The notes: generated by a model not told the origin, from the sequence alone. Positions 1 to 64,000 are shown, counted from the stretch's first letter. The stretch: DNA of 64,000 bases from an uncultured Flavobacterium sp. (GCA_963511725.1 CAUPKA010000006.1:7265-71264); one strand, 5' to 3'. Numbers and translations: made by a program.

Positions 1-330
1 TTGGAACCTTCAGCTTTTTATCAATATTATCAAAGTGATGGACGTTCGGTAACGGATTTGAACATTAAATACAGGAAATTTAACCGATATGAAGATTATT
101 ATTGGGTGGGAGCTTCCTATCGTTTCTTGAATGATCAAATCGGGAAGCCTTTGGCTGTTGGGCCTATAGTAGGATTTCAAAAAGGATATATTTCCATGGG
201 TTATTCGTATCAAATTACATTAAATGATTTAGCAGCTTACAACTCGGGAACACATTCATTAACTATCGGATTTAGATTCCTGCAAGGATTAAGTAACTGT
301 CCATGTACTCAAAGTCCGGTCCACGATTAG
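1..330 (+). CDS. PorP/SprF family type IX secretion system membrane protein, C-terminal part (starts upstream of window)
   Basis: Beta-barrel C-terminus with YWVGASYR...GYSYQ...SGTHSLTIGFRF pattern typical of PorP/SprF; no start inside window. Confidence 0.75.
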   Translation: MEPSAFYQYYQSDGRSVTDLNIKYRKFNRYEDYYWVGASYRFLNDQIGKPLAVGPIVGFQKGYISMGYSYQITLNDLAAYNSGTHSLTIGFRFLQGLSNCPCTQSPVHD

Positions 331-351
331 TTAGTTTTTATATCATATATT

Positions 352-394
352 AAAGGCCCTATTGATTCTTATTCATAGAATCAATAGGGCCTTT
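352..394. terminator. Rho-independent terminator
   Basis: Perfect inverted repeat aaaggccctattgattct / agaatcaatagggccttt followed by T-tract, 22 nt after the stop codon. Confidence 0.85.
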
Positions 395-542
395 TTCTGT
401 AGAAATGATTGAAATTGTCTAATACGCTTCAATTTTCAATTATTTACGAAATAGCTTGTGTTTATTTTGCATTTACATCGATTTCGTTAGTAATTTCATA
501 TTTTTTTTAGAATTTTAGAATTTAATACTTATTTAAAAGTTA

Positions 543-550
543 TATCTTTG
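543..550 (+). promoter_or_regulatory. Bacteroidota -7 promoter element for pgk
   Basis: TATCTTTG matches TAnnTTTG, about 35 nt upstream of the ATG at 584. Confidence 0.55.
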
Positions 551-583
551 TTTTTCTTTCAAAAAACAATTAAAAAAAGAACC

Positions 584-1771
584 ATGAAGACTTTAAATAA
601 TTTTGATTTTAATAATAAAAAGGCAATAATAAGAGTTGATTTTAATGTTCCTTTAGATGAAAACTTCAATGTAACAGATGCCACTCGTATTGAAGCTGCA
701 AAACCAACTATCGACTATATTTTATCTAACGGAGGCAGTGTTATTTTGATGTCACACCTTGGAAGACCAAAAGGAGCTCAAGACAAATATTCGTTAAAAC
801 ATATACTAAAAACGACTTCAGAAATTTTAGGAGTTCCAGTTCAATTTGCTTCAGATTGTGTTGGAGCAGAAGCTCAAGAAGCTGCCAAAAACTTAAAAGC
901 AGGTGAAGTATTATTATTAGAAAATTTACGTTTTCATGACGAAGAAGAAGCTGGAGATGTAGCTTTTGCTAAAGAATTAGCTTCACTTGGAGACATCTAT
1001 GTAAATGATGCTTTTGGTACAGCACACAGAGCACACGCTTCGACTACCATTATCGCACAGTTTTTTCCAACAAGTAAATGTTTTGGATTATTATTGGCGA
1101 AAGAAATCGAAAGCTTAAATAAAGTTTTAAAAAACAGTGAAAAACCAGTAACAGCTGTACTTGGAGGCTCTAAAGTTTCTTCTAAAATTACCGTTATCGA
1201 AAACATTCTTGATAAAGTTGATCACATGATTATTGGCGGCGGAATGACTTTTACGTTTGTAAAAGCATTGGGTGGCAATGTTGGTGAATCTATTTGTGAA
1301 CTTGACAAATTGGACTTAGCTCTTGAAATTTTAAGACTGGCTAAAGAAAAAGGAGTTCAGATTCACATTCCTGTTGATGTAGTTGCTGCTAATGACTTTT
1401 CGAATACAGCCGATACTCAAATTGTTGATGTAAGAGAAATTCCTGACGGATGGCAAGGTCTTGATGCAGGTCCAAAATCATTGGCAAATTTTGAAAAAGT
1501 GATTTTGGAATCTAAAACAATTCTTTGGAATGGTCCTCTAGGAGTTTTTGAAATGGAAACATTTGCAAAAGGAACTATTGCACTAGGGAATTTTATCGCA
1601 GCTTCTACTGAAAATGGAGCGTTCTCTCTTGTAGGTGGAGGAGATTCTGTAGCTGCCGTAAAACAATTCGGATTTGAAGATAAAATGAGTTATGTTTCTA
1701 CTGGCGGCGGTGCTATGTTAGAAATGTTAGAAGGCAGAATTTTACCTGGAATTGCTGCAATATTAGACTAA
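584..1771 (+). CDS. pgk: Phosphoglycerate kinase
   Basis: [38 protein letters not shown] and STGGGA motifs; ATG at 584 preferred over the TTG at 548. Confidence 0.98.
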
Positions 1772-1831
1772 ACAGTTTACTTTTTCATCAATTCAATATT
1801 TTTGAATTTTAAATATCTAATTATATTTTTT

Positions 1832-1873
1832 AAAAAAACCTTTAGTTGCAAACAAGTAACTAAAGGTTTTTTT
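1832..1873. terminator. Rho-independent terminator after pgk
   Basis: aaaaaaacctttagtt / aactaaaggttttttt inverted repeat. Confidence 0.8.
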
Positions 1874-2176
1874 GTTTTGTATAGCATACTATATATCAGT
1901 ATTTTGCGTTATTAAACTTCAGTCTGTTTTTTAAGTTTACGCATCTGAAATCATTTTTTAACACTTCAATTTATTATTTTTTGGAACTGGAAAATTTTTA
2001 AAATTGCTTTTATTGCATTTTTTGAAATTATTTACTCACAAACAATTAAAAATTAGGTTAAATGTCGCTTTTTTTTGTATTTTTAACATTATTTATGTTT
2101 TTTTTTAGAAAATACATTCTAAGTTTGCATAAATTGTACTGTAACAAATTGAATAATAGCAAATTAAATTACTGTT

Positions 2177-4207
2177 ATGAAAATAAAAAATACCACACTT
2201 TCTTTTTTTCTAATGCTTACTGTTTGTGCATTTTCTCAGAACACTGTAGAAAATTCAGAAATTGGAAGTATCCAAAAACCGATTTCTTATTTAGATTCAA
2301 TAAAAAGTTCTTTTGTAAAATATGACCGTGCTGTTAAAACGGATAGTTTATGGATGAACCAAATTGGTACTTCTCTAGATATCTATAATGATTTAGCTAC
2401 TGAAATAAATACCGTAAATGTTGATAAGGATATAGACGCAGAGTTGCCTACTGAATTGCTGAAAGAAAGACTAGCTGTGATGGATGCCAAATCACCTTTT
2501 AACATAGAATATAATCAGGGTTTAGAGAATTTAATTAAGTCTTTCCTTAAAAATAGAAAAAAAGCTTTCGCCAACCAAATGGCAGTTGCACAATATTATT
2601 TCCCAATTTTCGAAGAAGCACTGGCTAAACAAAATGTTCCTTTAGAAATTAAATACTTAGCCGTTGTAGAATCTGCCCTAAATCCAAAGGCCGTATCCAG
2701 AGTTGGTGCAACAGGATTGTGGCAATTTATGTATAATACAGGTAAACAGTATAATTTAAACATTGATTCCTACATAGATGAACGTTCAGATCCTTTAAAA
2801 GCATCTGCTGCAGCTGCCCAATATATGACCAACATGTTTACTATTTTCAATGATTGGGATTTGGTTTTAGCTTCTTATAATTCAGGACCAGGAAATGTAA
2901 CTAAGGCGATTCGCCGTTCTGGAGGCCAACAAAATTTTTGGAACATCAAAAAGAATTTGCCTTTGGAAACCCAAGGTTATGTACCAGCTTTTCTTGCGAC
3001 TATGTATATTTATGAATACCATAAAGAACATGGCATAAATCCTAAAAAAGCTTTGGTCAGACATTTTGCAACCGATACTGTAATGGTTAAAAAGGAAATG
3101 TCTTTTGCTCAGATTTCTAATTTATTAGATATTCCAATTGAACAATTGCAAGCATTAAATCCATCATACAAACGAAATGTGATTCCTAATTATGCTGGCA
3201 AAAGCCATTATCTGACCCTTCCTTCTTGCAAAGTGGGTGTTTTTACTTCTAATGAGGATAAAATATATGCTTATCTTCAATACGAAATAAACAAAAGAGA
3301 GAAAACCAATCAATACAAAAAAGCAACTTTTATGAAAGATTCTACTGCTTTAGCTTCTAATAATAAGGTTAAATATTATAAAGTTAAAAAAGGTGATAAT
3401 TTAAGTGAAATTGCCAAGAATAACGATGTGGCTGTTTCTGACTTGAAAAAATGGAATCACATTAAAGGAAATGCTGTCGCTTCTGGAAAATCTTTAAAAA
3501 TTATTATCGAAAATGTGGATACTAATAGATCTTTGGCATCCAATTTAGATAAAAGCAAATCCATTATTGTAAAAGACAACACGAATGTTGCAACAGCAGA
3601 ATCTAAAGCTACTATTGACAAAAAGGACACATTGGTTGCCAATGCTACTAATTTCTATGTTGTACAAAAAGGTGATAATCTGAACACTATTGCTAAAAAA
3701 TACAATACTACAGTTGCCGAAATTAAAGAGTGGAACCATTTAAGCTCTACAAACTTAAAATTAGGCGCTTCCATACAAGTAAGCAATGCTGTTGTTGAAA
3801 CAAATGAGGCAGTTGCAGTTGTTGCTCCTGAGTTGAGAGATATTAAATACGAAGTTCAAAAAGGAGATAATCTTGGAAGTATTGCCAAAAAATTTGGTTC
3901 ATCAGTTGTTGATTTAAAAAACTGGAACAGTCTACACTCTAATAATATAGCTCTTGGTAATGTTTTGGTTGTTGCCAAAAATGAGGTAGCTATAAATACT
4001 AATAATGCTACTGCAGATTCATTCAAGAAAAAAGACATAAGTGCTGCTTCAAAAAACAGTGATATTAATTACTTGGTTCAAAAAGGAGATTCTCTATTCA
4101 GTATTTCCAAAAAATACCCAGGTGTTACAGTTTCTGATTTACAAAAATGGAACAACATCTCTGGAGATGATTTAAAACCTGGTATGGGTTTAAAAATAAA
4201 AGGATAG
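2177..4207 (+). CDS. mltD: MltD-like lytic murein transglycosylase with four LysM domains
   Basis: Signal peptide; SLT motifs AVVES, GATGLWQFM, LASYNSGPG; four YxVxKGDxL LysM repeats. Confidence 0.9.
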   Translation: MKIKNTTLSFFLMLTVCAFSQNTVENSEIGSIQKPISYLDSIKSSFVKYDRAVKTDSLWMNQIGTSLDIYNDLATEINTVNVDKDIDAELPTELLKERLAVMDAKSPFNIEYNQGLENLIKSFLKNRKKAFANQMAVAQYYFPIFEEALAKQNVPLEIKYLAVVESALNPKAVSRVGATGLWQFMYNTGKQYNLNIDSYIDERSDPLKASAAAAQYMTNMFTIFNDWDLVLASYNSGPGNVTKAIRRSGGQQNFWNIKKNLPLETQGYVPAFLATMYIYEYHKEHGINPKKALVRHFATDTVMVKKEMSFAQISNLLDIPIEQLQALNPSYKRNVIPNYAGKSHYLTLPSCKVGVFTSNEDKIYAYLQYEINKREKTNQYKKATFMKDSTALASNNKVKYYKVKKGDNLSEIAKNNDVAVSDLKKWNHIKGNAVASGKSLKIIIENVDTNRSLASNLDKSKSIIVKDNTNVATAESKATIDKKDTLVANATNFYVVQKGDNLNTIAKKYNTTVAEIKEWNHLSSTNLKLGASIQVSNAVVETNEAVAVVAPELRDIKYEVQKGDNLGSIAKKFGSSVVDLKNWNSLHSNNIALGNVLVVAKNEVAINTNNATADSFKKKDISAASKNSDINYLVQKGDSLFSISKKYPGVTVSDLQKWNNISGDDLKPGMGLKIKG

Positions 4208-4234
4208 ACCTAGTTTAAAAATTTCACTTTACTA

Positions 4235-4900
4235 ATGCTTAAAAAAACCGTCTTAGCTTTTGCACTTTTTTTGCTATTAAATTCGTGTGCTGTTCAAGAT
4301 AAAAATTTCTCGGAGAATGATTGGTATGCTTTTACTAAAACAAGCAACCAAAGAATCAAGCCCTCGGAAGTCTATGAGTTTACCGATGGATTGATTCGTA
4401 TGCATGGAGATAATATTGGCTATTTGATGACCAATAAAAGCTATAAAAACTTTGAGCTGGCTTTAGACTTTCGATGGAACATTGAAGAGAAATTTAATAA
4501 AGGCAAAGCCAAAAAGAACAGCGGTGTGATGTACAACATACCAACAGATTCACCGGATAACATCTGGCCAAAAGGAATTCAATTCCAAATGAAAGAGAAT
4601 ACTACCGGAGATTTCATTTTTTTAGATAATATAACAGCGGTAGTAAACGGAAAATTAGTGGAAGCTGGCGCAAGCGTCACCTCACCTAAATTTAGTGCCA
4701 ACGAAAATCCTTACGGTGAATGGAATCAAGTATTGATTCGCTCATTCAATGGAAAAATCACCCAATATTTGAATGGAAAATTAGTAAATGAGTGTGTGGA
4801 AGCTTCTTCCAAGGAGGGTAAAATTTCTTTGAATTATGAAGGTTCACCAGTTGATTTTAGAAATATTCGATTAAAAAGCATTTCTAAAGAAGAAAATTAA
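4235..4900 (+). CDS. DUF1080 (3-keto-disaccharide hydrolase-like) lipoprotein
   Basis: Lipobox LNSC; YKNFEL, NSGV, GEWN, GKISL-x-EG...FRNI motifs. Confidence 0.8.
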   Translation: MLKKTVLAFALFLLLNSCAVQDKNFSENDWYAFTKTSNQRIKPSEVYEFTDGLIRMHGDNIGYLMTNKSYKNFELALDFRWNIEEKFNKGKAKKNSGVMYNIPTDSPDNIWPKGIQFQMKENTTGDFIFLDNITAVVNGKLVEAGASVTSPKFSANENPYGEWNQVLIRSFNGKITQYLNGKLVNECVEASSKEGKISLNYEGSPVDFRNIRLKSISKEEN

Positions 4901-4948
4901 AATTTTTCAAAAGGCTTTTTTTATTTTTGAAGATTAATTGCTCTATCA

Positions 4949-5923
4949 ATGAATAAAAACCTTTTTTTATTTTTTTCCTTTTTATCGCTTTTATTTTTTT
5001 CCTGTAAAAAGCAAGAAGATGATGTGCCAAGAAAATCGACTGGTAAAATCAACACTATTTCGGTGGTTATTGATGATCAATTGTGGAATGGTATTATTGG
5101 AGACAGCATTCGAAATAAATTTGCCAGTCCTGTTCAAGGTTTATCCGAAGAAGAACCTCAATTTGACATCAATCAGTTTCCTATCAACGTGATGGAAGGT
5201 TTTGTTACCAAAAGCAGAACTATCATTGTTATTAAACAAGGGGAAAAGAATGATTTTAGGATTAAAAAAAATCAATACGCTATTCCTCAAAATGTAATTC
5301 ATATTACGGGAAGAACTCTCTCGGACTTATCGAATATTATCGAAAAAAGATCGCCTCAAATCATTAAAATCATTCAAGAGAGCGAAATTCAAGCACATCA
5401 GCTTTTGTTAAATGATTCTTTATTAGATTCAAAGGCAATCCAAAAGCAATTTAAGCTCACATTAAAAATCCCAAAAGACTATTCTTATGCTTTAAAGAAT
5501 GAGAGTTTTGTTTGGCTTAAAAGTGAATTTCAAAGCGGAAGCACCAGTTTGTTGATTACTCAATTGCCAATGAGTACCATTAGTTCGGAGGACAATGTGC
5601 TGGAGAAAGTTATAAAAGTGCACGATTCCATAGGAACTTTATACATAAAAGGCAAAGAGCCTACTTCCAGTCTGTATATTGACAAATCATATCCACTTTA
5701 CCCGTCTCAGATTACCCTTGACGGAAAACGGGCTTATGAAACCAAAGGAACATGGCGATTGAGAGATAGCTTTATGTTTGGCGCTTTTGCAAATTATTTG
5801 ATTATTGATTCAAAAAATAACAGAATTATTTATCTGGAAGGATTTTGCTACATCCCATCAAGAGCGCAACGTGATTATATGCATGAATTGGAATCGATTA
5901 TTAAAGGGATAAAGATAAATTGA
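4949..5923 (+). CDS. DUF4837 family lipoprotein
   Basis: Lipobox FFSC; FASPVQGL..EEPQF and ETKGTW motifs. Confidence 0.7.
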   Translation: MNKNLFLFFSFLSLLFFSCKKQEDDVPRKSTGKINTISVVIDDQLWNGIIGDSIRNKFASPVQGLSEEEPQFDINQFPINVMEGFVTKSRTIIVIKQGEKNDFRIKKNQYAIPQNVIHITGRTLSDLSNIIEKRSPQIIKIIQESEIQAHQLLLNDSLLDSKAIQKQFKLTLKIPKDYSYALKNESFVWLKSEFQSGSTSLLITQLPMSTISSEDNVLEKVIKVHDSIGTLYIKGKEPTSSLYIDKSYPLYPSQITLDGKRAYETKGTWRLRDSFMFGAFANYLIIDSKNNRIIYLEGFCYIPSRAQRDYMHELESIIKGIKIN

Positions 5924-5994
5924 TTTTTATTTTTTATCATTTTTTATTTTTTGAGGTTTATATTTGCTATTTAACACAATAACGAATTTTACCA

Positions 5995-6441
5995 ATGCCT
6001 ATAGAATGGAAAATAAAGCCTTTTGAGGCATTAACTGTGACCGAATTATATGACATACTCCAATTGCGAAGCAGGATCTTTGTAGTGGAGCAAAATTGCG
6101 TCTATCTTGATTTGGATGGGAAGGATAAAGTTGCGTTGCATCTTTTTGGAATTTTTGAGGGGAAAATTGTCGCACACGCCAGACTTTTCAAAGCGGGAAT
6201 TTCTTTTGACAATGCTTCTATCGGAAGAGTTACTGTAGATCCAGATTATAGAGACCGAAAATGGGGACACGATTTGATGCAAAATGCAATTGCTGGTATT
6301 TTGGAACACTTTGGCGAAAGCCAAATTACTATCGGAGCTCAATTATACCTCAAAAATTTTTATGAAAAGCATGGTTTTGTGCAGACAAGCGAAATGTATC
6401 TAGAAGATGATATTCCGCATATAGAGATGATTAAGAGCTGA
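5995..6441 (+). CDS. ElaA-like GNAT acetyltransferase
   Basis: LRSRIFVVEQ, IGRV, AQLYLKNFYEKHGF, EDDIPH. Confidence 0.92.
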   Translation: MPIEWKIKPFEALTVTELYDILQLRSRIFVVEQNCVYLDLDGKDKVALHLFGIFEGKIVAHARLFKAGISFDNASIGRVTVDPDYRDRKWGHDLMQNAIAGILEHFGESQITIGAQLYLKNFYEKHGFVQTSEMYLEDDIPHIEMIKS

Positions 6442-6538
6442 TTTGGCGTGTAGTTTTAAAGCACTCATAACATCTTTGTTTTCATATAAGTCAACTTTTG
6501 TGTCTACTTATTTTAGGACTATACATTTATAAAAAATT

Positions 6539-6565
6539 AAAAGCCTCACATAATGCGAGGCTTCT
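6539..6565. terminator. Bidirectional terminator between convergent genes
   Basis: aagcctc-N9-gaggctt hairpin with A-rich and T-rich flanks. Confidence 0.6.
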
Positions 6566-6587
6566 ATATTACTTTTAAACTAAAAAT

Positions 6588-7430
6588 CTAGTTAACTGAA
6601 ATTAGTTTAATATCAAAAATTAAAACCGAACCACCTGGAATAGTACTGTAATTGTTACTTCCATAGCCCAAAGTAGCAGGTATCAGAAGCTTTCCGCTTC
6701 CTCCTTCTTTAAAATATGGAATTCCTTCTGTCCAGCCTTTAATAACTTGCTGTAAATTAAAAGAAACTCCACTGGCAGTACTTTGATCAAAAACAGTTTT
6801 GTTTGTAAAATAACCTTTGTAAGCCACCGTTACATTTGAAGTTGATGTGGGCTGCTTGCCTGTTCCCGCTTGGTCAATTACATAATACAAACCAGAAGCC
6901 GTTTTTACAGCATTTAGTTGATTGTCCGCAATATATTTTACAATTTCTGCATCATTTGCAGCGCTATATTCAACCGAAATTAATTTGACTTCAAAAATCA
7001 AAACGGAACCAGCCGGAACGCCGCGAGATTCATCACTTCCATAAGCCAAGTGAGCTGGTATCAAAAGAATACCGCTTCCTCCTTCTTTAAAAAAAGGAAT
7101 TCCTTCAATCCAACCTGTTATCATTCCTTGTAAATTAGCAGTAATACCAGCATCTGTACTTTGACCAAAAGCCTTTTTGTCAGTATAATAACCTTTGTAA
7201 GTCACCGTCACGTTTGAAGTTGCTGTAGGCTGTTTGCCTGTTCCAGCTTCATTGATCACATAGTACAAACCCGAATTCGTTCTTTTGGCATCTAAGTTGT
7301 TATTGGCAATATAGGCTTTAATTTCAGCTTCATTCTTAGCTGTATAATCTACCTCTATATGTGGTTCAGTATCGCTGCTGTTGCAAGACATAAAAAGTAT
7401 GGCTATAATCGCCAAAAAGGAATATTTCAT
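6588..7430 (-). CDS. FKBP-type peptidyl-prolyl isomerase lipoprotein with two tandem FKBP domains
   Basis: Lipobox FMSC; two copies of SGLYY..GTG..YKG..GW.EG..LLIP..L.YG..GSVLIF. Confidence 0.92.
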   Translation of the reverse strand: MKYSFLAIIAILFMSCNSSDTEPHIEVDYTAKNEAEIKAYIANNNLDAKRTNSGLYYVINEAGTGKQPTATSNVTVTYKGYYTDKKAFGQSTDAGITANLQGMITGWIEGIPFFKEGGSGILLIPAHLAYGSDESRGVPAGSVLIFEVKLISVEYSAANDAEIVKYIADNQLNAVKTASGLYYVIDQAGTGKQPTSTSNVTVAYKGYFTNKTVFDQSTASGVSFNLQQVIKGWTEGIPYFKEGGSGKLLIPATLGYGSNNYSTIPGGSVLIFDIKLISVN

Positions 7431-7576
7431 AAGTTTATAATTGTGATTGGTGGCAAATATACTTTTTTGGGATTACATTAATTAATAAGATTTTCTTAAA
7501 AAAAAACTTCTAAATCGACTTGCAGTTATCTATTTGTTTTTGAATAGAATGTTCACTTGAATTGAATTGTAAATTT

Positions 7577-7718
7577 TAACCCGTTGTGTGAAATTATCAA
7601 AAAAGAGCAATATCTGATGTTTTGTCATTCTGACGAAGGAGGAATCACAAAATCGTTAAGATTAACTATAAAAAAACATAAGTTTTAATCATTAAATATA
7701 ATTTCACCCAACTGGTTA
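7577..7718. mobile_element. MITE family A, copy 1 (internal hairpin half deleted)
   Basis: 21-bp TIR taacccgttgtgtgaaattat / ataatttcacccaactggtta (2 mismatches); 5-bp TSD aattt; nearly identical to 12213-12396. Confidence 0.75.
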
Positions 7719-7771
7719 AATTTCAATAAAGTAGTATCATAATTATCTAAAAAGCTGCCTGAGCGATAGCG

Positions 7772-7914
7772 TAATTTCAGTAAATCAAGCTTTAATTATT
7801 CTCGCGAAGGTGCAAAGACGCAAAATTTAGAACCGATTTCTTTGTGACTTCGAGTTTTTGCGAGAGCTAGATTTTTAAAAAACTTAGAGAGAAATTCTTG
7901 GTCTAATGACATTG
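7772..7914. mobile_element. MITE family B, degenerate copy
   Basis: Ends match the 18-bp TIR of 59375-59549 at 13/18 and 14/18; 10-bp TSD agcgatagcg / agctttagcg (8/10). Confidence 0.55.
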
Positions 7915-8030
7915 AGCTTTAGCGAACAGGCGAAGCAAATCTTTTTGTTCTCCAAATAATTGTCGAACTTAGATTGAAGTGAAAATAATAATATTCCGCT
8001 AATTCGCATTAGAAAACCGTAAAAGTTCAC

Positions 8031-8038
8031 TACTTTTG
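8031..8038 (+). promoter_or_regulatory. Bacteroidota -7 promoter element for trhO
   Basis: TACTTTTG matches TAnnTTTG upstream of 8106. Confidence 0.5.
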
Positions 8039-8105
8039 CGCCCGATTTCGAATGCTTTTATTTCGAAAATCGACATATATTTTCTCACCTTAAACTGTTT
8101 ATAGC

Positions 8106-9461
8106 ATGCAACTGTACAACACCTTAAGCGCAGAAGAAAGAGCCATCATGATTGATGATGCCGGTAAACAACGACTAACGTTGTCTTTCTATGCGTATGC
8201 CAAAATTCAAGATCCCAAACAATTTCGCGACGATTTATTTATAGCCTGGAATGCACTCGATGCTTTGGGCAGAATATACGTGGCTCACGAAGGAATCAAC
8301 GCCCAGATGAGTATTCCCGAAGAAAATTTGGAAGCTTTTAGAACAACTTTAGAAGTTTATGATTTCATGAAAGGCATTCGTTTGAATGAAGCGGTAGAAC
8401 ATGATGACCATTCGTTTTTAAAATTGACCATCAAAGTGCGCCACAAAATTGTTGCTGACGGTCTGAACGACGAAACATTTGATGTAACTGATATAGGCGT
8501 TCACTTGAAAGCCGCCGAATTCAATGAAATTCTGGATGATCCAAACACTATTGTAGTTGATTTTAGAAATCACTACGAAAGTGAAGTGGGTTATTTTAAA
8601 GACGCCATCACTCCAGATGTAGAAACCTTTAGAGAGAGTCTGCCAATAATCAATGAGCAGCTTCAAAATCACAAAGAAGATAAAAATCTCGTAATGTACT
8701 GCACCGGAGGAATTCGCTGTGAGAAAGCGAGTGCTTATTTCAAACACCAAGGCTTTAAAAATGTTTTTCAGTTAGAAGGCGGAATTATCAATTATGCCAA
8801 GCAGATCAAAGAAGAAGGTTTGGAAAGCAAGTTTATCGGAAAGAATTTTGTTTTCGATAATCGTCTAGGCGAAAGAATTACAGATGATATCGTTTCGCAA
8901 TGCCACCAATGCGGAAAACCATGCGATAACCACACCAATTGTGAAAATGACGGATGCCACTTGCTGTTCATTCAATGCGATGAATGCAAATCGGCAATGG
9001 ACAACTGCTGTTCTACCGAATGCTTGGACATTATTCACTTGCCTTTGGTTGATCAAGTACGATTAAGAACTGGACAACAAGTTGGGAACAAAGTTTTTAG
9101 AAAAGGAAAATCAGAGGTGCTGGCATTCAAAAATAAAGAAGAAAACCATACCGTTTTTGGTTCAAAAGAGCCGAAAACTGCCACTCAAAAACCAATTAAA
9201 ATCAAGAAACAATACGTTGGAAAAGGAACTCACTTTTTTCCAAAACCAAGTGTTGCGCAGTTTTTGATCGAGGAAAACGAAATTAATGTTGGTGATAAAA
9301 TCCTCATCAAAGGTTCTACAACTGGTGAACAAGAACTTGTTATTGAGAAGATGTTGGTAAACGATATCGAATCAGATAAAGCTGTTTCTGGTGATACTTG
9401 TACTTTTAAAGTTTCTTTTAGAATTCGCTTGTCTGATAAATTGTATAAAATTGTAGATTAG
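8106..9461 (+). CDS. trhO: tRNA U34 hydroxylase TrhO (YceA/UPF0176 rhodanese) with an extra U32-type C-terminal domain
   Basis: GRIYVAHEGINA, DFRNHYESEVG, MYCTGGIRCEKAS, LEGGII..Y, GKNFVFD.R and a Cys-rich tail. Confidence 0.92.
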   Translation: MQLYNTLSAEERAIMIDDAGKQRLTLSFYAYAKIQDPKQFRDDLFIAWNALDALGRIYVAHEGINAQMSIPEENLEAFRTTLEVYDFMKGIRLNEAVEHDDHSFLKLTIKVRHKIVADGLNDETFDVTDIGVHLKAAEFNEILDDPNTIVVDFRNHYESEVGYFKDAITPDVETFRESLPIINEQLQNHKEDKNLVMYCTGGIRCEKASAYFKHQGFKNVFQLEGGIINYAKQIKEEGLESKFIGKNFVFDNRLGERITDDIVSQCHQCGKPCDNHTNCENDGCHLLFIQCDECKSAMDNCCSTECLDIIHLPLVDQVRLRTGQQVGNKVFRKGKSEVLAFKNKEENHTVFGSKEPKTATQKPIKIKKQYVGKGTHFFPKPSVAQFLIEENEINVGDKILIKGSTTGEQELVIEKMLVNDIESDKAVSGDTCTFKVSFRIRLSDKLYKIVD

Positions 9462-9484
9462 TGGAAATTTAAACACTAATTTCC

Positions 9485-9925
9485 ATGCCGCACTCTTTCA
9501 ATAAATTATGGATTCATGCTATTTGGGCAACCAAAAATCGTCAGGAGTTAATCGATTTTTCAATAGAAAACAAAGTATATGATTATATTCGAGAGGAATT
9601 AATTGAGCTTGGATGTCCAGTCAGAATCATTAACGGTATGCCTGATCATGTTCACGTTTTGTTTTTATTGAATCCGCAAAAATCAATTACTGATGTAATT
9701 AAGCAAATAAAAGGAAGCTCTTCGCATTCTATAAATGGCGAAAATCTTATGCTTGAAAAATTTGCTTGGCAAACTGGCTTTGCGTCGTTTTCTGTCAGTG
9801 AATCTCAATTGGAAATGGTTTATAATTATATTAAAAATCAGAAACAGCATCATCTAAGGAAAAATGGACAAGATGAGTTTGATGATTTTATAAAACTGCA
9901 TGGATTGAATAATTCTAATATTTGA
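9485..9925 (+). mobile_element. tnpA: IS200/IS605-type Y1 (HUH) transposase TnpA, probably REP-associated
   Basis: HAIWATKNR, HUH motif DHVH, KQIKGSSS, WQTGF, catalytic YIKNQ. Confidence 0.88.
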
Positions 9926-9935
9926 TAATCTATAT

Positions 9936-10250
9936 GTTTCCCACGGTTGAAACCGTGGGCGATGGTTGGAAAACGTTGCGAAACGCAATACCATAGCCAA
10001 CGGTTTCAACCGTTGGAGACAATGCGGAGAAATACCAAATATAAAATAACAATACGTTTCCCATGGTTGAAACCATAGGATATGGTTAGAAACGTTGAGA
10101 ACCCGAACAAACGCAATGCCATAGCCAAGGGTTTCAACCGTTGGAGACAATGCGGAGAAATACCAAATATAAAACAACAATATGTTTCCCTATGGCTGTA
10201 AAACGTAATCAAGCGCATAACCATAGCCAACGGTTTCAACCGTTGGAGAC
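9936..10250. repeat. Array of six alternating-orientation 30-bp REP palindromes (BIME/REPIN-like)
   Basis: gtttcccacggttgaaaccgtgggcgatgg and its reverse complement at 9936, 9991, 10056, 10119, 10184 (truncated) and 10221. Confidence 0.9.
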
Positions 10251-10268
10251 GAACAAAATAAAATCAAA

Positions 10269-11510
10269 ATGATAACAACCAACAAAATTGAACTTATGGC
10301 TCCCGCTGGGAACTTTGAGTCGCTTCAGGCTGGACTAGATAATGGTACGGATTCTGTTTACTTTGGCGTTGAGCAATTGAACATGCGCGCTCGTGCAACG
10401 GTAAATTTTACGATGGATGATCTGCCGGAAATCGCCCGTCGCTGCGAAGCCAAAAACGTTCGAAGCTACTTGACGCTGAACACCATCATTTACGACCATG
10501 ATTTATCGGTAGTAAAAACATTATTGAACAAAGCCAAAGAAGCTAACATCACCGCAGTAATTGCCTCCGACCAAGCCGTAATTGCAATGGCTAGAGGAAT
10601 TGGGATGGAAGTTCACATTTCGACTCAATTGAATATTACCAATATCGAGACCATCAAGTTCTACAGCCTATTTGCGGATACAATGGTTTTGAGCCGTGAA
10701 TTGAGTTTACGCCAAGTAAAAAAAATCACGGAACAAATAGTAAAAGAACAAATGAAGGGACCAAATGGCAAATTGGTGGAAATCGAAATCTTCGGTCACG
10801 GTGCGTTGTGCATGGCGGTTTCGGGAAAATGTTATTTGAGTCTGCATTCGAATAATTCATCGGCAAACCGTGGTGCATGCAAACAAAATTGTCGTAAAAA
10901 ATATACGGTTATCGATCAGGAAACCGGTTTTGAAATCGAATTGGACAACGAATACATGATGTCCCCAAAAGACTTGTGCACGATTGATTTTCTGGATCAG
11001 GTAATTGATTCGGGTATTCAAGTCTTAAAAATTGAAGGCCGTGGCCGCGCTCCGGAATATGTGGCTACCGTAATCAAAACCTATCGTGAAGCGATCGACA
11101 GTTATTACGAAGATTCATTTTCTAAAGAAAAAATTGCCGTTTGGATGGAAGCATTAAACACTGTTTACAATCGCGGTTTCTGGTCGGGTTATTATCTTGG
11201 ACAGGAATTGGGAGAATGGAGCGATGTTTCGGGATCGATGGCAACCCAGAAGAAAGTGTATGTTGGAAAAGGAACTCATTTCTTCCCGAAAGCCGAAATT
11301 GGACAATTCAAAATCGAAGCTTACGATATTAAAATCGGGGATAAAATATTGGTTACCGGTCCAAGCACGGGCGCTCAGGAAATGGTCATTGAGGAAATGT
11401 ACGTTAATGACGTAACGGCAGAAAAAGCAACCAAAGGCGACGATTGTACTTTTAAATTGCCCTTCAGAATTCGTATGTCCGACAAATTATACAAAATTGT
11501 GGAAGCCTAA
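10269..11510 (+). CDS. U32 peptidase family protein, TrhP-like tRNA hydroxylase
   Basis: ELMAPAG, EIFGHGALCMAVSGKC, NRGACKQNCR, SPKDL, LKIEGR; C-terminal U32_C domain. Confidence 0.88.
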   Translation: MITTNKIELMAPAGNFESLQAGLDNGTDSVYFGVEQLNMRARATVNFTMDDLPEIARRCEAKNVRSYLTLNTIIYDHDLSVVKTLLNKAKEANITAVIASDQAVIAMARGIGMEVHISTQLNITNIETIKFYSLFADTMVLSRELSLRQVKKITEQIVKEQMKGPNGKLVEIEIFGHGALCMAVSGKCYLSLHSNNSSANRGACKQNCRKKYTVIDQETGFEIELDNEYMMSPKDLCTIDFLDQVIDSGIQVLKIEGRGRAPEYVATVIKTYREAIDSYYEDSFSKEKIAVWMEALNTVYNRGFWSGYYLGQELGEWSDVSGSMATQKKVYVGKGTHFFPKAEIGQFKIEAYDIKIGDKILVTGPSTGAQEMVIEEMYVNDVTAEKATKGDDCTFKLPFRIRMSDKLYKIVEA

Positions 11511-11740
11511 TGGTCATTGTAACGCTGCAAAGAGACAAATGTATTGGGTGCAACTATTGTGTGGAAATGGCGCCCGTTCAATTTCAAATGTCCAAAAAAG
11601 ACGGAAAATCGGTATTGATTAAAAGTGTGAATGCTAGAGGTTTTTACACTTTAAAATCGCCTGATCATACAATCGTTGAAAGCTGTGAGTTGGCTGCTAA
11701 GGCTTGTCCGGTAAAAATCATTTCGGTGAAGGAGACCTAA
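11510..11740 (+). CDS. Ferredoxin
   Basis: CIGCNYC...CP motif; start overlaps the U32 stop (TAATG). Confidence 0.9.
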   Translation: MVIVTLQRDKCIGCNYCVEMAPVQFQMSKKDGKSVLIKSVNARGFYTLKSPDHTIVESCELAAKACPVKIISVKET

Positions 11741-11889
11741 TCATGCTTAATACCATTAGCATATATTAATAGTAAGAATAGTTGACAATAAAATTTTGTA
11801 ACATAAGAATATTCTTTTGTTGCATGGTTAATAAAGATTTTATTTACATTTGATTTTAATATAGTTATTAACTTATAAATCAAACCACT

Positions 11890-12306
11890 ATGCCATTTGA
11901 GAATTTAAACAACATCCATTATACCGCCACCGAGAAAACAGCTGTTGGCACCTGGTGCTTGTTGAAAAATCACTTTCATATTTTAGTTCGAATCAAGGAT
12001 AAAACAGAAATAGAACAAAAAGAGCTGACTTACACCACAACCGAAAAACCAAAAATTATTGACCCATCGAGACAGTTTTCACATTTGTTCAATGCGTATA
12101 CACAAGCGATAAATAAGCGCCACAATAGAACTGGAAGTCTGTTCGAAACCACATTTGAAAGAAAATTGGTTTCTTCTGAAAAGTATTTTCAACAATTGAT
12201 TTTTTATATTCATAACCCGTTGTGTGAAATTATCAAAAAAGAGCAATATCTGATGTTTTGTCATTCCGACGAAGGAGGAATCACATCTGCTAATTACGTT
12301 ATGTGA
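11890..12306 (+). pseudogene. Disrupted REP-associated tyrosine transposase (RAYT)
   Basis: WCLLKNHFH (HUH), FSHLFNAY, RTGSLFE and YIH motifs are present; the N-terminal YHIYNRG segment is missing; the C-terminus reads into a MITE. Confidence 0.75.
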
Positions 12307-12396
12307 TTCCTCCTTCGTCGGAATGACAAAATCGTTAAGATTAACTATAAAAAACATAAGTTTTAATCATTAAATATAATTTCACCCAACTGGTTA
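12213..12396. mobile_element. MITE family A, copy 2 (carries a full 30-bp-stem REP hairpin)
   Basis: Same 21-bp TIRs as 7577-7718; TSD attca / attta; perfect inverted repeat 12256-12285 / 12302-12331. Confidence 0.78.
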
Positions 12397-12550
12397 ATTT
12401 ACCCTATAACAACCTTCCTTTTCTTTAGCATAAATTTATGATTATTTGCAGTTTTCAGTCCTTGTTACATAAACCAAAAAAATAGTATCTTTACCCATTA
12501 AACGTATTACGAACTTAAATTGCTTTTATAGCAATACTACATATAGCATT

Positions 12551-13942
12551 ATGGCATGTACAAGTTGTTCAACTTCTGATGGTGGCGCACCAAAGGGTTG
12601 TAAAAATAATGGGACTTGCGGCACCGACAGCTGCAACAAATTAACGGTTTTTGACTGGCTTTCGAACATGAATTTACCAAATGGAGAAGCTCCTTTTGAC
12701 TGTGTGGAAGTCCGTTTTAAAAACGGAAGAAAAGAATTTTATCGCAATACCGAGAATTTAACATTAAGCATGGGGGACATCGTAGCAACTGTCGCTTCAC
12801 CAGGACATGATATAGGAATTGTAACACTTACAGGAGAATTGGTAAAAATTCAAATGAAGAAAAAAGGTGTCAATCCTACTAGCAATGAGGTTCCTAAAAT
12901 TTATCGTAAAGCTTCTCAAAAAGACATAGATATTTGGACTGTAGCCAGAAATAAAGAAGAGCCGATGAAAGTGCGCGCTCGTGAATTGGCGATTGCACAA
13001 AAATTGGAAATGAAAATTTCGGATATTGAATTTCAAGGTGATGGATCAAAAGCTACGTTCTATTATACTGCTAATGACAGAGTCGATTTCAGGCTTTTAA
13101 TCAAAGATTTTGCTAAAGAGTTTGCCACAAGAGTGGAGATGAAACAAGTAGGTTTTCGTCAAGAAGCTGCCCGTTTAGGCGGAATCGGTTCTTGTGGAAG
13201 AGAGCTATGCTGCTCTACTTGGTTGACCGATTTTAGAAGTGTAAACACATCGGCAGCACGTTACCAGCAATTGTCATTAAATCCACAAAAATTGGCGGGT
13301 CAATGCGGTAAACTGAAATGTTGCTTGAATTACGAGCTAGACACTTACATGGATGCCTTAAAGGATTTTCCAGAATTTGAAACCAAATTAGTTACCGAAA
13401 AAGGGGATGCTATTTGTCAAAAACAGGATATTTTCAAAGGTTTAATGTGGTTTGCTTACACGAATAATTTTGCTAACTGGCATGTTTTAAAAATTGATCA
13501 GGTCAAAGAAATTATGGCTGAGAACAAACTAAAAAACAAAGTTTCATCGTTAGAAGATTATGCGATAGAAATTGTTGCAGAACCTGAACAAAATTTCAAT
13601 AATGCGATGGGGCAAGAAAGCTTAACGCGTTTTGATCAGCCGAAAAGAAAGAAAAAACCAACCAAAAAACCAAGACTTGCTGGAGAAAAAGCCATTGTGC
13701 CCAACAATGCAAACAAGCCACCAGCGATACAAAAAAACACGGCTCCAAATACACCAAATGCAAATAATGCCAATAAAGAAATTCCGGTGAAAGAAAACCC
13801 GAATCCTAACAATGGCAACAAAAATCGCAATAAAAATAAAAACCGCAATAAAAACAATAACAATCGCCCGGCTTCCGCAGAGAATAAAACAGATGAGCCT
13901 AGAAAACCAATAATTATTAAAAAAAATGAGAATAAAGAATAG
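12551..13942 (+). CDS. ricT: PSP1/RicT (YaaT) family Fe-S regulatory protein
   Basis: VEVRFK, GGIGSCGRELCC, KLAGQCGKLKCCL; Asn/Lys low-complexity tail. Confidence 0.88.
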   Translation: MACTSCSTSDGGAPKGCKNNGTCGTDSCNKLTVFDWLSNMNLPNGEAPFDCVEVRFKNGRKEFYRNTENLTLSMGDIVATVASPGHDIGIVTLTGELVKIQMKKKGVNPTSNEVPKIYRKASQKDIDIWTVARNKEEPMKVRARELAIAQKLEMKISDIEFQGDGSKATFYYTANDRVDFRLLIKDFAKEFATRVEMKQVGFRQEAARLGGIGSCGRELCCSTWLTDFRSVNTSAARYQQLSLNPQKLAGQCGKLKCCLNYELDTYMDALKDFPEFETKLVTEKGDAICQKQDIFKGLMWFAYTNNFANWHVLKIDQVKEIMAENKLKNKVSSLEDYAIEIVAEPEQNFNNAMGQESLTRFDQPKRKKKPTKKPRLAGEKAIVPNNANKPPAIQKNTAPNTPNANNANKEIPVKENPNPNNGNKNRNKNKNRNKNNNNRPASAENKTDEPRKPIIIKKNENKE

Positions 13943-14405
13943 TCTTTTACTGTTTTTTGTAGCAGTACTCCTTTTTTCGTGTGATAAAAAAAGAGTTTTT
14001 GACGAGTATAAATCTGTGGGGAGCGCTTGGAATAAAGACAGCATTGTTACTTTTAACTTACCTGTTTTGGATTCTACAAAAAGATACGACTTGTTTGTAA
14101 ATTTAAGAGACAACAACAATTATAAATACAATAATTTGTTTCTAATTGTTTCTTTGGAAAGTCCAAATGGATATACCAAAGTAGACACTTTAGAATACCA
14201 AATGGCTGCCCCTGACGGAACTTTGCTAGGTAATGGTTTTACTGATATTAAAGAAAGTAAACTCTATTACAAAGAGAATGTACGCTTTAGAGGAAAATAT
14301 AAAGTGCATATTAAACAAGCGGTGAGAGAAAACGGAAAAGTGCCCGGCGTAGCTTTTTTAGACGGAATTACCGAAGTAGGTTTTAGAATAGAAAATAAAG
14401 AATAG
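13926..14405 (+). CDS. gldH: Gliding motility lipoprotein GldH
   Basis: Lipobox LFSC; YKYNNLFLIV, DTLEYQMA.PDG..LG.G motifs; ricT-gldH-PBP1A synteny. Confidence 0.92.
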   Translation: MRIKNSLLLFFVAVLLFSCDKKRVFDEYKSVGSAWNKDSIVTFNLPVLDSTKRYDLFVNLRDNNNYKYNNLFLIVSLESPNGYTKVDTLEYQMAAPDGTLLGNGFTDIKESKLYYKENVRFRGKYKVHIKQAVRENGKVPGVAFLDGITEVGFRIENKE

Positions 14406-14414
14406 AACACGATT

Positions 14415-16733
14415 ATGGCTATCAAAAAAAATAACCCTCAGACAAAAAACATCAACAAAGATGTGAAATATTATTCCAGAAAATTTTGGAAAATTTTCTT
14501 CTACGGACTGGGACTTATTGCTTTATTCTTCCTGTTTGCCTCATGGGGGCTTTTTGGATCTATGCCTTCGTTTGAAGATTTAGAAAATCCAGATTCTAAT
14601 TTAGCAACCGAAATTATCTCTTCTGATGGAGTTGTTTTAGGTAAATACTTTAAACAAAATCGTTCTCAATTAAAATATTCTGACTTGCCTAAAAATCTAG
14701 TTCAAGCTTTGGTAGCTACCGAAGATGCTCGTTTTTATGAACATTCTGGTATTGATGGAAGAGGAACATTAAGAGCTATCGCAAGTTTAGGAACAAGCGG
14801 TGGAGCGAGTACTTTGACACAACAATTGGCTAAACAATTATTTCACGGTGAAGGTTCAAAATTTTTGCCTTTCCGTATTGTGCAAAAAATGAAAGAATGG
14901 ATTATTGCCATTCGATTGGAAAGACAATATACCAAAAATGAAATCATTGCCATGTACTGCAACGTATATGATTTTGGAAATTACTCTGTAGGAGTTAGCT
15001 CTGCGGCAAAAACATATTTCTCTAAAGAACCAAAAGATCTGACTATAGACGAATCGGCTATTTTAGTAGGTATGTTCAAAAATTCAGGACTTTACAATCC
15101 GGTTAAAAATCCAGTTGGTGTAAAAAACAGAAGAAATGTAGTGCTTTCTCAAATGGAAAAAGCAAACATCATTAACGAAGATCAAAAACACCAATTGCAA
15201 AGCCTGCCAATCACATTGCATTTCAAATTGGAAAGTCACAGAGAAGGTACAGCGACATACTTTAGAGAATACCTTCGTGAATACATGAAAAAATGGGTGG
15301 AAGAAAACAAAAAACCCGATGGATCTGACTATGATATTTACAAAGACGGTCTAAAAATCTACACTACAATAGACTCAAGAATGCAGGCTTACGCTGAAGA
15401 AGCAGTTTCGGCGCACATGGCCAATATGCAGGAAGAGTTTTTTATACAATCCAAAGACAATAAAAATGCGCCTTTTGTTAATATTTCTCAGGCAGAAACC
15501 GAACGCATCATAAACCAAGCTATGAAATCATCTCATAGATGGTCTATTTTGAAAGATCAAGATAAAAGTGACGAAGAAATCATTAAAACTTTCGGTGAAA
15601 AAACTAAAATGACCGTTTTCACTTGGAAAGGAGAAAGAGATACTATCATGACACCTTTGGATTCCATCCGTTATTACAAACATTTTTTGCAGGCTGGAGT
15701 AATGTCTATGGAACCGCAAACGGGTAATATCAAAGTTTGGGTTGGGGGAATCAACTATAAGTATTTCCAATACGATCACGTAGGTCAAGGAGCCAGACAA
15801 GTTGGATCTACATTCAAACCATTTGTTTATGCAACTGCAATAGAGCAATTAAATATGTCTCCTTGTGATTCAATACTCGATGGACCGTTTATAATTCGCA
15901 AAGGACGTCACCATGTAACCGAAGATTGGGAACCAAGAAACTCCGATAATAATTATCGCGGCATGGTAACTCTAAAACAAGCATTAGCAAACTCTATAAA
16001 TACAGTGTCGGCAAAGTTAATTGACAAAGTTAGCCCAGAAGCTGTTGTAGAACTAACTCATAAATTAGGAGTAAAATCAGAGATTATCAATCAGCCTTCT
16101 ATTGCCTTGGGAGCAGTAGAGATTACTGTCGAAGATATGGTTGCGGCCTTCAGCACATTTGCAAACCAAGGAGTCTATACCAAACCGCAGTTCCTATCTA
16201 AAATTGAGAACAAAAGTGGTGAAGTAATCTATGAGCCAATCCCTGAATCTCATGATGTTTTGAACAAAGACATCGCATTTGCAATTATTAAATTATTGGA
16301 AGGCGTAACCGAAACTGGTTCAGGAGCCAGATTAAGAACTCAAGGCGGCGGAAACGGAGACAAACGCTGGACAGGTTATCCATATATGTTTAAAAACCCA
16401 ATTGCAGGTAAAACAGGAACTTCACAAAATCAATCAGACGGTTGGTTTATGGGAATGGTGCCTAATCTTGTAACGGGAGTTTGGGTAGGATGCGAGGATC
16501 GTTCGGCTCATTTCAAAAGTCTTACTTACGGACAGGGAGCAGCAATGGCTTTACCTATTTGGGGATATTTTATGAATAAATGTTATGAGGACAAAAGCTT
16601 AACAATCTCTAAAGAATCTTTTGAACGACCAGCCAATCTTTCCATCAAAGTAGATTGTTACACGCCACGTGCGGCCGTTGTCCAAGACACCACTGCAACT
16701 CCGGAACAGGACACAGAAGAGTTTTCATTATAA
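14415..16733 (+). CDS. mrcA: Penicillin-binding protein 1A (transglycosylase/transpeptidase)
   Basis: ATED.RF, GASTLTQQLAK, RQVGSTFKP (SxxK), S.N, KTG. Confidence 0.93.
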   Translation: MAIKKNNPQTKNINKDVKYYSRKFWKIFFYGLGLIALFFLFASWGLFGSMPSFEDLENPDSNLATEIISSDGVVLGKYFKQNRSQLKYSDLPKNLVQALVATEDARFYEHSGIDGRGTLRAIASLGTSGGASTLTQQLAKQLFHGEGSKFLPFRIVQKMKEWIIAIRLERQYTKNEIIAMYCNVYDFGNYSVGVSSAAKTYFSKEPKDLTIDESAILVGMFKNSGLYNPVKNPVGVKNRRNVVLSQMEKANIINEDQKHQLQSLPITLHFKLESHREGTATYFREYLREYMKKWVEENKKPDGSDYDIYKDGLKIYTTIDSRMQAYAEEAVSAHMANMQEEFFIQSKDNKNAPFVNISQAETERIINQAMKSSHRWSILKDQDKSDEEIIKTFGEKTKMTVFTWKGERDTIMTPLDSIRYYKHFLQAGVMSMEPQTGNIKVWVGGINYKYFQYDHVGQGARQVGSTFKPFVYATAIEQLNMSPCDSILDGPFIIRKGRHHVTEDWEPRNSDNNYRGMVTLKQALANSINTVSAKLIDKVSPEAVVELTHKLGVKSEIINQPSIALGAVEITVEDMVAAFSTFANQGVYTKPQFLSKIENKSGEVIYEPIPESHDVLNKDIAFAIIKLLEGVTETGSGARLRTQGGGNGDKRWTGYPYMFKNPIAGKTGTSQNQSDGWFMGMVPNLVTGVWVGCEDRSAHFKSLTYGQGAAMALPIWGYFMNKCYEDKSLTISKESFERPANLSIKVDCYTPRAAVVQDTTATPEQDTEEFSL

Positions 16734-16774
16734 ACAAACACGTTGCATACCAATTTTGGGTTTTTAAAAACCAG

Positions 16775-16893
16775 TTGGGCGTGCCACCATAAAGCGAAGG
16801 GACTAAATCACTCCATGGTGATTTAGTCCCTTCGCTTTATGCTGTCGGGCCATCCGCGCTACTTCGGTAGCTTGCTTCTGTCCCTCACGCAAA
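16775..16893 (+). ncRNA. Flavo-1-like structured repeat element (a)
   Basis: ttgggcgtgccac start; perfect 24-bp inner hairpin (16788-16841); core gtcgggccatccgcgctacttcggtagcttgcttc shared with 59360-59665; the Flavo-1 match is from memory, not a search. Confidence 0.5.
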
Positions 16894-17115
16894 TCCTGCA
16901 AACCATTCTATTTTATTTTGTCATATCTGCTTAAAAAAAACCAAAATTTAACAAAATAATGAAAACCAATTAGTGCGATTATTTTACTAAATTTGTTTTA
17001 TAAATTCGATTTTTTCAATTGTGATTCATTTTTTAATACTTTAAATAATAATCCTTCATAGAAAATCAAAATAGGCTAATTTTTATTAATCAAAAACGAA
17101 ATCGATATAGTAATT

Positions 17116-17817
17116 ATGATTAACAAAAAAGTAAATACCGTACAGGAAGCACTTGATGGAATTGAAAACGGAATGACCCTTATGCTTGGCGGTTTTGGAT
17201 TGTGTGGTATACCCGAAAACTCCATTGCCGAATTGGTTCAGAAAGAAACCAAAGATCTAACCTGTATTTCAAATAATGCCGGTGTGGATGATTTTGGGCT
17301 TGGTTTGCTTTTGCAAAAAAAACAAATCAAAAAAATGATTTCCTCCTATGTAGGTGAAAATGCTGAATTTGAACGCCAAATGCTTTCTGGAGAGCTTGAA
17401 GTAGATCTCATCCCGCAAGGTACATTGGCCGAAAGATGCCGTGCGGCACAAGCGGGCATTCCAGCCTTTTTTACTCCTGCAGGTTATGGAACCGAAGTTG
17501 CTGAGGGAAAGGAAGTCCGCGAATTTAATGGCAAAATGCACATTATGGAACATGCCTTCAAAGCCGACTTTGCCATTATAAAAGCTTGGAAAGGGGATAC
17601 TGCTGGAAACCTTATCTTTAAAGGAACTGCAAGAAACTTCAACCCAGCAATGGCTGGCGCTGCCAAAATCACTGTTGCCGAAGTAGAAGAATTGGTCGAA
17701 GCCGGAACATTAGACCCTAACCAAATTCATATACCTGGAATTTTAGTGCAGCGTATTTTTCAAGGCGAGAAATATGAAAAAAGAATTGAGCAGCGCGCAA
17801 CAAGAAAAAGAGAATAG
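17116..17817 (+). CDS. scoA: 3-oxoacid CoA-transferase subunit A
   Basis: [32 protein letters not shown]. Confidence 0.95.
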
Positions 17818-17875
17818 ATTTTAGAGAATTGGCAAACCTTAGACTTTTCATTTTTTAGATTTAAACAGAAAACAT

Positions 17876-18535
17876 ATGGCATTAGATAAAATAGGAATCG
17901 CAAAACGAATTGCGCAAGAATTGAAAGACCGTTATTTCGTGAATCTAGGCATTGGAATACCCACTTTGGTGGCAAACTATATCCCGAAAGGAATAGATGT
18001 CGAATTTCAAAGCGAAAATGGCGTTCTGGGCATGGGACCTTTTCCTTTTGAAGGCGATGAAGATGCCGATATCATCAATGCGGGCAAACAAACCATCACC
18101 ACTTTGCCTGGAGCTTCTTTTTTTGACTCCGCCACTAGTTTTGGAATGATCCGCGGACAGCATGTCGATTTAACCATCCTTGGCGCAATGGAAGTTTCAG
18201 AGAACGGAGACATTGCCAACTGGAAAATCCCTGGAAAAATGGTCAAAGGAATGGGAGGAGCAATGGATTTAGTAGCTTCGGCAGAAAATATCATTGTTGC
18301 AATGATGCATGTCAACAAAGCTGGAGAATCAAAAATATTAAAAAAATGTACCTTGCCATTAACAGGAGTAGGCTGCGTGAAAAAAGTAGTAACTGAATTG
18401 GCCGTTTTAGAAATCACCGCTCAAGGTTTTAAACTGCTGGAAAGAGCGCCGGGAGTCACGGTAGAACATATTATCTCTTCTACCGAAGCCAATTTGATTA
18501 TAGAAGGGGACATTCCAGAAATGATAATTGAATAG
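17876..18535 (+). CDS. scoB: 3-oxoacid CoA-transferase subunit B
   Basis: VNLGIGIPT, SENG (catalytic Glu), GMGGAMDLV. Confidence 0.95.
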   Translation: MALDKIGIAKRIAQELKDRYFVNLGIGIPTLVANYIPKGIDVEFQSENGVLGMGPFPFEGDEDADIINAGKQTITTLPGASFFDSATSFGMIRGQHVDLTILGAMEVSENGDIANWKIPGKMVKGMGGAMDLVASAENIIVAMMHVNKAGESKILKKCTLPLTGVGCVKKVVTELAVLEITAQGFKLLERAPGVTVEHIISSTEANLIIEGDIPEMIIE

Positions 18536-18550
18536 GAGCATTAATTTTAT

Positions 18551-18580
18551 AAAGGGCAACTCAACGGAGTTGCTCTTTTT
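18551..18580. terminator. Rho-independent terminator after scoB
   Basis: aaagggcaactc / gagttgctcttt hairpin with T-tract. Confidence 0.8.
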
Positions 18581-19018
18581 GTTTCAAATAAGACCATTCA
18601 TTAATACCCAAACATACAGAGCTAATCTATAAAATAAACAACAATTGGTTCAATTAAATCTTGCAATTCACAGTTAAACTGCCTCAACAATACCCAATTT
18701 TACCGCAATAATTTTATTAGAAAGCTTAATAATCATACTTTTGATGAATTAATTTCATTATGAAAAAAAATATTTCATTTTATGTAATGCACTTTTGCTT
18801 GTGCTTCATATTCTTATTTTTGCCATATGCATTTACTGCCGCTGGGAGTGTTTTTAGTTTACCCAGATTAGTAAGTAATCCACACGATAGAATTTATTTT
18901 TTTATCTATTTGTTATTATCAAAAAAACATCACGGACAACTTATAAAAACAAAGACCGTTTACTCATTAGAATAAACGGCCTTATTATATAAATGTTTTT
19001 AAATTTCGGAGTTAAAAT

Positions 19019-20620
19019 CTACAAGTTAGAAAAGAAATCATTCCCTTTATCATCAGTAATAATAAAAGCGGGGAAATCTTTAATAGTGATTTTACGAACG
19101 GCTTCCATGCCTAATTCTTCAAAATCAACTACTTCAACCGAAAGAATATTCTCTTTTGCCAAGATTGCTGCGGGACCACCGATAGAACCCAAATAGAATC
19201 CGCCGTAAGTTTTACAAGCATTCATCACATCTTTAGTTCTGTTTCCTTTGGCAAGCATTACCATGCTTCCGCCATTCTTTTGGAACTCTTCTACATACAC
19301 ATCCATACGACCGGCAGTTGTTGGTCCAAAACTTCCCGAAGCCATTCCTTCTGGTGTTTTTGCTGGACCAGCATAATAGATTGGGTGATTTTTAAAGTAT
19401 TCTGGCATTGGTTTGCCTGCATCCAATAATTCTTTGATTTTAGCATGTGCAATATCACGAGCCACAATCAAGGTTCCGTTTAATTTTAAACGCGTTTTGA
19501 TTGGGTATTGTGATAATTTTTTAAGAATATCGGCCATCGGCTGATTCAAATCAATTTCGACAGCTGGCTCCAAATGTGGAGCAGTTTCTGGCAATAATCG
19601 TTTTGGATTTACCTCCAATTGCTCAACAAAAATACCGTCTTTGGTGATTTTGCCTTTTATGTTTCTATCAGCCGAACAGGAAACTCCCAATCCAACCGGA
19701 CAAGAAGCTGCGTGACGCGGCAAACGGATTACACGAACATCATGCGTAAAATATTTTCCGCCAAATTGTGCTCCAATAGCACTTTGCTGACAAATTAACT
19801 GAACTCTTTTTTCCCATTCCAAATCGCGGAAAGCCTGACCAGACATATTTCCAGTTGTTGGCAAATTATCAAAATAGCCTGCAGATGCTTTTTTTACAGT
19901 AGCTAAATTTGCTTCCGCAGAAGTTCCTCCAATTACTAAAGCCAAGTGATACGGCGGACAAGCCGAAGTTCCTAAATCCATTATTTTGGCACGAACGAAA
20001 GCATCCAATGATTTCTCATTCAATAGTGATTTCGTTTGTTGGTATAAATACGTTTTGTTGGCAGAACCGCCACCTTTTGCCAAAAACAAAAATTCGTATG
20101 AAGCTCCTTTTTTAGCATAAATATCAATTTGCGCCGGAAGATTTGACCCTGAGTTTTTTTCCTCAAACATACTGATCGGCACAATTTGGGAATAGCGAAG
20201 ATTACGCTCTTGATAGGTATTAAAAATTCCTTTTGAAAGCCATTCGGCATCATCGGCTCCTGTATATACATTTTCGCCTTTTTTGGCCATTACAATCGCT
20301 GTTCCTGTGTCTTGGCAAGAAGGCAACTCTCCATCGATAGCTACAACTGCATTTTGCAATAAATTATAAGCCACAAAACGGTCGTTGTCTGTCGCTTCCG
20401 GATCGTCAAGAATTGCTCTTAATTTTTCCAAATGTGAAGTGCGCAGCATAAACGAAACATCTTTTAATGCTTCCTGAGCCAATAATTCCAATCCTTTTGG
20501 ATCAACTGTAAGAATTTCTCTTTCTCCCAATTGTTCCACTTTTACAAAGTCCGAAGTGATTTTTCGGTATTGCGTATCGTCTTTTAAAATAGGATAAGGA
20601 TCCTGGTATATAAAGTCCAT
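19019..20620 (-). CDS. fumA: Class I (Fe-S) fumarate hydratase
   Basis: [25 protein letters not shown]; ATG at 20620 preferred. Confidence 0.95.
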
Positions 20621-20749
20621 AATTTGATTTTTTTTAAGGAATGCCAAATATAAGAATTGTTCAAAGATTCCTAACTGATTTATATCACGTTCCTTGAATA
20701 ATTTATTAAATAATTAAAGTTTGATTATCAGATTTTAGAAGCAGAAGCA

Positions 20750-20868
20750 TTGGGCATTTTTTGGTTATATGGGTCCTGCTCTCCACTATATTCCCGATTA
20801 ACAAAAACTACGGCAAAAAAAGCCTTGTTTTTCTAAATCGGGAGATGCCGTTTCGATCAGGGCTAAAA
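20750..20868 (+). ncRNA. Flavo-1-like structured repeat element (b)
   Basis: ttgggcatttt...cctgctctcc...[hairpin]...ttcgatcagggctaaaag, homologous to 45570-45657. Confidence 0.5.
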
Positions 20869-21038
20869 GGAAATATAGTGCTTCTTTGCTATGATTTATA
20901 ATTGCAATCGAATTTAGTTTAGCAAAGGAGTTTTTTGTAATTTTACAAAAGTGCTATTTTATTATGGCTTATACATACTATCATAATTCCTTAATAGCGA
21001 TGATAAAAAATACAAGTCTAAATAATAATTTAACTAGA

Positions 21039-21602
21039 ATGGGAACTAAAAAAGAGTTGTTTGAAGAAGAAATCTCAGCATTACTTCGGATATTAAAAGC
21101 TCGTTTTAAAAAAAACGCTGACAGGCATAAAGACTTGGAATGGAAAAACATACAGACAAAACTAGAAGCCAATTCTGAAAAACTATGGACGCTTAATGAG
21201 ATGGAAGCAACTGGTGGTGAACCAGACGTTGTTGGATATGACAATAAAACGGGCGAATATATTTTCTTTGACTGTTCAGTTGAAAGTCCTGCTGGCCGAA
21301 GAAGTTATTGCTATGACCTTGAGGCTCTTGATAAAAGAAAAGAAAACAAACCAAAAAACAACGTTTTGGACGTGGCATCAGCAATGGGGATTGAACTTTT
21401 ATCCGAAGATCAATATCGAGATTTACAGAAATTAGGAAAGTTTGACAATAAAACCTCCAGCTGGATTGTAACTCCCGCGAATATTAGAAAACTTGGAGGC
21501 GCCATCTTTGCCGATTTCCGATACGGAACGGTGTTTGTATATCACAATGGCGCAGATTCATACTATGCCGCACGAGGATTTCGAGGTTCGCTTAGAGTCT
21601 AA
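21039..21602 (+). CDS. DUF4256 domain protein
   Basis: RFKKN..RH, ME.TGGEPDV, ESP.GRRS.CYD, YHNGA.SYYAARGFRG. Confidence 0.85.
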   Translation: MGTKKELFEEEISALLRILKARFKKNADRHKDLEWKNIQTKLEANSEKLWTLNEMEATGGEPDVVGYDNKTGEYIFFDCSVESPAGRRSYCYDLEALDKRKENKPKNNVLDVASAMGIELLSEDQYRDLQKLGKFDNKTSSWIVTPANIRKLGGAIFADFRYGTVFVYHNGADSYYAARGFRGSLRV

Positions 21603-21644
21603 ATTTTTGATTCTTCAGGATTGTTGTGAACATAAATTTTTATC

Positions 21645-21705
21645 AAACCAAATAATTAAGAAATTCTTTAAACCTTAATTTCCTTAATGCCTTAATGGTT
21701 AAAAA
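21645..21705. repeat. Solo copy of the GxxExxY-flanking repeat
   Basis: aaccttaatttccttaatgccttaatggttaaaaa matches the arms at 44056-44090 and 44561-44597. Confidence 0.6.
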
Positions 21706-21755
21706 TTAAAACAATGCTAAATTGTTTTATCTATTCCACACAAATGCCAGTAGAA

Positions 21756-23396
21756 CTAAATTTTTAAAATCGAATTATACTCAGCTGTTGCGTTCAAAAT
21801 ACTGACAGCTTTCTTGATTTCAGGATTGTTTTTGATGTAATAATCATAAAGACCTTCCTGATATTGATAGCGTTTGATGATTTCATCCAGCAATAATCCT
21901 TTTATTTCCTTTTGATTTTTATCCAATAATGCATTCTCTGATTTTTGAAGCGCAACTAGAAGCTGTTGGTATTCAGGAGCAATAGCTTCATCCAGTTTTT
22001 CAGTTTTGGCTGTAGCCAAAGTGTTTTTCAAAGCTATTTCGGTTTCTGTGTCAAAAGTAAGTTTTTGAGCTTTTAGATATTGTTTAAAATCAGTATAATC
22101 AGTATCTGTGATTACAGGGATTTTAGTTCCTAAATTTGGGTTTTTATAATAATAGTTAGTGGCATAATTAAAAATACCGTCGTTTTTTAACAAGGCATTT
22201 GCAATGGGACTTGTTTTAGTTTCTTCCATTTCGACATCTGGCAAAATGCCGCCACCATCATAAACCGTCCTGCCTTTTTTGGTTTTAAAGGCATTGTAGT
22301 TTTTGGCATCAGTTCGGGTTGCTACACCGTTTTTGTCTTTATGGGCATAATCCAATGCTTGAATACATCTCCCCGAAGGCGTATAATAGCGGGAAATAGT
22401 AACTTTGAGCTGTGTTCCATAAGTCAGCTCAACTGGTCTTTGTACCAGTCCTTTTCCAAAACTGCGGCTTCCTAGAACGACAGCACGATCCAAATCCTGT
22501 AACGCTCCCGAAACAATTTCGGAGGCAGAAGCACTTCGCCCATTGACTAAAATTACCAATGGAATGTTTGTGTCTATGGGATCTTGGGATGTTTTATAGG
22601 TGTTGTTGTGTTTTTCTATTTTGGATTTGGTAGTCACTATAACTTCATTTCTTGGCACAAAAAGATTGCAGATGTTTACCGCTTCGTTCAATAATCCGCC
22701 AGGATTTCCTCTTAGATCAAGCACGATTCTTTCGGCACCTTGTCTTTTTAATTGTTCCAATGCTTCTTTGGTTTCAGAAGAAGCTTTGCGGTTGAAGTGA
22801 GCCAATACGATATAACCCGTTTTATCATCTATTTTGGCAAAATAGGGAACCGATTTGATTTCAACTTCATCCAATACAATTACAGTCGAATAAGGTTTGC
22901 CTTGGCGAATGTATTTGATGTCAATTTTAGTATTTTTAGATCCTTTTAAAAGTTGCGACGCATCATCTTTAAAGTCAGACAACGGAGTATCTCCAATTTG
23001 AATAATTTCGTCACCGGCTTTGAGTCCAGCTTTATCAGCTGGGAAATTTTTATAAGGTTCCTTTAGAATTAATCTGTCATTTTCCCTAGTGATTAAGGCT
23101 CCAATTCCAGTGTATTCTCCAGTATTGTTGATTTTGAATTTGAGGACTTCTTGTTCATTAAAATATACAGTATAAGGATCAAGAGAACTTAACATTCCTT
23201 TGACAGCATTATTCATAAGCTCTGCGGGAGTAGTTTCATCAACATAATTCTTGTTCAATTCTTTGAATAGTGTCGTGAAAATTTCCAATTGTTTGGCAAT
23301 CTCAAAATAGTCATCCTTAAAACTTACCCCAACAAATAGAAAGGCGGAAGCAACAACTGGAATAATAATTTTTTTTTGGAAAATTTTCGTTTTCAT
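21756..23396 (-). CDS. S41 family carboxy-terminal processing protease
   Basis: LDPYT, PDZ domain, DLRGNPGG, SASASEI, FGKG, GGI.PD. Confidence 0.93.
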   Translation of the reverse strand: MKTKIFQKKIIIPVVASAFLFVGVSFKDDYFEIAKQLEIFTTLFKELNKNYVDETTPAELMNNAVKGMLSSLDPYTVYFNEQEVLKFKINNTGEYTGIGALITRENDRLILKEPYKNFPADKAGLKAGDEIIQIGDTPLSDFKDDASQLLKGSKNTKIDIKYIRQGKPYSTVIVLDEVEIKSVPYFAKIDDKTGYIVLAHFNRKASSETKEALEQLKRQGAERIVLDLRGNPGGLLNEAVNICNLFVPRNEVIVTTKSKIEKHNNTYKTSQDPIDTNIPLVILVNGRSASASEIVSGALQDLDRAVVLGSRSFGKGLVQRPVELTYGTQLKVTISRYYTPSGRCIQALDYAHKDKNGVATRTDAKNYNAFKTKKGRTVYDGGGILPDVEMEETKTSPIANALLKNDGIFNYATNYYYKNPNLGTKIPVITDTDYTDFKQYLKAQKLTFDTETEIALKNTLATAKTEKLDEAIAPEYQQLLVALQKSENALLDKNQKEIKGLLLDEIIKRYQYQEGLYDYYIKNNPEIKKAVSILNATAEYNSILKI

Positions 23397-23530
23397 ATTC
23401 AAAGGGATTGATTTGATTGCACTAAAATAAGAATTAAATGCAATTTTATTGGTCTTAAGTATAGTTTAGTTTTGACTTCTAAAAAAGCCACGAATTCACA
23501 AATTAAACTTTAAAATTGATATCAATTAAA

Positions 23531-23592
23531 TTACCGCAGATTCGCAGATTATTATAATTTTAAATATTTTAAAATCTGCGAATCTGCGGTAA
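23531..23592. repeat. Periodic inverted-repeat hairpin (REP-like)
   Basis: ttaccgcagattcgcagatt / aatctgcgaatctgcggtaa, perfect 20-bp arms around an AT spacer. Confidence 0.85.
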
Positions 23593-23644
23593 AATGTTTT
23601 ACTAGATATTAAAATGTTTATTCTATGGTTGTAATTTACTGATT

Positions 23645-24049
23645 TTATTTTTCTTCTTTTTCCAAATTTGCATTTGCCTGTTTGATCTGTATCACAAATT
23701 TCTCAAACAACTGTATGGTTTTAGTATTGATTTCTTCAAAACTCAATCGGTCTTTGCATTGGTAAAAAAGCATAAACGAATACGGTTTATCTAGATTATC
23801 AAGGAGTAAATGCTTATTGAGTCTGTAGGTTTCCCGCAATACTCTTTTGAAATAATTACGGTCTACGGCTTTTTTAAAATATTTTTTGGAAACCGAAACT
23901 CCTATTTTTATTTTTTCGCCTTCGCCAAAAGTTCCCTCATTATAAACCAACCGCAATGGATATTTTGCAACCGATTTGCCTTCGGTAAACAATAATTCAA
24001 TGGTTATTTTGCTTTTGAGTTTCTCGTTTTTGGGATAAGTGAAGTTCAT
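23645..24049 (-). CDS. rnpA: Ribonuclease P protein component
   Basis: FTYPKNEKLKS, SVSKK..KKAVDRN..KR..RE.YR. Confidence 0.93.
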   Translation of the reverse strand: MNFTYPKNEKLKSKITIELLFTEGKSVAKYPLRLVYNEGTFGEGEKIKIGVSVSKKYFKKAVDRNYFKRVLRETYRLNKHLLLDNLDKPYSFMLFYQCKDRLSFEEINTKTIQLFEKFVIQIKQANANLEKEEK

Positions 24050-24291
24050 TTTATAAAATAAGCTGTGTTATAGTAGGGCAAAGGTACAATTAATGTGCAG
24101 TGGTACAACAGGCTGTTTTGAATCTAATTTGATTTTCAATAGTTAAGAAAGTTTATCTTTTATTACTGCAGATTATGTTTAAAGTTTTGTAAATTTATGT
24201 TTTACAGCTGATTATATGGGATTGTATTAATTGCTAGACTTATAAATAGACCTAAAAATATATTTCTTACTTTTGTGCCAAATTTAATAGT

Positions 24292-25026
24292 ATGCAGAAG
24301 TTAATTTCGTATCCCTTATCTTTTATCGTTTTAGTATTAATTTTATTGACTTTGGTAATATTTCACCCGATTCAATGGATTTGTTTAAACGTATTTGGTT
24401 ATCAGGCGCATAAAAAAAGTGTTGATTATTTAAACTTTATATTGCTGAAAATCGTTATCATTTTAGGAACGACTTTTAGTTTTGAAAACAGAGAAAGTAT
24501 TCCAAAAGGAGTGCCTGTTATTTTTGTAGCCAATCATCAGAGTTTGTATGATATTATTGCGATCATTTGGTTTTTGAGAAAATTTCATCCCAAATTTGTC
24601 AGCAAAAAAGAATTAGCAAAAGGAATCCCAAGTGTTTCTTATAATTTAAGACACGGAGGATCCGTAGTTATAGACAGAAAAGACCCTAAACAAGCCATAC
24701 CTGCGATTAAAAAAATAGCTGATTATATAGAAAAACACAAACGTTCGGCAGTAATTTTTCCCGAAGGGACACGTAGCCGCAACGGAATACCAAAGGAATT
24801 TGCTCAAACTGGTTTGAAGATTTTATGCAAGAATGCACCATCGGCTCATATTGTTCCGATCAGTATTAGTAATTCATGGAAATTATTAAAATATGGAAGT
24901 TTTCCTTATGGTTTAGGAAATCATATTACATTTGTAGCGCACGAATCATTTGCAGTAAAGGATTTTGAGTTTAAGGATATCATGCAAAAGACTGAATCAG
25001 CAGTCGTAAACGGAATAAAAATTTAA
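24292..25026 (+). CDS. plsC: 1-acyl-sn-glycerol-3-phosphate acyltransferase
   Basis: NHQS..D and FPEGTRS motifs. Confidence 0.88.
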   Translation: MQKLISYPLSFIVLVLILLTLVIFHPIQWICLNVFGYQAHKKSVDYLNFILLKIVIILGTTFSFENRESIPKGVPVIFVANHQSLYDIIAIIWFLRKFHPKFVSKKELAKGIPSVSYNLRHGGSVVIDRKDPKQAIPAIKKIADYIEKHKRSAVIFPEGTRSRNGIPKEFAQTGLKILCKNAPSAHIVPISISNSWKLLKYGSFPYGLGNHITFVAHESFAVKDFEFKDIMQKTESAVVNGIKI

Positions 25027-25039
25027 TAATTAATATATA

Positions 25040-26026
25040 ATGTCTATAAAAAACATTCGTCTGGAAGTAATGCAATTTCTAGAAAACAAGGTTGATACTT
25101 TTGTGGATCAATACTTGATTCCAGTAGAGAAAATTTGGCAGCCTTCAGACTTTTTGCCCAATTCTGAAAGCGATAATTTCCTTGAAGAAGTAAAAGAACT
25201 TAGAGAAATTTCCAAAGATCTGCCTTATGATTTCTGGGTAGCTATGGTTGGGGATATGATTACCGAAGAAGCACTGCCAACTTACGAAAATTGGCTGATG
25301 GAAGTGGAAGGTGTTGATAATGAAGGAAGAAACGGTTGGTCTAAATGGGTTCGTCAATGGACAGGAGAAGAGAACCGTCATGGTGATTTATTGAATAAAT
25401 ACTTGTATTTGTCAGGTCGTGTGAACATGCGTGAAATTGAAATGACTACACAGCATTTAATCAGTGATGGTTTTGATATTGGAACTGGCAGAGACCCTTA
25501 TAAAAACTTTGTTTATACTAGTTTTCAAGAGTTAGCTACTTATGTTTCTCACAATAGAGTGTCGCAATTGGCTAAAAGTTATGGTGATAAGAAATTAGCC
25601 AAAATGTGCAAGATGATTGCTGGAGACGAAATGCGTCATCATCATGCTTATAGCGAATTTGTAACTCAGATTTTCAAAGTGGATCCAAGCGAAATGATGC
25701 TTGCTTTTCAATACATGATGAAGGCAAAAATTGTAATGCCTGCTCATTTCCTTAGAGAATCAGGCGAAAAAATAAGTTCTGCTTTCGTACATTTTTCTGA
25801 TTCTGCACAGCGTATTGGGGTTTATACCGCAAACGATTATGTAGAAATCATGCAAAAATTAATTGAGAAATGGGAAATTGATAAAATCGGAGGTTTAACG
25901 GATGAAGCCGAGAAAGCCCGTGATTTCTTGATGAAGTTACCAGGAAGAATGGCTAAAATCTCTGAAAGATTGATAATTCCATCTGAATCATTTCAATTTA
26001 AATGGGTAGAACCAGCGAGATTGTAG
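25040..26026 (+). CDS. Acyl-ACP desaturase (soluble di-iron, ferritin-like)
   Basis: TEEALPTY, WTGEENRHG, QELAT..SH, DE.RH. Confidence 0.92.
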   Translation: MSIKNIRLEVMQFLENKVDTFVDQYLIPVEKIWQPSDFLPNSESDNFLEEVKELREISKDLPYDFWVAMVGDMITEEALPTYENWLMEVEGVDNEGRNGWSKWVRQWTGEENRHGDLLNKYLYLSGRVNMREIEMTTQHLISDGFDIGTGRDPYKNFVYTSFQELATYVSHNRVSQLAKSYGDKKLAKMCKMIAGDEMRHHHAYSEFVTQIFKVDPSEMMLAFQYMMKAKIVMPAHFLRESGEKISSAFVHFSDSAQRIGVYTANDYVEIMQKLIEKWEIDKIGGLTDEAEKARDFLMKLPGRMAKISERLIIPSESFQFKWVEPARL

Positions 26027-26040
26027 ATTTTCAGATTGAA

Positions 26041-26067
26041 GATTAACGATTTTTGATTTCAGATTTT
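26041..26067 (+). repeat. 27-bp dispersed heptamer-periodic repeat, copy 1
   Basis: gattaacgatttttgatttcagatttt is identical at 50653-50679; 24 nt recur at 59423 and inverted at 59491-59516. Confidence 0.8.
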
Positions 26068-26171
26068 GCCGTCGAAATTGAAATTGATTTTTACCATTGA
26101 TACATATTGCTGATTTTTGAGGTTTAGACTTTAAAAATCAGCTTTTTTTATAAATATAAATAACAGAACAA

Positions 26172-26825
26172 ATGAGTAATCTGGATTTGATAAATAAAAC
26201 AATTCTTTTTGTAAAAGAAAAATTAGCTAATGCCGAAGGAGGCCACGATTGGTTTCACATTCAGCGAGTGTATAAAAATGCATTGTTAATTGCAAATGGA
26301 GAGACCTGTGATGAAACAATTGTCAAGCTTGGCGCATTGCTTCATGATATAGCCGACAGCAAATTTCATGGCGGTAATGAAACAGTTGGTCCAAAAGTGG
26401 CCCGTGATTTTTTGGAAAGCGAAGGTGTTTCAAATGATATCATTACACACGTAATTCAAATCATAGATAACATCTCTTTTAAAGGCGGAAATAACGAAAA
26501 GCGTTTCTCCTCTATCGAATTAGATATCGTTCAGGATGCGGACCGTTTGGACGCTATAGGAGCCATTGGAATTGCCAGAGCATTTAACTATGGAGGATTC
26601 AAAAACAGAGTGATGCATGATCCTCAAATGTCCCCTCAAATGAATATGACTAAAGAAGAATACAAAAACAGTCAAGCACCAACAATCAATCATTTTTATG
26701 AAAAGTTATTGTTGCTGAAAGACAAAATGAATACCGAAACTGGAAAACAAATAGCCCAAAATAGACATGATTACATGCAAGGATTCTTGGCGCAGTTTTA
26801 CGCAGAATGGGATGGGGAATTATAG
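26172..26825 (+). CDS. HD domain phosphohydrolase
   Basis: GHDWFH, LLHDIAD, VQDADRLDAIGAIG. Confidence 0.9.
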   Translation: MSNLDLINKTILFVKEKLANAEGGHDWFHIQRVYKNALLIANGETCDETIVKLGALLHDIADSKFHGGNETVGPKVARDFLESEGVSNDIITHVIQIIDNISFKGGNNEKRFSSIELDIVQDADRLDAIGAIGIARAFNYGGFKNRVMHDPQMSPQMNMTKEEYKNSQAPTINHFYEKLLLLKDKMNTETGKQIAQNRHDYMQGFLAQFYAEWDGEL

Positions 26826-26979
26826 ATCACAGACTGCAGATTTTAGAATTCAGATTTTTAGAAATCGGCTAAAAGATACGAATTATTGTAGAGAGTACTG
26901 CTTACCTCTATTATAACAGAGCTTCTGTAATCTGCCTTCTGACATCTAAATCCGCGCTATCTGGGTTACTGGATTAACC

Positions 26980-27054
26980 TTTTGTCATTCTGAGGAACGA
27001 AGAATCACATAACGAGAGTTTCTAATGTGATTTCTCCTTTGACGAAATGACAAA
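26980..27054. repeat. GTCATTC-type REP hairpin
   Basis: tttgtcattctgaggaacgaagaatcaca ... tgtgatttctcctttgacgaaatgacaaa; same family as the hairpin inside MITE A. Confidence 0.75.
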
Positions 27055-27183
27055 GCATACGTTTTTTATTCCAGTAAATTTAAATATAAAATGGTATAAC
27101 ATTAAAAATCGATATACAAAAAAGCAATGTGTTAATGAGTTTGTTTATTAATTTCATAATTACAATTCTATTTATCGGTTTTG

Positions 27184-27879
27184 TTAAAACCTGATTTTAC
27201 AATTTGGCAATGCTTTTTTTATTCTAATTTGTTCTTTTCCATTAATCGAATTTCCTTGTAAGTCCAACTCTTTTAAATGTTTTAGAGTGCCAATATTAGC
27301 TGGCATTTCGGTTAAATGACACCCATAAAAAGACAAAAATTCAAGGCTAGCTATTTTTTCAATATTATCAACATTCTCAAGTCCTGAATTATTAGAAAGA
27401 TCAATAATTTTTAGTTTTTTTAGTGTCGAAAGTTCGATAGGTATAGTTTGGATATCGTTATCAAATAAACTTAACGATGTTAATGAAGAAAGTTCTTTGA
27501 TTTGGGGAGGAATTTCTTGAATCCTATAGCAGTCATCTTTAATATGATAAGCACCATAATCTTCATGAATATATTCGGGAAACATACCATTAATGCTGAT
27601 GTGCTTAAGCATTTTCATCTTAAATACCCAATCGGGAATTGAATTACTTTTTAGCTCCTTGGCAGAAAAAACAAAATTACTATCTTTAAATACTCTAACT
27701 CCCAATTGTTTAAAAATACTATCTTGATTTATAATGATGGGTTTTTCTTTTACTACTATTTCAGGACATTCGATAGTATCTAAATCTTTCGTTTCGGATA
27801 TTTCCGTTTTTTTATGAGTACACGAACTAATAAAAAATACTGCTACTAGAAACAATGTAATTTTAAAGATTGTTCTCAT
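27184..27879 (-). CDS. Leucine-rich repeat lipoprotein
   Basis: Lipobox ISSC after the ATG at 27879; LxxLxLxxNxI repeats. Confidence 0.82.
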   Translation of the reverse strand: MRTIFKITLFLVAVFFISSCTHKKTEISETKDLDTIECPEIVVKEKPIIINQDSIFKQLGVRVFKDSNFVFSAKELKSNSIPDWVFKMKMLKHISINGMFPEYIHEDYGAYHIKDDCYRIQEIPPQIKELSSLTSLSLFDNDIQTIPIELSTLKKLKIIDLSNNSGLENVDNIEKIASLEFLSFYGCHLTEMPANIGTLKHLKELDLQGNSINGKEQIRIKKALPNCKIRF

Positions 27880-27922
27880 GTGTGTTTTGTTTTTTGATTC
27901 TAATTTAGCACTGTACAATACC

Positions 27923-28384
27923 TTATTTTCTTGAAAACTCAAACACCGCCATTTTTAATTTTTCGTCTATAAATAATATTTTTTGGCTTTTGTCATCATA
28001 TTCGACGGTTAAATTACCTTTTATTATTTTCCACAACTTATTCAAGTTTACATAATAATTATTCGTTTTTGGTGCATATACTAGTTTTTCTTTCAAATCA
28101 CCATCTGAAACCCAAAAAACATCTTGTTCTTTCGTAATTGAGATTTGCCATTTTTCCGAATCACTTTCAGGATGAACTTCTCTATAATCAATATATTCTG
28201 AACTTAGTTTCATGTTACCTTTTCTGTATGCTTCAGGATTTGCGTTTATTTCCTCCATTCCATTAGAAGTAGTGTCAGCTATCATATGATAATTTTCTTT
28301 CCAATTTCCAATAATTCTTTTATTTTGAGCAATTATGTTGCCTTTGAAAAACACAATCAGACCCACTAATAAGTATTTTTTCAT
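27923..28384 (-). CDS. Hypothetical secreted protein
   Basis: MKK plus hydrophobic signal peptide ending AQ. Confidence 0.65.
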   Translation of the reverse strand: MKKYLLVGLIVFFKGNIIAQNKRIIGNWKENYHMIADTTSNGMEEINANPEAYRKGNMKLSSEYIDYREVHPESDSEKWQISITKEQDVFWVSDGDLKEKLVYAPKTNNYYVNLNKLWKIIKGNLTVEYDDKSQKILFIDEKLKMAVFEFSRK

Positions 28385-28398
28385 ACCTGTTTTTTTAA

Positions 28399-29703
28399 TT
28401 ATTTTGAGTTTTTAATTTCTGCTGTTGCCTTTAATTTTACAATCCAAAAACCACGATTTCCACTAGAAATATTTTCTAAATCTCCATCAGTAGAGTTGGA
28501 AATTCCAGCCAGAATATATCCGTTATCTTTTGTTTGTTGGATGCTTTTAACTTCATCATATTCAGAACCGCCCATTGGCTTTTGCCATTCTATATTTCCT
28601 TTATCATTTAATTTAATCACGATAGCATCAATATCTTTTAATCCAGAACTTCCTACCATAATATAACCGCCATCTTTGGTTTGTTGAACGCTATATGCGG
28701 CATCGTTTGCCGTTTCTCCAAATGCTTTTTGCCAAACTATATCACCTGTGAGATTTAATTTCACGACCCAAAAGTCTTGACTTCCACCAGGGATATTGGT
28801 CACATCGCCATCAACAGATTGGGTAGTTCCGGCTATAATATAATCACCGTCCTTGGTTTGCTGTACGCTATAGGCACAATCGTCATTTGTGCCACCTAAA
28901 CTCTTTTGCCATTGGATTGTTCCGCTCTCATCAAATTTTACCACATAAAAATTAAAATCGGATGCCGATGTGATTATGCTATTATTTGTTTTACCCACCA
29001 TAATAAAACCTTTGTCTTTGGTTTGTTGGATACTTTCGGGATTGTCATAACCTTCGCCTCCAAATACTTTTTGCCATTGAATAATTCCATCTTTATTTAA
29101 TTTAAGTATCCAAGATTCATCATTGAAACCGCCAAGAAGTCCTTCCTTTTTATCATTTCCAAAATTAGAGCGAGAAGAGCCCGCTAGAATATAACCACCA
29201 TCTATGGTTTGTTGCACACTTTTTGCTTCATCATAACTGTCTCCGCCAAATACTTTTTGCCATTGAATATTTCCGCTGAAATCTAATTTTATCACCCAGT
29301 AATCAATTCCATTTTCTTCTTTTTTGTTGGTCACATCACCATCCTTTGAGCTTGTTATTCCTGCAATAATATAACCGCCATCGCTGGTTTGTTGCATACT
29401 GTTTGCTTGATCATCCTTTGAACCGCCTAAGGTTTTTTGCCATTGAATACTGCCTGAATCATTTAATTTTACAATCCAAATATCAGTCCCACCATGATGA
29501 TTCGTAACCTCCCCATCATTGGAATTGGTACTACCCGCAACAATAAATCCACCATCGGTTGTTTGTTGAATACAATTTGCAATACCCGAATTGCTGCCTC
29601 CGAATGTTTTCTGCCATTGAATGGTTGGAGCACTATTAATTGATTCTTGCGAGAAACCTATCGTACTGATAAATAATGCAAAGTAAATTGTTGCTATGTT
29701 CAT
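28399..29703 (-). CDS. Secreted beta-propeller repeat protein (QQTxDGGYIxAG / WxxKL repeats)
   Basis: Signal peptide; about 7 repeats of IQWQKxxGG..D.A.SIQQT.DGGYI.AG. Confidence 0.75.
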   Translation of the reverse strand: MNIATIYFALFISTIGFSQESINSAPTIQWQKTFGGSNSGIANCIQQTTDGGFIVAGSTNSNDGEVTNHHGGTDIWIVKLNDSGSIQWQKTLGGSKDDQANSMQQTSDGGYIIAGITSSKDGDVTNKKEENGIDYWVIKLDFSGNIQWQKVFGGDSYDEAKSVQQTIDGGYILAGSSRSNFGNDKKEGLLGGFNDESWILKLNKDGIIQWQKVFGGEGYDNPESIQQTKDKGFIMVGKTNNSIITSASDFNFYVVKFDESGTIQWQKSLGGTNDDCAYSVQQTKDGDYIIAGTTQSVDGDVTNIPGGSQDFWVVKLNLTGDIVWQKAFGETANDAAYSVQQTKDGGYIMVGSSGLKDIDAIVIKLNDKGNIEWQKPMGGSEYDEVKSIQQTKDNGYILAGISNSTDGDLENISSGNRGFWIVKLKATAEIKNSK

Positions 29704-29716
29704 AATTAGCTGTGTT

Positions 29717-30190
29717 TTATTTGTAATATTTCTGCAATTCTTTTAATTCTTTTCGCAGTTGCATTAGTCTTTTATCTTCTTCACTACTATACCCAAAATG
29801 AAAGGTTGATTCTTTTGAATGAGTATCAAAAAGTTGGGTTTTTGGGTTTTCTTCGTATAGGATTATTGCAGATTTAGACTGTAATGTAAGATAGTCATCA
29901 TCACAGGAAATACCAGAAATACCCAAAATTGGTACCATCATCTTGATTGTTTTGTCACTATCGATCTGGCTATACCTTACTGTTGCGGACAATACTCCTG
30001 TTTTATTAATGCTAAACGGTGTAATAGTCGATGTTGCGGAATAATTATCGCTGTGATCGTCATGGCTGCTGGATGCTAAACTGTTTATTGTTTTTAAAAA
30101 GTTAGCTTCCGCTATTTTTTTTGTTTGACCAATTGCTGAAATTTGCATTAAGATGCAAAAGACTAAAAAAAGTGTGATTTTGGTTTTCAT
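29717..30190 (-). CDS. Hypothetical secreted protein
   Basis: Signal peptide; co-oriented with short spacers. Confidence 0.65.
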   Translation of the reverse strand: MKTKITLFLVFCILMQISAIGQTKKIAEANFLKTINSLASSSHDDHSDNYSATSTITPFSINKTGVLSATVRYSQIDSDKTIKMMVPILGISGISCDDDYLTLQSKSAIILYEENPKTQLFDTHSKESTFHFGYSSEEDKRLMQLRKELKELQKYYK

Positions 30191-30232
30191 TTTGGTTTTC
30201 CGTTTTTATAATAAAAATGAGCTGAATCTGTT

Positions 30233-30814
30233 TTATTTTTCGCAAAAAACAATGAGTTGATTAAAATAATTCACTATCGTATCGTCTTTAAAATCAGGAT
30301 GTTTTTGATTTGGGTAGGCATTATAATTAGGATATATTTTGATTTCAAAATGGCTCCATTCTTTTAGAATTGTTTTATCCTTAAATTTTTGAGAGACTTT
30401 TATTTTTTTGCTTTTGACCATTTGAAACAAAATATTTCTGTTTACTCCTTCCTGACTGCCTTTTTTTAAACTCTTAATATTGCTAAAGTCTAACTCAATT
30501 GTCGTTGTATTTTCAATTTCATCATTATTATACACATCAAAAGATATTTTGAAGATGCAATCTGTGATTTCAACACTGTAATTATCGGTGAATTTAGTGT
30601 AATTATCAGAACCTGCTATTGCTTTTCCATGTTCTTCGGCATAGACATAAGAACCTGTTTTGAATCCCTCATAATAGGATTTTATGGCATCGATGGTTTG
30701 TTGTTTGGTAAACTCGTTTTTTTGCTGATTTAGTAGTGTGTCGAAAGAATAGAATCTTTGTTGCGCCGTTAGCACGTTGACAAAAAATAAAAGAAGTAGC
30801 GCTATTATTTTCAT
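30233..30814 (-). CDS. Hypothetical secreted protein (TKQQxI..IKSYY..FKTGS family)
   Basis: Signal peptide; paralog of 30857-31462. Confidence 0.7.
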   Translation of the reverse strand: MKIIALLLLFFVNVLTAQQRFYSFDTLLNQQKNEFTKQQTIDAIKSYYEGFKTGSYVYAEEHGKAIAGSDNYTKFTDNYSVEITDCIFKISFDVYNNDEIENTTTIELDFSNIKSLKKGSQEGVNRNILFQMVKSKKIKVSQKFKDKTILKEWSHFEIKIYPNYNAYPNQKHPDFKDDTIVNYFNQLIVFCEK

Positions 30815-30856
30815 TGATTCTATTTTATAAATTGTGAAATCTATTAAAAATCTTCT

Positions 30857-31462
30857 TTAGTTCATTTTACACAATACAACAAGTCTTTGAAATGCTTTGA
30901 CAATCTCAATGTTTGAAAAATCGTTTTCTTCTTTACTTTCATCATTAATTTTCAAATCGACCAAGTATTTTGCTTTGCCTGAAAATTGGTTTCTTATTAC
31001 CGGAACGGTCGTTGTTTTTATGTTTTTTGACGAATGGAATCTTATATTCCCATTAATTATTTCGCTTTCTCCACGTTCTTTGTTTCCTGAACTGATGCTA
31101 TCTATTTCGTTAAGTTTAAACTCGATTATTTTTCGGTCTTTCTTACTAGCATCAGACCAATTGTAAATATCATAATTAATAATGGTGGTGCAATCATTTG
31201 GCCAGCTTATTTCGTCATAGGAAATTTTGAATTTGCAACCTTCTATTACAACTTTATAATTACCCGTATATTGCCTGTATTTCTTGACTTCTTCTAGTTT
31301 TGGATTGCCATCTTTTTCTACATATTCGAATGAACCCGTTTTGAAATTGGCGTAATAGGATTTTATGTAGTTTATGGACTGTTGTTTTGTGAGTTCTTTT
31401 TGTTGGGCGGTTGTTGGGTTTGTTATGAAGAGTAGGAGTAGGAGTGTGGTTAGGGTTTTCAT
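30857..31462 (-). CDS. Hypothetical secreted protein (TKQQxI..IKSYY..FKTGS family)
   Basis: Signal peptide; paralog of 30233-30814. Confidence 0.7.
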   Translation of the reverse strand: MKTLTTLLLLLFITNPTTAQQKELTKQQSINYIKSYYANFKTGSFEYVEKDGNPKLEEVKKYRQYTGNYKVVIEGCKFKISYDEISWPNDCTTIINYDIYNWSDASKKDRKIIEFKLNEIDSISSGNKERGESEIINGNIRFHSSKNIKTTTVPVIRNQFSGKAKYLVDLKINDESKEENDFSNIEIVKAFQRLVVLCKMN

Positions 31463-31499
31463 TTGATATAGTTTTTACTGAATAAAATCTTGGAATTAG

Positions 31500-32243
31500 C
31501 TAATTTATTTCCGAGACAATACGGAAGCCTAAAATAGGAAAGCGGGAGTCTTCTAAATCGCTGAAACGGAATGTCAAGCGGTGGGCGGTGGTATCCCAGC
31601 ACCCGCCTCGGGTTACGCGCCCAGCGCCTAATGACGCTCCTTTTGGATTATTGATAGGACTATTGGCATAATACTTATAGTCATACCAATCACTGCACCA
31701 CTCCCAAACATTGCCACACATGTCGTATAAACCCAACTCGTTAGGTTTTTTGCGTCCACATTTGTGTATGTTCCCTTCACTGTTTTCGGAATTCCAGCTT
31801 ACCTCATCATCATTATTACTCCCTGAATAGATATAACCCAAACTATTGTTGCCCCCTCGTGCAGCAAATTCCCATTCTGCTTCAGTGGGCAATCTGTAGT
31901 TTTTGCCCGTTGTTTTACTGAGCCATTTGCAATACCCATTTGCCTCATCAAAATTTACATTTACCACAGGATGTTTGTCTCTCCAGCCCCAGGATCGTGC
32001 CTCGGGTATGGATTGCCCTGAAGCTTGGCAAAAGGCTTTGTATTGTGCTACCGTTACTGGGTATTTGCCCATTTTGAAGCTACTGACTGTTACATTGTGT
32101 ACCGGTTTTTCATCCTCATTACCCTCTTCACTGCCCATGGCAAAAGTGCCACCTTCTACGAATAGCATTTGGGGTTTGTCCTCCTTTGTTCTTTTTTGGG
32201 ACATTCTAAAAGCTTGAAGTACTTGCAGTAGGAAGTTTTTCAT
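31500..32243 (-). CDS. FGE/SUMF1 (formylglycine-generating enzyme-like) domain protein
   Basis: GGTFAMGS, YPVTVAQY, RLPTEAEWEFAARGG, PNELGLYDMCGNVWEW, GFR. Confidence 0.9.
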   Translation of the reverse strand: MKNFLLQVLQAFRMSQKRTKEDKPQMLFVEGGTFAMGSEEGNEDEKPVHNVTVSSFKMGKYPVTVAQYKAFCQASGQSIPEARSWGWRDKHPVVNVNFDEANGYCKWLSKTTGKNYRLPTEAEWEFAARGGNNSLGYIYSGSNNDDEVSWNSENSEGNIHKCGRKKPNELGLYDMCGNVWEWCSDWYDYKYYANSPINNPKGASLGAGRVTRGGCWDTTAHRLTFRFSDLEDSRFPILGFRIVSEIN

Positions 32244-32571
32244 GGGTTGCTTTTACTAAAGATAAAAATTAGGAGTAGCCCGTAACTATTCCCAATCTTA
32301 TAGATTTATTTTTCTATTTTGCTATTGTATTTGCAGGCTCATTTTTACCTTTTACACTTGCTTTTGCTTTCTGCACACTTGTGTTTTTAAACTCGCTATA
32401 AGATTGAACAAAACTAGATGGAGCTGGAGTTTTTTGTGGCGAATCCTTTTTCTGAACAGTAAGGTGCAAAAAGGACATATTTTTTTGGGATGTAGTTTTT
32501 TTAGAAGCCTCTTTATCTGCTTTTATACGTTCCTCATCTTGCTTTTTTGATTTAATTTGGCTTCCTTTACA

Positions 32572-32787
32572 CTATTGGCTTTAGCTATTTCACGCTGTTG
32601 AGCTTGTTTTGGTTTAATTCACTATTTGGATTACCATCTTTTTCTGCATATTCATAAGAACCTGTTTTGAAATTGGAGTAATAGGATTTTATGGCATCTA
32701 TTGATTCTTTTTTTTTGTTTTTAAAGTTTGAGCAGTAGAAACGACTGTGATAAAAAGTACCAATTGGATTATAATTAGTGTTCGCAT
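32572..32787 (-). pseudogene. Frameshifted third copy of the IKSYY..FKTGS secreted-protein N-terminus
   Basis: MRTLIIIQLVLFITVVSTAQTLKT, then a frameshift in an A9 tract (32708-32716), then ESIDAIKSYYSNFKTGSYEYAEKDGNP. Confidence 0.7.
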
Positions 32788-32812
32788 AGTATAAGCTGTT
32801 TAGAACAGAAGC

Positions 32813-33811
32813 TTATTTATTGCAATCTTTATTATAATCATCTAACTTTTTTGAATTTGTTTCAATTCTATCATTATTTAATTTTCTACGATTATTATAA
32901 TTTGATATAGCATAAGCTATATTCTTACGCATTTGCTCACGATTTGCAAGAACATCACGATAATCCCAATATTTTGGATTGCTAATATCATTAATTTGTT
33001 TTAAAACTAGAACTCCTTTACCATCTGTATAGGCGCCATATTCTTTTTTTAAAATCTTAGTAGAATCATCAAAACTTTGTTGTAAATAGTCAATATGCTC
33101 CCCAGATTTTTTATTCTCCTCAATTTCAATACCAATACGCTCATCTTCTTCCTTTATGTCATTTAATATCTTATCACATTCTATTTTACGTTTTTCATAT
33201 CCTGCAAATCTTTCTTCTTTTTCTTTAACATCATTTACTCCCGTTTTCTTTTTCTGTTCCCAATATTTAGCTTTTTCTAAATCTTTAAGGGTACCTATAC
33301 CATTTTGGTAAAAATACACCATTTGTCCCATTGCTTCAACACTTCCCATATTTGCGGCTCGTTGAGAATGATAAAATGCTTTATTATAATTTTTATCTGT
33401 TCCTTGACCATTGAAGTACGCTATAGCTAAAAATATTGAAACCGTTGGGTCTCTAAGATTTCCTTCAGTATCTGCTTTCTTGAGCCAATAAAACCCTTTT
33501 TTATAATCTACTTCAGTGCCATTACCCACACAGTACATCGTAGCTACTTCCTTCATGGCACCAAAATCATTTTGTTCAGCAGCTTTTAGTAACCAATAAA
33601 AGGCTTTTTTTAAGTCTTTGTCAACTCCAGTGCCGTTTTTATAATTAAAACCTAATTCGGATTGAGAGCCTACATCATTTTTAGCAGCATCAGCCTGTAA
33701 TTGTTCTATAGAATGGTCAAAAAGACTTGATTGGGCATAAAGGCTGTTTGATACCATTGTTGTTATACCAATGAAGGCAAATAATACTGTTTTTTTAAGA
33801 TATTTTTTCAT
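32813..33811 (-). CDS. Sel1-like repeat secreted protein with coiled-coil tail
   Basis: Signal peptide; G.G..KD.KKAFYW..KAA repeats. Confidence 0.85.
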   Translation of the reverse strand: MKKYLKKTVLFAFIGITTMVSNSLYAQSSLFDHSIEQLQADAAKNDVGSQSELGFNYKNGTGVDKDLKKAFYWLLKAAEQNDFGAMKEVATMYCVGNGTEVDYKKGFYWLKKADTEGNLRDPTVSIFLAIAYFNGQGTDKNYNKAFYHSQRAANMGSVEAMGQMVYFYQNGIGTLKDLEKAKYWEQKKKTGVNDVKEKEERFAGYEKRKIECDKILNDIKEEDERIGIEIEENKKSGEHIDYLQQSFDDSTKILKKEYGAYTDGKGVLVLKQINDISNPKYWDYRDVLANREQMRKNIAYAISNYNNRRKLNNDRIETNSKKLDDYNKDCNK

Positions 33812-33929
33812 TTATTTTGGTTTTAGTATTATTGCAAATAAACATTAAATAAAATTGGAAGTAATACAATATTACTCCCAATTTATTTACAACTATAATT
33901 AAATCCCTTAATTAAAACATATTCAGCAT

Positions 33930-34634
33930 TTATCTCTCCAACTCGTTTTGATTTTTAATTCTTTCATAATCAAGACTGTCAATGGTGGAAATAATGTCAA
34001 TATTTTTTTGTTTTAATATGTCATAATTTTTTTGTTGTTCATCAATTGCTAATGATTTTTTTGAATCAATATCAATTTGATTACCTGCAATGGCTAGAGA
34101 TTTATTGTTTTCTTTTAATGCAGTTTGTTGTTTAGTAATTTCTGTTAATAACTCATTTTTGTGTTTTTCAAGAGATTCTAAGTTTTTCGTAATATCTGTT
34201 TTTTTTTGTTTTCTTGCTAAACTATCCGCTTTTTTTATAACTCTATCAGGTGTTTTTATTTCAACCTCTAATTTTTTAGTGACAATTGCTTCGCTTAGTT
34301 TGTTGTTCTCTAAAGCAGTCTTTGCTTCTACTTCATCAGGTTCTAAATGATTACTTATCTTAACATCATTATTTGTGATTTCAACAAGATTTGCAAACTT
34401 ATTGACGTTGATTATTTTAAGTACAATGGGTTGATTGTGTTTTGGTTTTAATTTATCCGTAGTATAAATACCCGTTTGAAAATCATACACAGCAATAAGA
34501 GTTCGTGGTTTTTGTGTTTTTTCTTTTTCACCTTTGATAGGTGATATTTCAACTTTTGTAGTCTGTGCAAAAACAAAATTTGTAGTTAATGATAGTACAA
34601 GAATTAATACTAGTTTAGAATTTAATTTTCTCAT
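33930..34634 (-). CDS. Hypothetical secreted coiled-coil protein, possibly truncated
   Basis: Signal peptide; ends abruptly within a heptad-rich region. Confidence 0.55.
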   Translation of the reverse strand: MRKLNSKLVLILVLSLTTNFVFAQTTKVEISPIKGEKEKTQKPRTLIAVYDFQTGIYTTDKLKPKHNQPIVLKIINVNKFANLVEITNNDVKISNHLEPDEVEAKTALENNKLSEAIVTKKLEVEIKTPDRVIKKADSLARKQKKTDITKNLESLEKHKNELLTEITKQQTALKENNKSLAIAGNQIDIDSKKSLAIDEQQKNYDILKQKNIDIISTIDSLDYERIKNQNELER

Positions 34635-35009
34635 AATTCCTATAATTTAATTTCAGCCTACTCTATTGAGGATTTCGGCTTGCTCCTTTCTATATTAAAT
34701 AATCTGGATTACTCCTTAAAGAACTTACTTTGCGATTTTTTGTGTTTGATGAATGTTTTTGCTTTGTTGTGCGTTTTGTTTTTTATATTTTATTTGAAAA
34801 CAATTGACAAATGCGCCATAATTTTTAATTTATCGCTACTCATAATATTTTGTTAAAACTCTAAATTACAAATAACTGTATTTAAGGGCCGAAAAAAAAT
34901 ACCTATAAGTAGGTATTTTTTTGTTGATTTTATGGTCTGGGATAATTTTTGAAATTTTACTAGATCAAGAACGATAAGCATTGCTAGTACGGAGTAGTTT
35001 CCCTTTGGT

Positions 35010-35771
35010 CTAAATCAAACCTTGCAACATACATTTTTGAACCAATTCAATTGAGTTTTTTGAACCGGATTTTTGACTGATGTTTCTTCGGTGGGTTTTA
35101 ACCGTACTTTCGCTGATAGACAGAAAATCGGCAATTTTTTTGTTTGTGTATCCTTTGGAAATAAGCTTTATAATTTCAATTTCCCTTTTTGAAAATGATG
35201 TTAATTCTTTAAGATCTAGAATGACTCCAATATTAGTATAAGAAGGCTCGTTATTTAATCCTATAAGTGAAATCGTATTGTTATTGGTTTTGGTAAGATG
35301 ATCTATATTGGTGTGGATATTCAGGGATTTACCAATACGGAAGTCATCATCGATTGTCAGTGCTATAGATTGGTGATTTAGCAGGCAATATTCCCCATTT
35401 TTCATTCGACTTCTAAAGGAATAATTCGCTTTGTAATTGAGGATTTTTTCTTTTCCTAATTTATTATGAAGGAACTCAAAATAAGTGGCTTCCGCTTTTG
35501 CAACAAACTCCATATCATCAGGATGAATAGTATTTAGGACATCATCAAAAGTGACTGTTTCGGGATCAAATCCATGGATATCAGCAATAGAACGACTAAC
35601 ATGGGATATGGACATGTCCGAAAAATCTATGATATAAAAGTAAAACGGGCCCACACTGACTAAAGAACTTATAATTTCAGCAAAGTTGAATTGAGGGATT
35701 AATGTATCTTGATCAGATATAATTTTCGCAACCTCCCAAACTGCTTTCAGTTTATTTATTTCTGGATCCAT
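35010..35771 (-). CDS. PAS-fold plus LuxR HTH transcriptional regulator
   Basis: IHPDD PAS segment; FSKREIEII...IAD.L.ISESTVKTHRRNI. Confidence 0.88.
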   Translation of the reverse strand: MDPEINKLKAVWEVAKIISDQDTLIPQFNFAEIISSLVSVGPFYFYIIDFSDMSISHVSRSIADIHGFDPETVTFDDVLNTIHPDDMEFVAKAEATYFEFLHNKLGKEKILNYKANYSFRSRMKNGEYCLLNHQSIALTIDDDFRIGKSLNIHTNIDHLTKTNNNTISLIGLNNEPSYTNIGVILDLKELTSFSKREIEIIKLISKGYTNKKIADFLSISESTVKTHRRNISQKSGSKNSIELVQKCMLQGLI

Positions 35772-35866
35772 AAATTATGCTGATTTAAAGATCAGTAAGG
35801 TATTAAAAAAAAGCATATTTAATACCAAATATGCTTTTCAAATTGGTAAAACAATTTTATATTGTT

Positions 35867-36265
35867 TTACAACCCCTTCTCTTTCATCTCCAAAATCACA
35901 TCCGAAGCATTCTTGAAAGTCGGTGCTTGTTCAATAATTGTTCCAACACGTTTTTTGTTGAGTTTAAAAGTAATGTCGTTTTCTGTGGTGAATAATAATG
36001 CCGTCAAAAAAGGATTATTCATATACGGAGCCAAAACAAAAAAAGCTTCATCAAGACTGTGAAAACTTTCTATTTCTTCGGTTTTATAGCGGGCTGTGAT
36101 AGAAAGGCTAAATACGTCATTTTCCAATAAAACAGGACGTACATAAATGTTTTTCAATTCGGTGTCGCCAATGGTTTTTGCCAAAGTCAATTTGGCATAG
36201 GTTTTATCAGCAATGCTTTCTTTTACTTTTTCCCAAAATTCAGCAAATACAGGTTGGAAGGACAT
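35867..36265 (-). CDS. Conserved hypothetical protein
   Basis: Open 132-aa ORF with normal codon pattern; no family recognised. Confidence 0.6.
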   Translation of the reverse strand: MSFQPVFAEFWEKVKESIADKTYAKLTLAKTIGDTELKNIYVRPVLLENDVFSLSITARYKTEEIESFHSLDEAFFVLAPYMNNPFLTALLFTTENDITFKLNKKRVGTIIEQAPTFKNASDVILEMKEKGL

Positions 36266-36309
36266 AAGTTTATTTTTTTAAATATTTAATTTGATGTTTT
36301 TTTGATTAA

Positions 36310-36338
36310 ACCTAACAGGTTTTTAAAGCCTGTTAGGT
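36310..36338. repeat. Short REP-like palindrome
   Basis: acctaacagg-N9-cctgttaggt. Confidence 0.7.
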
Positions 36339-36428
36339 CTGTGTTGAAAATCAAAAGGTATATAGTGATTCTTGATTTACATTTAATATTCTAGAATAAA
36401 AGCACAAAATTAAGTGATGCTTTTTGCT

Positions 36429-37559
36429 TTACAGCAAATAATCCCAAAAATTTTCTTTGTGAATGACTTGTGTGCTTTTTGGATGATACTTTTCTGTAAA
36501 TGACTTTGTAAACCGCACTTTTTGATTCGGATTGTATTTGATTTCAAAAGCTTCAATTTCGGTATTTTTCACTTCCAAATAATCGATTTCGGCCTGTTGG
36601 GTGTTCCTCCAGAAATAGGTGTCTTTGAATTGGTTTTCATAAGCCAATTTCTTCTTGCGTTCGCTGATGACAAAGTTTTCCCACAACGCACCAATATCAT
36701 CACGGAGTTCTATGGGATTAAAATTTTTGATAATTCGATTGCGCAAACCATTATCCCAAAAATACACTTTTCTGCCTTTCTTGAGTTCGTTGTCTTGGTT
36801 TTTGCTAAAAGCATTTAGGCTAAAAACGATAAAATTTTTCTCCAGAATATCAATGTATTTTTCAACGGTCAGTCGGTTTATTCCTAAATCATTGGCTAGG
36901 GAATTATAACTAATTTCACTCCCAATTCGATATGCCAGCATTTGAACCAATCGCTGTAAAGTTGCGGATTTTTTCACGCCTTCCAGATTCAGAATGTCTT
37001 TATACAAAAAACCTTCAACCAGATCATTGAGGATTTTTTCTTCTTTGCCAACACTGGTAACCACTTCTGGATAATATCCAAAAACCAAACGATGAGGTAC
37101 TAAACGGGTTTCTTCAATAAAATTGGAGTGTTTAACCATTTCGCCATAACTCAAAGGGAAAAGCTGTAATTCTTCTTTTCTGCCCACCATCGATTCCTTT
37201 GTTTTATCAGCCAATTCAAAAGCACTGCTTCCAGAGGCAATGACTTGAATTTCGGGATAATTATCAACCATTCTTTTGATGAGCAAACCAATGTTATGAA
37301 TCTTTTGAGCTTCGTCAATAACAATGATTTTATTATCTCCGATTAAAGCTTTTAATCTGTCGGTTGTGATGTTTTCCAATAAAAGCTGGGTGTCGGGTTC
37401 ATCTCCATTGAGCCACAAAAACGATTGCCCTGTGACTGTATTTTTTATTAAAGATGTTTTGCCTACTTGCCTTGCGCCAAATACCAATATCGCTTTCCCT
37501 TTGAAAAGGTAGCTGTCAATTTCTGTTTGCGGGCTTCGATTTATCATTTTTGCATCCAA
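36429..37559 (-). CDS. AAA+ ATPase with DUF4143 C-terminal domain
   Basis: Walker A GARQVGKT, IDEAQ, GSS, K.YF.DNG, EID..EIK. Confidence 0.9.
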   Translation of the reverse strand: MDAKMINRSPQTEIDSYLFKGKAILVFGARQVGKTSLIKNTVTGQSFLWLNGDEPDTQLLLENITTDRLKALIGDNKIIVIDEAQKIHNIGLLIKRMVDNYPEIQVIASGSSAFELADKTKESMVGRKEELQLFPLSYGEMVKHSNFIEETRLVPHRLVFGYYPEVVTSVGKEEKILNDLVEGFLYKDILNLEGVKKSATLQRLVQMLAYRIGSEISYNSLANDLGINRLTVEKYIDILEKNFIVFSLNAFSKNQDNELKKGRKVYFWDNGLRNRIIKNFNPIELRDDIGALWENFVISERKKKLAYENQFKDTYFWRNTQQAEIDYLEVKNTEIEAFEIKYNPNQKVRFTKSFTEKYHPKSTQVIHKENFWDYLL

Positions 37560-37668
37560 TTACAATGCAAATATATAATAATTTGATATTAGAATATCAA
37601 AAATATATAATAATTTGATATTTTTTGATTGTTCAGGTAACTGAATACTGCTTTCTGAATACTGTTTA

Positions 37669-38451
37669 CTATTTCCCCTTAAAAACTGCTTTTCTTTTTT
37701 CTAAAAATGCTTTGGTTCCTTCATTGAAATCCTCAGTTCCAAAACAGCGTCCAAAGTTTTTTATCTCGGTTTCAAATCCGTTTTTGCCTTCAGCAAAATT
37801 AGCATTGATAGATTTTATCGCTCTTCCAATTGCAAAAGGAGAGTTATTAATGATTTTTTGAGCGATAGAAACAGTAAATCCAATTAGTTCTTCCTGCGGT
37901 ACTACATGATTTACAAGGCCGTATTGTTTAGCTTCATCGGCGGTGATCATTCCGGCAGTTAGTATCATTTCCATAGCACGGCCTTTCCCTACTAATTGCG
38001 GTAAACGCTGTGTCCCGCCATACCCTGGAATTACTCCAAGAGAAACTTCTGGAAGCCCCATTTTTGCATTGTCCGAAGCTACTCTGATATGACACGCCAT
38101 CGCCAATTCTAATCCGCCACCCAATGCAAATCCGTTGATCGATGCAATAACAGGCGTTTTTAGATTTTCTATATAATTAAAAAGCAATTCTTGCCCTTGA
38201 AAAGCCAGTTGCGCTCCTTCTTCGATAGTAAAATGAGCAAATTCTGAGATATCGGCGCCAGCAACAAATGCTTTATCGCCGCTTCCAGTAAGTATAATAA
38301 CTTGAATTTCTTTGTTTTTACCCAACACTTTAATGGCTTTGTGCAAATCATTTATGGTTGCAATATTCAAAGCATTTAGCTTGGCTGGTCTATTGATTAC
38401 AACAGTTGCGATGTTGTTTTCTATTGTAATTAAAAGATTCTCGTAGTTCAT
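37669..38451 (-). CDS. Enoyl-CoA hydratase/isomerase family protein
   Basis: AFVAGADI, GFALGGGLELAMACH, PEVSLG.IPGYGGTQRL. Confidence 0.93.
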   Translation of the reverse strand: MNYENLLITIENNIATVVINRPAKLNALNIATINDLHKAIKVLGKNKEIQVIILTGSGDKAFVAGADISEFAHFTIEEGAQLAFQGQELLFNYIENLKTPVIASINGFALGGGLELAMACHIRVASDNAKMGLPEVSLGVIPGYGGTQRLPQLVGKGRAMEMILTAGMITADEAKQYGLVNHVVPQEELIGFTVSIAQKIINNSPFAIGRAIKSINANFAEGKNGFETEIKNFGRCFGTEDFNEGTKAFLEKRKAVFKGK

Positions 38452-38461
38452 GGCATTTGTG

Positions 38462-39934
38462 TTAGGAGTTAATAATTGGGAGGATAACCGTAAAAATGGT
38501 TCCTCTTCCAAATTTAGTTTCAAAGGTAATTGTTCCGTTGTAGTTTTCTATAATGTTTTTTATAATTCCAAGGCCTAAACCCATTCCGCTGTTTTTGGTA
38601 GTGAATTTAGGTTCAAAAATATTGTCAATATGTTCTGGGTCTATCCCTGTTCCGTTGTCTTTTATAGTAATGATAACTTGATTTTTTTCTTTTTTTATAG
38701 CTACCAATATCATTTTGGTTTCCTGATTATCGGGAATGGCCTGCGTGGCATTTTTGACCAAATTTGTGATTATTCGAATGAGCTGTGTTCTGTCAATTTT
38801 TGAAATAATCTCTTTTTCGGAGCATTCAAAAACAATATAATCTTCATGAAAAATATCTAAAGTCAGTTCTATCACTTCTACAACATTCAGTACTTCATTT
38901 TGTTGGGCAGGCATAGAGGCAAAATCGGAAAAAGCAGATGCTACCGAGCTCATCGTGTCAATTTGCTGTATTAACGATTCGGAAAAATCATTTAGTTTTT
39001 GCCTGATATTTGGGTCTTCGGGGTTGAATTTTCGTTGAAAGCTTTGAATCGTAAGGCGCATAGGCGTAAGCGGATTCTTGATTTCGTGAGCCACTTGCTT
39101 AGCCATTTCCCTCCAAGCCAAATCCCGTTCGTTTTGAGCAAGTACAATAGCGTTTCTCTCGAGTTCTTCGGTCATTCTATTGTAGGCGATCAATAGCATG
39201 TTGATTTCTTTAATCTTTGCCGAAAACGGAATTTTCTCATTCTTCTGGTTCAAGCTGGTTTCTCTTAATTTTTCAGCAAAATCATAAATAGGCTTAGTGA
39301 TAAATGAAGACAGTATGTAAGCCAATCCAAAAGCTATTGCAATCATTAATGAATAAACTTGTGCTAACCGAATAAGGAAATTGTTTAACTCTTTTTCGTA
39401 ATAACCGTCATCTGGGATATTGGGTAATTTTAAAATTGCAATGGGTTTGAATTTTTTATTTTTTATAAGACTATAGGATGATCTATATTTGATTCCGTTA
39501 ATGGTTTTCACCTCAAGAAATCTTTTTTCTATCGAGGAATTAACCAGTCGAAGAATGAATTTTGTAACTGTTGGAGAATGTTTTTCTACCGAAAATGATT
39601 CTTTGGATGATTTTATCAGTTTTCCATCTAAAGAATAAATTTGTATTTCGGTATTTTGAATATCTGATATTTCGTGAATTTTATCCTTAAAAATTAGTTT
39701 GATGTTTTCATTTGTTAACGGATAAGTTGTAGTAGAAAGCATGTAATCAATATGCTTTTTTACATACAGTTCCATGTTTTCTATTCGCCTTTGATTGTAT
39801 TTCTTGGCGACATTTTTATACTGAAAGATGGAAATGGTTATGAGTAAAAGAGAGGTAGCAATGATTAGTATAACCATTGAAATGAAGATTCTAAAACGTA
39901 ATGAAATTAACGGAATCTTATATTCTTTAGACAT
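38462..39934 (-). CDS. Sensor histidine kinase (NtrY-like)
   Basis: Two TM segments, HAMP domain, AHEIKNPLTP, N/D/F/G boxes. Confidence 0.92.
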   Translation of the reverse strand: MSKEYKIPLISLRFRIFISMVILIIATSLLLITISIFQYKNVAKKYNQRRIENMELYVKKHIDYMLSTTTYPLTNENIKLIFKDKIHEISDIQNTEIQIYSLDGKLIKSSKESFSVEKHSPTVTKFILRLVNSSIEKRFLEVKTINGIKYRSSYSLIKNKKFKPIAILKLPNIPDDGYYEKELNNFLIRLAQVYSLMIAIAFGLAYILSSFITKPIYDFAEKLRETSLNQKNEKIPFSAKIKEINMLLIAYNRMTEELERNAIVLAQNERDLAWREMAKQVAHEIKNPLTPMRLTIQSFQRKFNPEDPNIRQKLNDFSESLIQQIDTMSSVASAFSDFASMPAQQNEVLNVVEVIELTLDIFHEDYIVFECSEKEIISKIDRTQLIRIITNLVKNATQAIPDNQETKMILVAIKKEKNQVIITIKDNGTGIDPEHIDNIFEPKFTTKNSGMGLGLGIIKNIIENYNGTITFETKFGRGTIFTVILPIINS

Positions 39935-39936
39935 GA

Positions 39937-40491
39937 TTATGAATTGTTTTTCTCCCTAATTTTTTTGTAAAATTTAAAGCCAAGCATTAACAAAGTAGAA
40001 AATAGAATAATTCCAATTACACCGTAAATCCAGTTCACGGCATTTTTTAATACAACCAAAAAAACGACAGCAAATAAAATGATAGTGGCTACTTCATTCC
40101 ATAAGCGCATAAAATTGCTGGTGTATTTGACTTCATCCCTCTGTAGTTGGCTGAAAATTTGCTGGCATTTTAAATGATATAAATATAGCACAAAAACAAA
40201 GCCAAGTTTTACATGCATCCACGGCATTTGTAGCCAAGCATTGCCCATTGGAGTAAAAAACAGCATCCAAAATGCAAAAATACTAGCCAAAACAGCACTT
40301 GGCCAAGTAATTATATACCACAAACGGTAGGACATAATTTTGAATTGTTTTTGTAGAATTTCTTTTTCGGGCGAAGGTTTGTCAGCCGCTTCAATTTGAT
40401 ATACAAATAAACGAACAATATTAAATAATCCTACAAACCAAGTTAGTACGAAGATTATATGCAATGATTTTAGGTAGTTGTAAATTTCCAT
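39937..40491 (-). CDS. hemJ: Protoporphyrinogen IX oxidase HemJ
   Basis: KSLHIIFV, RLFVY, WMHVKL, R..NE motifs; lies in the heme cluster. Confidence 0.88.
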   Translation of the reverse strand: MEIYNYLKSLHIIFVLTWFVGLFNIVRLFVYQIEAADKPSPEKEILQKQFKIMSYRLWYIITWPSAVLASIFAFWMLFFTPMGNAWLQMPWMHVKLGFVFVLYLYHLKCQQIFSQLQRDEVKYTSNFMRLWNEVATIILFAVVFLVVLKNAVNWIYGVIGIILFSTLLMLGFKFYKKIREKNNS

Positions 40492-40530
40492 TAAACTTTT
40501 TTCTATATTCTTGACTCTATTCTCTTTTCT

Positions 40531-41547
40531 CTATTTCTTTGCCCAGTCGTTTATCCAATTCCCGACTGTTTCACACCATTCGTCATCATCATTCAAACAT
40601 GGAATAGCCAAGAAATTTTCGCCTCCTTTTGCTTCAAAATCTTCTTTGGCACGCATCGCAATTTCTTCCAGAGTTTCTAAGCAATCCGAAACAAAAGCCG
40701 GAGTTACAACAGCAAGATTTTTAATTCCTTTTTCGGGCATTTTATCAATTTCGACATCAGTATAAGGCTCTAGCCATTTGTCGCCTGCCAATCTTGACTG
40801 AAAAGTCAGACTGTATTTATCCTCAGGCAGATTTAGCAATTTAACCACTTGTCGAGTTGTTTCGTAACATTGGTGGCGATAGCAAAAATCATGAGCCGGT
40901 GACGGCGTGTTACAACATGAACCATCAATTTTGCAATGAGATTTAGTTATATCAGTTTTGCGGATATGACGCTCCGGAATTCCGTGATATGAAAACAATA
41001 AATGGTCATATTCAAATCCAGATAAATGCTTCTGAATTGAATCTGCTAAGTTTTTAATATAATCAGGTTTGTTGTAAAACGCAGGAACATCCGTGATTTT
41101 CATGTTTGGAAATTTCTTCTTGCGGATTTCTTCGGCTTTGACCAAAATAGTTAAGGTCGAAGCCATAGCATATTGCGGATACAAGGGAAAAAGCAAAACA
41201 TCAGTAACTCCCTTATCGTGCAATTCCTGAAGTCCTTTTTCAATATTCATCGAACCATAACGCATAGATAAAGCGACTGGAACACCTACTAAAGGCTGTA
41301 CTTTTTTATGCATTCTTTCGGAAAGCACAACTAACGGAGAACCCTCTTCCCACCAAATTTTTTGGTAAGCATGAGCTGATTCTTCTGGGCGCTTTCTCAA
41401 AATAATACCGCGAACCAGTAAGGCACGCAACAAATACGGCACGTCAATAACGTATTTGTCCATTAAAAATTCGTCTAAATACGGTTTTACATCTTTTGTC
41501 TGCGGGCTTTCAGGTGAGCCTAAATTTACTAATAATACGCCTTTCAT
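40531..41547 (-). CDS. hemH: Ferrochelatase
   Basis: NLGSP, MRYG, PLYPQY, SYHGIP, FQSR..WL.PY, FVSDCLETLEE. Confidence 0.96.
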   Translation of the reverse strand: MKGVLLVNLGSPESPQTKDVKPYLDEFLMDKYVIDVPYLLRALLVRGIILRKRPEESAHAYQKIWWEEGSPLVVLSERMHKKVQPLVGVPVALSMRYGSMNIEKGLQELHDKGVTDVLLFPLYPQYAMASTLTILVKAEEIRKKKFPNMKITDVPAFYNKPDYIKNLADSIQKHLSGFEYDHLLFSYHGIPERHIRKTDITKSHCKIDGSCCNTPSPAHDFCYRHQCYETTRQVVKLLNLPEDKYSLTFQSRLAGDKWLEPYTDVEIDKMPEKGIKNLAVVTPAFVSDCLETLEEIAMRAKEDFEAKGGENFLAIPCLNDDDEWCETVGNWINDWAKK

Positions 41548-41649
41548 AGATAGGTTTAATTTTTTGCCAAAAGTATAGAAAGCTATTTTCTGGAAATATG
41601 ATAAATGTTATTTTTTTGTTATGTTTTGATATTTAAAAACAATCGCATT

Positions 41650-42522
41650 TTAAACATTGGTATTTATTGACATCAGATATTTTTTGGGCGTGGTGGCAAA
41701 TTTCTTTTTGAATGCCGCTATAAAATGGCTTCCAGTGCTGTAACCAATTTTCAATCCTACTTCATTGACGTTATAGGAACCGCTGTCCAGCAATTGGCGG
41801 GCATAATCCATTTTGTAATCAAAAAGGTAGCCATAAACGGTGTCGCCATAAATCTGCTTGAAACCCATTTTGAGTTTTTTTAACGTCAAACCAATTTCGT
41901 CTGCCAATTCTTGTAATCCAGGCGGTTCAGCCATATTGGCAATGATGATTTCTTTGGCTTTTTTAATTTTGTACACGTTTTCTTCGTCGATCAAAAACGG
42001 GCATTGCTCCGCATTAGGATCTTCAGAACGATTAAAATACAAACTTAACAGTTCATATCCTTTGCCTTTATAATACAAATTCTTGATGGAAGGATTTAAA
42101 TTATAATGAAACAATTGGCTCAAAACAATTGCCATTGAAGGACTAATGTCTCCTTCTTTATAATATTTTTTGTCTTTATTCTCTTCACTCAAAAACGGAA
42201 TATGTCCCGCATCATTAGAAAATAATCGGTGAAATTTTTGAATCGAAATCAAAATGGATATAACCCAAGTATTTGGTGCCAATTCCAAATTGAGCGGTAA
42301 TTCTTTTTGAGGATTGTAGAACAAATACGACTTTTCTTCGTTCAAATCCAAAATGTAGCTTCCTTGGTTAAAATTGAATTTAGCTTTTCCTTTTAATCCA
42401 AAATGAAACTGAATCAAGCCACTACTAACTTCGTGTTTGGCCTGAAAAGTTTCTAAACCATCATTTTGAAAACGAAGTAGGGTAAAATCCTCTTCAATTG
42501 TTATAATATCTTGTGAACTCAT
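41650..42522 (-). CDS. AraC family transcriptional regulator (PchR-like)
   Basis: C-terminal double HTH (KLKMGFKQIYG...VG.KIGYS..SHF..AFKKKF). Confidence 0.9.
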   Translation of the reverse strand: MSSQDIITIEEDFTLLRFQNDGLETFQAKHEVSSGLIQFHFGLKGKAKFNFNQGSYILDLNEEKSYLFYNPQKELPLNLELAPNTWVISILISIQKFHRLFSNDAGHIPFLSEENKDKKYYKEGDISPSMAIVLSQLFHYNLNPSIKNLYYKGKGYELLSLYFNRSEDPNAEQCPFLIDEENVYKIKKAKEIIIANMAEPPGLQELADEIGLTLKKLKMGFKQIYGDTVYGYLFDYKMDYARQLLDSGSYNVNEVGLKIGYSTGSHFIAAFKKKFATTPKKYLMSINTNV

Positions 42523-42564
42523 AACGATATTTTTTAAATAAAAAAATGGTCCTTCTAGAAGTAT

Positions 42565-42589
42565 TTTATTTAGAATCACTCTAAATAAA
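42565..42589. promoter_or_regulatory. Perfect 10-5-10 palindromic operator, candidate iron/heme regulator box
   Basis: tttatttaga-atcac-tctaaataaa between the divergent araC and hemA genes. Confidence 0.6.
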
Positions 42590-42750
42590 TCGAAATCCGG
42601 CCCTTGATAATGCTACAAAAATAACAGTTTTTATTATAAAACAACGATTTAAATTCAAAAAAGCATCCAGCGACACAAAAAGAACTTATAGCGTTACTTT
42701 TATAGAAATGATAGTAATAGTTTTGTAATACTTTATGATAAAGTGAATAT

Positions 42751-44004
42751 ATGGAAAATCATACCGCTTCTAAGCATCTTTATTTTTACTCAATTGGACT
42801 CAGCTACAAAAAAGCCGATGCCGAAATAAGAGGTAAATTTAGTTTAGATACTTTAGCAAAAACCCGTCTGTTAGAACAAGCAAAAACTGAAGGGATTAAG
42901 AGCTTGTTCGTGACTTCGACCTGCAACAGAACCGAAATTTATGGCTATGCCGAACATCCTTTTCAACTAATAAAATTACTTTGCGAAAACAGCAATGGGA
43001 CTGTTGAAGATTTTCAAAAAGTCGCTTATGTTTTCAAAAACCAAGAAGCTATTTCTCATTTATTCCGAGTAGGAACAGGTTTGGACAGCCAAATTCTAGG
43101 CGATTTTGAAATCATCAGCCAAATACGAAATGGTTTTGCCGAAGCAAGAGCAATGGGTTTAGCCAATGCTTTTATGGAAAGATTGGTGAATGCAGTTATT
43201 CAATCCAGCAAGAAAATCAAAAATGAAACCGAAATCAGTTCAGGAGCAACTTCGGTATCCTTTGCGTCGGTTCAATACATTATCAAGAACGTTCCAGATA
43301 TTGGAAACAAAAATATTTTACTTTTTGGAACAGGAAAAATCGGAAGAAATACCTGCGAGAATTTAGTAAAACATACCAAAAACGAACACATCACTTTAAT
43401 CAACAGAACCAAAGACAAAGCAGAGAAATTGGCCGGAAAGTTGAATCTGATTGTTAAGGATTACTCGGAATTGCATATTGAACTGCAAAAAGCTGATGTG
43501 GTAGTTGTGGCTACTGGAGCTCAAAATCCTACTATCGACAAAGCGATTTTGAATTTGAAAAAGCCGATGTTGATTTTGGATTTATCTATTCCAAAAAATG
43601 TCAATGAAAACGTCAAAGACCTTGAAGGTGTTACTTTAATCCACATGGATCATTTGTCTCAGATGACCGACGAGACATTGGAAAACAGAAAAGCCCATAT
43701 CCCCGCAGCAGAGGCTATTATTGAAGAAATAAAGGAGGAATTTATCGCTTGGACCAAATCAAGAAAGTTTGCGCCAACTATCAATGCCTTGAAAGAGAAG
43801 CTAAACACAATTAAAAAATCGGAATTGGATTTTCAAAGCAAAAAAATATCCAACTTCAATGAGGAGCAAGCTGAAATCATCAGCTCGCGAATCATCCAAA
43901 AAATCACGACCCATTTTGCCAATCATCTAAAAAATGAAGACACAATGGTAGATGAGAGCATTGATTGGATCGAAAAAGTTTTTCAAATAGAAACTACAAA
44001 ATAA
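42751..44004 (+). CDS. hemA: Glutamyl-tRNA reductase
   Basis: STCNRTE, GLDSQILGDFEI, GTGKIG, DLSIP. Confidence 0.96.
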   Translation: MENHTASKHLYFYSIGLSYKKADAEIRGKFSLDTLAKTRLLEQAKTEGIKSLFVTSTCNRTEIYGYAEHPFQLIKLLCENSNGTVEDFQKVAYVFKNQEAISHLFRVGTGLDSQILGDFEIISQIRNGFAEARAMGLANAFMERLVNAVIQSSKKIKNETEISSGATSVSFASVQYIIKNVPDIGNKNILLFGTGKIGRNTCENLVKHTKNEHITLINRTKDKAEKLAGKLNLIVKDYSELHIELQKADVVVVATGAQNPTIDKAILNLKKPMLILDLSIPKNVNENVKDLEGVTLIHMDHLSQMTDETLENRKAHIPAAEAIIEEIKEEFIAWTKSRKFAPTINALKEKLNTIKKSELDFQSKKISNFNEEQAEIISSRIIQKITTHFANHLKNEDTMVDESIDWIEKVFQIETTK

Positions 44005-44008
44005 AATG

Positions 44009-44592
44009 GAACCATTAAGAGATTAAGAAAAATTAAGTTTTGTATTTATAAAAGCAACCTTAATTAACTTAATATCTTAATGGTGAAAAAAAATCTTAAG
44101 TGGTAAAAAAAGAAAAAAGTTCTATGACAAAAAAAGAGGTTACTCAATTGGCTTATGAAATTACAGGTTTTGCTATTAAAGTGCATAAAGCATTAGGACC
44201 TGGACTTTTAGAAAGCATTTATGAGCAATGCCTTAAATATGAATTAGAACAAAATGGATACGATGTTAAACAACAATTAGTTGTTAAAATAGATTATTAT
44301 GACCTTGAATTAGAATCTGATTTAAGAATTGATTTACTTGTGAATGATTGCATAGTTGTTGAATTAAAAGCGATAGAAAACCTTTTGCCAATTCACGAAG
44401 CACAATTACTTACGTATATGAAATTATTACAAAGACCTCAAGGTTTATTACTTAATTTTAACACTTTAAACATAACAAAATCAATGAAACCGCTTGTAAA
44501 CGAGTTTTTTTCAAGACTACAAGATTAATTTTCTTTTATCTCTTAAAAAACTTCAGACACAACCTTAATGAACCTTAATATCTTAATGGTTC
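44009..44592. mobile_element. Putative GxxExxY element with 19-bp terminal inverted repeats
   Basis: gaaccattaagagattaag (44009-44027) versus cttaatatcttaatggttc (44574-44592), 18/19 match; extra internal arm at 44056-44090. Confidence 0.55.
44124..44528 (+). CDS. GxxExxY family PD-(D/E)XK nuclease-like protein
   Basis: LGPGLLESIY (GxxExxY), RIDLLV...VELKA, QLLTY, GLLLNF. Confidence 0.92.
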   Translation: MTKKEVTQLAYEITGFAIKVHKALGPGLLESIYEQCLKYELEQNGYDVKQQLVVKIDYYDLELESDLRIDLLVNDCIVVELKAIENLLPIHEAQLLTYMKLLQRPQGLLLNFNTLNITKSMKPLVNEFFSRLQD

Positions 44593-44631
44593 AAAAAAGA
44601 AAAACCAAAATCTTGATTTTAAAAACATAAA

Positions 44632-45558
44632 ATGGCAGAAAAAACAATACGTATTGGAACTCGTGACAGCGAACTCGCATTATGGCAAGCCCACACGGTA
44701 GAAAAGAAACTAAACGATTTTGGCTATAAAACCGAAATCATTGCCGTAAAATCACAAGGCGACATTATTCTTGACAAACCTCTTTACGAGCTTGGTATCA
44801 CAGGGATTTTTACCAAAACATTGGATATCGCCATGATCAATGGTCAGGTGGACATCGCTGTGCATTCCATGAAAGACGTCCCAACCGCTTTACCAATTGG
44901 GATTGTACAGGGTGCAGTTCTCGAAAGAGCCAATACTTTGGACATTTTGGTTCACAAAGGAAACCTGGATTTTTTAGACGGAAAAGGAACCATCGCCACC
45001 GGAAGCTTGCGCCGTCAAGCCCAATGGTGGAACAAATATCCGAACCACAACGTAGTCGATTTGCGCGGAAACGTGAATACGCGTATGCAAAAACTACAAG
45101 AAAACGATTGGAATGGAGCCGTTTTTGCCGCTGCCGGTCTAGAACGCATCAACCTGAAACCCGAAAATTACATCAATCTCAATTGGATGATTCCTGCGCC
45201 TGCGCAAGGAGCAATGGTGGTTGTTGCTATGGCTAATGACGATTTTTGCCGTGATGCCGTTGCGCAATTGAATGACATAGAAACCGAAGTTTGTACACAT
45301 ATCGAAAGACAATTCTTGAAAACTCTCGAAGGTGGCTGTACAGCACCAATCGGCGCTTTGGCAAAATACAACGAAATTGAAGATACAATCCATTTCAGCG
45401 GAGTGTTGTTTTCGATTGACGGTCAACAAAAAATCGAAGTCAACAAAATAGTTCCCATCGAAGAATGGAAAAAGCTGGGTTATAACTCGGCTCAAGAAAT
45501 CTTCGCAAACGGCGGAACTGAATTGATGGCAACGATAAAAGCAACTTTAAAAAAATAA
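44632..45558 (+). CDS. hemC: Hydroxymethylbilane synthase
   Basis: IGTRDSELALWQA, VHSMKD, RGNV.TR, LEGGC. Confidence 0.97.
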   Translation: MAEKTIRIGTRDSELALWQAHTVEKKLNDFGYKTEIIAVKSQGDIILDKPLYELGITGIFTKTLDIAMINGQVDIAVHSMKDVPTALPIGIVQGAVLERANTLDILVHKGNLDFLDGKGTIATGSLRRQAQWWNKYPNHNVVDLRGNVNTRMQKLQENDWNGAVFAAAGLERINLKPENYINLNWMIPAPAQGAMVVVAMANDDFCRDAVAQLNDIETEVCTHIERQFLKTLEGGCTAPIGALAKYNEIEDTIHFSGVLFSIDGQQKIEVNKIVPIEEWKKLGYNSAQEIFANGGTELMATIKATLKK

Positions 45559-45569
45559 GGAGCGAAAGA

Positions 45570-45657
45570 TTGGGCATTTTTGGAAGGATGGGTTCCCGCT
45601 CTCATTCCAAATCCTCGCAAAAAAGCTCGGGATTTTCCCTTCGATCGGGGCTAAAAG
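45570..45657 (+). ncRNA. Flavo-1-like structured repeat element (c), inside the hem operon
   Basis: ttgggcatttt...cccgctctc...[hairpin]...ttcgatcggggctaaaag. Confidence 0.5.
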
Positions 45658-45697
45658 AGAAACAATTAGCTTTTTCAGAATGATTCAAAAACAAAAA

Positions 45698-46360
45698 ATG
45701 AGTAAAACAGTTATATTATCTACCAAAACGCTGTCGGATATGCAGCGAAGCGAACTTCTAAGTGCTGGTTTTGAAGTGTTCGAAGAGGATTTCATTTCGA
45801 CTAAGAAGCAAGAATTCGAACTTAATGCGATCAACGACAATTTGATTTTTACCAGTCAAAATGCGGCACAAAGTGTTTTAGAAAATTCGGATGTTGACAA
45901 TTTGAAAACCAAGAATGTTTTTTGCGTTGGACTAAAAACGAAAATTCTATTATCTGAAGCTGGGTTCAATGTAGTTGCCTACACCGGTTATGCTGCCGAT
46001 TTAGCCGAGATTATCGCTTTGATTTATAGCCAAGAAAGCTATACTTTCTTTAGTGGAAATCTTCGTAAAGAAACACTGCCCAAAGCTTTGAAAGAAGCAG
46101 GCATAAAATTCAATGAGATTCAGGTTTATGAAACGCTATTGACTCCGATAAAGATTAAGGAGAAAATCGATGCAATTTTGTTTTTCAGCCCTTCTGCCGT
46201 TGAAAGTTACTTGAAAGACAATGTTATAAAGAAAGAAACCTGTTTTTGTATTGGAGAAACTACCGCAAGCGCATTAGACAAAATAACAAAAAACATTATC
46301 GTCGCAGATCAACAAAGCATTGAAGACGTGATTGAAGATGTAATAGCAGAATATAATTAG
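45698..46360 (+). CDS. hemD: Uroporphyrinogen-III synthase
   Basis: FTSQNA, VG.KT, YET, FFSPSAV, IG.TTA. Confidence 0.92.
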   Translation: MSKTVILSTKTLSDMQRSELLSAGFEVFEEDFISTKKQEFELNAINDNLIFTSQNAAQSVLENSDVDNLKTKNVFCVGLKTKILLSEAGFNVVAYTGYAADLAEIIALIYSQESYTFFSGNLRKETLPKALKEAGIKFNEIQVYETLLTPIKIKEKIDAILFFSPSAVESYLKDNVIKKETCFCIGETTASALDKITKNIIVADQQSIEDVIEDVIAEYN

Positions 46361-46468
46361 CCCTATAACTGAGGGAAATAAAAGTAAAATAAATAAAAAT
46401 AAATAAAAATAAAAGTTTCTTTTTACGATTGTCAAAATCTGTAATCTGCAAACTGCAAACTGAACACT

Positions 46469-47497
46469 ATGTTAAAGAACGACCTATTTTTAAAAGCTTT
46501 AAAAGGAGAAACAGTACAACGCCCGCCAGTTTGGATGATGCGTCAAGCCGGAAGATATTTGCCGGAATTTAGAGCTTTGCGTGACAAATATGATTTTTTC
46601 ACCCGTTGCGAAACTCCAGAATTAGCCGCTGAAATCACGGTGCAGCCGATTCGTATTATCGGGCCGGATGCAGCGATTTTATTTTCGGATATTTTGGTAG
46701 TGCCAAGAGCAATGGGAATTCACGTAGAATTGAAAGACAATTTGGGACCAATTATTCCAAATCCAATTCGTACGATGGAACAAGTAAATCAGGTTTATGT
46801 TCCAGATGTAAATGAAACTTTAGGTTATGTTTTTGATGCTATCAAATTAACCAAAGAAATGCTTAATGATGAGGTTCCTTTGATTGGTTTTGCAGGTTCG
46901 CCTTGGACAATTTTCTGTTATGCTGTGGAAGGAAAAGGTTCTAAAAGTTTCGACACTGCCAAAGGATTTTGTTTTTCAAACCCAGTTGCAGCACACACTT
47001 TACTGCAAAAAATCACCGATACGACTATTTTATATCTAAAAGAAAAAGTAAAAGCTGGCGTAAATGCCGTTCAGATTTTTGACTCTTGGGGCGGAATGCT
47101 TTCTCCAGTTGATTATCAGGAATTCTCATGGAAATACATCAACCAAATCATAGAAGCTTTAGCTGAAGTTACTCCAGTAATCGTTTTCGGAAAAGGATGC
47201 TGGTTTGCTTTGAATGACATGGGTAAAAGTAAGGCTTCGGCTTTGGGAGTAGATTGGACTTGTTCTCCAAGAAACGCACGTTATTTGTCAGGTGGCAAAG
47301 TTACTTTACAAGGAAATTTTGATCCTTCAAGATTGCTTTCGCCAATTCCGACCATAAAAAAAATGGTTCACGAAATGATCGACGAATTCGGAACTGACAG
47401 ATATATCGCCAATTTAGGTCATGGAATTTTACCAAATATTCCTGTAGATCACGCCAAAGCGTTTGTGGATGCGGTGAAGGAGTATCAGAAAAAATAG
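46469..47497 (+). CDS. hemE: Uroporphyrinogen decarboxylase
   Basis: [29 protein letters not shown]. Confidence 0.97.
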
Positions 47498-47570
47498 TTG
47501 ACGGTTGTTAGTTGATAGTTGTTGGGAAAATCCTTAACGACTGTCAACTAACAACTATCAACCAACAACT
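47496..47570. repeat. Heptamer-periodic inverted repeat
   Basis: agttgacggttgttagttgatagttgttgg ... caactaacaactatcaaccaacaact. Confidence 0.7.
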
Positions 47571-47578
47571 AATAAAAA

Positions 47579-47959
47579 ATGCTAAACAAAGGGGTAAGAG
47601 ACCAAGAAAGTATTCGGATTGACAACGTGATCAAAAAGCTGATGTCATTGGTTTATGTGCCTAAGTTTTGGAATTTAGAAGACCTTCTTTTTTTAGAAAA
47701 TGAATTAAAAGACTTGGCGATGAATGTCGAAAGTCTCAATGAATTTAATGAAGAGGAATTGATTGTCCATTTGCAACGTCTTCATTTAGATTGGAATCAG
47801 TTGGAGTTATTTGCTGATTTTTTGGTCGCTTTTTCCAAAGAAGGTCAGTTTGATTTTTCACTAAAAGCTATTGCAGTTTACAATTATATCCAACAGGAAA
47901 GCAAGACCTTTTCGTTTGGGATTATTAATAAAATAGCTGCTTTGAAAGCGAGTTTATAA
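47579..47959 (+). CDS. Conserved hypothetical protein
   Basis: 126-aa ORF within the operon; no recognisable domain. Confidence 0.65.
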   Translation: MLNKGVRDQESIRIDNVIKKLMSLVYVPKFWNLEDLLFLENELKDLAMNVESLNEFNEEELIVHLQRLHLDWNQLELFADFLVAFSKEGQFDFSLKAIAVYNYIQQESKTFSFGIINKIAALKASL

Positions 47960-48008
47960 GGGTTTAGAAAACACTTATCTATATTTGTAATTAGAATTAC
48001 ACCAAACA

Positions 48009-49670
48009 ATGACTGAAAAAGAATTACATGATTATTTAAAGACAAACTATCCAATCGAAAATGAAAAATGCGAATGGAAAGAATTTAAGTCGTTAAAGAA
48101 TTCTGTTTCAGGAGATGCTGGTAGTGATATAGTCTCCTATATTTCTGCTATATCCAATATGAAAGGCGGAAATTTGATAATTGGAATTCAAGACAAAACG
48201 TTGAATGTTGTTGGAATTCAGGATTTTGCCGGCTACATAATTGAAAATATTAGATTTAGAGTTATTGGAAATTGCACCAATCTTAATGTTGAAACATTTA
48301 GTGTTCAAGAGTTCATTACGTCAGATACTAATAAAACGGTTTGGGTATTCCATATCCCAAAACATCAATTTAGGCTACCTGTTTATGCTCACAAAAAAAC
48401 TTGGCAACGCATAGATGATAATTTGGTTGAAATGACCAAAGCAAGGTTAGATGCTATTTTGTCTCAATTTCAAGTTAATGAGGACTGGTCTAAAGTAATT
48501 CTATCAGAAGCTACCATTGAAGATTTAGATCAAGAGGCAATAAAGAAAGCACGTATAGAATTTAAAAAAAGAAATCCTAAATATTCAGACGATGTCGATA
48601 ATTGGAATGATGTAGATTTCCTAAACAAAGCAAAACTTACAATTAAAGGAAAGATAACTAGAACTGCTTTAATTCTATTAGGAAAAGATGAATCGGAACA
48701 TTATTTAGGTTCTACTGTTAAAATTAGATGGAATCTAAAAACTATTGAAAATCAAGACAAAGATTTTGAGATTTTTTCTATTCCATTTATATTATCTGTT
48801 GATGAAGTCTTTAAGAAAATCAGAAATCTTAAATATCGATATTTACGCGATGGGACTTTGTTTCCAGATGAGGTATTACGATATGAACCATTTAATATAA
48901 GAGAGTCTTTAAATAATGCAATTGCGCATCAAGATTATTCAAAAGGTGCTCGAATTAATGTTGTCGAATTTGAAGATGACCATTTGGTTTTTTCCAATTA
49001 TGGTTCTTTTTTACCTAAATCCGTTGAAGATGTAGTATTAAAAGATACGCCAGAAGAAGTATATAGAAATCCATTTTTAGTAGAAGCAATGAAGAACTTG
49101 GATATGATTGAAACTCAAGGAGGAGGAATTCGAAAAATATTTAATTTCCAAAAACAACGCTTTTTTCCACTTCCAGATTATAATTTTGATGATAATAAAG
49201 TGAAAGTTACTATAACGGGAAAAATTTTAGATGAAAACTTTGCTAAAATTATTATCAAAAATTCAAATCTAGGATTAGACGAAATTATTTTGTTAGACAA
49301 AGTTCAAAAACAAAAAGAAATTACCGAAACCGAATTCAAACATCTAAAAAAAATGAATTGTATTGAAGGAAGGAGACCAACTATTTATTTATCATACAAT
49401 ATCATTGAATCAACGAATGATGAAAGTTTAAAAGTGGAGTATTTAGCTAATCGTAGTTTTGATGATTCGCATTTTAAAGACATGATATTAGAGTATCTTA
49501 GAAAATTTGGAAAGACAAAACGAAAAGCAATTGATAATTTGATTATTCCAAAACTTTCCGCTGTACTTTCAAATGATAAAAAGAAAAAAAAGGTTTCAAA
49601 TTTTCTTTTAGCTTTGAGTAAAGATGAAAAAATTAAATGTTTACCTGGTTATTATTGGGAAATAAATTAG
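48009..49670 (+). CDS. AlbA_2 (Schlafen-like) domain plus HATPase_c_4 and wHTH protein
   Basis: ExxxxExK (ENEKCEWK), AISNMKGG.L.IG, RE...NAIAHQDY, YRNP.L..AM, ETQGGG. Confidence 0.82.
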   Translation: MTEKELHDYLKTNYPIENEKCEWKEFKSLKNSVSGDAGSDIVSYISAISNMKGGNLIIGIQDKTLNVVGIQDFAGYIIENIRFRVIGNCTNLNVETFSVQEFITSDTNKTVWVFHIPKHQFRLPVYAHKKTWQRIDDNLVEMTKARLDAILSQFQVNEDWSKVILSEATIEDLDQEAIKKARIEFKKRNPKYSDDVDNWNDVDFLNKAKLTIKGKITRTALILLGKDESEHYLGSTVKIRWNLKTIENQDKDFEIFSIPFILSVDEVFKKIRNLKYRYLRDGTLFPDEVLRYEPFNIRESLNNAIAHQDYSKGARINVVEFEDDHLVFSNYGSFLPKSVEDVVLKDTPEEVYRNPFLVEAMKNLDMIETQGGGIRKIFNFQKQRFFPLPDYNFDDNKVKVTITGKILDENFAKIIIKNSNLGLDEIILLDKVQKQKEITETEFKHLKKMNCIEGRRPTIYLSYNIIESTNDESLKVEYLANRSFDDSHFKDMILEYLRKFGKTKRKAIDNLIIPKLSAVLSNDKKKKKVSNFLLALSKDEKIKCLPGYYWEIN

Positions 49671-49730
49671 TTACTTTTTAGTTACTTTTTAGTCGCTTTT
49701 AGACACTTTTAGAAATTTTTAGACACTTAC
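49668..49730 (+). repeat. Degenerate 10-11-bp tandem repeat
   Basis: tagttacttt-t-tagttacttt-t-tagtcgcttt-tagacacttt-tagaaatttt-tagacactt. Confidence 0.65.
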
Positions 49731-49742
49731 GCTTTTTTAATA

Positions 49743-50651
49743 ATGAAAAACAAATTCTACCAATACATACAAAACCTCCAAGACACAATTGTCTCAGGAT
49801 TAGAAGCAGTTGATGGTCAAGCTAAATTCCGTGAGGATATTTGGAATCGCCCGGAAGGCGGAGGTGGAAGAACCCGCCTGATCGAAAACGGAGCTGTTTT
49901 CGAAAAAGGCGGTGTCAATATTTCGGCAGTACACGGGAAACTGCCAGACAGCATGCAAAAACTGTTCAATGTAGGCGAAGCCGATTTTTTTGCCTGCGGT
50001 TTGAGTTTGGTTTTACATCCCAAAAATCCAATGGTGCCGACTGTTCACGCTAATTGGCGCTATTTTGAAATGTACGATGACAACGGAAACGTGATTCAGC
50101 AATGGTTTGGTGGCGGACAGGATTTAACGCCTTATTATTTGTTTGAAGAAGATGCTATTCACTTTCATCAAACCTGTAAAACCGCTTGTGACAAACACAA
50201 TCCTGAATTTTACCCAAAATTCAAAAAACAATGCGATGGCTATTTTTGGAACGCACATCGTAATGAAGCCCGTGGAATTGGGGGTTTGTTCTTTGATTAT
50301 TGCAAAGCAACTGAGGATATGTCAATGGAAAATTGGTTTAACTTTGTTACCGAAGTTGGAAATAGTTTCCTAGAAGCTTATGTTCCTATAGTCGAAAAAA
50401 GAAAAAATTTAGAATATACCCCAGAACAAAAAACGTGGCAGGAAATCCGTCGAGGACGTTATGTCGAATTCAATTTGGTGCACGACAAAGGCACTTTATT
50501 TGGATTAAAAACAAACGGAAGAATCGAGAGTATCCTGATGAGCTTACCGCCAAACGTGCAATGGGTTTACGATCATCATCCAGAAGCAGGAAGCGAAGAA
50601 GAAAAATTAATAGAAGTATTAGAAAATCCAAAAAATTGGATTGCAGATTGA
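49743..50651 (+). CDS. hemF: Oxygen-dependent coproporphyrinogen III oxidase
   Basis: FEKGGVN, HP.NP..PT.H.N.R, GGG.DLTP, RRGRYVEFNL. Confidence 0.97.
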   Translation: MKNKFYQYIQNLQDTIVSGLEAVDGQAKFREDIWNRPEGGGGRTRLIENGAVFEKGGVNISAVHGKLPDSMQKLFNVGEADFFACGLSLVLHPKNPMVPTVHANWRYFEMYDDNGNVIQQWFGGGQDLTPYYLFEEDAIHFHQTCKTACDKHNPEFYPKFKKQCDGYFWNAHRNEARGIGGLFFDYCKATEDMSMENWFNFVTEVGNSFLEAYVPIVEKRKNLEYTPEQKTWQEIRRGRYVEFNLVHDKGTLFGLKTNGRIESILMSLPPNVQWVYDHHPEAGSEEEKLIEVLENPKNWIAD

Positions 50652-50652
50652 T

Positions 50653-50740
50653 GATTAACGATTTTTGATTTCAGATTTTCTGTCATCACTAATTTGTTTT
50701 AAATCATAAATCAGCAATCGCTAATCTAAAATCACAAATC
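50653..50740. repeat. 27-bp dispersed heptamer-periodic repeat, copy 2, with a degenerate inverted partner
   Basis: Identical to 26041-26067; partner arm at 50701-50740. Confidence 0.75.
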
Positions 50741-50743
50741 ATT

Positions 50744-51742
50744 ATGTTCCCATTACACAGAGGCCGAAGATTACGAGTAAACGAATCCATTCGTTCATTA
50801 GTGCGCGAAACAACATTAAGTCCGTCCGATTTTATGTTTCCAATGTTTATTGCTGAAGGAGAAAATGTAAATGTTGCAATCCCTTCGATGCCAGGAATTT
50901 TTCGTCGTTCGATTGATTTGACGGTTGAAGAAGTCAAAGAATTGTTTGCTTTAGGAATTCGCGCAGTCAATATTTACGTGAAAGTGAGCGAAAACTTAAA
51001 AGATAATACAGGGAAAGAAGCTTGGAACAAAGACGGATTGATGCAGCAAGCCATCCGAGCAATCAAAACTGCCTGTCCTGAGATGATTGTGATGCCGGAT
51101 GTGGCTTTAGATCCGTATTCTATTTATGGTCACGACGGAATTATTGCCAATGGCGATGTAGAAAATGATGCCACAAATGCCGCTTTAGTAAAAATGGCGG
51201 TTTCCCACGCCGAAGCTGGAGCAGATTTTGTTGCCCCATCCGATATGATGGATGGTCGTGTTTTGCGTCTGCGCGAAGGATTGGACGCTGCAGGTTTCCA
51301 CAATGTGGGAATTATGAGCTATTCGGCCAAGTACGCATCGGCGTTTTACGGGCCTTTCCGTGATGCATTGGACAGTGCGCCCAGAGAAGCCGATGTTGTG
51401 GTGCCAAAAGACAAAAAAACATATCAAATGGACTATGCCAACCGCATCGAAGCGATTAAAGAAGCTGTTTGGGATGTCGAAGAAGGTGCCGATATGGTAA
51501 TGGTAAAACCAGGAATTGCGTATTTGGACATCGTTCGCGAAGTAAAAAACGCCGTGAATGTTCCGGTCACTGTTTTCCATGTGTCGGGGGAATATGCCAT
51601 GATCAAAGCTGCCGCCGAAAGAGGCTGGCTTGACAACGACAAAATTATGATGGAACAATTAATGTGCATCAAAAGAGCGGGAGCGAGTTTGATTTCGACT
51701 TATTTTGCCAAAGAAGCGGCTATAATCTTGAACCAAAAATAA
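50744..51742 (+). CDS. hemB: Porphobilinogen synthase
   Basis: DVALDPY, APSDMMDG, YGPFRDA, MVKP, SGEYAM. Confidence 0.97.
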   Translation: MFPLHRGRRLRVNESIRSLVRETTLSPSDFMFPMFIAEGENVNVAIPSMPGIFRRSIDLTVEEVKELFALGIRAVNIYVKVSENLKDNTGKEAWNKDGLMQQAIRAIKTACPEMIVMPDVALDPYSIYGHDGIIANGDVENDATNAALVKMAVSHAEAGADFVAPSDMMDGRVLRLREGLDAAGFHNVGIMSYSAKYASAFYGPFRDALDSAPREADVVVPKDKKTYQMDYANRIEAIKEAVWDVEEGADMVMVKPGIAYLDIVREVKNAVNVPVTVFHVSGEYAMIKAAAERGWLDNDKIMMEQLMCIKRAGASLISTYFAKEAAIILNQK

Positions 51743-51747
51743 GGAAT

Positions 51748-52131
51748 ATGAAAAAGTTAGTACTAATAGCAATAGCAGTTCTTGCGTTTTCCTGCAAGAA
51801 AGAAAGCGAGGAATCTTTTGGGAAACCTACAGAAAAAACTGTCGAAGTTCAAACACCAGAAGCTTTAGGGAAGGAAATTTTTGAAGGAAAAGGAAATTGC
51901 ATTGCCTGCCATCAAGTGGATCAAAAAGTGATTGGACCAAGCATTCAGGAAATTGCAAAAATCTATAAAGACAAAAACGGAAATATGGTTGATTTCCTTA
52001 AAGGCGAAAGCGAAGCAATCGTTGATCCAAGCCAGTTTGCTGTGATGCAAGCCAATTTAGAAATCACGAAAACCTTTACAGACGAAGAATTAAAAGCAGT
52101 AGAAGCTTATATTAATTCAAATCTGAAATAA
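51748..52131 (+). CDS. c-type cytochrome lipoprotein
   Basis: Lipobox AFSC; CIACH heme-binding motif; IGPS. Confidence 0.88.
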   Translation: MKKLVLIAIAVLAFSCKKESEESFGKPTEKTVEVQTPEALGKEIFEGKGNCIACHQVDQKVIGPSIQEIAKIYKDKNGNMVDFLKGESEAIVDPSQFAVMQANLEITKTFTDEELKAVEAYINSNLK

Positions 52132-52136
52132 TAATT

Positions 52137-52267
52137 TTTAGGAGCTAATCCCGCTATCCGTTGCAAACGAAGTTCACTGAACTCCGCTTAAAATGAAAGT
52201 TAAGTGAAGTAATCTTTTTATTTTTAAAGGAAAAATAAAAAGGATTTTCACTTCTATCGGGGCTAGG
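52137..52267 (+). ncRNA. Flavo-1-like structured repeat element (d)
   Basis: tttaggagctaatcccgctatccgttgc...ggattttcacttctatcggggctagg. Confidence 0.5.
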
Positions 52268-52282
52268 AAATTCAGGATAAAT

Positions 52283-52312
52283 AAACCATCTCGGTTAAGA
52301 GATGGTTTTTTG
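52283..52312. terminator. Bidirectional terminator
   Basis: aaaccatctc / gagatggttt hairpin with T-tract. Confidence 0.75.
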
Positions 52313-52323
52313 TTTTTAACAAA

Positions 52324-53031
52324 TTATTTAATCCCCCCAAAAGCACCAAAACAAGCATTTTTATGTAAAATTTCGGTACTCGAAAAACCTACTTTTTTCA
52401 TTAAATCCAATTGATAAGTCATCGATCTCGGCGTGTCTTCTTTTTCGATATAATCAAACACTTTTTGCTGATATTCTTCGCCTCCGTGCTGTCTCAAATA
52501 ATCGCCATATCTTTCCCAAATCAACTGGTTTACGCCTTCGTGATCCTGAACCAACAAATCTGAAATCATCAAACAGCCACCAGCCGTTAAACTATCATAT
52601 AATTTCTTAAAAACAAATACCCAATCGGAGTCATCTCTTAAATGATGCAAAACAGCACCAGCCAAGATAATATCAAAATGATTTTTTGGCAATTCTATAT
52701 CACGAATATCACCTTGAATGGTTTCTACTTTCCCATTTGTTACTGCCGAAACACGCTCCGAAGCTTTGTCCAACATATTCTGACTCAAATCAATCAAAGT
52801 CGCATTCAGATTAGGTACTTTGGATAGCATTTTCAGAGTATAATTGCCAGCTCCACAACCAATGTCTAAAATATTTACGGCCTTTGGTTTTATGGCTTTT
52901 GCAGCAGAAGTTAAAAGTTCTAATGAAATTTGAGCATCCATCGTGGCGACTTGGCCTGTTTCTAAATTAGAGAAGCGTTCGACCTCATTGTCAAAACGTT
53001 CCTTGATTTCGGTTACTGTAGATTTTTTCAT
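52324..53031 (-). CDS. Class I SAM-dependent methyltransferase
   Basis: LDIGCGAG; LHHL. Confidence 0.88.
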   Translation of the reverse strand: MKKSTVTEIKERFDNEVERFSNLETGQVATMDAQISLELLTSAAKAIKPKAVNILDIGCGAGNYTLKMLSKVPNLNATLIDLSQNMLDKASERVSAVTNGKVETIQGDIRDIELPKNHFDIILAGAVLHHLRDDSDWVFVFKKLYDSLTAGGCLMISDLLVQDHEGVNQLIWERYGDYLRQHGGEEYQQKVFDYIEKEDTPRSMTYQLDLMKKVGFSSTEILHKNACFGAFGGIK

Positions 53032-53042
53032 AGTTATAAATT

Positions 53043-53666
53043 TTATTTTTTGCGTCCCACAAATCGTATTACTGAACCTTTCCCATTATGGAATAACCCT
53101 TCATTAAGCTCAATTTCCGTTTCTATTAATTCTTCAAAATCATAATCTGGAAAATCTGATTTTATTTCGGCAATAGAAAATAAAGATTCTATGTCTTTCG
53201 GACCTCCAACTTTCTCATCCTTTTGAATATAATCAAGATGTTTTTTGCTGAAAGCTTCAAAAATTACAACTCCTCCTTTTCGCAGATATTTATTTAAAAT
53301 GGTGTGATAATGTGATTTGACAGCAGCAGGAAAATGTGCATAAATAAGTCCGATTGCATCAAATTGATGCTCTTCGTAATTTATTGTTTCTAATTCGCCA
53401 AGTTCGTAATCAATTTTTACTTTATGAGAGGCTGCAAGTTGTAACGCTTTCTTTTTTCCTTCCGAACTTATATCAAACGAAAAAACAGTCCAGCCAAGTC
53501 GGGCTGCATAAACAGCATTGCGTCCTTCTCCTTCTGCAGGAAATAGAATGGTTCCAGTTTTTAGTTTATCTAATTCTTTTTTAAGGTATTTATTAGGTTC
53601 TTCACCATAAGCAAACTCTTTGTTGCTGTATCTTTCGTTCCATCTGTCTTTCCAAGTCTGTTCCAT
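53043..53666 (-). CDS. Class I SAM-dependent methyltransferase (TehB-like)
   Basis: [25 protein letters not shown]. Confidence 0.88.
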
Positions 53667-53756
53667 AGCATTTTCTTTTTGTTTTACAAACCTATAATTT
53701 TTATATATGACTTAAAAATACTTAATTTGTCATTAATCAATACTTAAAAGGTATTT

Positions 53757-54632
53757 ATGGAATTGCGTCATATAAAATATTTCCTAAAACTGGCTGAAGA
53801 GTTGAGCTTTGTTCGTGCAGCCGATAAGTTATTCATATCCCAACCGCCACTAAGTCGCCAAATCAAAGAATTGGAAATCGAAATTGGTGCTCAGCTTTTT
53901 GAACGCAATAATAAACGCGTCATTCTTACCGAAGCGGGGAAATTCTATGAAAAAGAAATGCGGGAAGTATTAAAAAATATCGAACGCATCAATATCAAAA
54001 CCCAAAAAATAAGTGAAAATCAAAGTGGCGAATTCCGAATTGCTTATGTGAGTTCCACTTTTTCGGGTGATATTTCGGCCTTGATTCAGTATTTATCAGA
54101 ACAATTCCCATATGTGAATTTTAGATTGTACGAAGTGCCAACAGTCAAACAGATTAAAGCCTTGGAAGAATTTAAAATTGATTTAGGAATTGTGCGAGCC
54201 CCATTATTTTCGCCTAAAATAGAAACACAGCTTTGGTTCAAAGACAATTTTTCCTTGGTATTCAATAAAAATTTGTATCCCATTCAATCCGAACAGGAAA
54301 TAGAAACGCTGAGCGAAACTACTTTTGTGTTTTTCAATAAAGAATATTCACCTCAGTATTATGATAATTTACTAGAAATCTGTGCTCATTTTGGCTTTGC
54401 ACCAAAAGTGGTACATGAATCCAATAACATTTCTTCGATTATTCAATTAGTCAAAAATGGATTGGGTGTTTCCATTGTTCCTACTGCCATTTTAAAAAGC
54501 CATAACTATCCTGAAATAGGGTATATCGAAATAGAATCAGTAAAGCTTTTTACGGATATTTTATTGGCGACGCCAAAAGGACATCAATCAGAAATAGCCA
54601 AGACAGCCATTGAATTTTTGAAAAAGAAATAA
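53757..54632 (+). CDS. LysR family transcriptional regulator
   Basis: MELRHIKYF..LAEEL.F.RAA..L.ISQPPLSRQIK.LE. Confidence 0.95.
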   Translation: MELRHIKYFLKLAEELSFVRAADKLFISQPPLSRQIKELEIEIGAQLFERNNKRVILTEAGKFYEKEMREVLKNIERINIKTQKISENQSGEFRIAYVSSTFSGDISALIQYLSEQFPYVNFRLYEVPTVKQIKALEEFKIDLGIVRAPLFSPKIETQLWFKDNFSLVFNKNLYPIQSEQEIETLSETTFVFFNKEYSPQYYDNLLEICAHFGFAPKVVHESNNISSIIQLVKNGLGVSIVPTAILKSHNYPEIGYIEIESVKLFTDILLATPKGHQSEIAKTAIEFLKKK

Positions 54633-54768
54633 TATGAACAAGGGCTAAAACTATTTTTTTTGTGCCTAATGGACATTTGAAAACTTGATTCACATATAAT
54701 AATCATTTTGTAAACTATAATTTCAGTAATTAATTTTTAAATTAACTTTACAGTTGAAATTAGCAAGT

Positions 54769-55239
54769 ATGGAAACAGCCTATATTAAAACACCTTTAGG
54801 AACCGCCAAAATTATAGGCGATGAAAATGGCGTAACGGAAATTTCAGTATACGATGATGGAATTGTTTCGGCAGAAATTCCAATCGTTTTGCAGGAAGCC
54901 GTTTTACAGCTCAATGACTATTTCGAAGGAAAACGAACCGATTTTGACATCAAACTTAATCCCAAAGGAACCGAATTTCAGCAAAAAGTTTGGGGCGCGT
55001 TATTGGAAGTTCCGTACGGAAAAACCAGAACGTATTTGGAACAATCCAAAATCTTGGGTGATGTAAAAGCAATTCGTGCCGTAGCTTCTGCCAATGGAAA
55101 AAACCCGCTTTGGATTGTCGTTCCCTGCCACAGAATCATTGGAACAGATGGCTCGCTCACAGGCTACGCTGGAGGATTATGGCGAAAAAGATGGCTGCTC
55201 GAACACGAAAACCCAACAACGCAGCAAAGTTTGTTCTAA
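54769..55239 (+). CDS. ogt: Methylated-DNA-protein-cysteine methyltransferase
   Basis: GTEFQQKVW, RAV..AN, PCHR, GYAGG. Confidence 0.95.
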   Translation: METAYIKTPLGTAKIIGDENGVTEISVYDDGIVSAEIPIVLQEAVLQLNDYFEGKRTDFDIKLNPKGTEFQQKVWGALLEVPYGKTRTYLEQSKILGDVKAIRAVASANGKNPLWIVVPCHRIIGTDGSLTGYAGGLWRKRWLLEHENPTTQQSLF

Positions 55240-55244
55240 AAACT

Positions 55245-55361
55245 AACACAGATTGCACAAATTATCACAAATTGTTTTTTGTAATAAATTTTAATTACTT
55301 TTAAATTCCCAATTGCATTTTTGTATATTTAAAATCTGTGCAAATCTGTGTAATCTGTGTT
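55245..55361. repeat. Periodic inverted-repeat hairpin (three units per arm)
   Basis: aacacagattgcacaaattatcacaaatt / aatctgtgcaaatctgtgtaatctgtgtt. Confidence 0.75.
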
Positions 55362-55366
55362 TAAAA

Positions 55367-56080
55367 ATGATTGAAAAAATAAACCTAAACAATATCCTTT
55401 TCCTCGACATAGAAACTGTTCCGGAAACTGAAGATTTCAACACTTTGGATCCCGAAATGCAAGTTTTGTATGAACAAAAAACCCAATATCAACGCAAAGA
55501 TGATTTTACCGCCGAAGAGTTTTATGACCGCGCGGGAATTTGGGCCGAGTTTGGAAAGATTGTCTGTATTTCGGTGGGTTATTTTGTTGTTAAAGGAGAT
55601 ATTCGAAACTTTAGAGTGACTTCTTTTTTTGGCGAAGAGCCAAAACTTCTGAAAGATTTTAATAATCTGCTTAATAATCATTTCAACGGGCCTCAGCATG
55701 TTTTATGCGGGCATAATGCCAAAGAATTTGATATACCGTTTTTGGCACGCCGAATGATTATTAACCAAATTCCCATTCCCGACAAGCTGAATTTATTTGG
55801 AAAAAAACCATGGGAGATTGCTCATTTGGATACTTTAGAATTATGGAAATTTGGCGATTACAAGCATTATACTTCTTTAAAGCTAATGTGCAAAGTGCTC
55901 GGGATTCCTTCACCCAAAGGTGATATCGACGGCAGTCAGGTTGGTCATGTTTTTTATGTAGAAAAGGACATTGACCGAATAGTCACTTATTGCGAAAAAG
56001 ACACAATTGCTGTAGCGCAGATCTTTCTGAGACTAAGACGAGAGGATTTATTAATTGAAGAAGAGATTATTCATGTGTAA
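55367..56080 (+). CDS. PolB-like 3'-5' exonuclease family protein
   Basis: DIET (ExoI), HN.KEFD (ExoII), YCEKD (ExoIII). Confidence 0.88.
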   Translation: MIEKINLNNILFLDIETVPETEDFNTLDPEMQVLYEQKTQYQRKDDFTAEEFYDRAGIWAEFGKIVCISVGYFVVKGDIRNFRVTSFFGEEPKLLKDFNNLLNNHFNGPQHVLCGHNAKEFDIPFLARRMIINQIPIPDKLNLFGKKPWEIAHLDTLELWKFGDYKHYTSLKLMCKVLGIPSPKGDIDGSQVGHVFYVEKDIDRIVTYCEKDTIAVAQIFLRLRREDLLIEEEIIHV

Positions 56081-56083
56081 TTT

Positions 56084-57166
56084 ATGTTTGAAATGAGACA
56101 TGAGGAAATTGCAAATTATCGGCTTGCTTCACAAAAACTTTTAAAAGAAAGCCAGAAAACACCGCAAGAAATAGTACAGCATTTAGGCGCAATACAGGCA
56201 CAAGATTACGCCATGGCAAAATGGGCAATTGGTTCGAGATGCAATGCTACTGAAAAAAATATTGAAGAAGCCATTAACTCAGGTAAAATTATCAGAACGC
56301 ATATTTTAAGGCCAACTTGGCATTTTGTAGCTGCCGATGATATTCATTGGATGTTAGCTGTATCTGCGCCGCAGGTAAAAAAAATCACAAATGCAGCTGC
56401 GAAAAAATATGGTTTTGATACCAAAAAACTAGATCAAATTAATGCTTTGATTGAAAAAATTTTAGCTGGCAATAATCATCTGACGCGAGATGAAATCATG
56501 AGGGAATTGGATATCAAAAAAAGTTTTGGTCAAGATTTTTCGAGTGCTATAATCATGATGAATGCTGAGCTTGATGGTTTGGTTTGCAATGGCGAGAGGA
56601 AAGGTAAGCAAGTTACCTATGCTCTGCTTGAGGAACGTGTTAGAAAACCCAAAACGACTTTTAGTAAAGAAGAAGCATTGGCTAAATTAGCCAAACGGTA
56701 TTTCGAAAGCCACGGCCCAGCTACTTTTCTCGATTTTTCATGGTGGTCAGGTTTTCCGCCAACCATGGCTAAATTGGTTATTAATTCGATAGAATCTGAA
56801 CTGAACTCGGTCTCAATTAATAATCAGAAGTACTGGTTTGGAACCGATTTTTCTGAGGTGGATAACTTTTGCGAAAGCGTACATTTTCTTCCAGCTTTTG
56901 ATGAGATTTTAATTTCGTATAAAACCCGAGATGCATCCATTTTATTAGAACATCAGCCTAAAGCATTTACTAAAAATGGAATCTTTAAACCCATTATCCT
57001 AGAAAATGGAAAAGTCATAGGGATTTGGAAACGAACTTTTAAAAAAGATCACGCAAAAATAGAAACGCAGTTTTTTTCTGCTTTGGATGAAACTAAAAAA
57101 GCGACTCTTTTTGAAGCGATTAAACCTTTTGAAAATTATTTGGAAACTAAAATTATCATTGAATAG
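56084..57166 (+). CDS. AlkZ-like (HTH_42) DNA glycosylase
   Basis: GAIQAQD, RTHILRPTWH, HGPAT..DF.WW.G, LPAFDE. Confidence 0.85.
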   Translation: MFEMRHEEIANYRLASQKLLKESQKTPQEIVQHLGAIQAQDYAMAKWAIGSRCNATEKNIEEAINSGKIIRTHILRPTWHFVAADDIHWMLAVSAPQVKKITNAAAKKYGFDTKKLDQINALIEKILAGNNHLTRDEIMRELDIKKSFGQDFSSAIIMMNAELDGLVCNGERKGKQVTYALLEERVRKPKTTFSKEEALAKLAKRYFESHGPATFLDFSWWSGFPPTMAKLVINSIESELNSVSINNQKYWFGTDFSEVDNFCESVHFLPAFDEILISYKTRDASILLEHQPKAFTKNGIFKPIILENGKVIGIWKRTFKKDHAKIETQFFSALDETKKATLFEAIKPFENYLETKIIIE

Positions 57167-57450
57167 GCGCTTAGTTTTTTTAAAAATAGTGTAAAATTTT
57201 CTCGAAGCCTTTTGATTATAAATTACTGATATTGATGTATTTACTGTTGTTTTTGCGTAAAAAATATTTTTGACTGAATAGTCAGTCTATTAAATAATGT
57301 CACAATTGCTCTAGTTCAAACATTTATTCTTAAGGATGAAAAAAGTTTTTGGTAGAGGCGGATAAAGATTATTCGCTTTTGAATTTTTTCGTTATTAGGA
57401 TTGATATTGCATTTGCGATTGATTTATTACATTTACAAAAAATATAAATT

Positions 57451-58890
57451 ATGGTATTAAGTAGATTCTGGTTAGTCATTTTTATTTCATCGATTGTCTT
57501 TATTGTTGTCAGTTTGTTTACTGCCAATACCTATACCATTGATTATGTCTTGAATGGAAAAAAAGACGACCCAGTTTTGATTTCTGAAAAATATATTGAA
57601 CAAGTTCCTGCTTTTATCAAAGACAGCATCAAGAAAGCAACGGATCAAACGATGATTATCAATCGTGACACGCTAAATGCGGACACGACTTATGTTTATA
57701 AAAATAAAACCGTAAAAATTTTCAGCGGTGTTCAAAAATCGGACGGTTTATTGCCAACGTGCAAAAACACGTTGCTCGATTTGATTTTGCCACTTATGGC
57801 ATATTTGGCTTTTTTCTGTGGATTGATGGAGCTTTTAATCATTTCTGGAGCCTCTGGGAAATTGGCTAAATTGTTGAGCCCAGTATTTGTAAAAGTGTTC
57901 CCAAGCATCCCAAAAGATCATCCGTCGATCTCCTACATGACTTTAAACTTTGCTGCTAATTTCTTGGGATTGGATTCTGCAGCCACACCATTTGGACTAA
58001 AAGCCATGGAAAGCTTACAAGAAATAAATCCCGATAAAGACAAGGCGAGTGATGCCCAGATTATGTTTATGTGCTTGCATGCTTCGGGACTAACATTAAT
58101 TGCAACTTCTATTATTGGTTATCGAGCTGCCGCTAATGCAACAAACCCTGCCGATGTAATGCTGCCTTGCATTATTACTTCTTTTATTGGTACAATTGCC
58201 GCTTTTTTAATTGTTGGAATTAGACAAAAAATTAATTTTAAGAGTGCATCTTTGGTTGTGGTTTTAATTGGATTAATAGCTGCCATAGTTGGTTTGTTAA
58301 TGTATGTTAACCATTTGGACTTAATCGGAAAAAACTATTTTACATCAAATCTTTCGGCTTTAATATTGGTCGGAATTATTGCTTTCACATTGATATTCTC
58401 CTTCATTAAAGAGAAAAAATTTACCGAGGCTAAAACCACAGTTTTCGAAGCTTTTGTATCAGGGGCCAATAATGGAGTTAAAACAGGAGTTACTATTTTT
58501 CCTTATGTTTTAGGGATGTTAGTGGCGATTTCTTTATTCAGAAACAGTGGGTTGTTTGAAATTATCAGTGAAAAAATTGCTTTTGTTTTTTCGAATATGG
58601 GCGTCAATAAACAAATTACGGATGCTTTACCTGTTGCACTGCTTAGACCGTTTAGTTCTGCAGGATCAAGAGGATTTTTGATTGATTCGATGAATACTTT
58701 TGGTGCCGATTCAATGACGGGAAGGTTAAGCAGTATTTTTCAATGCAGCGCCGAAAGCACTTTTTATGTGATTGCCGTTTACTTTGGTTCGGTAAATATC
58801 AAAAATACCCGATACGCTTTAGGAACAATGCTTTTGGTTGATGTGATCTGTGTGATTACGGCCATTTTTGTGGCAAGCTGGTTTTTCTAG
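57451..58890 (+). CDS. SpmA/SpmB-like nucleoside recognition (gate) membrane protein
   Basis: N..AN.LGL.SAATP.GLKAM, LRPFSSAGS, ESTFYV.AVYFG. Confidence 0.85.
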   Translation: MVLSRFWLVIFISSIVFIVVSLFTANTYTIDYVLNGKKDDPVLISEKYIEQVPAFIKDSIKKATDQTMIINRDTLNADTTYVYKNKTVKIFSGVQKSDGLLPTCKNTLLDLILPLMAYLAFFCGLMELLIISGASGKLAKLLSPVFVKVFPSIPKDHPSISYMTLNFAANFLGLDSAATPFGLKAMESLQEINPDKDKASDAQIMFMCLHASGLTLIATSIIGYRAAANATNPADVMLPCIITSFIGTIAAFLIVGIRQKINFKSASLVVVLIGLIAAIVGLLMYVNHLDLIGKNYFTSNLSALILVGIIAFTLIFSFIKEKKFTEAKTTVFEAFVSGANNGVKTGVTIFPYVLGMLVAISLFRNSGLFEIISEKIAFVFSNMGVNKQITDALPVALLRPFSSAGSRGFLIDSMNTFGADSMTGRLSSIFQCSAESTFYVIAVYFGSVNIKNTRYALGTMLLVDVICVITAIFVASWFF

Positions 58891-59248
58891 ATTGAATTAA
58901 TCTTTTTGTTGGTTGGTCATATTGTCTGTGGATTTATTAGGAGGAGGGTAAAAATCAATAGGAGAAATTGCTCAAGAAGAAATTGCAAAACATTATAACT
59001 ATAATTTTAGGAATTTTAATTTATTTTTTATTCTTTTGAATTCAACTCATTAAATAAATTAAAAAATGTCAAAATACACAAAATACATCGCCATAGGTTT
59101 ACTTATTCTATTCTTAATCACTAGTTTTCTAAGTTAAATCTTTGATCAAATGCAAAATGCCATTATAGATTGATCGAAAGAAGATCTGTAGTGATTTTTG
59201 AAATTAAACTAATGTCGAATAATTAAATTTCCTTAATTATTAAAAGTC

Positions 59249-59285
59249 AAAAAGCTACAAGTTGTATAAAACTTGTAGCTTTTTT
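59249..59285. terminator. Rho-independent terminator
   Basis: aaaaagctacaagtt / aacttgtagcttttt. Confidence 0.75.
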
Positions 59286-59359
59286 AATTTCATAGACTTA
59301 AAATGTTTTTGTTTTTTGAAACAGCTACATTTCATTTCCTAATGATGATGGTTTAAGCT

Positions 59360-59665
59360 GAGGCTGGGTGAGGGCAATGTCATTAAGTTAAGGATTAAAT
59401 AACAAAATGATTACTGATTTTTGATTAACGATTTTTGATTTCAGATGTAATAGACCTCGTAAAATCGACAATCTAATATTTAGCAACACCAAATCTGAAA
59501 TCAAAAATCGTTAATCCTCAATCTAAAATCTCTTAACTTAATGACATTGTGGGTGAGGGATGGAAGCAAGCTACCGAAGTAGCGCGTACAGCCCGACAGC
59601 TACTAGAGAAAGCGGCCCTGACGACAAAGCAGCTAGCCGTTTTCTCTAGTAGGTGGCACCTCCAA
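59360..59665 (-). ncRNA. Flavo-1-like element (e), interrupted by MITE B and overlapping the sulP 3' end
   Basis: Reverse complement reads ttggaggtgccac...gctgtcgggctgtacgcgctacttcggtagcttgcttccatccctcacc, homologous to 16775-16893. Confidence 0.5.
59375..59549. mobile_element. MITE family B, intact copy
   Basis: Perfect 18-bp TIR caatgtcattaagttaag / cttaacttaatgacattg; perfect 10-bp TSD tgggtgaggg (59365-59374 and 59550-59559). Confidence 0.9.
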
Positions 59666-61333
59666 ATTAGAATTGATGGCACTTACAACTAAATCATCAA
59701 CAGAAACGCTTCGGCTGATGTGACCTAAAAGAGCCTCCAAATTTTCGGAGCGTAACGCGTCACGAACTTCGGATCTGGCTTCGGCAATTTTTAACGAAAT
59801 ATTTCTAGATTTCAAATCAATAAACAGCTGTTTCAAAAAGCGAGCGCCAGTAATATCAATACGTGGAGAGGAATTGAGGTCTAATATTACCGCTTTGACC
59901 GAATTGGACTCACTATTAATTTTCTCCCATATTTGCTCTTTGATATATTCAGTATTAAAATAAAATATCGAAGATTCTATTCTAACAATCAATATTCCTT
60001 TAATGTTTTCGTTATCGGAATGACGTTGTATATCTGTATAGCGTTTGGTTCCGGGTATTCTGCCCAAAAATGCGACATGTGGAGCAGAAGTTGCTTTTAT
60101 TAGCAATAACAAAGTGATTATAGCGGCTAATAAAACGCCTGTTAGGATTCCCCAAATGAGTACTCCAACCAATGCAATCATTGCGATATAGAATTCTTGT
60201 TTGTTTATTCGGTAGAGGTGTTTGATTTCTTCTAGGTCAAAAAGCCCTCGAATAGCCACCAATACAATGGATGCCAAAATTACAGTAGGCAAGTTTTGAA
60301 GAAATCCCGTTAAAAACAATAAACAAAAAGCAATTGCAATTGATGCAAACGCTAAGGATATTGTTGTTTTTGCTCCTGCAGTATCATTTACGGCAGACTG
60401 AGATAATCCTCCAGCTACGGGATAGCCTTGCCCAAAAGCTACAGCGGCATTGGCTACTCCAAGAGCTAATAATTCTTGATGAGGGTCAATGGTATATCCG
60501 TTTTTTTGTGCTAATGTTCTTGCTGCTGAAACACTCTCGATATAAGACAATAAAAAACAAGCCAAGGCGAGAGGAAGTACTCCATCTACATCTTTAATAC
60601 GCAATGCTGGCATGTGAAATTGAGGAAGTCCTGTTGGGATTTCGCCTACGGTTGAAAAACCTTGATGAGCTAAGGATGTTGTTGAAATTAGTAGAATGGA
60701 CAAGGTCACAATTAGTATTGCGATTGGTTTTCCAGGCAGCATTTTTTCGCCAACGATTAGAATGACAATCGCAGCAATACCAAAAAGCAAAACAGCCGTA
60801 TTTGTATCGGGAAGTTGCTGAAAAAGGATAATAATACGGTCTAGAAAGTTAGCACCGCCTCCTTTTACGCCAAAAATTTTGGGCAATTGTGTTAGGCCAA
60901 TGGTTATGGCGGCACCCGCTTTGAAGCCAACCAAAACGGTTTCACTGATAAAATTAATAATGCCGCTCAATCGCAAGATGTAAGCAAGTATAGCTAAGAC
61001 TGAAAACACTAAAGCTGTGAGGGAGGCAATATCGACCCAGCGCTGTACATCACCGTTAGCCATAGTGGCAATTGTGGTCCCAATCAATAATGAAATTGCC
61101 GATGTGGGGCCAATGGCCAATTGTTTGCTGGTTCCCAATAAAGCATAAAAAATACCGCCAATGAGGTAGCCATAAATTCCATATTGAGGCGGTAATCCTG
61201 CAAGAGTTGCATAAGCCATCGATACAGGAATTCCATAAGCAGCCAATGTTATTCCGGCTATAAAGTCTTTTTTTAAGTCTTTTTTTTTGTATTCTTTAAT
61301 CCAGATTGCAATTGGGAATAGTCTAGAAATCAT
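59633..61333 (-). CDS. SulP family anion transporter with STAS domain
   Basis: DFIAG.T....IP.SMAYA.LAGLPP.YG, QEL.A.G.AN, STAS (DLNSS..ID.TG). Confidence 0.93.
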   Translation of the reverse strand: MISRLFPIAIWIKEYKKKDLKKDFIAGITLAAYGIPVSMAYATLAGLPPQYGIYGYLIGGIFYALLGTSKQLAIGPTSAISLLIGTTIATMANGDVQRWVDIASLTALVFSVLAILAYILRLSGIINFISETVLVGFKAGAAITIGLTQLPKIFGVKGGGANFLDRIIILFQQLPDTNTAVLLFGIAAIVILIVGEKMLPGKPIAILIVTLSILLISTTSLAHQGFSTVGEIPTGLPQFHMPALRIKDVDGVLPLALACFLLSYIESVSAARTLAQKNGYTIDPHQELLALGVANAAVAFGQGYPVAGGLSQSAVNDTAGAKTTISLAFASIAIAFCLLFLTGFLQNLPTVILASIVLVAIRGLFDLEEIKHLYRINKQEFYIAMIALVGVLIWGILTGVLLAAIITLLLLIKATSAPHVAFLGRIPGTKRYTDIQRHSDNENIKGILIVRIESSIFYFNTEYIKEQIWEKINSESNSVKAVILDLNSSPRIDITGARFLKQLFIDLKSRNISLKIAEARSEVRDALRSENLEALLGHISRSVSVDDLVVSAINSNLEVPPTRENG

Positions 61334-61370
61334 AATTTAAATTAGATAAAAAGGTTGTGGCTATTAGTGA

Positions 61371-62342
61371 CTAGTCTTCCTCATCTAGTAATGCTTGTTT
61401 GACAGCTTGCAATTCTGCTATTTTTGCCTGATTTACTCGTGGGTATTCTAGATCCAGTTCTTCCAATGCTGTGATTATTGCCGATGCAATAGCGATACGG
61501 GCATAGGATTTATTATCGGCGGGGATAACGTACCATGGTGATTTTTTGGTTGAGGTGTTTTTTATTAATTCCTCATAAGCGTGCATATAATCGTTCCAGT
61601 AGCCTCGCTCTTTAGCATCTGCGGAACTAAATTTCCAGTTTTTGTCCGGGTCGTCTACACGTTCGATAAAACGTTCTTTTTGCTCTTTTTTAGAAACGTT
61701 AAGGAAAAATTTGAGAACAATAGTCCCATTTCTGTTTAAGTATTTTTCAAAGTTGCGAATGTCTTGAAAACGCTCTTCCCAAATGTCTTTAGTAATTAGT
61801 TTCTCAGGGATTTTTTGGCCTTTTAAAATTGTTTCGTGAACACGTACAACCAATAGTTCTTCATAATAAGAGCGGTTAAAAATGCCGATACGTCCCCGTT
61901 CGGGCAAATGTTTTTGGCAACGCCATAAAAAATCATGATCTAAATCCTCAGAGCTAGGGGCTTTAAAAGAAAAAACTTGACAACCTTGTGGATTAACGCC
62001 CGACATAACATGCTTAATTGCTCCGTCTTTGCCAGCAGCATCCATCGCTTGAAAAATGAGCAATACCGACCATTTGTCTTGTGCATATAGTACATCTTGC
62101 AAAGTTGCCAGAGCTTGAACACCTATTTCTAAAGTTTGCTTTACTAACGGTTTTCCTTCGTTACCTAAATTAAAACTGGCTTCGGTTTCATAATCTTTTA
62201 GCTTAAATCCATCGCCATCTCCAACACAATATTGTTTTGAAAATTTTTTAGCTCTCTGGACTAATTCTTTTTTGCTTAAAGAGCTTAGATCTATTAGTTT
62301 TTCTTCAAAGTCATTCATTTCTTTTTTATTTGATTTTGACAT
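61371..62342 (-). CDS. ppk2: Polyphosphate kinase 2 family protein
   Basis: FQAMDAAGKDG, FNRSYYE, WKFS..D..ER. Confidence 0.93.
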   Translation of the reverse strand: MSKSNKKEMNDFEEKLIDLSSLSKKELVQRAKKFSKQYCVGDGDGFKLKDYETEASFNLGNEGKPLVKQTLEIGVQALATLQDVLYAQDKWSVLLIFQAMDAAGKDGAIKHVMSGVNPQGCQVFSFKAPSSEDLDHDFLWRCQKHLPERGRIGIFNRSYYEELLVVRVHETILKGQKIPEKLITKDIWEERFQDIRNFEKYLNRNGTIVLKFFLNVSKKEQKERFIERVDDPDKNWKFSSADAKERGYWNDYMHAYEELIKNTSTKKSPWYVIPADNKSYARIAIASAIITALEELDLEYPRVNQAKIAELQAVKQALLDEED

Positions 62343-62698
62343 AATTCCGAAATTTAATATTAATGAAAGGTAGCTTTTATTTTAAAAAGCAGTATTTTTT
62401 TTACGGTATTGATAACTTAATGGAGTAATAATGAACTAATTTAGTAAAAAATAAATTGCAGGAATTATATTTGATAAAAAAACAATATGTGGTTCTGTTG
62501 ATGATTTTAAACCGAGTGAAGAGCGTTTTAGAGTTAAACTGATTTTGTTGAAAAACTTTTTACAATGAACTTACTGCATAAAGAGATAAGTTTTGGATCA
62601 ATCACGATGGAAGTTTTTTAAAAATTCATTAAATTCAGTTATTAGTGTGATTAAGTAAGAAACATGAGTTGCGTGTAAGCGAGTGCTGAGGAGGAAAT

Positions 62699-63061
62699 TT
62701 AATATTCGAAAATAGTGATTTCTGATCCTTCTAAATCTTTCGTAATATACAATTGGCAAGAAAGCCGAATGGTTTCTTCTTCATATCCCATTTTTTGTAA
62801 AGTAACAGGTTCATTACGCTCCTTTATTGCCGAGTTTCCTTTTATTCCAATGGCTTTTACCACGCAAGTAGCACATCGGCCTACACCGCCACATTCTCCA
62901 AAGGAGTCCAAACTTAGTTCTTCTTTTAATAAAAACATTAAATTAGGATAACTGGCATACTTTACTTTGATTGGATATCGTTGTTCATTGTCAATAACAT
63001 CAAACTCAATATAAGGAAGTTCTGTATTCAAAATAGTAGTTTTGGAGTTGTATATAAACAA
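62699..63061 (-). CDS. 2Fe-2S ferredoxin (start codon uncertain)
   Basis: C-x5-C-x2-C ... RLSC motif; only a TTG start, which overlaps the upstream terminator. Confidence 0.7.
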   Translation of the reverse strand: MFIYNSKTTILNTELPYIEFDVIDNEQRYPIKVKYASYPNLMFLLKEELSLDSFGECGGVGRCATCVVKAIGIKGNSAIKERNEPVTLQKMGYEEETIRLSCQLYITKDLEGSEITIFEY

Positions 63062-63088
63062 AAACGTACTGCAAATGCAGTACGTTTT
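63061..63088. terminator. Terminator downstream of the brxA/B gene
   Basis: aaaacgtactgc / gcagtacgtttt perfect hairpin. Confidence 0.8.
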
Positions 63089-63106
63089 ATTTGATTTTAG
63101 ATTGAA

Positions 63107-63517
63107 TTAACAGAACTCGTCAAAAGCATCTTTTAAGTTTTCTGCTATAGTTTCAGCTGGACGCCCTTCAATGTGGTGACGCTCTAGCATGTGAACCAAT
63201 TCACCATTTTTGAACAAGGCAATGCTTGGAGATGATGGAGGAAAAGGGAACATATGCTCTCTTGCTGCAGTTACTGCTTCTTTATCAACTCCTGCAAAAA
63301 CTGTGATTAAGTGATCTGGTTTTTTTGCGCCTTCTAAACTCATAGCCGCTCCTGGACGCGCATTTCTTGCCGCACACCCACAAACAGAATTTACAACCAC
63401 TAATGTTGTGCCTTCCGATTTTATTGCACTATTAACTGCTTCAGCACTATGTAAATCTTGAAAACCTACTGCTGTCAATTCAGCCTGCATTGGTTTTACC
63501 ATTTCTTCTGGATACAT
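63107..63517 (-). CDS. BrxA/BrxB family bacilliredoxin
   Basis: NSVCGCAA, TVFAG.D.EA, PSSPS.ALFK, H.IEG. Confidence 0.92.
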   Translation of the reverse strand: MYPEEMVKPMQAELTAVGFQDLHSAEAVNSAIKSEGTTLVVVNSVCGCAARNARPGAAMSLEGAKKPDHLITVFAGVDKEAVTAAREHMFPFPPSSPSIALFKNGELVHMLERHHIEGRPAETIAENLKDAFDEFC

Positions 63518-63647
63518 ATTTTTTATTTTAAGTTTAACTTTTAGAATTGCAAAGTTACAAAGTTTAATTGCAAGAAGTTAATTTGAATTGTAAAGTTTTG
63601 TTATAGTTTGATTACTGTTGATGAATTTATTTTAACAGCTAACTAAC

Positions 63648-64000
63648 TTATTTTGCCTTTTCTAGAATAGCGAGTAACTGCTTGCTGTTTAGAAAGGAAT
63701 GCTTTTGGAATACTATTGAAAAATCAGATTGCAAAATTGTAATAGTTGGATAAACTACTTGAGAATTAATGGTTGCTAATGCCGTGGCCAGTTCATGAAT
63801 TCCAGTGTTTTGCCCATTTGGTTTAAATGAGAACTTATGATTGTTAAAGTTAATATCCTCTTTGCTTTCGGCATCCAATGAAATAAAGTAATAGTTGTTA
63901 TTTAAAATATTAATGATTTCAAGGTTTTTGAAAGTGGAATTTTCCATCATCTTGCAGTAATTACACCAGGAAGTGTGGATAAAAACCACCAATGGTTTTG
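63648..64000 (-). CDS. Thioredoxin-family protein (starts beyond the window end)
   Basis: KPLVVFIHTSWCNYCK (CxxC). Confidence 0.85.
   Translation of the reverse strand, partial: KPLVVFIHTSWCNYCKMMENSTFKNLEIINILNNNYYFISLDAESKEDINFNNHKFSFKPNGQNTGIHELATALATINSQVVYPTITILQSDFSIVFQKHSFLNSKQLLAILEKAK

Follow-up and report, generated by a model that had tools for sequence, protein, structure and literature searches.

The window, by which we mean the whole stretch of 64,000 nucleotides analysed here, corresponds to C6:7265-71264 of a draft Flavobacterium genome of 4.67 Mb (70 contigs, 33.8% G+C). Between two convergent genes it holds an intergenic region in which a structured repeat, referred to below as the host repeat (HR), carries an inserted MITE at its 5' end. 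The features of this region, together with related elements elsewhere in the window, are compiled in Table 1.

Table 1. Features of the window that bear on the inserted element, its host repeat and their relatives
Feature	Position	Strand	Remark
28-bp mini-repeat, left half (GCCTGAGCGATAGCG...)	7757..7771	+	split by the element at 7772
Decayed family member, type C MITE, different periodic hairpin	7772..7914	.	ends 13/18 and 14/18 against the TIR
28-bp mini-repeat, right half (AGCTTTAGCGAACAGGCGAAGCA)	7915..7937		split by the element at 7772
Intact, unoccupied HR copy	16773..16893	-	129.8 bits; no Rfam match
Genuine Flavo-1 (RF01705)	20768..20868	-	HR model gives no match
Upstream gene of the convergent pair bounding the intergenic region	57451..58890	+	
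Left TSD copy TGGGTGAGGG	59365..59374	+	direct repeat, 100%; original 5' end of HR, now cut off from the remainder
175-bp MITE, type A, no ORF	59375..59549	.	
Left TIR CAATGTCATTAAGTTAAG	59375..59392	+	same sequence as at either end of the 1463-bp IS, C5:100738-102200
Left heptad arm (GATTACT GATTTTT GATTAAC GATTTTT GATTTCA GAT)	59409..59446	+	perfect 24-bp core 59423-59446
Right heptad arm, inverted partner of the left	59493..59530	-	perfect core 59493-59516
Right TIR	59532..59549	-	perfect complement of the left TIR
Host HR copy, full length	59548..59667	+	covariance model 110.5 bits, model positions 1-122
Right TSD copy	59550..59559	+	now 5' strand of the HR outer stem
Long variable hairpin P3 of the host HR	59597..59655	+	
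Downstream convergent gene, SulP sulfate transporter with STAS domain	59633..61333	-	last codons overlap the HR 3' end

The two TIR copies are complementary at 18/18 positions and are the only matches to this sequence in the window at up to three mismatches (2 found, 0.10 expected from shuffles). The perfect 10-bp TSD flanks the MITE directly on both sides. Direct reading and a repeat search agree on the 175-bp element, its perfect 18-bp TIR and its perfect 10-bp TSD, all of which the first-pass annotation of this DNA had described. It had also placed an inverted pair of 26 bp in the interior; the pair is present, with a perfect core of 24 bp rather than 26. The interior is an inverted pair of arms composed of 7-bp units; each arm measures 38 nt overall, with 84% complementarity between the two. 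As single-stranded DNA, the MITE folds with z = -9.4 relative to shuffles. Two copies elsewhere resemble it closely, C53:17270-17444 at 98.9% identity and C2:263018-263199 at 95.6%. The properties expected of a bacterial MITE were found together: a non-coding length of 175 bp, TIRs equal to the ends of an IS, a 10-bp TSD and about 35 family members with recognisable ends. Kinship to the repeat arms of a nuclease gene (44009-44597), with which ATTAAG units are shared, was considered and dropped, as those arms are otherwise unlike the TIR. The empty site is expected to read GAGGC-TGGGTGAGGG-ATGGAAGC, without the 185 extra bases. Such an allele was not found among the relatives, which are represented by one genome per species and are non-syntenic across the gap; an exact-protein lookup of the upstream gene returned nothing, and the sole public contig with the downstream gene is identical, occupied and ends inside the MITE.

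A search for a transposase bearing this TIR, as had been proposed, led to an autonomous partner IS on another contig of the same genome, at C5:100738-102200. This IS is 1463 bp long, has the same perfect ends and the TSD CGCGTGAGGG, and is filled by a single ORF of 442 aa with no frameshift. The encoded transposase matches Pfam DDE_Tnp_1 (5.9e-20) and NCBIfam NF033592 transpos_IS4_1 (172.8 bits, cut-off 115); IS701 models score far below their cut-offs. The IS4 family is defined by a D(60-110)D(100-150)E triad, a Y-(2)-R-(3)-E-(6)-K signature, a single ORF and a TSD of about one helical turn (PMC2266710). Each of these was found in the C5 element, along with the profile score over cut-off: the triad is D128, D203 and E311, separated by 74 and 107 residues, the Y(2)R(3)E(6)K signature spans residues 304-318 (YFLRWGIETYYDELK), the TSD is about 10 bp, and the residues of both triad and signature are invariant among 29 homologues. 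Members of the IS4 subgroup measure 1400-1650 bp, generate TSDs of 10-13 bp and have ends of the form -AATR--------WTW (PMC2266710); positions 2-5 of CAATGTCATTAAGTTAAG are AATG and positions 14-16 are TTA. On these sequence features, we assign the C5 IS to the IS4 family and, by its size, 10-bp TSD and end pattern, to the IS4 subgroup. The IS4-compatible DDE transposase that had been postulated from the MITE was therefore found in the same genome, with exactly the same TIR and a 10-bp TSD. Homologues of the C5 transposase are common and are annotated as 'IS4 family transposase' in several Flavobacterium species, and the related IS copies of F. luteum and further species combine these ends with perfect 10-bp TSDs. 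With phmmer, the transposase matched no PDB sequence at E values up to 1, and an AlphaFold model based on 29 homologues was set aside, its mean pLDDT of 56.7 being too low for use.

The 18-bp TIR is present in the genome in 21 exact copies and in 46 copies with up to two mismatches. When these ends are paired, the resulting elements measure 97-206 bp, apart from a single one of 1463 bp, and BLAST recovers one full IS copy only. Perfect 10-bp TSDs flank the window copy on C6, C2:263018-263199, C5:100738-102200, C29:30774-30906 and C53:17270-17444, and near-perfect TSDs flank several further family copies. By their interiors, which are unrelated to one another, the MITEs bounded by these ends can be divided into at least four types. 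Across the genus, the TIR was detected in 38 of 151 genomes (reversed-pattern control, 0-1). The second family member reported within the window, at 7772, could be upheld: it does carry a different cargo, a hairpin of the third subtype, and it splits a 28-bp mini-repeat, although the copy is old and decayed. Its TSD (7762-7771 / 7915-7924; AGCGATAGCG / AGCTTTAGCG) matches at 7/10 positions, and its membership is backed by two related copies that end in good TIRs (C6:130050-130173 and C29:5073-5159). The motif GTCATTCTGACGAAGGAGGAATC with its inverted partner forms the interior of type B MITEs (C4:197-329, C29:30774-30906, C50:583-715) and also occurs alone in the window at 7625-7650. In L014, a metagenome-assembled Flavobacterium contig, the two flanks of a full-length IS are inverted copies of one another, with no direct TSD; this IS probably entered a palindromic element and was rearranged afterwards.

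The interior of type A MITEs comprises two heptad-periodic arms around a 46-bp centre and almost nothing else, and about 20 type A copies carry this heptad hairpin. At up to three mismatches, the 23-nt arm core has 99 copies in the genome (control, 0), of which 69 lie apart from any TIR. Independent inverted arm pairs number about ten. The arm pair at C23:31073-31544 encloses a 119-aa ORF of PF05635, the 23S rRNA intervening-sequence protein family (40 bits, cut-off 33.8). Because the arms also exist independently, the passenger reading holds: the MITE interior is a gene-less heptad-armed hairpin of an independent family that has been amplified as a passenger. The idea that the transposon ferries other repeat classes is likewise borne out by the MITE subfamilies, which hold different repeat classes between the same ends. 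Nesting also runs the other way, with the 28-bp mini-repeat GAGCGATAGCGAACAGGCGAAGC lying inside some type A and type B MITEs (C3:44539, C13:65536, C17:1223, C20:72564, C23:60342), so that the mini-repeat (27-28 bp) and the MITEs invade each other. In another species, a sequence resembling the MITE interior occurs at least five times in head-to-tail order at G013:C23:133956-134814, at intervals of about 204 bp; the TIR has no match in that genome.

The repeat that received the MITE is a three-way junction of 122 nt. Once the MITE and one TSD copy are removed, the window locus and that of the IS both read gCGTGAGGGATAGAAGC..GCTACCGAAGTAGCGCGGATAGCCCGAC, a long variable hairpin and GGTCACGCCC. 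An alignment of 22 copies contains 36 base pairs, 26 of which show compensatory changes, and the outer stem of the host copy in the window is itself a compensatory variant, GGGUG / CACCU. The covariance model built from this alignment identifies 37 copies in the genome (36 with nhmmer), which total about 5.5 kb, or 0.12% of the genome and about 0.9% of the sequence outside long ORFs, a crude measure of non-coding space. Within the window, it matches only the occupied and the intact copies listed in Table 1, and within the genus it matches in 43 of 61 genomes, with at least 56 copies in one of them. The TSD TGGGTGAGGG supplies the 5' strand of the HR outer stem and the first GGG of the second stem; the partner of this TSD sequence in the window copy is a compensating CACCUCC at the 3' end. 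The occupied HR is still full length, at 110.5 bits, because the TSD restores its 5' strand.

The TSD had been interpreted as the conserved end of a Flavo-1-like element. This stands insofar as the TSD is the 5' outer-stem strand of HR; HR itself is not Flavo-1, and the likeness is one of architecture alone. A scan of the occupied and intact HR copies with the Rfam (15) families, at E values up to 10, returned no family, Flavo-1 included, and only chance hairpins of microRNA type. Since HR has no Rfam match and the HR model misses the true Flavo-1, HR is not a Flavo-1 (RF01705) member; neither covariance model finds the other family, and this identification was rejected. The two repeats have in common the loop motifs GAU-GAAGC and GUAGCG-A-AGC, a GGG/CCC closing stem and a very high copy number in the genome, and some HR variants have a variable hairpin at the position where Flavo-1 has one. 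However, HR differs by an extra outer stem and a long third hairpin. Among 150 scored candidates, true Flavo-1 has at least 115 copies over the gathering score in this genome, where it acts as a dispersed repeat rather than as a single-copy sRNA gene; its function is not known (PMC9723704). Furthermore, sub-threshold Flavo-1 matches of about 125 nt (33-42 bits) occur in the window at 52143-52268 on the minus strand (C6:59407-59532) and at five other loci, and these long matches may represent a third related repeat class. In 24 of the 36 HR copies, an opposite-strand gene has its stop codon 0-160 bp, mostly less than 40 bp, from the HR 3' end. Judging by G-U pairs, the modelled strand is the more likely RNA strand. 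If transcribed, HR would read toward the end of the convergent gene. We regard HR as a candidate for an undescribed structured RNA or REP-like element; in the literature searched, we found no description of HR or of the Flavobacterium IS/MITE family.

The distribution of insertions in this genome reveals a clear concentration on HR. About 12 of the approximately 35 family members with recognisable ends lie in or adjoin HR, both counts resting on manual curation of a draft assembly in 70 contigs. Even insertion would give about 0.04-0.4 HR hits, and the enrichment is still about 30-fold against non-coding DNA alone. The positions are fixed. Site a, immediately after GCGTGAGGG, is used by the window copy, the IS itself and C50:734, and site b, after GGATAGAAGC, is used by C2:243564, two tandem copies on C4, C24:6316, C28:51974, C50:715 and C56. 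One further insertion is at the HR 3' end (C2:288316) and another lies 16 bp upstream of an HR copy (C42:1474). Other palindromic or repeated sequences are also hit. The 28-bp mini-repeat (16 copies; control, 0) contains the 7772 element, C44:12011 and C2:263018; a true Flavo-1 copy has received the MITE C23:60342-60501 in its 5' end, and the insertion at C7:23155 sits in a hairpin-ended element. Additionally, perfect 20-bp hairpins CCTCCAGCTTTAGCTGGAGG, which form inverted pairs about 100 bp apart (C2:282804/282908, C3:138142/138243, C7:159742/159843, C6:154099/154204, C18:68399/68501), are also a MITE target, and these pairs look like the ends of yet another small element. The enrichment over collected insertions that had been put forward as a check thus shows non-random targets, and the suggested preference for palindromic repeats is corroborated by the fixed HR positions and their recurrence in other species, with part of the bias attributable to a plain GC-rich consensus. 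Purifying selection against insertions in genes must add to this bias. The accompanying idea that palindromic repeats serve as safe havens concerns a benefit and is putative.

The same positions recur beyond this genome. Many of the 52 elements fetched from eight other species have perfect 10-bp TSDs, and several lie at HR site b (four G050 loci, G113 and G134). The site-b junction of GGATAGAAGC with CAATGTCATTAAGTT, allowing up to three mismatches, was detected 47 times in 18 of 301 species genomes (reversed control, 1), and the site-a junction was detected in 20 of 35 TIR-bearing genomes. At twelve fetched site-a loci, perfect or 9/10 TSDs of (C/T)GCGTGAGGG precede HR copies with different hairpins, and the resident MITEs measure 96, 133, 160 or 175 bp. 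Given that both the hairpins and the MITEs differ, these are independent events and not one copied composite. Independent insertions at the same repeat position, far above chance, are what characterises REP targeting, and they were found here. The HR target bias is real: its junctions recur in other Flavobacterium species at different HR copies.

With high confidence, we therefore view the window element as a MITE of an IS4-family IS whose target choice is non-random, comprising consensus sites and HR sites, whose TSD rebuilds HR and whose interior is a passenger. The 35 sites with good TSDs yield a symmetric GC-rich consensus, approximately nGCKC|GMGCn, and a PWM was built from the 26 non-HR sites only. 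Under this PWM, the HR 3' end ranks first of the 112 positions in HR and site a ranks third, at the 99.67th percentile genome-wide. Site b ranks 14th of 112, at the 97.7th percentile. A single sequence PWM for both HR hot spots was thus rejected, as it fits site a and the 3' end and fails site b.

These figures bear directly on the reading in which the element is a MITE of the C5 IS but its association with repeats is a by-product, the transposase preferring GC-rich palindromic 10-mers and insertions outside dispensable repeats being purged. In a genome of 34% GC, most of the dispensable DNA that offers such sites consists of structured repeats, the consensus at non-HR sites is indeed symmetric and GC-rich, site a and the HR 3' end fall within the top 0.2-0.4% of genome positions, and G112 and G119 use CGCG-type sites outside HR. 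However, the score of site a is reached by about 0.3% of genome positions and that of site b by 2.3%, which amounts to tens of thousands of equal-scoring sites, and yet about 40 HR copies take roughly one-third of the insertions. Moreover, the most used position is site b, with its 47 junctions in 18 species and its poor fit to the consensus, and the 30-fold enrichment persists when non-coding DNA alone is considered. On balance, we judge the by-product explanation improbable. Because tens of thousands of positions score equally, the local 10-mer contributes to target choice but cannot account for the concentration on HR, and there is evidence for an extra determinant, be it wider sequence context, DNA structure or a bound protein. 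In its boldest form, which we put forward as speculative and doubtful, HR would be a functional structured element and the transposase would find folded (cruciform or hairpin) DNA or an HR-bound protein rather than a local 10-mer. Recognition of a fold would explain both the preference for site b despite its poor consensus fit and the fact that HR is left intact at site a.

Target choice also bears on the question of which enzyme moved the MITEs. The IS and the MITEs have about 18-20 bp per end in common and nothing further, and some genomes may hold MITEs without the IS; the MITEs might accordingly be moved, now or formerly, by a different transposase, the C5 IS being a relative with common ends. 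Against this, both ends are identical at 18/18 positions, the TSD length is the same, the IS and the MITEs insert at a common hot spot, these ends occur on no other element of the genome, and the C5 ORF is intact with invariant catalytic residues, so we consider a different transposase very unlikely. A further reading is that HR-MITE junctions arose once or a few times and then multiplied with the copying of HR, itself multi-copy and present with 13 similar site-a junctions in G289; the junctions would in that case say nothing about the target choice of the transposase. This reading has hardly any probability left, because occupied HRs vary both in the variable hairpin and in the 10-mer that was duplicated (CGCGTGAGGG, TGGGTGAGGG, TGCGTGAGGG, CGCGTGAGTG, GGATAGACGG, GGACGGAAGC and others) and house residents ranging from the four MITE lengths given above to the 1463-bp IS.

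The preferred reading, a MITE mobilised by the C5 IS into consensus and HR sites, can be set out as a series of steps. The C5 transposase would bind the shared 18-bp ends and move the MITE in trans, by cut-and-paste if it behaves like the studied members of the IS4 family; because just 18-20 bp per end are in common, we infer this mobilisation. Staggered cuts 10 bp apart in the target, once repaired, produce the 10-bp TSD. The preferred target is a symmetric GC-rich 10-mer and, beyond it, the fixed positions at the HR 5' end, sites a and b. Insertion at site a leaves the host repeat intact, its 5' strand being rebuilt by the TSD. Each insertion may regenerate its own target and give rise to tandem MITE arrays spaced by the 10-mer. 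Tandem MITEs spaced by exactly the 10-mer do occur, with three in a row in L025 (G119:C3:52713-53361) and further cases at C4:47-329 (186/197), at C50:583-909, in G050 and in L043, and this exact spacing fits an insertion that regenerates its own target. Subsequent recombination between neighbouring copies would leave MITEs with repeat stubs and no TSD. HR stubs on both sides without a matching TSD are seen at C2:243397-243564, C24, C50:734-909 and C56, and the C7 copy lies between two half-hairpins. As several HR-associated copies have no matching TSD, secondary rearrangement is needed, and the best account of the stub-flanked copies and the C7 copy is a pair of nearby insertions that subsequently recombined with each other.

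These results have practical value. They pair an active-looking IS with its MITEs in Flavobacterium and define the ends, the TSD length and, in part, the target rule, which helps annotation; they also explain why Flavobacterium draft assemblies break at these sites. In addition, they provide a Bacteroidota case of repeat-homing transposons with hot spots defined to the nucleotide. The main finding leaves the understanding of transposons unchanged. HR, which is widespread, strongly covarying and absent from Rfam, may be the more interesting object.

Several features of the family can be placed alongside known systems. Among elements with IS4-family transposases, the target preference of IS10/Tn10 is NGCTNAGCN and that of IS231A is GGG(N)5CCC. 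The present family resembles both in having a symmetric GC-anchored consensus that spans the duplicated bases, and it differs from them in the 10-mer itself and in a second class of sites, GGATAGAAGC, that does not fit. As in the IS4 subgroup, the C5 element lies within the 1400-1650-bp size range and shows the single ORF, the DDE spacing, the YREK signature, the end consensus and a TSD within 10-13 bp. Some members of that subgroup exhibit a striking conservation of target arms, and the text of the IS4 family survey does not mention Bacteroidetes (PMC2266710).

ISs that home to intergenic palindromic repeats are documented in five families, examples being IS1397, ISKpn1, IS621, ISPpu9/10 and ISRm22; the last, an IS4-family element of Sinorhizobium meliloti, has all its copies in REPs, and its imperfect TSDs were ascribed to recombination between copies (PMC1525189). 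Given that repeat-targeting ISs, ISRm22 included, are already known, the MITE family described here is a clean but fairly ordinary case. It is like ISRm22 and the other REP-targeting ISs in that a DDE IS inserts at a fixed position in GC-rich palindromic intergenic repeats with a palindromic target consensus, and like ISRm22 in that imperfect duplications are explained by recombination between copies. Unlike the REP-targeting ISs, however, its host is a 122-nt three-way junction of Flavobacterium rather than a 20-40-bp REP, and most of its copies are MITEs, not full ISs. Whereas all ISRm22 copies are in REPs, about one-third of the insertions here are in HR, where they use two or three sites; the TSD measures 10 bp, compared with the 6 bp reported for ISRm22 (PMC1525189). 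Regarding the passenger, a Porphyromonas gingivalis MITE carries an internal minisatellite as its passenger (PMC4596501). As in that MITE and in MIC231 cassettes, transposon ends bracket an unrelated passenger and the two are amplified together; the passengers here are non-coding repeats of other families instead of genes or a minisatellite.
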